Below, piece by piece: positions 1 through 10,363 of a DNA stretch of 10,363 nucleotides. The number at the start of each line of letters is the position of its first letter. The stretch's first letter is position 1. The DNA comes from a virus (Duplodnaviria; Heunggongvirae; Uroviricota; Caudoviricetes), in the IMG/VR virus record IMGVR_UViG_2654587726_000019, positions 1 through 10,363 of that record, one strand, 5' to 3'. The position numbers and the translations under genes were made by a program. Below the pieces are notes generated by a model, which ran no database searches, had not been told where the DNA came from, and saw only the letters and a program-made list of their open reading frames with translations.

Positions 1-49
1 CCCCCGCCGTTAGCAGGCTGGCGGCGGCAATCATTACCAGGAGCGTGTG

Positions 50-268
50 ATGGGCGGCTGGATTGAACATATCACCACCGAGGGCGAGCGCTGGGATAAT
101 CTGGCGTTCCTCTATTACGGCGATCCAATGGGCTATGAGCGCATCATTGTCGCTAACCCCCATATTGCGATCACGCCGACACTGGCCTCCGGGCTGCGGT
201 TGCGTATTCCGGTGATCGGCCCGATGCAGGTGCATAACGTTGATGAGGTGCCGCCGTGGCTCAGGTAA
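50..268 (+). CDS. Phage tail protein X-like (LysM-like small tail protein)
   Basis: ATG at 50 preceded by AGGAG (39-43); an in-frame GTG at 47 is the alternative start. The translation has a LysM-like pattern (W-D-x-LA-x-x-YYG ... ANP ... G-x-x-L-x-IP) as in P2 gpX-family proteins, and the size (~72 aa) fits. The stop overlaps the next gene. Confidence 0.6.
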   Translation: MGGWIEHITTEGERWDNLAFLYYGDPMGYERIIVANPHIAITPTLASGLRLRIPVIGPMQVHNVDEVPPWLR

Positions 269-1356
269 ATGCCGTTATCACCCCCGTTTTCACCCTGTTT
301 TACGGGCAGAAAGATATCACTCACGATATTGCTCCTTTTGTCCTGAGCGTGACGTATACCGACAGTCTCAAGAGCGAATCGGATGAAATCGACGTGCAGG
401 TGGAAGACACCGCCGGGCGCTGGCGCGAGGCGTGGTATCCGGGCAAAGGCGATATGCTGATGCTGAAGTTGGGCTATCAGGGCGAAGCGTTGCTGGACTG
501 TGGAGCGTTCTCCATCGATGAGATTGAGCTGGGCGCACCGCCGGATACGGTATCCATTCGCGGCGTGGCGACGTCGGTCAACAGCGCTCTGCGTACCGCC
601 TCCAGCGAGGGCTACGAAGAGACGACGCTGGATGCGATTGCCAGCCGTATCGCGCAGAAGCATGGTCTGAAGCTGGTCGGTCAGATAGAGCCGATTACCA
701 TTGACCGGGTGACGCAATACGCGGAAACCGACGTCGGTTTTCTGAAGCGGCTGGCGGGTGAGTATGGTTATGCGCTGAAAGTCACCACTGGCGAGCTGGT
801 GTTTTCCCATCTGGCTACACTGCGAAGTAACGCGCCGGTGACGACGCTGACGCCGCAGGATGTAGCGCGCTGGTCGCTGCGCGATACCATCAACCGCATC
901 TATAAGGATGCAAAGGTGGCGCATCAGAAGAGTAAAGAGAAGACGCTGGTGACGTACCACGCCGACGGCCCGCCGACCACGGAGACGCGTGGTAAATCGA
1001 CCAGCGCCGATACGCTCAAGGTCAATGCACGGGCGGCGGATCAGGGGACGGCGCAGGTGAAAGCCGAGGCGGCGCTGGATGACCATAACGAGTATCAGCA
1101 GACCGGTTCGCTCTCGATGATGGGCAACACGCAGCTTATCGCCGGGAACAAAATCACTCTCGACGGGTTCGGCGTGCTCTCCGGGGAGTGGCTGATCACC
1201 AGCGCCCGTCACTCGTTTGACCGTTCATCGGGCTACAGCACCGAAATTGAGGTCGGACGTGGCCCGAAAACGGCCTCCGGCGGCGGGAAGAAGAAAAAAC
1301 CGGATACGCTGACCGTCTATCACCCGGACGGCCCACCCACCCAGGAGAAAAAATGA
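256..1356 (+). CDS. Baseplate hub / phage late control gene D-like tail protein
   Basis: 366-aa ORF with a GTG start overlapping the end of the X-like gene and a GAGG upstream. The N-terminal region has a G-x-QGE-x-L-x-D-x-G-x-F-x-x-DEIE-x-x-GPPD pattern recalled from the P2 gpD / Mu gp44 family. Position immediately before the V/W/J/I genes fits. Confidence 0.65.
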   Translation: MAQVNAVITPVFTLFYGQKDITHDIAPFVLSVTYTDSLKSESDEIDVQVEDTAGRWREAWYPGKGDMLMLKLGYQGEALLDCGAFSIDEIELGAPPDTVSIRGVATSVNSALRTASSEGYEETTLDAIASRIAQKHGLKLVGQIEPITIDRVTQYAETDVGFLKRLAGEYGYALKVTTGELVFSHLATLRSNAPVTTLTPQDVARWSLRDTINRIYKDAKVAHQKSKEKTLVTYHADGPPTTETRGKSTSADTLKVNARAADQGTAQVKAEAALDDHNEYQQTGSLSMMGNTQLIAGNKITLDGFGVLSGEWLITSARHSFDRSSGYSTEIEVGRGPKTASGGGKKKKPDTLTVYHPDGPPTQEKK

Positions 1357-1844
1357 AAGGCGTCACCCGACAGACCGGGATTATCAGCGATATCGACGAG
1401 GTGAAGGTGTGCGTGCGCGTCACCCTGCCGGAATGCGACGATCTGCGCACCAACTGGCTCCCCATCCTGCAACGCAATACGCAGGACAATAAGGACTACT
1501 GGCTGCCGGATATCGGCGAGCAGGTGGAGGTGCTGCTGGATGATAACGGCGAGGATGGCGTGGTGCTGGGGGCGGTCTATTCGTCGGTGGATACGCCACC
1601 GGTGACGGACAAAGACAAGCGCTATGTGCGGTTCTCCGATAAGGCCGCGATTGAGTACGACCGCAAACAGCACCAGTTGACCATTAATGGCGGCATTGAA
1701 AAAATCGTGATTGAGGTGAAAACCAGCGTCAGCATCACCGCGCCGCAGGTGGTCATCACTGGTAATGTCCGCGTCACCGGCAATATCAGTGCGTCAGGCT
1801 CTATCATCGACGCTGGCGGCAATACCAACCATCACTCTCATTAA
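1353..1844 (+). CDS. Baseplate assembly protein V-like (central spike)
   Basis: 163-aa ORF; ATG overlaps the upstream TGA (ATGA coupling) with AGGAG 8 nt upstream. Size, position before a gpW-like gene and a Gly/Val-rich C-terminal beta-type segment fit the gpV / Mu gp45 family. Confidence 0.65.
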   Translation: MKGVTRQTGIISDIDEVKVCVRVTLPECDDLRTNWLPILQRNTQDNKDYWLPDIGEQVEVLLDDNGEDGVVLGAVYSSVDTPPVTDKDKRYVRFSDKAAIEYDRKQHQLTINGGIEKIVIEVKTSVSITAPQVVITGNVRVTGNISASGSIIDAGGNTNHHSH

Positions 1845-1872
1845 AGCGGTTTAATATCGCCACTTTAGCAAC

Positions 1873-1890
1873 GGGGGCGACAATGCCCCC
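1873..1890 (+). promoter_or_regulatory. Small hairpin GGGGGC-gacaat-GCCCCC in the V-W intergenic region, ending at the W start codon
   Basis: 6-bp perfect inverted repeat read from the sequence. It overlaps the expected ribosome-binding region of the gpW-like gene, which has no strong SD. Confidence 0.3.
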
Positions 1891-2250
1891 ATGAGCACAC
1901 AATCCCATCCTTTAAATCTGCACTGGCAACCGGCCCTGAAACGCGACGGCGAGTACGTCTGTGGGCTGGAGGATATCAGCCAGGCCGTTCACATCATTCT
2001 GCGCACGCCGCGCGGTAGCGATCCCCATCGCCCCTTTTTCGGTAGCGACCTGTGGCGCTATATCGACTGGCCTGCTGAACGGGCGATTCCCCATGTGGTG
2101 CGTGAGTCGGTGGAGGCTATCCGCCACTGGGAGCCGCGCTGCAAATTTCTCAAAGTGGTGCCGGAACTGGACGGCGAACATCTCACGCTGCGCATCCAGT
2201 GGCGCGCCGCCGATGGCGTTATTAATGAAACGGAGGTGGTATGGCGTTAG
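1891..2250 (+). CDS. Baseplate wedge protein, GPW/gp25 family
   Basis: 119-aa ORF containing LEDISQ-x-x-x-I-ILRTP-x-GS ... FGS-x-L ... WEPR, matching the conserved pattern of P2 gpW / T4 gp25-like proteins. Its stop overlaps the next gene's start. Confidence 0.7.
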   Translation: MSTQSHPLNLHWQPALKRDGEYVCGLEDISQAVHIILRTPRGSDPHRPFFGSDLWRYIDWPAERAIPHVVRESVEAIRHWEPRCKFLKVVPELDGEHLTLRIQWRAADGVINETEVVWR

Positions 2251-3356
2251 CTGAACCCGATTTTATCGACCGCGACCCGGCGCAAATCACCAGTGAGATG
2301 ATTGCGCAGTATGAAGCGGTGAGCGGTAAAACGCTCTATCCGGCGCAGGCGGAGCGGCTGCTGATTGATGTTATTGCCTATCGTGAAAATCTGCTGCGCA
2401 TCGGCATTCAGGAGGCGGCAAAGCAGAATCTGGTGGCGTTTTCCCGTGCGCCAATGCTCGATTACCTCGGCGAACTGGTGGGCGTGAAGCGCCTGCCTGC
2501 GCAGGCGGCACAGACCACGTTGCGGTTTTCCGTTGCCAGCGCGCAAAAGCGCAATGTGCTGATCCCGGAGGGCACCCGCGCCAGCGCGGCCAACAGCGTG
2601 ATGTTTGCCACCGATGACGATGTGCTGCTGCCAGCCGGAAGTCTGAGCGTCGATGTCACGGCCACATGTACCACCGCTGGCGTTGTGGGTAATGGCTGGC
2701 AACCGGCGCAGATTAGCGCACTGGTGGACAGCGTGGCAGGTGTCGATTTGCAGGTGACGAACATTACCGCGTCCGGCGGCGGCTGCGCCGATGAAAGCGA
2801 CGACGCCCTGCGCGAGCGTATCCGGCTGGCTCCTGAAAGTTTCAGTAACGCGGGGAGTTATGGCGCATACCGCTTTCATGCGCTGTCAGTCAGCCAGGCG
2901 ATTATCGACGTGGCCATCCTCGGCCCGGATGAGGGGCTGGATGAAGGTTGCGTGGAGATTTACCCGCTGACGCAGGACGGTCTGCCGGGCGATGAGTTGC
3001 TGGCACAGGTGGTGCAGGATGTCAGTAAAGAGAAGAAACGCCCGTTGACCGATAAGGTAAGCGCGAAGAAACCACTGCGCGTGGCATATCAGATTAACGC
3101 GCAACTCACGCTATTCACTAAAGCCGATCAGGACTCGACGCTGCTGGCCGCGCGTAAGGCCATCGCCGACTGGACGGCAGAGCGCGAGCGCCATCTGGGG
3201 CGGGATATCGTCCCCAATCAAATCATCAAAGTGTTGCAGGTGGCGGGTGTCTATGACGTGGCGCTGGAAACACCTGCCAAACGAGTGCTCGCGGCACATG
3301 AGTGGGCGCAGTGTACCTCGATTGATGTGACCATCGCCGGGGTGAGCGATGGATAA
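2241..3356 (+). CDS. Baseplate J-like protein
   Basis: 371-aa ORF; ATG overlaps the end of the W-like gene with GGAGG upstream. Size and position (after W, before I-like and fiber) match the gpJ / Mu gp47 family. Assigned by family-level recall, not by alignment. Confidence 0.65.
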   Translation: MALAEPDFIDRDPAQITSEMIAQYEAVSGKTLYPAQAERLLIDVIAYRENLLRIGIQEAAKQNLVAFSRAPMLDYLGELVGVKRLPAQAAQTTLRFSVASAQKRNVLIPEGTRASAANSVMFATDDDVLLPAGSLSVDVTATCTTAGVVGNGWQPAQISALVDSVAGVDLQVTNITASGGGCADESDDALRERIRLAPESFSNAGSYGAYRFHALSVSQAIIDVAILGPDEGLDEGCVEIYPLTQDGLPGDELLAQVVQDVSKEKKRPLTDKVSAKKPLRVAYQINAQLTLFTKADQDSTLLAARKAIADWTAERERHLGRDIVPNQIIKVLQVAGVYDVALETPAKRVLAAHEWAQCTSIDVTIAGVSDG

Positions 3357-4068
3357 GTTACCGCTTCAACCGCCGCTCGCCGGGGATGAACGCTTTACCC
3401 GGCTGGCAAATCTTGCCGCTGAACGCTTCGCACAACTCGATCTGACCGCGCTTCTGATTTACCTGGTGGATCTGGTGGATGCCACGGCGCTGCCGTCGCT
3501 GGCAGAACAGTTCCACGTTCAGGGGCTGGAAGGCTGGCTGTTTGCCCGCGATGAGCGACAAAAGCGCGATCTGATCAAGCAGGCCATTGAGCTGCACCGC
3601 TATCGCGGTACGCCGTGGGCAGTGCGTCAGGTACTGAAGATTCTGGCGTTGGACGGCGATATCAGCGAGTGGTTTGAGTATGGCGGTAAGCCGTACTTTT
3701 TCCGCATGGATGTCACGCTTGAGACGCGCGGGCTGACTGAGGATGAATTTAACGCGCTGATTGTGCTGATCCATGAGTACAAGAACGTCCGCTCAAAGCT
3801 GGAGATGCTGACTATCTGGCTGATTAACCAGAGCCAGATCCCGGTTATCGCCAGTGCTGTTCAGGGCGGCGAGATTGCTACCGTTCTGCCGTGGATTGCG
3901 GAGAGCGTGAGTCAGTCGTCTGCGGTTTATCTGGCGACGGAGTGTTTGAGTGCAGAGGTGGTAACGGTGTTGCCTCCGCTGCATGGCAATGTTGAGCAGA
4001 CCAGCGTTATGAGTGTTGGAGCGGGCTGCTGGAGTATTGAGTTTGTCACTGTTTACCCGGAGGAGTAA
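3349..4068 (+). CDS. Phage tail protein I-like (baseplate wedge, fiber attachment)
   Basis: 239-aa ORF whose start overlaps the J-like stop (ATGGATAA). It sits directly upstream of the tail fiber gene, as gpI / Mu gp48 does. Acidic, Leu-rich N-terminus is typical of the family. Confidence 0.6.
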   Translation: MDKLPLQPPLAGDERFTRLANLAAERFAQLDLTALLIYLVDLVDATALPSLAEQFHVQGLEGWLFARDERQKRDLIKQAIELHRYRGTPWAVRQVLKILALDGDISEWFEYGGKPYFFRMDVTLETRGLTEDEFNALIVLIHEYKNVRSKLEMLTIWLINQSQIPVIASAVQGGEIATVLPWIAESVSQSSAVYLATECLSAEVVTVLPPLHGNVEQTSVMSVGAGCWSIEFVTVYPEE

Positions 4069-5768
4069 TGGCGAGTGAATTTTTTACCATTTTAACCGCC
4101 GCTGGCCGCGCGAAGATTGCTGCGGCGCTGGCGGAACAAAAGCAGATAGTGCTGCAAACAATGGTCGTTGGCGACGGCGGCGGGCAGTATGCCGAACCGA
4201 AAGAGAGCCAGACAAAGGTGGTGCGTGAAGTCTGGCGCGGGTCACTGAATACGCTGAAAATCGCCCCGGAAAACCCGGCGTGGGTGATTGCCGAGGCGGT
4301 ACTGCCGGAAGCGAAAGGCGGCTGGTATATCCGCGAGGTGGGATCGCTGGATATGGACGGCGTGCTGATTGCCATCGGCAAGTTCCCGGAAACCTATAAG
4401 CCGAAGCTGCCTGCCGGGGCCAGTAAGCAAATTGTGATCCGCGCTGTGATGGAAGTGACGAACGCGGCGGCGGTAACGCTGATGGTTGATCCGTCGCTGG
4501 TGATGGCAACGGTAGATTATGTGGACTCCAGTATTGAAGAGCACGAAAGATCACATAATCACCCGGACGCAACGCTGACTCAGAAAGGCTTTACGCAGCT
4601 TAACAGCTCCACCAATAGCACGCTGGAAACGCAGGCAGCAACGCCGAAGGCGGTGAAGGCGGCGATGGATAAGGCGAATGAGGCACTGGAAAAAGCTGGG
4701 GCTGATAAAGCGCATAAACATCCGTGGGCCGATATTACCGGGGTGCCGGATGGGACAACGGCGCAGAAAGGGGTTGTGAAGCTTAATAGCTCAACGAACA
4801 GTACCAGTACGACGGAGGCTGCGACACCGAGTGCGGTTAAGGCGGCATATGACCTGGCGAATGGTAAGGCGGCGGGGAGCCATAAACATGCCTGGGGCGA
4901 TATTACCGGGGTACCGGATGGCACTACGGCGCAAAAAGGGATCGTAAAGCTCAACAGCGCGACGAACAGCACCAGTACTACCGAAGCGGCCACGCCCGGC
5001 GCAGTGAAGGCGGCGTATGACCTGGCGAACGGGAAAGCGGCTTCCAGCCATACTCACGCATGGAGTCAGATTACCGGCGTACCGGATGCAACTACAGCGC
5101 AAAAAGGGGTTGTGAAGCTTAATAGCGCGACGAACAGTACCAGTACGACTGAAGCCGCAACGCCGAGCGCGGTTAAGGCGGCGTATGACAAGGCGAATAC
5201 AGCAATCTCCAGTTTTGCTCTTTTCACGTCGAATGGGACGTTTACGGTGCCAGTCGGGGTAACGAAAGTGATGGTGGAAATGATTGGAGGTGGAGGTGGT
5301 GGCGGCGGCGGTGGTGTGGGTGGTGGTGAGCGAATTGGTTATCCGACAGCAGGTAAACCATCACTTTTTGTTCAAGGGATTGTTGCTGTGAACTCTGGAC
5401 AAAATGTAACCGTCACAGTCGGCGGAGGCGGTGTTGGGGGATCATCAAAAGTAGATACTGGTGGTGGTTCGATGACCGGGAGTAATGGGTACGCCGGAGG
5501 AAACTCAATTTTCTTAACGCTCACTTCTGTTGGTGGTAGCGGCGGCGGCGGTGCATTGCCAGATTCTGGTCCTGGCAACGCATTAAATGAGCCAGGTTCT
5601 GATTCAACGCATGGCTATGGCGGGGGGACTAAGTATAACTCGCAGAAAAATGCCGTAGGTTATGGTTCGAGTGGTGCGGCTGGTACCTCTAAAGGCGTCA
5701 GAACTGTTGAAGGGGACTCTACAGCAGGTGGCAATGGTGCTTCAGGTTTTGTCAGAATATGGTGGTAA
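4068..5768 (+). CDS. Tail fiber protein (P2 gpH / Mu S-like N-terminal domain, tandem fiber repeats, Gly-rich C-terminal tip)
   Basis: 566-aa ORF with GGAGG upstream; ATG overlaps the preceding TAA by 1 nt. N-terminal ~160 aa match the conserved gpH N-terminal pattern (VGDGGG, EVWR, SYKP-like, VMAT-x-DYVD-x-x-I-x-EHE-x-S). This is followed by four tandem ~56-aa repeats and a glycine-rich C-terminus. Confidence 0.85.
   Translation: MASEFFTILTAAGRAKIAAALAEQKQIVLQTMVVGDGGGQYAEPKESQTKVVREVWRGSLNTLKIAPENPAWVIAEAVLPEAKGGWYIREVGSLDMDGVLIAIGKFPETYKPKLPAGASKQIVIRAVMEVTNAAAVTLMVDPSLVMATVDYVDSSIEEHERSHNHPDATLTQKGFTQLNSSTNSTLETQAATPKAVKAAMDKANEALEKAGADKAHKHPWADITGVPDGTTAQKGVVKLNSSTNSTSTTEAATPSAVKAAYDLANGKAAGSHKHAWGDITGVPDGTTAQKGIVKLNSATNSTSTTEAATPGAVKAAYDLANGKAASSHTHAWSQITGVPDATTAQKGVVKLNSATNSTSTTEAATPSAVKAAYDKANTAISSFALFTSNGTFTVPVGVTKVMVEMIGGGGGGGGGGVGGGERIGYPTAGKPSLFVQGIVAVNSGQNVTVTVGGGGVGGSSKVDTGGGSMTGSNGYAGGNSIFLTLTSVGGSGGGGALPDSGPGNALNEPGSDSTHGYGGGTKYNSQKNAVGYGSSGAAGTSKGVRTVEGDSTAGGNGASGFVRIWW
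4554..5205 (+). repeat. Four tandem in-frame repeats (periods 159, 168, 168 bp) encoding phage tail-fiber repeat units
   Basis: Repeat units start at 4554, 4713, 4881 and 5049. Each encodes H-x-H-x-W-x-x-ITGVPD-x-TTAQKG-x-VKLNS-x-TNST ... EAATP-x-AVKAAYD. The last three copies are nearly identical at the protein level. Confidence 0.85.
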
Positions 5769-5771
5769 CAC

Positions 5772-6374
5772 ATGAAATATGCGTATTTTGAACCCTCATC
5801 AATGAAGGTTTTAGACTGGCTGGATACCGAACAATTATCCTTTGTTTTGCCTGACAGTGTTGTTTCGGTAACTGATGAGCAATGGTGTTATCGTGATCGT
5901 GAATGCTGGGTCAATATTTCAACCACAGAAATCATCACAACACCTCCACCCGGTGATTTTTATCGGCTTGATGGTGATAAGTGGGTGTATGACGCAACCA
6001 GCTATACTGCTGCGCTAGACGGTGCTAAGTCACTAGTTGTTAAGGCAATCAAGGCGCTACGCGATGAAGTCACTGCCGATTATATCATTATCGGCGACTA
6101 TCACTTTCACAGCGATGCCAGCAGTCGTATCCAGCAAATGTCACTCACCAGGATGGGGCAAACGAAGCAAATCCCCAAAGGCTTAATGTGGCAGACCAAA
6201 AACCTCGGACTTCTCGAGCTAACCAATGAAATCGCGGCGCAGTTTGAGTCCATTACAATGGATCACGATATGCGCCTCTTTGCCAATGCCCAGCGACATA
6301 TTGCCGCCGTTGAGGCGCTGGAAGATATCCTGGCAGTTCAGGAGTATGACTACTCTACGGGGTGGCAACCATGA
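5772..6374 (+). CDS. Putative tail-fiber-associated protein (assembly chaperone candidate; family not recognised)
   Basis: 200-aa ORF starting 4 nt after the fiber stop. It shares the fiber tip's low GC content. Its position is that of a Tfa/gpG-type chaperone, but the sequence does not match the classical Tfa pattern as I recall it. Confidence 0.4.
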   Translation: MKYAYFEPSSMKVLDWLDTEQLSFVLPDSVVSVTDEQWCYRDRECWVNISTTEIITTPPPGDFYRLDGDKWVYDATSYTAALDGAKSLVVKAIKALRDEVTADYIIIGDYHFHSDASSRIQQMSLTRMGQTKQIPKGLMWQTKNLGLLELTNEIAAQFESITMDHDMRLFANAQRHIAAVEALEDILAVQEYDYSTGWQP

Positions 6375-6823
6375 GGCCGGTGTATCTGGCGTTCTATAAA
6401 GGGCGAGCCGATCATCATGGGTTCGCACGTCTTTCCGACTGGCTGACGCGGCTGGTGACGCGGGGTGAGTATTCTCACTGCGAGCTGGCTGTTGACCAGG
6501 GTAACGGCGAGTTTCTTTGTTATTCGTCGTCGGTGCGTGACAAGGGGGTGCGCTGTAAGCAAATGCCGCTGCCACTCGATAAATGGGATCTTATCGCGCT
6601 AAATGCGCTACCAACCAGTGTGGAGCAGTTCTTCCGTCGAAACGACGCCATGAAATATGACTGGCTGGGGGCTGTGGGATTCGTTGTTTTTAATCGTGGA
6701 CGGGAGAACAAATATTTCTGTAGCGAGTTTTGCGCAGATTTTCTTGGACTGGTCGATAGCTGGCGTTATTCACCCAATATGCTCCACGCGCTGGCCAGCA
6801 GTATTCAGACTATGAAGTTATAA
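6371..6823 (+). CDS. Hypothetical Cys/His-rich protein (moron); function unknown
   Basis: 150-aa ORF; ATG at 6371 overlaps the upstream TGA (ATGA), with an alternative GTG at 6362. GC-rich, with a coding-like codon pattern. Contains GEYSHCEL and YFCSEFCADF motifs. No confident family assignment. Confidence 0.5.
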   Translation: MRPVYLAFYKGRADHHGFARLSDWLTRLVTRGEYSHCELAVDQGNGEFLCYSSSVRDKGVRCKQMPLPLDKWDLIALNALPTSVEQFFRRNDAMKYDWLGAVGFVVFNRGRENKYFCSEFCADFLGLVDSWRYSPNMLHALASSIQTMKL

Positions 6824-6836
6824 GGGAAACAGCGAC

Positions 6837-6862
6837 CAGAGTCAGGCGGTCACCTGACTCTG
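6837..6862 (+). promoter_or_regulatory. Perfect 10-bp-stem hairpin (CAGAGTCAGG-cggtca-CCTGACTCTG) just downstream of the moron ORF
   Basis: The inverted repeat is read directly from the sequence. There is no U-tract after it, so it is not a canonical intrinsic terminator; it could be an RNA stability or attenuation element. Confidence 0.4.
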
Positions 6863-6907
6863 ACCAGCTAACCCGCAGGAAGTGTCTGCGAGCCGCCCAG
6901 GGCTGCC

Positions 6908-6923
6908 ACTGATGGCCATCAGT
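6908..6923. promoter_or_regulatory. Perfect 16-bp palindrome ACTGATGGCCATCAGT upstream of the methylase gene (candidate operator)
   Basis: Exact dyad symmetry read from the sequence, ~47 bp upstream of the methylase ATG. Any regulatory role is inferred. Confidence 0.35.
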
Positions 6924-6969
6924 CCAATAAGCCTAACAGTTTTTCACATACTGAAAAAGGTTTGCAGAA

Positions 6970-7743
6970 ATGAAAACATTACCCATTATTCCGTGGCCCG
7001 GCGGTAAGCGTCGTCTGGCCAAAAAGTTATTACCGTTATTTCCTGAGCACCAGTGTTATGTAGAGCCATTCTGCGGCGGTGCAGCCTTGTATTTCATGAA
7101 GGAGCCGGTTGAAGCTGAAGTCCTGAACGATATCAACGGCGAACTGGTGAATCTGTACCGTGTGGTTAAAAATCATCTTGAAGAGTTTGTGCGCCAGTTC
7201 AAGTGGGCGTTGAGCAGCAGGCAGATTTTTGAATGGTCGAAAATGACCATCCCGGAGACGCTAACTGATATTCAGCGTGCAGCGCGGTTTTATTATCTCC
7301 AGAAGCAATCATTCGGAGGGAAAGTGGAATCACAGACGTATGGAACGGCGACCACTTCTGCACCACGGCTTAATCTGCTAAGGCTGGAAGAGGAGTTGAG
7401 CGCCGCCCATTTGCGGCTATCACGCACGTTTGTAGAACATTTACCGTGGCGTACCTGCATTGAGAAGTATGATCGCCCGCACACACTGTTCTATTGCGAT
7501 CCCCCGTATTGGGGAACGGAGGGCTACGGTGTTGAATTTGGACTGGAGCAGTACACCCAACTTGCAGAGTTGGCCAGAACGATAAAAGGCAGGATGTTGA
7601 TCAGTGTGAACGATATCCCGGAGATGCGTGAAACCTTTGCGGACTTGTCGATTGATACGGTAGATATTCGCTATACGTTGAGCGGTGGGCCTAATGCTAA
7701 TCGCTCGAAAGTCAGCCGTGAGCTGGTCATTCGTAACTGGTAA
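6970..7743 (+). CDS. Dam-family (D12 class) N6-adenine DNA methyltransferase, orphan
   Basis: 257-aa ORF with the N-terminal pattern WPGGK ... EPFCGGAA (AdoMet-binding FxGxG-type motif), DINGELVNLY, and the catalytic DPPY motif (FYCDPPYW). This is the architecture of E. coli Dam / T4 Dam-like methylases. No endonuclease gene is recognisable beside it. Confidence 0.8.
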   Translation: MKTLPIIPWPGGKRRLAKKLLPLFPEHQCYVEPFCGGAALYFMKEPVEAEVLNDINGELVNLYRVVKNHLEEFVRQFKWALSSRQIFEWSKMTIPETLTDIQRAARFYYLQKQSFGGKVESQTYGTATTSAPRLNLLRLEEELSAAHLRLSRTFVEHLPWRTCIEKYDRPHTLFYCDPPYWGTEGYGVEFGLEQYTQLAELARTIKGRMLISVNDIPEMRETFADLSIDTVDIRYTLSGGPNANRSKVSRELVIRNW

Positions 7744-7850
7744 AGTGGAATTCTTTTGCAATAGGTGAAAAAAGTCGCAGCGCGATTTATCTCGCAGATT
7801 CAGGCGAATTTATCGCGCGCGGCTTTAGCACCGGAGCGACCGGTTATTAC

Positions 7851-8780
7851 GTGCTAATTCTGTCGCTGGTATCCACCATTCCGTACAGTAAAAAGCTACC
7901 AACATCGAAATTAATGATGCCCCTGGGATTTGCCACCAACCACCCGCTTCTTCCTATCAATCTCGCGCTTCTCTTTGGCGTTACGGCGACCGTACTCGAA
8001 ACCGCGGGGTTTCATCAGGAGATTTCGATGGGGCGCTTTGCGCTGGTGAATCTCATCATGTCAGCGGCTTTCCTCGCATGGAGTCTTATTGCCTACCGTT
8101 TTCTTCCGGATCATCCCATTGCGGATGCTTCCGAGGATGCGCTGGCGGCACGCGAGGAAACGTTTAACGCCCTTCCTGCCTGGAAAGAATATTGCACTAT
8201 TGCCGCATTCGCTGTCAGCGTTATCGGCATGATGCTAATGAACATTCTGGGAAATATCGCCTTCGTTATTCCGGGTCTTGCGGGTGCGTTTGTTCTGATG
8301 ATCGATGTACTGGACTTCAAAGAAGTTCGCGATCATATGGGGGCTCCGGTCATTTTAATGATGGCGGGGGTGATCGGTGTAGCTGATGCACTGGCGGGCA
8401 CCGGCTTTACGGCGATGGTTGGCGATGCCGTTGCAGGTGTGCTCGGTTCTGGCGTCTCACCGTTTGTATTTATTGTCGCCTTTGCTTTGCTTACCAGTAC
8501 CTGCGCCACCTTCACGGGTTCGAATATGGGGTCAGTATATATTTTTGCCCCCATCGCCATTGCCGCCTGTACTAGCCTTGGGCTTAACCCGACCGCTGCC
8601 GCGATTGCGGTGGTGATTTCTGGCTGGAATGGCGGCTATATGCCTATTGACGGAATGCCAGCCATGATCCTCGGAATGGGGAAATACAAACTTCCCGAAT
8701 TCTGGGTGTTCTCTGTACCAATGTATCTCATCCGCATTCTGGCGCTTTGTGCAGGCGCTGTTTTTATCTTCCCAATGTAA
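7851..8780 (+). CDS. Integral membrane permease (ion-transporter-superfamily-like), possibly a 5'-truncated gene
   Basis: Strongly hydrophobic ORF with multiple predicted membrane-spanning segments and Gly/Ala-rich re-entrant-loop-like motifs (TFTGSNMG, NGGYMPIDG). The track start is a GTG at 7851 with a poor RBS. An in-frame ATG at 8028 has a strong AGGAG 6 nt upstream. The frame stays open upstream to 7737 with no good start codon. Confidence 0.5.
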   Translation: MLILSLVSTIPYSKKLPTSKLMMPLGFATNHPLLPINLALLFGVTATVLETAGFHQEISMGRFALVNLIMSAAFLAWSLIAYRFLPDHPIADASEDALAAREETFNALPAWKEYCTIAAFAVSVIGMMLMNILGNIAFVIPGLAGAFVLMIDVLDFKEVRDHMGAPVILMMAGVIGVADALAGTGFTAMVGDAVAGVLGSGVSPFVFIVAFALLTSTCATFTGSNMGSVYIFAPIAIAACTSLGLNPTAAAIAVVISGWNGGYMPIDGMPAMILGMGKYKLPEFWVFSVPMYLIRILALCAGAVFIFPM

Positions 8781-8787
8781 TCTCAGA

Positions 8788-8825
8788 CAAAAAAAGCGGC
8801 AGAGAAGATCCCTGCCGCTTTTTAT
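8788..8825. terminator. Bidirectional rho-independent terminator
   Basis: GC-rich stem GCGGCAG / CTGCCGC (8796-8802 and 8812-8818) with a 9-nt loop, flanked by an A-run (8789-8795) and a T-run (8819-8825). It lies between the convergent permease and nagE genes. Confidence 0.65.
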
Positions 8826-8830
8826 TGTTG

Positions 8831-8854
8831 GATGCGACGCTGCCGCGTCGCATC
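8831..8854. repeat. Palindromic hairpin GATGCGACGC-tgcc-GCGTCGCATC (REP-like element or secondary nagE terminator stem)
   Basis: Perfect 10-bp inverted repeat immediately 3' of the nagE stop. It resembles enterobacterial REP palindromes in having a GATGCG core, but no adjacent U-tract. Confidence 0.4.
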
Positions 8855-8868
8855 AGACATAAAGCAGA

Positions 8869-10363
8869 TTACTTTTTGATTTCATACAGCGGTGTTTGAC
8901 CCGCCACAACATGGCCCTGAGCTTTAATGATAAGGCCGCTGAAATCGTCGATATTGCTGCAAACCACCGGGCTAATCATCGAACGGGCGTTAGCGTTCAG
9001 GTAATCCAGATCCATTTCCAGAATCGGTTGCCCTGCGCTTACCTGCGCGCCCTCTTCTACCAGACGTTTAAAGCCTTTACCTTCCAGCGCTACGGTGTCG
9101 ATACCCATATGGACGACGATCTCCTCGCCTTTTTCGGTTTCCAGACAGAATGCGTGGTTGGTGTTGAAGATTTTCACGATTGTTCCTGCGGCTGGTGATA
9201 CGACGATTTTATCTGTCGGTTTCACCGCCACACCGTCACCCACCGCTTTGCTGGCGAATGCTTCGTCAGGAACCTGATCCAGTGCCACAACATCCCCGGT
9301 AATCGGGGATACCAGCTCCGCGATAGATACCGCGTTTGGTACAGCCTGCGGTTTTGCTACAGGAGCGGCAGTTGCCGGAGTTGCTTCAGCTGACGCAGCG
9401 GCTACCGGACCACCGGCAACGACTTTCTTCATCGCATCGCCGATGGATTCTGCTTTCGCGCCAACAATCACCTGAATAGTCTGTTTGTTCAGTTTCACTA
9501 CCCCAGAAGCACCCAGACGTTTACACATCGCATCGTTGACGCGAGCTGAGTCAACCACGGTAAGGCGCAGACGAGTAATACAGGCATCAATGGCTTTCAG
9601 GTTGTCAGTACCGCCAACCGCAGCAATATAGTTGGTTGCCAGTTGATTGAGACCTTCTTCAGTATTGCTGTTAGCCTCTTCAGTAACGATCTCGTCTTCT
9701 TTATCTTCACGACCCGGCGTTTTCAGGTTGAACATGCGGATAACCAAACTGAACACCACGAAGTAGATAGCGAAGAAGACAACCCCCATCACCAGCAGCA
9801 TCCAGACGTTCTGGCTGGCGGCCGGCAGGTTATACATCAACGCGTAGTCGATAGCCCCCGCAGAGAAAGAGAAGCCGGCATGGATACCCAGCAACGTTGC
9901 CACAAACAGGCTGATACCGGTCAGCAGTGCGTGCAGGAGGTACAGCAGCGGTGCAAGGAACATGAACAGGAATTCCAGCGGCTCAGTCACACCGGTCAGG
10001 AACGCAGTAACAGCAACAGAAAGCAGCATCCCGCCAACCATCGGACGACGCTCTTTCGGTGCTGCGAAGTACATCGCCAGCGCCGCACCTGGCAGACCGA
10101 ACATCATAATCGGGAAGAAGCCGGACATGAACATCCCCGCGGTGCCGTCACCGGCATAGAAGCGGTTGATATCACCGTGGAAAACCGTTCCCGCCGCGTT
10201 GGTGAATTCACCAATCTGGAACCAGGCGATGGTGTTCAGCACCTGATGCAGACCGGTTGGGATCAGCAGACGGTTGATGAAACCAAAGATACCGGAACCC
10301 AGCGCGCCCGCAGAAACGATCCACTCGCCGCCTGCATGGATAGCGTGCTGTACCGGCGGCCAG
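8869..10363 (-). CDS. nagE: PTS N-acetylglucosamine-specific EIICBA component (3' portion; the 5' end lies beyond the window)
   Basis: The minus-strand frame is open to the window edge. The translation shows the end of a IIC membrane domain, a IIB domain with the phospho-cysteine motif (DACITRLR), an Ala/Pro-rich linker, and a C-terminal Crr-like IIA-Glc domain (VHMGIDTVALEGKGFKRLVEEG), ending YEIKK. A fused CBA order with a Crr-like IIA domain is characteristic of NagE. Confidence 0.85.
   Translation of the reverse strand, partial: WPPVQHAIHAGGEWIVSAGALGSGIFGFINRLLIPTGLHQVLNTIAWFQIGEFTNAAGTVFHGDINRFYAGDGTAGMFMSGFFPIMMFGLPGAALAMYFAAPKERRPMVGGMLLSVAVTAFLTGVTEPLEFLFMFLAPLLYLLHALLTGISLFVATLLGIHAGFSFSAGAIDYALMYNLPAASQNVWMLLVMGVVFFAIYFVVFSLVIRMFNLKTPGREDKEDEIVTEEANSNTEEGLNQLATNYIAAVGGTDNLKAIDACITRLRLTVVDSARVNDAMCKRLGASGVVKLNKQTIQVIVGAKAESIGDAMKKVVAGGPVAAASAEATPATAAPVAKPQAVPNAVSIAELVSPITGDVVALDQVPDEAFASKAVGDGVAVKPTDKIVVSPAAGTIVKIFNTNHAFCLETEKGEEIVVHMGIDTVALEGKGFKRLVEEGAQVSAGQPILEMDLDYLNANARSMISPVVCSNIDDFSGLIIKAQGHVVAGQTPLYEIKK

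Follow-up and report, generated by a model that had tools for sequence, protein, structure and literature searches.

The DNA analysed here, a stretch of 10,363 nucleotides (IMG/VR record IMGVR_UViG_2654587726_000019; hereafter the window), covers the right end of a Mu-like prophage that sits in an SLC13 permease gene of E. coli. None of 50,697 phage records was matched by the prophage part in a megablast. The features of interest are collected in Table 1. The tail fibre gene is followed, 3 nt after its stop codon, by the gene of a 200-residue protein (the same arrangement was seen in 46 analysed loci), and the start of orf153 overlaps the latter gene by 13 nt. A Dam methylase gene also lies downstream. 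orf153 is the conserved gene 3' of the chaperone in all relatives, with a homologue at the same position in the related loci L001, L003, L006, L007, L008 and L060. For our survey, 51 loci (44 non-redundant) were retrieved by means of this chaperone family, and co-variation was studied in 20 non-redundant loci carrying a glycine-rich tip.

The first 149 residues of the fibre match PF12571 (2.4e-55), four copies of PF03406 (4.8e-68) form the shaft, and 168-nt tandem repeats are present in the gene at 4713-5216. Residues 387-557 match PF21722 (Gly_rich_2; 29.1 bits, cut-off 24.3), and by profile and fold this tip matches the TNF-like plus glycine-rich domain of the Pam3 gp24 type. In the tip alignment (A2), 26 of the 36 invariant columns are glycine, with variable stretches in between. 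The left-arm motif is kept in 20/20 non-redundant loci, with a mean pairwise identity of 0.77 compared with 0.40 beyond it. Its NGTFTVPxGV strand and G10-V-G3 run form a conserved patch where similarity between alleles stops, and exact nucleotide matches to other loci end at about 5314. The preliminary description had taken this polyglycine run for a possible recombination linker; it is rather the first conserved glycine-rich structural motif of the Pam3-gp24-like domain, and not a flexible linker. At the other end of the tip, the fibre closes with G-x-G-[FIY]-[VI]-[KR]-[IL]-x-W in all 20 glycine-class loci. The hypervariable core between these conserved ends probably holds the receptor-binding surface. 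A word-indexed protein search with the tip gave three matches and was dominated by poly-Gly words, an exhaustive protein search found distant relatives only (at most 46-50% identity), and a profile search recovered the family. No characterised phage with this tip was found, and a literature search on PF21722 returned nothing relevant.

The 200-residue product matches PF14301 with 38.8 bits (cut-off 25) and is a tail-fibre chaperone of the DUF4376 family; a requirement for fibre folding, shown only for V22 gp27 (PMC7289586), would be its putative role here. Its AF2 model has two domains. The N-terminal one, which probably binds the fibre, is about 44% identical to that of L001, while the C-terminal domains are 94% identical, and no column of the chaperone alignment is invariant before K86. 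The one conserved C-terminal domain is found joined to at least four unrelated N-terminal types, so that the protein has the modular build, with variable N-domain and conserved C-domain, of TfaMu and Pam3 gp25. The C-terminal domain shows 88% nucleotide identity to the closest relative and exact matches of 20-50 nt to 13/20 loci. Sequence searches of the PDB with the tip, the chaperone and orf153 gave no meaningful match, and neither did a Foldseek search of the PDB with the chaperone model.

Table 1. Position of the fibre-tip cassette, its flanking arms and the surrounding genes in the window.
Feature	Position	Strand	Description
Tail fibre gene, 566 aa	4068..5768	+	N-terminal collar, four Phage_fiber_2 shaft repeats, C-terminal glycine-rich putative receptor-binding domain
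Conserved left arm	5226..5327	+	Start of tip domain (FTSNGTFTVPVGVTKVMVEMI) and G10-V-G3 run (5286-5327)
Low-GC3 trough, compositionally distinct cassette	5277..6041	+	GC3 0.348 over 253 codons; maximum-likelihood breakpoints, shuffles, Fisher test, sliding GC3
Hypervariable fibre-tip core	5328..5723	+	Variable loops between conserved glycine-rich motifs
Conserved C-terminal fibre strand (…GGNGASGFVRIWW)	5724..5765	+	Similar to L060 again from 5724 onwards
Tail-fibre chaperone gene, 200 aa, DUF4376 family	5772..6374	+	PF14301 at residues 86-194; PHROG tail families
Variable chaperone N-terminal domain	5772..6041	+	GC3 0.36; beta-rich residues 1-73 and first half of linker helix
Conserved C-terminal DUF4376 domain, right-hand homology arm	6042..6371	+	GC3 0.60
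orf153, function unassigned	6362..6823	+	PHROG 1128 (3.6e-58); no Pfam family

An abrupt GC drop over the fibre tip and the whole of the next gene had been described from four hand-sampled 60-mers. Their values are reproducible (0.600, 0.450, 0.417 and 0.650 GC), and the drop is real, although its limits had to be revised. In sliding windows total GC is about 0.59 upstream, falls to a minimum of 0.425 at 5701-5900 and stays at about 0.50-0.52 afterwards; the announced return to about 62% in the following gene corresponds to a local peak (6401-6460), since orf153 as a whole has 0.52 GC and the remaining prophage end and host DNA 0.50-0.53. The signal is much sharper in GC3, with 0.66-0.75 in the baseplate genes, 0.63 in fibre residues 1-380, 0.34 over nt 5331-5768, about 0.35-0.36 in the first 90 chaperone codons and 0.60 in the last 110. 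A maximum-likelihood two-breakpoint segmentation of 2434 codons placed the breaks at nt 5277 and 6042, with GC3 of 0.686, 0.348 and 0.575 in the three segments and a log-likelihood gain of 55.8, compared with a maximum of 12.0 in 200 codon shuffles; the trough differs from the upstream (Fisher p 3e-24) and downstream segments (3e-9). The left edge coincides with the polyglycine run, as first proposed, and the step is completed within about 15 codons, a sharp-edged discontinuity of the kind expected of a horizontally exchanged mosaic module. Amelioration towards the host was rejected as a cause of the trough, host GC3 being higher than that of the trough.

Since the tip is 30% glycine and the first sampling consisted of only four 60-mers, we considered whether the trough reflects amino-acid or glycine-codon composition, or chance in short samples. 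GC3 is still 0.366 when glycine codons are left out, the glycine-poor chaperone N-domain lies at the same value as the tip, and no shuffle came near the observed likelihood gain. The artefact reading is thus refuted, and its probability is practically nil.

Comparison between related prophages revealed a mosaic. The window is 91.6% identical to L001 over 1-5021, shares nothing with it over about 5315-5945 and is 88% identical again over 6059-6973. With L060, whose backbone is 86.8% identical, identity is 90% over 5201-5300 and then drops to about 45-50% in the tip core. Such relatives, with backbones of 87-92% identity, have cassettes that cannot be aligned. L003 gives the opposite pattern, with 81-95% identity (about 93%) in the backbone and 99-100% over 4950-6300. 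L007 and L008 occupy one chromosomal site and have flanks 95-96% identical but different tip folds and chaperone N-domains, with the joint 107 codons ahead of the chaperone stop. Cassette similarity is thus discordant with flank similarity, as in exchanged mosaic modules, and the earlier idea that the fibre has no single origin along its length is supported. Near-identical copies of the cassette occur only in the same phage lineage (L003-L005, L013 and L014).

The same comparisons define the right-hand end of the exchanged unit. Similarity to L001, L006, L007 and L008 starts at 6045-6070, and four independent comparisons have the chaperone C-domain as their right-hand crossover arm. This domain is part of the conserved backbone, and the exchanged unit therefore stops within the 200-residue gene, at about 6042, and not at 6374 as had been supposed. 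The notion that the tip moves together with its partner gene therefore holds for the chaperone N-domain (5772-6041) and fails for the C-domain (6042-6371). Furthermore, the tip core and the N-domain of about 90 residues can each move without the other: the tips are 100% identical in the pairs L015/L026 and L016/L023, with 82% and 71% identity, respectively, in the adjoining chaperone N-domains.

These pairs bear on a second possibility, that the segment diverged in place, without exchange, through diversifying selection on receptor-binding loops and a general AT mutation bias. All glycine-class alleles are indeed homologous on one common scaffold, the trough is found family-wide, and variable tip columns have a slightly lower GC3 than conserved ones (0.286 vs 0.337, p 0.011), so that local fast evolution may add to the trough. 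However, cassettes 99-100% identical between backbones differing by 5-19%, identical tips beside N-domains of 71-82% identity and two unrelated tip folds at one site in prophages 95-96% identical argue against divergence in place as the sole cause. The low GC3 of the conserved columns and the abruptness of the composition step also speak against it. Divergence in place may contribute, but as the explanation of the segment it is very unlikely.

We then looked at the survey loci as a whole. Tip type and chaperone N-type are perfectly coupled in them. Among the 20 glycine-class loci mean pairwise identity is 0.40 in the tip and 0.47 in the chaperone N-domain, compared with 0.75-0.80 in the flanks (0.80 in the chaperone C-domain), and a Mantel test correlated the tip with the N-domain (r 0.69, p 2e-4) more than with the collar (r 0.25). 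Given that tip and N-domain are separately exchangeable, this coupling holds at the level of types and is not strict. Exact nucleotide matches between loci concentrate in the arms. Together with the mosaic identity pattern, the co-variation supports the view that the low-GC stretch is an exchangeable cassette, a well-known kind of phage mosaicism; the preliminary description is upheld on this point, and the receptor-binding role it gave to the cassette is a probable one.

The trough recurs in nearly all enterobacterial relatives, whatever the allele, including two unrelated tip folds. Loci such as L001, L060 and L008 carry other alleles with the trough in the same place (0.14-0.40 in the tip, 0.20-0.40 in the chaperone N-domain), and the arms keep a GC3 of about 0.6 in backbones that range from 0.4 to 0.75. 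It is missing in the enterobacterial loci L006, L012, L039 and L052, as well as in the outgroup loci L055-L058, of both high and low GC. A scan of GTDB species representatives gave only 4 loci.

This distribution has to be weighed against the donor put forward at first, namely a single recent import from one lower-GC source, specific to this phage and not yet ameliorated. The GC3 of the trough (0.35) is below that of both the backbone (0.69) and the E. coli genes of the window (0.55-0.59), and the conserved scaffold columns are low as well (0.34), as expected if a whole segment had been imported. Yet a trough at the same place with quite different alleles in the other loci means that the feature predates this phage, and that low GC is a property of the cassette pool and not the mark of one import. 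Nor did 5,426 E. coli genomes, 50,697 phage records and 1.8 billion protein representatives yield a donor lineage: 5316-6058 has no DNA match in these genomes or phage records, only the shaft repeat (5022-5315) matched when 5022-6058 was compared with E. coli genomes and phages by distant blastn, and the closest protein to the tip shares 46% identity with it. This exact cassette did not turn up in a second backbone that is clearly unrelated either. We regard a single import as improbable.

Low GC could alternatively be selected within the cassette, where AT-ending or rare codons might slow translation for chaperone-assisted trimer folding, or AT-rich DNA might be silenced in the lysogen. A trough shared by many alleles and by the two unrelated tip folds in enterobacterial loci would fit with such selection, but its absence from the four enterobacterial loci and from the outgroups on either side of the GC range does not, and we give this proposal very little credence, even less than divergence in place. 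A more tentative extension of the pool idea, which we advance as a possibility somewhat better than a single import though still on the doubtful side, is that low GC is a stable, defining property of the enterobacterial cassette pool more than the leftover of a donor. The two tip folds and dozens of alleles lie at GC3 of about 0.2-0.4. If this were true, cassettes would move faster than they drift towards the composition of any carrier or, alternatively, selection, or a mutation bias acting on a segment that evolves fast, would maintain their AT-richness.

Two other means of varying a fibre tip were also considered. Mu's own host-range switch is the inversion of the G segment. No such switch is present here: there are no inverted repeats of at least 16 nt in 3900-7850, the window holds a single DUF4376 gene and a single tip, and the downstream genes are orf153 and the Dam methylase. 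A diversity-generating retroelement was rejected for the window as well, no direct repeat of the tip beyond short GGN runs and no reverse transcriptase being found among the window ORFs.

The observation first made on this DNA is thus partly confirmed and its interpretation partly supported. We propose that 5277-6041 is very probably the host-range cassette of a Mu-like prophage, exchanged between conserved arms and drawn from a low-GC3 pool. The cassette would encode the distal receptor-binding part of the fibre, a TNF-like plus glycine-rich domain whose stem would be made of conserved glycine motifs and whose binding surface would consist of variable loops, and also the fibre-binding N-terminal domain of the chaperone that would fold this tip. 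Its left bracket would be the last shaft repeat and the NGTFTVPxGV...GGGGGGGGGG motif, and its right bracket the chaperone DUF4376 domain followed by orf153. Recombination in these arms between related phages in one cell would swap the cassette as a whole, and the short conserved end of the fibre gene would allow exchange of the tip core or of the chaperone N-domain alone. The pool, common to enterobacterial prophages, would have its own GC3 of about 0.2-0.4 whatever the GC of the carrier, and this would be why the segment stands out against the 0.69 backbone.

The closest known system is that of cyanophage Pam3. Like Pam3 gp24, the tip combines a TNF-like with a glycine-rich domain; glycine motifs are conserved in it and the distal loops vary. 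Like gp25, the chaperone is the product of the gene that directly follows the fibre gene, and it joins a variable N-domain to a conserved C-domain (PMC9608196). In the solved Pam3 complex (PDB 7YPX) the N-domain binds the fibre and the C-domain trimerises, and the distal loops of the glycine domain were proposed as receptor binders (PMC9608196). Here the tip sits on a long P2/Mu-type fibre, with collar and four shaft repeats, instead of a minimal helical stalk; hosts and phage lineages are unrelated, and the proteins are known from sequence and single-protein models, whereas the Pam3 complex is solved. The T-even gp38 adhesins (T2, T6, S16) likewise display hypervariable receptor-binding segments on a conserved glycine-rich core, and their specificity-swapping exchanges fall within or near conserved motifs, the same logic as in the left arm (PMC3157838). 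However, gp38 is a separate monomeric adhesin on the fibre tip and not, as here, the C-terminus of the fibre.

Exchange of tail fibres and Tfa proteins has been reported for P2, Mu, P1, lambda and T4, in which, as here, the fibre C-terminus and its assembly protein make up the mosaic portion that phages without other relationship have exchanged horizontally (Haggård-Ljungquist et al. 1992, as cited in PMC13100340). The modular TfaMu (PDB 5YVQ), as summarised in PMC9608196, likewise pairs a conserved C-domain with a variable N-domain that binds the fibre. Unlike classical Tfa systems, the chaperone C-domain here is DUF4376 and not of the Caudo_TAP family, and the tip has a glycine-rich fold in place of a His-x-His needle. 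DUF4376 proteins were identified experimentally as fibre chaperones in Alteromonas phage V22 (PMC7289586). The chaperones of Alteromonas phages V22 and A5 belong to the same Pfam family and are likewise encoded downstream of the fibre gene, and unrelated phages have the fibre-chaperone pair in common through recombination; their fibres have knob and head domains, unlike the glycine-rich tip, and neither domain-level chimerism of the chaperone nor a composition trough appears to be described for them (PMC7289586, PMC10579305).

The general picture of phage mosaicism is unchanged by these data. They make the boundaries of a host-range module exact and testable for a set of prophages of E. coli and Salmonella that are uncharacterised, with joints at about 5280-5330, 5724-5771 and 6040-6070. 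The chaperone is to be cut at a domain boundary and not at the gene boundary, which helps in the design of fibres or tailocins that have a new specificity. The widespread enterobacterial fibre tips annotated as 'glycine-rich domain' are now tied to a solved structure, that of Pam3 gp24-gp25, and the GC3 trough is a practical marker of such cassettes.

Looking at base composition along the window, total GC reached its minimum (0.425) at 5701-5900 in sliding windows, and the feature was far clearer in third-codon-position GC (GC3) than in total GC. GC3 was 0.66-0.75 in the baseplate genes and 0.63 in fibre residues 1-380, fell to 0.34 over 5331-5768 and to about 0.35 in codons 1-90 of the 200-aa DUF4376 gene, and was 0.60 in the last 110 codons of that gene; orf153 had 0.58. 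When two breakpoints were fitted by maximum likelihood, they fell at 5277 and 6042, with GC3 values of 0.686, 0.348 and 0.575 in the successive segments. Since the likelihood gain of this fit greatly exceeded that of shuffles (55.8, compared with at most 12.0 in 200 shuffles) and excluding glycine codons changed little (trough GC3 of 0.366), the GC drop is real and sharp. The four 60-nt samples of the preliminary description were reproduced (0.600, 0.450, 0.417 and 0.650), and the left edge lies, as it had stated, at the glycine run. Its right edge has to be moved about 330 nt upstream, to a point within the partner gene where the trough ends; downstream of the trough, GC is about 0.51, not the 62% that it described.

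Genes of the prophage part of the window
Feature	Positions	Strand	Remark
gpD-like hub	256-1356	+	tail gene
gpV spike	1353-1844	+	tail gene
gpW	1891-2250	+	tail gene
gpJ	2241-3356	+	tail gene
gpI	3349-4068	+	tail gene
tail fibre	4068-5768	+	566 aa
DUF4376 protein	5772-6374	+	200 aa
orf153	6362-6823	+	conserved 153-aa ORF
Dam-type methylase	6970-7743	+	

The relatives have an identical gene order, with the tape measure, gpU and gpX upstream and com and mom at the end, and no two share a chromosomal site. Judging by gene order, by com/mom and by the variety of insertion sites, we infer that the prophage part is the right-hand end of a transposable, Mu-like prophage. The relatives occupy unrelated sites (near grxA, near the eut operon and near a lambdoid prophage), which is what one expects of such a phage. 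Prophage meets host DNA at about 7827/7828, the phage terminus reading ...TTATCGCGCGCGGCTTTA, and the sequence from 7828 onward is E. coli chromosome (99.8% identity) with nagE and an SLC13 permease gene. The latter is cut at the junction, with roughly 330 nt missing from its start, and was therefore disrupted by the insertion. GC3 is 0.69 in the prophage backbone (1-5276) versus 0.55-0.59 in the flanking E. coli genes (7828-10363); the phage lineage is itself compositionally unmatched to E. coli.

The alignments uphold the earlier claim that the low-GC segment is exchanged between phages, as judged from the discordance between segment and flank identities. The closest complete-genome relative, L001 (E. 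coli OkiPb01694), shares 91.6% identity with the window over 1-5021 and 88% over 6059-6973, and between 5021 and 6059 shows no nucleotide similarity except out-of-register shaft repeats. For another E. coli prophage, L003, identity is only 81-95% in most of the backbone but 99-100% over 4950-6300, and the Salmonella prophage L060 (backbone 86.8%) is 90% identical to about 5300 and about 50% over 5301-5700, with similarity back from 5724. L007 and L008, which have an unrelated backbone, occupy one common chromosomal site and have flanks 95-96% identical; in one, a His-x-His needle tip is paired with a Caudo_TAP-like chaperone N-domain, and in the other a glycine-rich tip with a short one, and their right joint lies exactly 107 codons before the chaperone stop. 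Similarity of the window to L001, L007, L008 and the P2-like prophage L006 starts at 6045-6070, a position that agrees with the GC3 break at 6042 and with the beginning of the DUF4376 domain (residues 86-194, Pfam); all invariant alignment columns lie from K86 on. Exact matches of at least 14 nt to other loci clustered at 5150-5330 and 6050-6330, with almost none between.

Elsewhere in the tail genes, identity to both L001 and L003 drops to about 80-87% in short patches of gpD, gpV and gpJ (901-1050, 1201-1350, 1651-1800 and 2551-2850), against a background of 93-97%, and over 3300-6300 the identity to L003 is 97-100%; fine mosaicism seems to run through the whole tail module, beyond the fibre tip alone. 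The L003 fibre gene, otherwise near-identical, misses one A of an A5 run at about 9333 (window 5101); it is thereby frameshifted and hence absent from the gene calls, which points to a sequencing error, to slippage or to a pseudogene. Similarity to the closest relatives, L001, L003 and L060, ends at 6969-6973, these three carrying com and mom in place of the Dam-type adenine methylase, and L006 has the same trio of chaperone, orf153 and dam. The dam region has the appearance of a second module, at the right end, that is exchanged. orf153 shares 13 nt with the end of the chaperone gene and lies downstream of it in every relative examined, both Mu-like and P2-like; it has no Pfam family and no sequence match in the PDB, its one assignment being to PHROG 1128, whose label is doubtful, and it could be another gene for fibre assembly or an accessory function.

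Fibre and chaperone were extracted from 47 viral-contig and 4 genome loci encoding the DUF4376 chaperone family. Tip type and chaperone N-terminal type were perfectly coupled across 44 non-redundant loci: glycine-rich tips ending in G-F-V-K/R-I-x-W pair with chaperones starting M-x-K-Y-A-Y...VLDW, needle tips ending in KNIAFNYIVRLA with M-x-T-F-x-F-S, and two rarer pairs were likewise consistent. Among 20 non-redundant glycine-class loci, mean pairwise identity was 0.75 for the fibre collar, 0.77 for the conserved entry motif, 0.40 for the tip, 0.47 for the chaperone N-domain and 0.80 for its C-domain. Tip and N-domain identities were correlated (Mantel r 0.69, p 2e-4); the tip correlated weakly with the collar (0.25) and the C-domain (0.23), and collar with C-domain at 0.58. 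The coupling is not absolute, since the locus pairs L015/L026 and L016/L023 have 100% identical tip DNA and N-domains 82% and 71% identical, and L015/L016 and L021/L022 show the reverse. Tip and N-domain are thus separable, and there are three joints, not two. Of the proposal that fibre tip and partner gene move as a unit, the co-variation of tip and N-domain stands, but the C-domain is conserved and the coupling is not strict.

In the solved complex of the cyanophage Pam3 tail fibre gp24 with its chaperone gp25, a TNF-like domain runs into a glycine-rich domain, whose glycine motifs make a conserved stem; receptor binding is proposed for its hypervariable distal ends (PMC9608196). The polyglycine run, formerly read as a possible recombination linker, is therefore the first glycine motif of a Pam3-type domain and structural, not a flexible spacer. 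The non-conserved N-domain of the Pam3 chaperone grips the side of the TNF-like/glycine stem and its conserved C-domain trimerises (PMC9608196), in agreement with the co-variation observed here; because the N-domain holds the side of the stem, tips with different distal loops can have one N-domain. DUF4376 proteins are experimentally established fibre chaperones in Alteromonas phage V22 (PMC7289586).

The shaft (4635-5216) consists of 168-nt tandem repeats (Phage_fiber_2), with four protein repeat copies in the window and three in L001; the identity dip against L001 at 4800-5100 is only apparent because of this difference. Most database proteins identical to the tip are 'partial' fragments of 136-150 aa at contig ends, starting just past the glycine run where draft assemblies break (about 5286-5330), which suggests more than one copy per genome of the upstream repeats or of the motif. 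Two GGN runs of the tip, 5295-5328 and 5532-5553, are 91% identical over 22 nt; as direct repeats inside the tip that link its glycine-rich motifs, they could lend themselves to slippage or to recombination within the gene.

The low GC had been attributed to import from a lower-GC donor, and this was not borne out. In almost all enterobacterial loci, GC3 was 0.14-0.40 in the last 180 fibre codons, 0.20-0.40 in the chaperone N-domain and 0.52-0.74 in its C-domain (exceptions to the trough: L006, L012, L039 and L052), whether the collar GC3 was 0.39-0.45 or 0.65-0.75; the distant high-GC and low-GC loci L055-L058 had no trough. When the 20 loci were aligned on the entry motif, mean GC3 started at 0.6-0.7, was down to 0.4 at the motif itself and reached about 0.3 past the glycine run. 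Since the trough is family-wide and is found with different alleles in L001 and L060, low GC is a property of the cassette pool and is not readable as the trace of one recent import. Within the tip, GC3 was low in conserved scaffold columns too (0.337), if slightly above that of variable ones (0.286, p 0.011), which fits an origin of the segment as a whole, perhaps with a small added effect of fast local evolution. Neither 5,426 E. coli genomes nor 50,697 phage records held a DNA match to 5316-6058, the best protein relative of the tip among 1.8 billion representatives is 46% identical, and no donor was found in these three collections. Identical copies occur in many draft E. coli assemblies.

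Homologous recombination in the conserved arms, between co-resident phages or prophages, would replace the cassette of tip and N-domain, or part of it. Exact matches to other loci measure 20-50 nt in the right arm and are shorter in the left. Such recombination would also fit the classical fibre/Tfa mosaicism of P2, Mu, P1 and lambda, reportedly described by Haggård-Ljungquist and colleagues in 1992. The same exchange logic is seen in the T-even gp38 adhesins, with exchanges within or near conserved glycine-rich motifs (PMC3157838). An invertible segment of the Mu G type was ruled out, the window having no inverted repeats, second tip/chaperone set or invertase.

Altogether, the finding of the preliminary description is substantially right and of an ordinary kind. 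To it are added the true right boundary, which is the chaperone domain border, a nested structure with three joints, the assignment, on structural grounds, to the Pam3 gp24/gp25 type, and a GC3 trough common to the whole enterobacterial cassette pool.

Follow-up and report, generated by a model that had tools for sequence, protein, structure and literature searches.

A BcepMu-like prophage that encodes a putative Cys-His enzyme linked to tail-fibre genes and, in place of mom, an orphan Dam-family methyltransferase

Genomic context of the prophage right end

The window (the whole stretch of DNA that we analysed, 10 363 nt from IMG/VR virus record IMGVR_UViG_2654587726_000019) contains, one after another, a tail-fibre assembly gene, a gene for a 150-aa protein, a 146-nt non-coding spacer, a DNA methyltransferase gene, the terminal region of a prophage and a stretch of Escherichia coli chromosome. 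A BcepMu-like transposable prophage of the Mu type ends here, with positions 6371–7827 as its final part; its gpJ protein is 60% identical to that of Bcepmuvirus PhiKM/KP12 and 54% identical to that of BcepMu. The right terminal region (7744–7827; not assigned to a strand) contains a direct repeat, ATTTATCnCGC, at 7785–7795 and 7808–7818, and the two copies are probably transposase-binding repeats. Host DNA begins at 7828: the prophage ends at base 7827 within a gene encoding an SLC13-family permease, and the interrupted 3' part of this gene (7828–8780, plus strand; Pfam CitMHS and Na_sulph_symp) is 100% identical to CFT073-type chromosomes, in which the permease gene is intact. The right end GGCTTTA is common to three independent insertions, with sequence shared up to 7827. 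A position of 7830, which would give the canonical terminal CA, is ruled out because the third insertion (L097) diverges directly past GGCTTTA, and we therefore set the end at 7827.

When the region was compared with 50 697 phage records by megablast, no match appeared. At the megablast level, the methylase is absent from complete E. coli genomes, and the small gene together with com-mom is found in only two of them. The tail-fibre module was originally predicted to be followed by variable cargo, and we do find different genes in this place: an O-acetyltransferase gene in BcepMu, com-mom in a sister prophage of E. coli and the methylase in the window.

A small gene coupled to a tail-fibre chaperone gene

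The gene at 5772–6374 (plus strand) encodes a tail-fibre assembly/chaperone-like protein (Pfam DUF4376, E = 1.4e-9; phrog_1807/2837, tail). Its stop codon (TGA, 6372–6374) overlaps the ATG at 6371 of the next open reading frame (CAACCATGAGG), so that the ATGA coupling proposed from the sequence is borne out, as are the exact boundaries (6371–6823, plus strand) of the 150-aa reading frame. The arrangement recurs in other phages: in 65 out of 82 loci the start of the small gene overlaps, by 1–11 nt, the stop of an upstream reading frame of about 200 codons, and among 48 such upstream reading frames 32 belong to DUF4376 and eight to Caudo_TAP, which are two different chaperone families. The same order, chaperone gene and then small gene, is seen in the siphoviruses pAN and Mcat2. 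We found no sigma-70-like promoter between 5600 and 6900. The late tail operon would end with the small gene as its last cistron, translated through coupling to the tail-fibre chaperone gene.

The 150-aa protein had been described as Cys/His-rich and as belonging to no recognisable family. The first description is overstated (five Cys and four His residues in 150 aa) and the second does not hold: the protein is a member of phrog_1128 (E = 4.8e-57) with the circularly permuted NlpC/P60 (YiiX-like) fold of a Cys-His enzyme. Only His36 (YSHCE, nt 6470–6484) and Cys117 (FCSEF, nt 6716–6730) are invariant among its cysteines and histidines, and these two are the predicted catalytic residues; Cys37 and Cys50 are conserved in at least 90% of the homologues. 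In the AF2 model (pLDDT 88) the predicted fold is papain-like, with the permuted order (His before Cys) and the invariant Cys/His dyad by which the superfamily is recognised, and the His and Cys align with the segments FSHTG and ICSEF of 3kw0. The Pfam family PF05708 (Peptidase_C92) gave no match to the protein of the window, and just two out of 32 homologues reach E = 0.035. The small protein thus represents a separate, uncurated family (phrog_1128) inside the permuted NlpC/P60 (YaeF/YiiX, Peptidase C92) superfamily. The family is large, with 3223 clusters at 50% identity. The label 'enoyl-CoA hydratase', which phrog_1128 and the GenBank names carry, can be rejected, as the protein matches no ECH profile and its predicted fold is papain-like and not that of a crotonase.

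Neither Pfam nor PHROG profiles detect any similarity of the small protein to Caudo_TAP, DUF4376 or other chaperones, and no signal peptide or membrane segment is evident by eye from the N-terminus (MRPVYLAFYKGRADHHG). A search of 1.8 billion representative proteins for domain fusions turned up none that is informative; one 247-aa protein, probably an artefact, combines a C-terminal piece of a Mu transposase with part of the small-protein domain. Homologues are found in 24 phage records (Mu itself has none among the phage records). A solitary homologue occurs in Ralstonia jumbo phages, where the gene is distant from the tail genes. The protein is mentioned neither in the text nor in the supplements of the genomic and proteomic paper on SuMu.

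The spacer between the two genes

The spacer (6824–6969, plus strand) is a conserved non-coding region, ∼90% identical to the corresponding region of the sister prophage E. coli A35 (132 out of 146 aligned positions), and the nucleotide identity stops at GCAGAA|ATG, i.e. at the start codon of the methylase. It may be a mom-type, activator-dependent regulatory region together with a ribosome-binding site. No sigma-70-like promoter is found in the spacer, which fits activator dependence; the spacer also has no GATC site, so that nothing points to a Dam/OxyR switch of the mom type. Neither a Com gene (a reading frame with CxxC...CxxC) nor a remnant of one is present between 6824 and 6969; the sole 'com' similarity of the spacer is to a spurious N-terminal extension in the A35 annotation.

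Dyad symmetry upstream of the methylase, part of the original prediction, is real and takes the form of two perfect inverted repeats, each of which would arise by chance in a 146-nt spacer with a probability of ∼0.2% (our rough estimate). One is a hairpin with 10-nt arms and a 6-nt spacer (6837–6862, plus strand), 14 nt past the stop codon of the small gene and not followed by a T-run; its stem is conserved in A35 and in L097, while the loop varies. This hairpin is perhaps a 3' hairpin or a weak terminator of the late tail operon. The other is a 16-bp palindrome (ACTGATGGCCATCAGT, 6908–6923; without strand), identical in A35 and L097, to which a dimeric late activator may bind. The palindrome occurs once per related phage contig, solely upstream of mom or of the methylase. 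Across the 14 kb of this phage that we inspected, the remaining late operons carry no second copy, not even a degenerate one; because of this single occurrence, the idea of an activator site shared among late operons is unsupported, though not refuted.

An orphan Dam-family methylase in the mom position

The last gene of the prophage (6970–7743, plus strand) encodes an orphan Dam-family (D12 class) N6-adenine DNA methyltransferase of 257 aa. Its assignment as a Dam-like enzyme is confirmed by PF02086 (100.7 bits, cut-off 22) and by TIGR00571 'dam' (116.5 bits, only just above the cut-off of 114.85). Its motifs are WPGGK (nt 6994–7008), FCGGA (7069–7083) and DPPY (7498–7509), and it aligns with the motifs of DpnM and EcoDam. 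Of the two motifs that had been read from the sequence, DPPY (catalytic motif IV) is present (residues 177–180), but there is no literal FxGxG: the AdoMet motif I is the variant FCGGA (residues 34–38). The enzyme is an orphan, as had been proposed, with 84 nt between its stop codon and the prophage end at 7827 and no reading frame among them. It cannot be taken for an orthologue of EcoDam (70.9 bits against NF008152, cut-off 441), and the segment that aligns with the recognition hairpin of EcoDam/DpnM differs. Its relatives are found in 740 phage records; it is 65% identical to the 'Dam modification methylase' of Pseudomonas phage B3, 66% to gp27 of Burkholderia phage phiE125 and 72% to the methylase of E. 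coli PhiKM. The literature on B3, VP882, phiE125 and MuM16-1 gave us nothing usable on the target site of the methylase.

By position the gene corresponds to mom: no further gene lies between it and the right end of the transposable prophage, and it is syntenic with com-mom. In E. coli A35 the order is fibre, tfa and small gene, then Com and Mom; in SuMu and many loci of Pasteurellaceae and Neisseriaceae, the small gene is followed by com and a methylase. The window has no Com zinc-finger translational activator. The conserved region of ∼145 bp that follows the putative operon-closing hairpin would drive the orphan methylase, whose expression would be late and activator-dependent without the Com translational activator. 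Replicating phage DNA would then be methylated before packaging and so protected from restriction in the next host.

Among the options raised in the original prediction, anti-restriction is the best reading for the methylase as judged from our comparative analysis. Phage Dam enzymes are known to serve other ends, e.g. the packaging of phage P1. Such precedents, and the fact that the host of this Dam-family enzyme has a Dam of its own (so that the methylase would be redundant, in Dam+ E. coli, if its target is GATC), could suggest that the methylase serves the biology of the phage itself (replication, control of transposition or packaging, avoidance of mismatch repair) or regulates host genes epigenetically, rather than being anti-restriction cargo. 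We consider this unlikely. The methylase is no EcoDam orthologue, and it occupies exactly the place of mom, a gene known to act in anti-restriction. Its counterparts in the same slot, the mom-position methylases from FluMu, Pnme1 and Hia, were found by experiment to produce m6A and to block many restriction enzymes (Drozdz et al. 2012, PMC3299994). For the understanding of such enzymes the methylase changes little, being one more Mu-like swap of a DNA-modification gene at the end of the genome. The swap is clean, though: the shared regulatory region is kept and the exchange begins precisely with the start codon, which makes it a neat natural experiment on Com-less cargo exchange and its regulation.

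The two genes as neighbors

The small gene and the methylase gene were originally taken together as an accessory cassette, which is not borne out by the gene neighborhoods: the small gene is coupled to the tail-fibre chaperone gene in the 65 loci mentioned above and is also present in phages that have no methylase. Nor is a restriction-modification-like or exclusion module apparent, as there is no nuclease reading frame and the PADLOC matches are to methyltransferase models only. The methylase matches these models and, more weakly, PD-Lambda-5_B, another component that is methyltransferase-like; the only PADLOC match of the small protein, to BrxB, is insignificant (E = 0.046).

A functional module of the two genes, in which the Cys-His enzyme activates, restrains or complements the methylase or both act jointly in defence or anti-defence, is suggested by their adjacency in the window and by the genes that follow the small gene elsewhere: an adenine methylase or Mom lies at most 2.5 kb downstream in 23 out of 57 informative viral loci and 39 out of 76 species-level genomic loci. 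Other aspects of the loci argue against it. The small gene overlaps the chaperone gene upstream, and between it and the methylase come the hairpin and the 146-nt regulatory region, which com-mom has as well. The downstream slot is occupied variously by Mom, by adenine methylases of two different subfamilies and by an ATPase-GNAT protein; the tail sheath, lysis genes or O-antigen enzymes come after the small gene in another 34 viral and 37 genomic loci. Conversely, phage B3 has a Com-methylase pair without the small gene, phage records with relatives of the methylase far outnumber those with the small gene (740 versus 24), and PADLOC matches are limited to methyltransferases. We therefore regard a two-gene module as highly improbable. 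Methylase homologues that mostly lack the small gene had been named in advance as a sign that the pairing is coincidental, and the counts of phage records are of this kind. The frequency of a downstream adenine methylase in the genomic loci (39 out of 76) is a separate matter: it is above the expectation under pure independence, unless carriage by Mu-like phages explains it.

The pairing of the small gene and the methylase is positional, and in this respect the finding is mostly ordinary. The locus probably consists of two functionally independent units: a small enzyme of the tail operon, tied to the fibre module, and a methylase in the mom slot with a likely role in anti-restriction.

Possible roles of the small enzyme

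The small enzyme is predicted to be cytoplasmic and would act through an acyl-thioester at Cys117, with His36 as the base. Permuted NlpC/P60 enzymes have been linked to lipids (PMC7387801, PMC12994826). By analogy, the small enzyme may be expected to treat lipid, acyl or peptide substrates by way of an acyl-thioester, and the YiiX and LRAT relatives make a lipid or acyl group a more likely substrate than peptidoglycan. The original prediction had also allowed for a virion or assembly protein; gene order does connect the small protein with the fibre module, but it is no known assembly protein. This connection is drawn from gene order and the start/stop overlap only. The enzyme may serve the tail-fibre/host-recognition module and could act there on fibre and chaperone, or on a receptor-associated component of the envelope that is linked to lipid. 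We tentatively propose, as a speculative reading, that the small protein belongs to an unrecognised class of tail-fibre-module accessory enzymes, late thiol acyl-hydrolases or acyl-transferases that move with receptor-binding cassettes across myoviruses and siphoviruses. Such an enzyme might modify the fibre or chaperone (e.g. by acylation, or by removal of a ubiquitin-like conjugate attached by the host) or have a lipid-linked component of the receptor as its target, with consequences for host range, re-adsorption or counter-defence.

Two other roles are suggested by individual neighborhoods. The small gene is near the prophage end, in a region with a GC content of 52%, versus 56–60% for the baseplate genes; in its enterobacterial relatives the downstream genes encode a hexapeptide acyltransferase, an AT3-SGNH O-acetyltransferase or a glycosyltransferase, and its fold family acts on lipids. 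These observations would suit a moron expressed in the lysogen, one that changes a lipid-linked structure of the cell surface, such as LPS or a lipoprotein, and so serves lysogenic conversion or superinfection exclusion. A moron of this type is nevertheless distinctly unlikely, given that there is no promoter-like site upstream of the small gene, that its start overlaps the late chaperone gene in 65 out of 82 loci, that the protein has (by eye) neither a signal peptide nor a membrane segment, and that in some phages the next gene encodes the tail sheath or a holin. Genes for a holin, an endolysin (CHAP or M15) and Rz-like proteins do lie directly downstream in phage pAN and in a number of Neisseriaceae loci, and together with the lipid activity of the fold family this might point to a lysis accessory, a phospholipase or acyl-hydrolase that breaches the envelope late and whose place after the fibre genes is accidental; but no lysis gene adjoins the small gene in the window or in most loci, and the one constant neighbor is the fibre chaperone gene upstream, which makes such a function very improbable.

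Whatever its function, the small protein is a more useful lead than the methylase: phrog_1128-type enzymes are a large phage-borne Cys-His family, joined in nearly all cases to tail-fibre chaperone genes, that has been mislabelled and has apparently had no dedicated study, and they might bring to light a new step in how fibres mature or receptors are handled.

Comparison with known systems

YaeF/YiiX-type enzymes (E. coli YiiX, 2IF6; B. cereus BCE_A0238, 3KW0) have 180–214 aa, whereas the small protein has 150 aa, falls below the Pfam C92 threshold, is phage-borne and is attached to tail-fibre chaperone genes. In its position on the phage map, the cargo of the window resembles the O-acetyltransferase gp53 of BcepMu and the G-FI moron of P2; in P2-like relatives, the small gene is found between the chaperone gene and the tail-sheath gene. 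Morons, however, usually have their own promoter and terminator, and the small gene of the window is instead translationally coupled to the late operon.

The methylase is most readily compared with the com-MTase modules (Hin1523 of FluMu, Nme1821 of Pnme1 and Hia5; PMC3299994), in which, as in the window, a DPPY N6-adenine methyltransferase replaces mom as the last gene at the right end. The loci of Haemophilus, Neisseria and SuMu also share with the window the small permuted NlpC/P60 gene, which there directly precedes com. Hin1523, Nme1821 and Hia5 belong to another subfamily (SuMu gp53/COG3392 type), show almost no sequence specificity and have Com in front of them, whereas the methylase of the window is Dam-like, closest to those of B3 and phiE125 (gp27), and has no Com. 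With phage Mu com-mom it shares the slot, and in A35 com-mom lies behind the same upstream region of ∼145 bp; but Mu Mom is an adenine-carbamoylmethylating enzyme and not a methyltransferase, and the window lacks both Com and the GATC cluster. The subfamily of the window methylase is that of B3 ORF48 (a methyltransferase with Com), phiE125 gp27/phi1026b gp26 and the DNA adenine methylase of VP882, which are 63–66% identical to it over the full length. Their contexts are different: the Com-methyltransferase pair of B3 is in the middle of the genome, before the tape-measure gene, whereas the methylase of the window is at the prophage end; the Burkholderia and Vibrio phages with this methylase are not transposable; and in B3, phiE125/phi1026b and VP882 the small gene is never next to the methylase.

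Genomic context of the small gene

The original prediction treated 6371–7743 as an accessory cassette pairing a Cys/His-rich protein with an orphan methyltransferase. Its coordinates are exact by our ORF list and the raw sequence: the 150-aa ORF (6371–6823; the small gene) starts at an ATG at 6371 that forms an ATGA overlap with the 200-aa ORF of the upstream chaperone gene (5772–6374, plus strand; stop TGA at 6372–6374), and a 146-nt spacer (6824–6969) separates it from the 257-aa methylase ORF (6970–7743, plus strand). The pairing itself was not confirmed: what constantly accompanies the small gene is a fibre chaperone gene rather than the methylase. The start of the small gene overlaps the stop of a ∼200-aa upstream ORF in 65 of 82 loci (80 IMG/VR loci and two annotated loci), by 4 nt (48 loci), 1 nt (seven), 8 nt (seven) or 11 nt (three). 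Scanning 48 upstream overlapping ORFs assigned 32 to DUF4376 and eight to Caudo_TAP, two distinct tail-fibre chaperone families. The order fibre, chaperone, small gene is also found in the siphoviruses pAN and Moraxella Mcat2, and no sigma-70-like promoter was found upstream of the small gene. By gene order and translational coupling, the small protein belongs to the tail-fibre module.

Downstream neighbours vary among loci. Where the sequence of a viral locus extends far enough, com together with a Dam-like methylase, a SuMu gp53-type adenine methylase (a subfamily that we take to include Hia5) or Mom lies downstream of the small gene in 23 loci, and the other 34 have neither of these methylase types nor Mom. 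In a one-genome-per-species set, an adenine methylase lies within 2.5 kb of the small gene in 39 out of 76 loci and is absent in 37. Neighbours in methylase-less loci include tail sheath, CHAP or M15 endolysins with holin and Rz-like genes, a hexapeptide acyltransferase, an AT3-SGNH O-acetyltransferase, a GT1 glycosyltransferase and an RlaP nucleotidyltransferase (on the opposite strand). Of phage records, 740 contain relatives of the methylase and 24 those of the small protein. Homologues with 35% identity are encoded by the jumbo Ralstonia phages RP12, RP31 and FLC; in the one context inspected (RP12, L086:3995–4438) the gene stands alone, on the strand opposite to its neighbours and not near any tail gene.

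Family of the small protein

Pfam and NCBIfam searches with the small protein gave no match. "Cys/His-rich" overstates its composition (five Cys and four His among 150 residues), and the protein, thought to have no recognisable family, falls into phrog_1128 of PHROGs (E=4.8e-57), labelled "enoyl-CoA hydratase/carnithine racemase-like". The enoyl-CoA hydratase label is also attached to GenBank SuMu gp51 and to E. coli copies of the exact protein; we reject this crotonase identity in favour of a permuted NlpC/P60 one. In an alignment of 32 sequences, H36, E38, S54, R56, D57, Y96, D97, C117, S118 and E119 are invariant, and the only solved structure matched by the profile of that alignment is the B. 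cereus "cysteine peptidase" 3KW0 (E=5.5e-5), with YSHCE paired with FSHTG and FCSEF with ICSEF. AlphaFold models the protein confidently (pLDDT 88, pTM 0.84), and the BFVD matches are uncharacterised phage proteins and one protein annotated as YaeF/YiiX C92 family. On the profile match, invariant residues, model and BFVD matches, the small protein is predicted to be an NlpC/P60 enzyme of the circularly permuted type, in which His precedes Cys. With its relatives it forms a separate family within this superfamily, because it misses the Pfam C92 threshold (only two of 32 members reach E=0.035).

The family comprises 3223 clusters at 50% identity (E<=1e-3), all members being ∼100–250 aa, and no informative domain fusion was found among the clusters searched. 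In one 247-aa protein (P0294), the C-terminal half of the small-protein domain is fused to the C-terminal domain of a Mu transposase; this protein probably reflects an artefact of assembly or rearrangement. Permuted NlpC/P60 proteins are described as forming a Cys acyl-thioester, and the YiiX and LRAT relatives are tied to lipids: a fatty acid is present in the YiiX crystal and B. cereus members are lipid-active (PMC7387801, PMC12994826). As a guess, the small protein most plausibly acts on acyl groups or lipids, in a role tied to the biology of the fibre or the receptor. The family is already catalogued, yet unstudied and mis-annotated, and is the part that merits experiment.

The methylase and the mom slot

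The Dam-family call was sound: the methylase is a D12-class N6-adenine methyltransferase (PF02086, 100.7 bits; TIGR00571, 116.5 bits against a cut-off of 114.85), DpnM and EcoDam are its top-scoring relatives in the PDB (E ∼1e-15), and it belongs to the B3/phiE125 Dam-like subfamily (63–72% identity). Of the motifs proposed for it, DPPY is present (residues 177–180), but FxGxG does not occur literally, motif I being FCGGA. Long antisense ORFs inside the methylase and structural genes (e.g. 106 aa, minus strand, 7441–7761) are assumed to be by-products of GC-rich coding sequence.

In A35, an E. coli sister prophage (L001), the order is fibre, DUF4376, a hypothetical 150-aa protein (85% identical to the window's), Com (a zinc-finger protein), Mom and prophage end. 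A35 and window DNA are 87.6% identical over 6300–6973 and unrelated beyond; the spacer is ∼90% identical (132 of 146 aligned positions, our count). Identity runs through GGTTTGCAGAA, after which the window reads ATGAAAAC (methylase, MKT...) and A35 reads TGACAGACAAAATGCATG (Com, MTDKMHVRCTQC...). Because identity stops there, the com-mom unit and the methylase gene have been swapped exactly at the start codon, with the upstream hairpin, palindrome and ribosome-binding site retained; on the other side, sharing is limited to the final ∼25 nt of the phage. L097, a related IMG/VR contig, has the window arrangement (methylase 96% identical). No Com ORF was found in the window upstream of the methylase, and the sole "com" similarity there is to the N-terminal extension of A35 Com. 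The RefSeq "Com family" CDS of A35 (L001:4613–4870, 85 aa) seems to carry this extension spuriously, MTDKMHVRCTQC being the probable start of the zinc-finger protein.

Some Neisseriaceae relatives (L040, 4639–6081; also L108 and L122) have a Com-controlled slot after the small gene without Mom or methylase. The slot protein (∼379 aa; one half is an ABC-ATPase-like P-loop region, the other a GNAT acetyltransferase) matches phrog_11143, "unknown function" (E=4.6e-151), and a search for PDB sequence relatives found none; it may represent a DNA-modification enzyme under Com regulation that has yet to be described.

Elements in the spacer

The dyad symmetry noted upstream of the methylase is present as two perfect inverted repeats: one with 10-nt arms (6837–6846 and 6853–6862) and a 16-nt palindrome (6908–6923, ACTGATGGCCATCAGT). 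Among the window, A35 and L097, the hairpin at 6837–6862 keeps its stem and varies in its loop; it has no T-run, and may close the tail operon at its 3' end. All three phages have an identical palindrome; because no further copy exists over 14 kb of sequence from the same phage, it is only a candidate activator site. No sigma-70-type promoter was found in 6700–7900, in line with a Pmom-like late promoter that depends on an activator. The mom gene is under Dam/OxyR control; such control is not evident here, as the spacer contains no GATC. Spacer RNA folds better than shuffled controls (z = -3.0).

The right end of the prophage

From 7828 onwards the DNA is that of the E. coli chromosome (100% identity with CFT073-type strains), and the junction lies at about codon 110 of an SLC13-family permease gene (7828–8780 in the window) that is next to nagE and uninterrupted in CFT073. 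The window, A35 and L097 share the terminal ...ATTTATCGCGCGCGGCTTTA and part directly after. Both relatives are inserted at other sites, A35 upstream of grxA, as expected for sister prophages that transpose. Because differently sited relatives share a terminus and then diverge, 7827 is the prophage end and the insertion is transposition-like. The last 84 nt contain ATTTATCnCGC twice, spaced 23 nt apart. From the identities of gpJ (baseplate; 60% to Bcepmuvirus PhiKM and KP12, 54% to BcepMu), the window covers the tail module X-D-V-W-J-I-H together with the right end of a transposable, BcepMu-like prophage.

GC content drops across 47–7743 (baseplate genes 56–60%, chaperone gene 47%, small gene 52%, methylase 50%), which suggests that the distal fibre module and cargo are mosaic additions. 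The tail-fibre gene (4068–5768) has a 168-nt (56-aa) tandem repeat of 2.9 copies at 4713–5198, and the C-terminal part of its product is glycine-rich, with a run of nine Gly.

Comparison with known Mu-like phages

The methylase is DNA-modification cargo of a known kind, in the mom slot of a transposable phage. Anti-restriction is its most probable role, and a phage-internal one is possible. PADLOC returned no defence system beyond methyltransferase-type models. Public databases already contain both exact proteins (218 and 97 contigs). In the FluMu, Pnme1 and Hia prophages, Mom is replaced by adenine methylases that produce m6A and stop many restriction enzymes from cutting (Drozdz et al. 2012, PMC3299994). 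The window likewise has an adenine methylase replacing Mom, but its enzyme is of the B3/phiE125 Dam-like subfamily and Com is missing. SuMu has the order small gene, Com, methylase; B3 has a Com-methylase pair, but mid-genome; and BcepMu has an O-acetyltransferase at the corresponding end.

Follow-up and report, generated by a model that had tools for sequence, protein, structure and literature searches.

The NlpC/P60 superfamily and its circularly permuted branch are already well known, and NlpC/P60 domains are common in phages, where they occur as lysins. Where the activity of a permuted member is known, namely for LRAT/PLAAT, Tox-Act1, TseH, LnsA and RID, it is that of a lipid acyl-hydrolase or acyltransferase. 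The closest known systems to the phage protein reported here are YaeF and YiiX of Escherichia coli and BcPPNE of Bacillus cereus (PDB 2if6, 3kw0; PF05708 / MEROPS C92). In the crystal structure of YiiX a fatty acid is found within the hydrophobic S1 pocket, and in crystals of BcPPNE L-lysine is bound via Ser48, His49 and Asp68 (PMC3142127).

Here we describe a 150-aa protein encoded in a stretch of 10,363 nucleotides of viral DNA (IMG/VR record IMGVR_UViG_2654587726_000019, positions 1 to 10,363; hereafter the window), which is nearest to the bacterial YaeF/YiiX branch. It is only about 17-18% identical to YaeF, YiiX and BcPPNE, which are with 180-274 aa longer than the window protein, and in contrast to YaeF and YiiX it has no N-terminal extension and is encoded in phage late operons. 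The other relatives are more remote. Tox-Act1 and TseH are permuted NlpC/P60 phospholipases of the T6SS, which are secreted, act in the periplasm and are accompanied by immunity proteins; they are more distant from the phage enzyme than YiiX, and no immunity-like partner is conserved beside the phage gene. LRAT/H-rev107 (PLAAT) and picornavirus 2A H-NC carry an NCEHF box, whereas the phage enzyme has FCSEF instead. Moreover, LRAT/PLAAT proteins possess a C-terminal membrane anchor, which the phage enzyme lacks, and their structural similarity to it is much weaker than that of YiiX. The second Cys of LRAT, which is important and situated at nucleophile +7, has no conserved equivalent in the phage enzyme, in which C121 at +4 is variable. 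For LnsA of S. aureus, which acts in lipoprotein N-acylation and needs its partner LnsB, and for the RID domain of Vibrio MARTX, responsible for lysine N-fatty acylation, no sequence-level relationship to the phage enzyme was detected; nothing points to a protein acceptor for the phage enzyme. Finally, G6R of poxviruses is another permuted NlpC/P60 protein of viral origin and has the same four catalytic residues (PMC3142127), but it belongs to a eukaryotic virus and is unlinked to a virion attachment module. G6R was not among the best 50 matches of the phage enzyme in the viral fold library.

The prophage right end and the enzyme gene

The window contains the right end of a transposable Mu-like prophage that resides in Escherichia coli. 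From position 7828 onward it consists of host DNA that is 99.8% identical to E. coli chromosomes; this DNA begins within an SLC13 permease gene, 328 nt behind the gene start, and continues with nagE. Hence, the prophage interrupts the permease gene. The last prophage bases, ...TTTATCGCGCGCGGCTTTA, end at 7827 and resemble a Mu right end. Inside the prophage, baseplate genes (256-4068) are followed on the plus strand by the tail fibre gene (4068..5768), whose product comprises an N-terminal tail-collar domain, four repeats of the Phage_fiber_2 type and a C-terminal Gly-rich domain, and by a DUF4376 tail-fibre assembly/chaperone-like gene (5772..6374; PF14301, phrog_2837/1807), which is conserved beside the enzyme gene. 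The latter extends on the plus strand from an ATG at 6371 to a TAA stop ending at 6823. An alternative in-frame GTG at 6362, nine bases 5' of the ATG, would yield a protein of 153 aa (MATM...). The chaperone-gene stop and the enzyme-gene start share the 4 nt ATGA at 6371..6374 (plus strand), an overlap which suggests that translation of the enzyme gene is coupled to that of the tail-fibre chaperone gene.

The open reading frame had been pointed out in a preliminary description made from the DNA letters, and it is widely conserved. In the 90%-clustered database 213 homologues were found, mostly unnamed or 'hypothetical' and a few annotated as 'enoyl-CoA hydratase'. A profile built from 30 homologues and run against cluster representatives at 50% identity retrieved 3249 representatives at E<=1e-3, including 1361 at E<=1e-10. 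Given these numbers, the enzyme gene is real and not a chance reading frame. Among the 150 matches listed of the 3249, nearly all consist of a single domain and have a length of about 100-190 aa (the shortest are probably fragments); two are longer (232 and 247 aa). Generally, the family is large, with thousands of 50%-identity clusters, and nearly all of its members are phage-borne. An identical copy of the window protein exists on another IMG/VR contig, a related stretch was found in only 2 of 5426 complete E. coli genomes, and megablast of the enzyme region against the phage collection gave no match.

Downstream of the enzyme gene, a perfect 10-bp inverted repeat, CAGAGTCAGG N6 CCTGACTCTG (6837..6862), begins 14 nt past the stop codon; it is not accompanied by a T-run on the plus strand and may mark where the tail operon ends. 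The conserved intergenic region (6824..6969, plus strand), with a 16-bp palindrome at 6908-6923, probably contains a promoter region of its own for the transcription unit that follows, in the window a Dam-type (D12 class) N6-adenine DNA methyltransferase gene (6970..7743, plus strand), which is a variable neighbour. In a prophage of E. coli A35, com-mom and then host DNA come after the enzyme gene, and the segment 6780-7000 of the window aligns to the region 5' of com-mom in A35 with 88% mean column identity, the similarity reaching the next start codon. Hence, the Dam gene of the window is a cassette that was swapped behind a shared regulatory region.

Fold and family assignment

The window protein matched no Pfam model even at E<=1, and the NCBIfam scan returned no usable match. 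PF05708 (Peptidase_C92, YaeF/YiiX) gave a weak, sub-threshold match in 2 of 30 homologues (best E 0.035). Profile comparisons were more informative. The family profile matched the PDB sequence 3kw0 (B. cereus BcPPNE, 'cysteine peptidase') with E=4.1e-5 in two blocks, one around the His and the other around the Cys; after subtraction of the 19-residue expression tag, H36 of the phage protein corresponds to His49 and C117 to Cys154. When the 109-member alignment was compared by hhalign with single sequences, E. coli YaeF was matched over 117 columns (95.9% probability, E=5.4e-9) and E. coli YiiX with E=4.6e-5. The YiiX alignment pairs H36 with His49, Y96 with Tyr115 and C117 with Cys128, while in the YaeF alignment C117 falls on the Cys of FCSEF, the 'FCSE' signature being common to YaeF, YiiX and BcPPNE. 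Those very positions harbour the catalytic His, the oxyanion Tyr and the nucleophilic Cys of permuted NlpC/P60 enzymes (Xu et al., PMC3142127).

The AlphaFold2 model, calculated from a 30-sequence alignment (pLDDT 90.1, pTM 0.86), shows an N-terminal subdomain with a five-stranded sheet followed by a helical subdomain, i.e. a papain-like core, in which the strand 36-42 starts with H36 and the helix 117-124 with C117. Block 101-110, at the start of a variable loop, is the only weak part of the model (mean pLDDT 68). The feature of circular permutation is present, since the His lies N-terminal to the Cys and the Cys is placed at a helix N-terminus near the C-terminus. Foldseek again returned 3kw0, and all fold matches were papain-like; in the viral structure library the top matches are uncharacterised Caudovirales proteins, and rank 10 is a 'Permuted papain-like amidase YaeF/YiiX C92'. 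The permuted papain-like fold with the catalytic His ahead of the nucleophilic Cys, which the preliminary description had suspected from two short motifs, was thus recovered by profile comparison and by structure prediction, and both candidate residues turned out to be conserved among homologues. In our judgement the 150-aa protein very probably represents a single-domain circularly permuted NlpC/P60 fold with its catalytic residues. As it stays below the gathering threshold of PF05708 yet shows significant profile-profile similarity, we regard the phage proteins as a sister family rather than as members of this Pfam entry.

These results conflict with the existing database names. In PHROGs the sole match of the enzyme is phrog_1128, labelled enoyl-CoA hydratase/carnitine racemase-like, and the same label is attached to gp51 of phage SuMu, ORF70 of Pm86, ORF176 of RP12 and several bacterial records. 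However, no crotonase model of Pfam or NCBIfam matched, no crotonase occurs among the fold matches of the papain-like model, and 150 aa are far too short for a crotonase fold. An identity as enoyl-CoA hydratase or carnitine racemase, which we regard as practically without chance, is thus refuted by the fold and profile results, and apparently an annotation error has been propagated with the name.

Conservation and departures from the YaeF/YiiX active site

Residue conservation was counted in 109 diverse representatives that are 27-52% identical to the window protein. H36 and W72 occur in all of them, C117 and Y96 in 108, E38 and E119 in 107, D97 in 104 and S118 in 103. The putative catalytic His is part of GEYSHCEL (residues 32-39; H36 codon 6476-6478, codons of H36-C37-E38 6476..6484, plus strand) and the putative nucleophile C117 part of YFCSEFCADF (residues 115-124; C117 codon 6719-6721, codons of C117-S118-E119 6719..6727, plus strand). 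Both motifs had been highlighted in the preliminary description, and each holds one truly conserved residue of catalytic type, the His in the first and the first Cys in the second, as judged from the column counts. The neighbouring cysteines are not conserved; in the C37 column 70 sequences have C and 31 V, and in that of C121, four residues behind C117, 54 have C and 32 V. The second motif, which the preliminary description had loosely likened to the NCEHF box, contains the putative nucleophile of a permuted NlpC/P60 enzyme; the box itself is absent. Y96 (codons of Y96-D97 6656..6661, plus strand) aligns to the oxyanion Tyr of NlpC/P60 enzymes and, judged from this position, would be the conserved Tyr that belongs to the NlpC/P60 signature.

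The most obvious departure concerns the triad acid. At the place of Glu64 of YiiX and BcPPNE, both alignments put S52 or S53 (S/A/T), which lie on a Ser-rich strand (S52-S53-S54-V55-R56-D57, codons 6524..6541, plus strand); Ser is found in 95 of the 109 sequences at S52, in 92 at S53 (17 have Ala) and in 102 at S54. The catalytic geometry may therefore differ from that of the bacterial enzymes. Since the third triad residue is also dispensed with in LRAT and PPPDE1 (PMC3142127), its loss does not exclude membership of the clade. Furthermore, the near-invariant E38 occupies the His+2 position, where YiiX has Gly and YaeF Ala; from its placement, E38 is a candidate for a residue that orients His36, and it may act as a stand-in for the triad acid.

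The lost acid could alternatively be read as a sign that only the fold has been kept and that the protein, devoid of catalytic activity, serves a structural or adaptor function. However, the His, Cys, Tyr and CSE residues are near-absolute in the 109 representatives, which is the pattern that purifying selection on an active site gives, and LRAT functions without a third residue as well (PMC3142127). A dead protein is hence very improbable in our opinion, and the phage enzyme is presumably catalytically active.

Two further features bear on substrate and location. The residue D57 (97 D and 7 E in its column) aligns to Asp68, one of the ligand-binding residues of BcPPNE, and the equivalents of Ser48, His49 and Asp68 are all conserved as S35, H36 and D57. 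Together with the lysine found in BcPPNE, the conserved D57 makes an amino-acid or peptide-like leaving group possible. Moreover, residue 4 is the first of the fold and residue 22-23 the first of the aligned region (35 in YiiX and 80 in YaeF), which leaves no space for a signal peptide or lipobox. The missing N-terminal extension thus predicts a cytoplasmic location, unless the virion carries the protein.

Gene neighbourhoods in related loci

The genomic context was surveyed in 160 related loci, which were taken from both genomes and viral contigs; in 159 of them the gene is complete. In 153 of the 159 an ORF on the same strand, mostly of about 200-260 aa, lies upstream and usually ends within about 20 bp of the enzyme start. 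Among the 121 upstream ORFs analysed by domain, 65 contain DUF4376, 17 the lambda-type chaperone domain Caudo_TAP, which is unrelated to DUF4376, and 2 are fibres; 92 upstream ORFs belong to phrog_2837, the family of the chaperone-like gene in the window, and many match PHROGs named tail fibre assembly. Hence, the position right after a tail-fibre chaperone gene is near-constant across unrelated tail architectures. Haemophilus phage SuMu encodes fibre, chaperone and enzyme, followed by com and a methylase; gp51 is not mentioned in the SuMu genome/proteome paper, and its proteomics is uninformative with regard to presence in the virion. In the Moraxella Mcat phages the enzyme gene is situated amid annotated tail genes, in Pasteurella phage Pm86 upstream of the tape-measure gene, and in a Pseudomonas siphovirus ahead of an annotated lysis gene and behind ORFs that are unannotated in the record. 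On a 146-kb T4-like contig genes for an 898-aa and a 128-aa protein precede it, again with a 4-nt overlap. Other arrangements exist as well: a P2-like sublineage has the enzyme gene between gpL/gpX and holin plus muramidase, i.e. at the head of the lysis cassette, and in Ralstonia jumbo phages it is solitary. In two related chromosomal loci a CDP-alcohol phosphatidyltransferase gene is found directly 5' of the enzyme gene; also after a metagenome scan this neighbour is confined to one lineage with two loci, whose proteins are 65% identical, and it gives a weak hint at most.

The downstream side is different. The next gene, evaluated in 110 loci, encodes a D12 methylase in 24 and a P2-type tail sheath in 9, while Mom, a C5 methylase, RlaP, GNAT, CHAP or other proteins are found in the remaining loci; the downstream gene does not belong to the conserved module of the enzyme. 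This observation bears on the idea, raised in the preliminary description, of a small PD-(D/E)xK nuclease that is partnered with the adjoining Dam-like methylase. It arose from a loose reading of Asp ... E-N-K in RGRENKYF (residues 109-116), but E111, N112 and K113 belong to a freely variable loop (residues 108-113 show no residue preference among the 109 representatives), whose block has the lowest model confidence, and no nuclease occurs among the matches of the papain-like fold. Besides the variable occurrence of the methylase, com-mom takes its place in a close relative, the prophage of E. coli A35. We therefore give a nuclease next to no credence, and a functional pairing of the Dam methylase with the enzyme was rejected.

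The arrangement also permits conclusions on expression. In a scan of 5600-7900 against the consensus, no sigma-70-like promoter was found; together with the ATGA overlap and the near-zero spacing throughout the family, this argues against a classical moron, as which the gene had initially been labelled, and in favour of late expression with fibres or lysis proteins. Nevertheless, a related explanation deserves attention, namely that the protein serves lysogenic conversion or superinfection exclusion, being expressed in the lysogen and altering the receptor-bearing envelope (LPS/LOS, lipoprotein) against related phages, so that the gene travels with the fibre genes by matching their receptor specificity. 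Classically, exclusion genes such as cor and llp are found in linkage with genes for tail fibres or receptor-binding proteins, and in P2-like relatives the enzyme gene lies between the chaperone and the sheath gene, where P2 has its Z/fun accessory hotspot. PHROGs assigns the family to 'moron, auxiliary metabolic gene and host takeover'. However, the overlap with the upstream late gene, the tight spacing and the lack of a promoter-like site described above speak against such a moron; moreover, the GC content of the enzyme gene does not clearly deviate from that of its neighbours, the PADLOC scan of the protein gave no match, and an export signal is missing, although lipid precursors at the cytoplasmic face could be targets. 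Taken together, we consider an exclusion function unlikely.

Proposed mechanism, substrate and biological role

We favour an enzyme made late in the lytic cycle. Considered as one statement, an active permuted NlpC/P60 acyl enzyme which is cytoplasmic, encoded in the late tail operon and directed to a fatty-acyl substrate appears to us reasonably likely. According to this proposal, the enzyme gene would be the last cistron of the late tail operon and its product would be synthesized together with the fibres. His36 would activate Cys117, which would attack the acyl carbonyl to form a thioester acyl-enzyme, while Tyr96 would stabilise the oxyanion; the acyl group would then be passed to water, as in a hydrolase, or to an acceptor, as in an acyltransferase. 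The likeliest substrate would be a fatty-acyl ester or amide, as part of an envelope lipid or of a lipidated molecule, and not a peptide bond. By analogy, we tentatively favour such a lipid-type substrate because YiiX bound a fatty acid, the permuted relatives of known activity act on lipids and one chromosomal lineage has the gene beside a phospholipid-synthesis gene.

Alternatively, a protein of the same fold could be a true peptidase or amidase that cuts a peptide or isopeptide bond, for example in the processing of the fibre or its chaperone, in the cleavage of a peptidoglycan stem peptide or precursor, or in the removal of a modification from host proteins. Canonical NlpC/P60 enzymes are peptidoglycan peptidases, the PPPDE/DeSI relatives are isopeptidases, and the conserved lysine-binding residues of BcPPNE would suit such a reaction. 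That the coupling to tail fibre and chaperone genes is tight and extends over a broad phylogenetic range would fit a fibre-maturation protease; however, to our knowledge no processing requirement has been reported for fibres of the Mu/P2 type, and some homologues reside away from fibre genes (lysis cassette, jumbo phages, chromosomes). Without a signal peptide the protein would also miss the peptidoglycan until lysis. The permuted enzymes were termed 'cysteine peptidases, or related enzymes' by Xu et al. (PMC3142127), but in the cited literature all permuted members with demonstrated activity act on fatty-acyl groups. A peptidase is, in sum, rather unlikely in our view.

If the acyl enzyme is placed in its genomic setting, one may speculate about an unrecognised class of phage late functions, i.e. 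permuted NlpC/P60 fatty-acyl hydrolases or transferases that are made in the cytoplasm and serve virion modules directed to the host envelope. In Mu-like, P2-like, sipho- and T4-like phages the enzyme gene adjoins tail-fibre chaperone genes, and in another lineage it adjoins genes for holin and endolysin. Such a class is at present a doubtful proposal. The enzyme may remodel an envelope lipid (phospholipid, lipid A/LOS or lipoprotein) late in infection, thereby aiding release or destroying receptors on debris, or it may take part in the acylation or processing of the fibre or its chaperone.

Significance

Our literature search on the database label, the PHROG number and tail-fibre assembly with NlpC returned nothing on the enzyme family. 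Neither Pfam nor NCBIfam has a model for the family, and its names in GenBank and PHROGs are wrong; the correction of the annotation 'enoyl-CoA hydratase' is useful in its own right. The family stands apart from its known relatives as a minimal, permuted and, as we infer, cytoplasmic enzyme with a modified triad that is tied to tail-fibre chaperone genes. The enzyme finding does not overturn the current understanding, and if the protein is merely another accessory hydrolase with a minor phenotype, it will be of modest interest. If, however, envelope lipids or the fibre prove to be the target, the adsorption, release or exclusion of phages would gain a new enzymatic step in Gram-negative hosts, among which are pathogens such as Haemophilus, Neisseria, Moraxella, Pasteurella, Salmonella and E. 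coli, and the enzyme would offer a tractable model for the poorly understood YaeF/YiiX branch of bacteria.

Prophage end and insertion site

The right end of the Mu-like prophage lies within the stretch 7744-7851 of the window, with the junction between prophage and host DNA at positions 7827/7828 (compare L166:2173-3453). The last prophage bases read ...TTTATCGCGCGCGGCTTTA, with position 7827 as the final one, and two similar copies of a motif 'TTTATC(T/G)CGC' lie immediately interior to this end. The first host base, 7828, falls 328 nt inside an E. coli gene for a permease of the SLC13 family, with nagE adjacent; hence, the Mu-like element interrupts this transporter gene, of which a truncated part is left as the ORF at 7851-8780.

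Tail fibre and the region downstream of the enzyme gene

In the tail fibre encoded at 4068-5768, four Phage_fiber_2 repeats are combined with an N-terminal tail-collar domain and, at the C-terminus, a glycine-rich domain (PF21722) in which a long stretch of poly-Gly occurs, GGGGGGGGGVGGG.

An inverted repeat with perfect 10-bp arms and a 6-nt loop (6837-6862) is situated 14 nt 3' of the stop codon of the enzyme gene; it lacks a T-run on the plus strand, and our scan classified it as terminator-like on the minus strand only. The intergenic region (6824-6969; compare L167:3766-3853 in the related prophage of E. coli A35) also harbours a 16-bp palindrome, ACTGATGGCCATCAGT, at 6908-6923. When positions 6780-7000, which span this region, were compared with this A35 prophage, the mean column identity was 88%, and the similarity extends as far as the start codon of the next gene. 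The gene cargo that follows differs, being a Dam-type methylase in the window and com-mom in the A35 prophage, which looks like a cassette exchange downstream of a common mom-type regulatory region.

Family name and homologues in other gene settings

In PHROGs, the enzyme family (phrog_1128) is labelled 'enoyl-CoA hydratase/carnithine racemase-like', and the same label is found in several GenBank and RefSeq records, including the GenBank entries for SuMu gp51, Pm86 ORF70 and RP12 ORF176. Such an identity is supported neither by sequence nor by fold, and therefore the label seems to be a mistaken annotation that has spread from record to record.

In a P2-like sublineage (L179:3731-4450, L181:3992-4450 and L187:509-1228, plus flanks), the homologues are flanked by gpL/gpX genes and by genes for a Phage_holin_3_1 holin and a muramidase endolysin; hence, they are members of the lysis cassette and do not lie 3' of a fibre chaperone gene. 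This subgroup carries Met instead of R56. The distant homologue P0204 (187 aa; 773-bp contig L172) possesses a hydrophobic and basic C-terminal extension, ...GMIYFIKYIIKYIFKNMFKK, which could represent a membrane anchor and recalls the one that PLAAT enzymes carry at their C-terminus; P0204 is the single instance. Furthermore, two related chromosomal, non-phage homologues (L173:4359-5543; L177:3279-4441) are encoded directly 3' of, and on the same strand as, a gene for a CDP-alcohol phosphatidyltransferase of phospholipid synthesis. This adjacency, restricted to one lineage, weakly hints at a lipid-related function.
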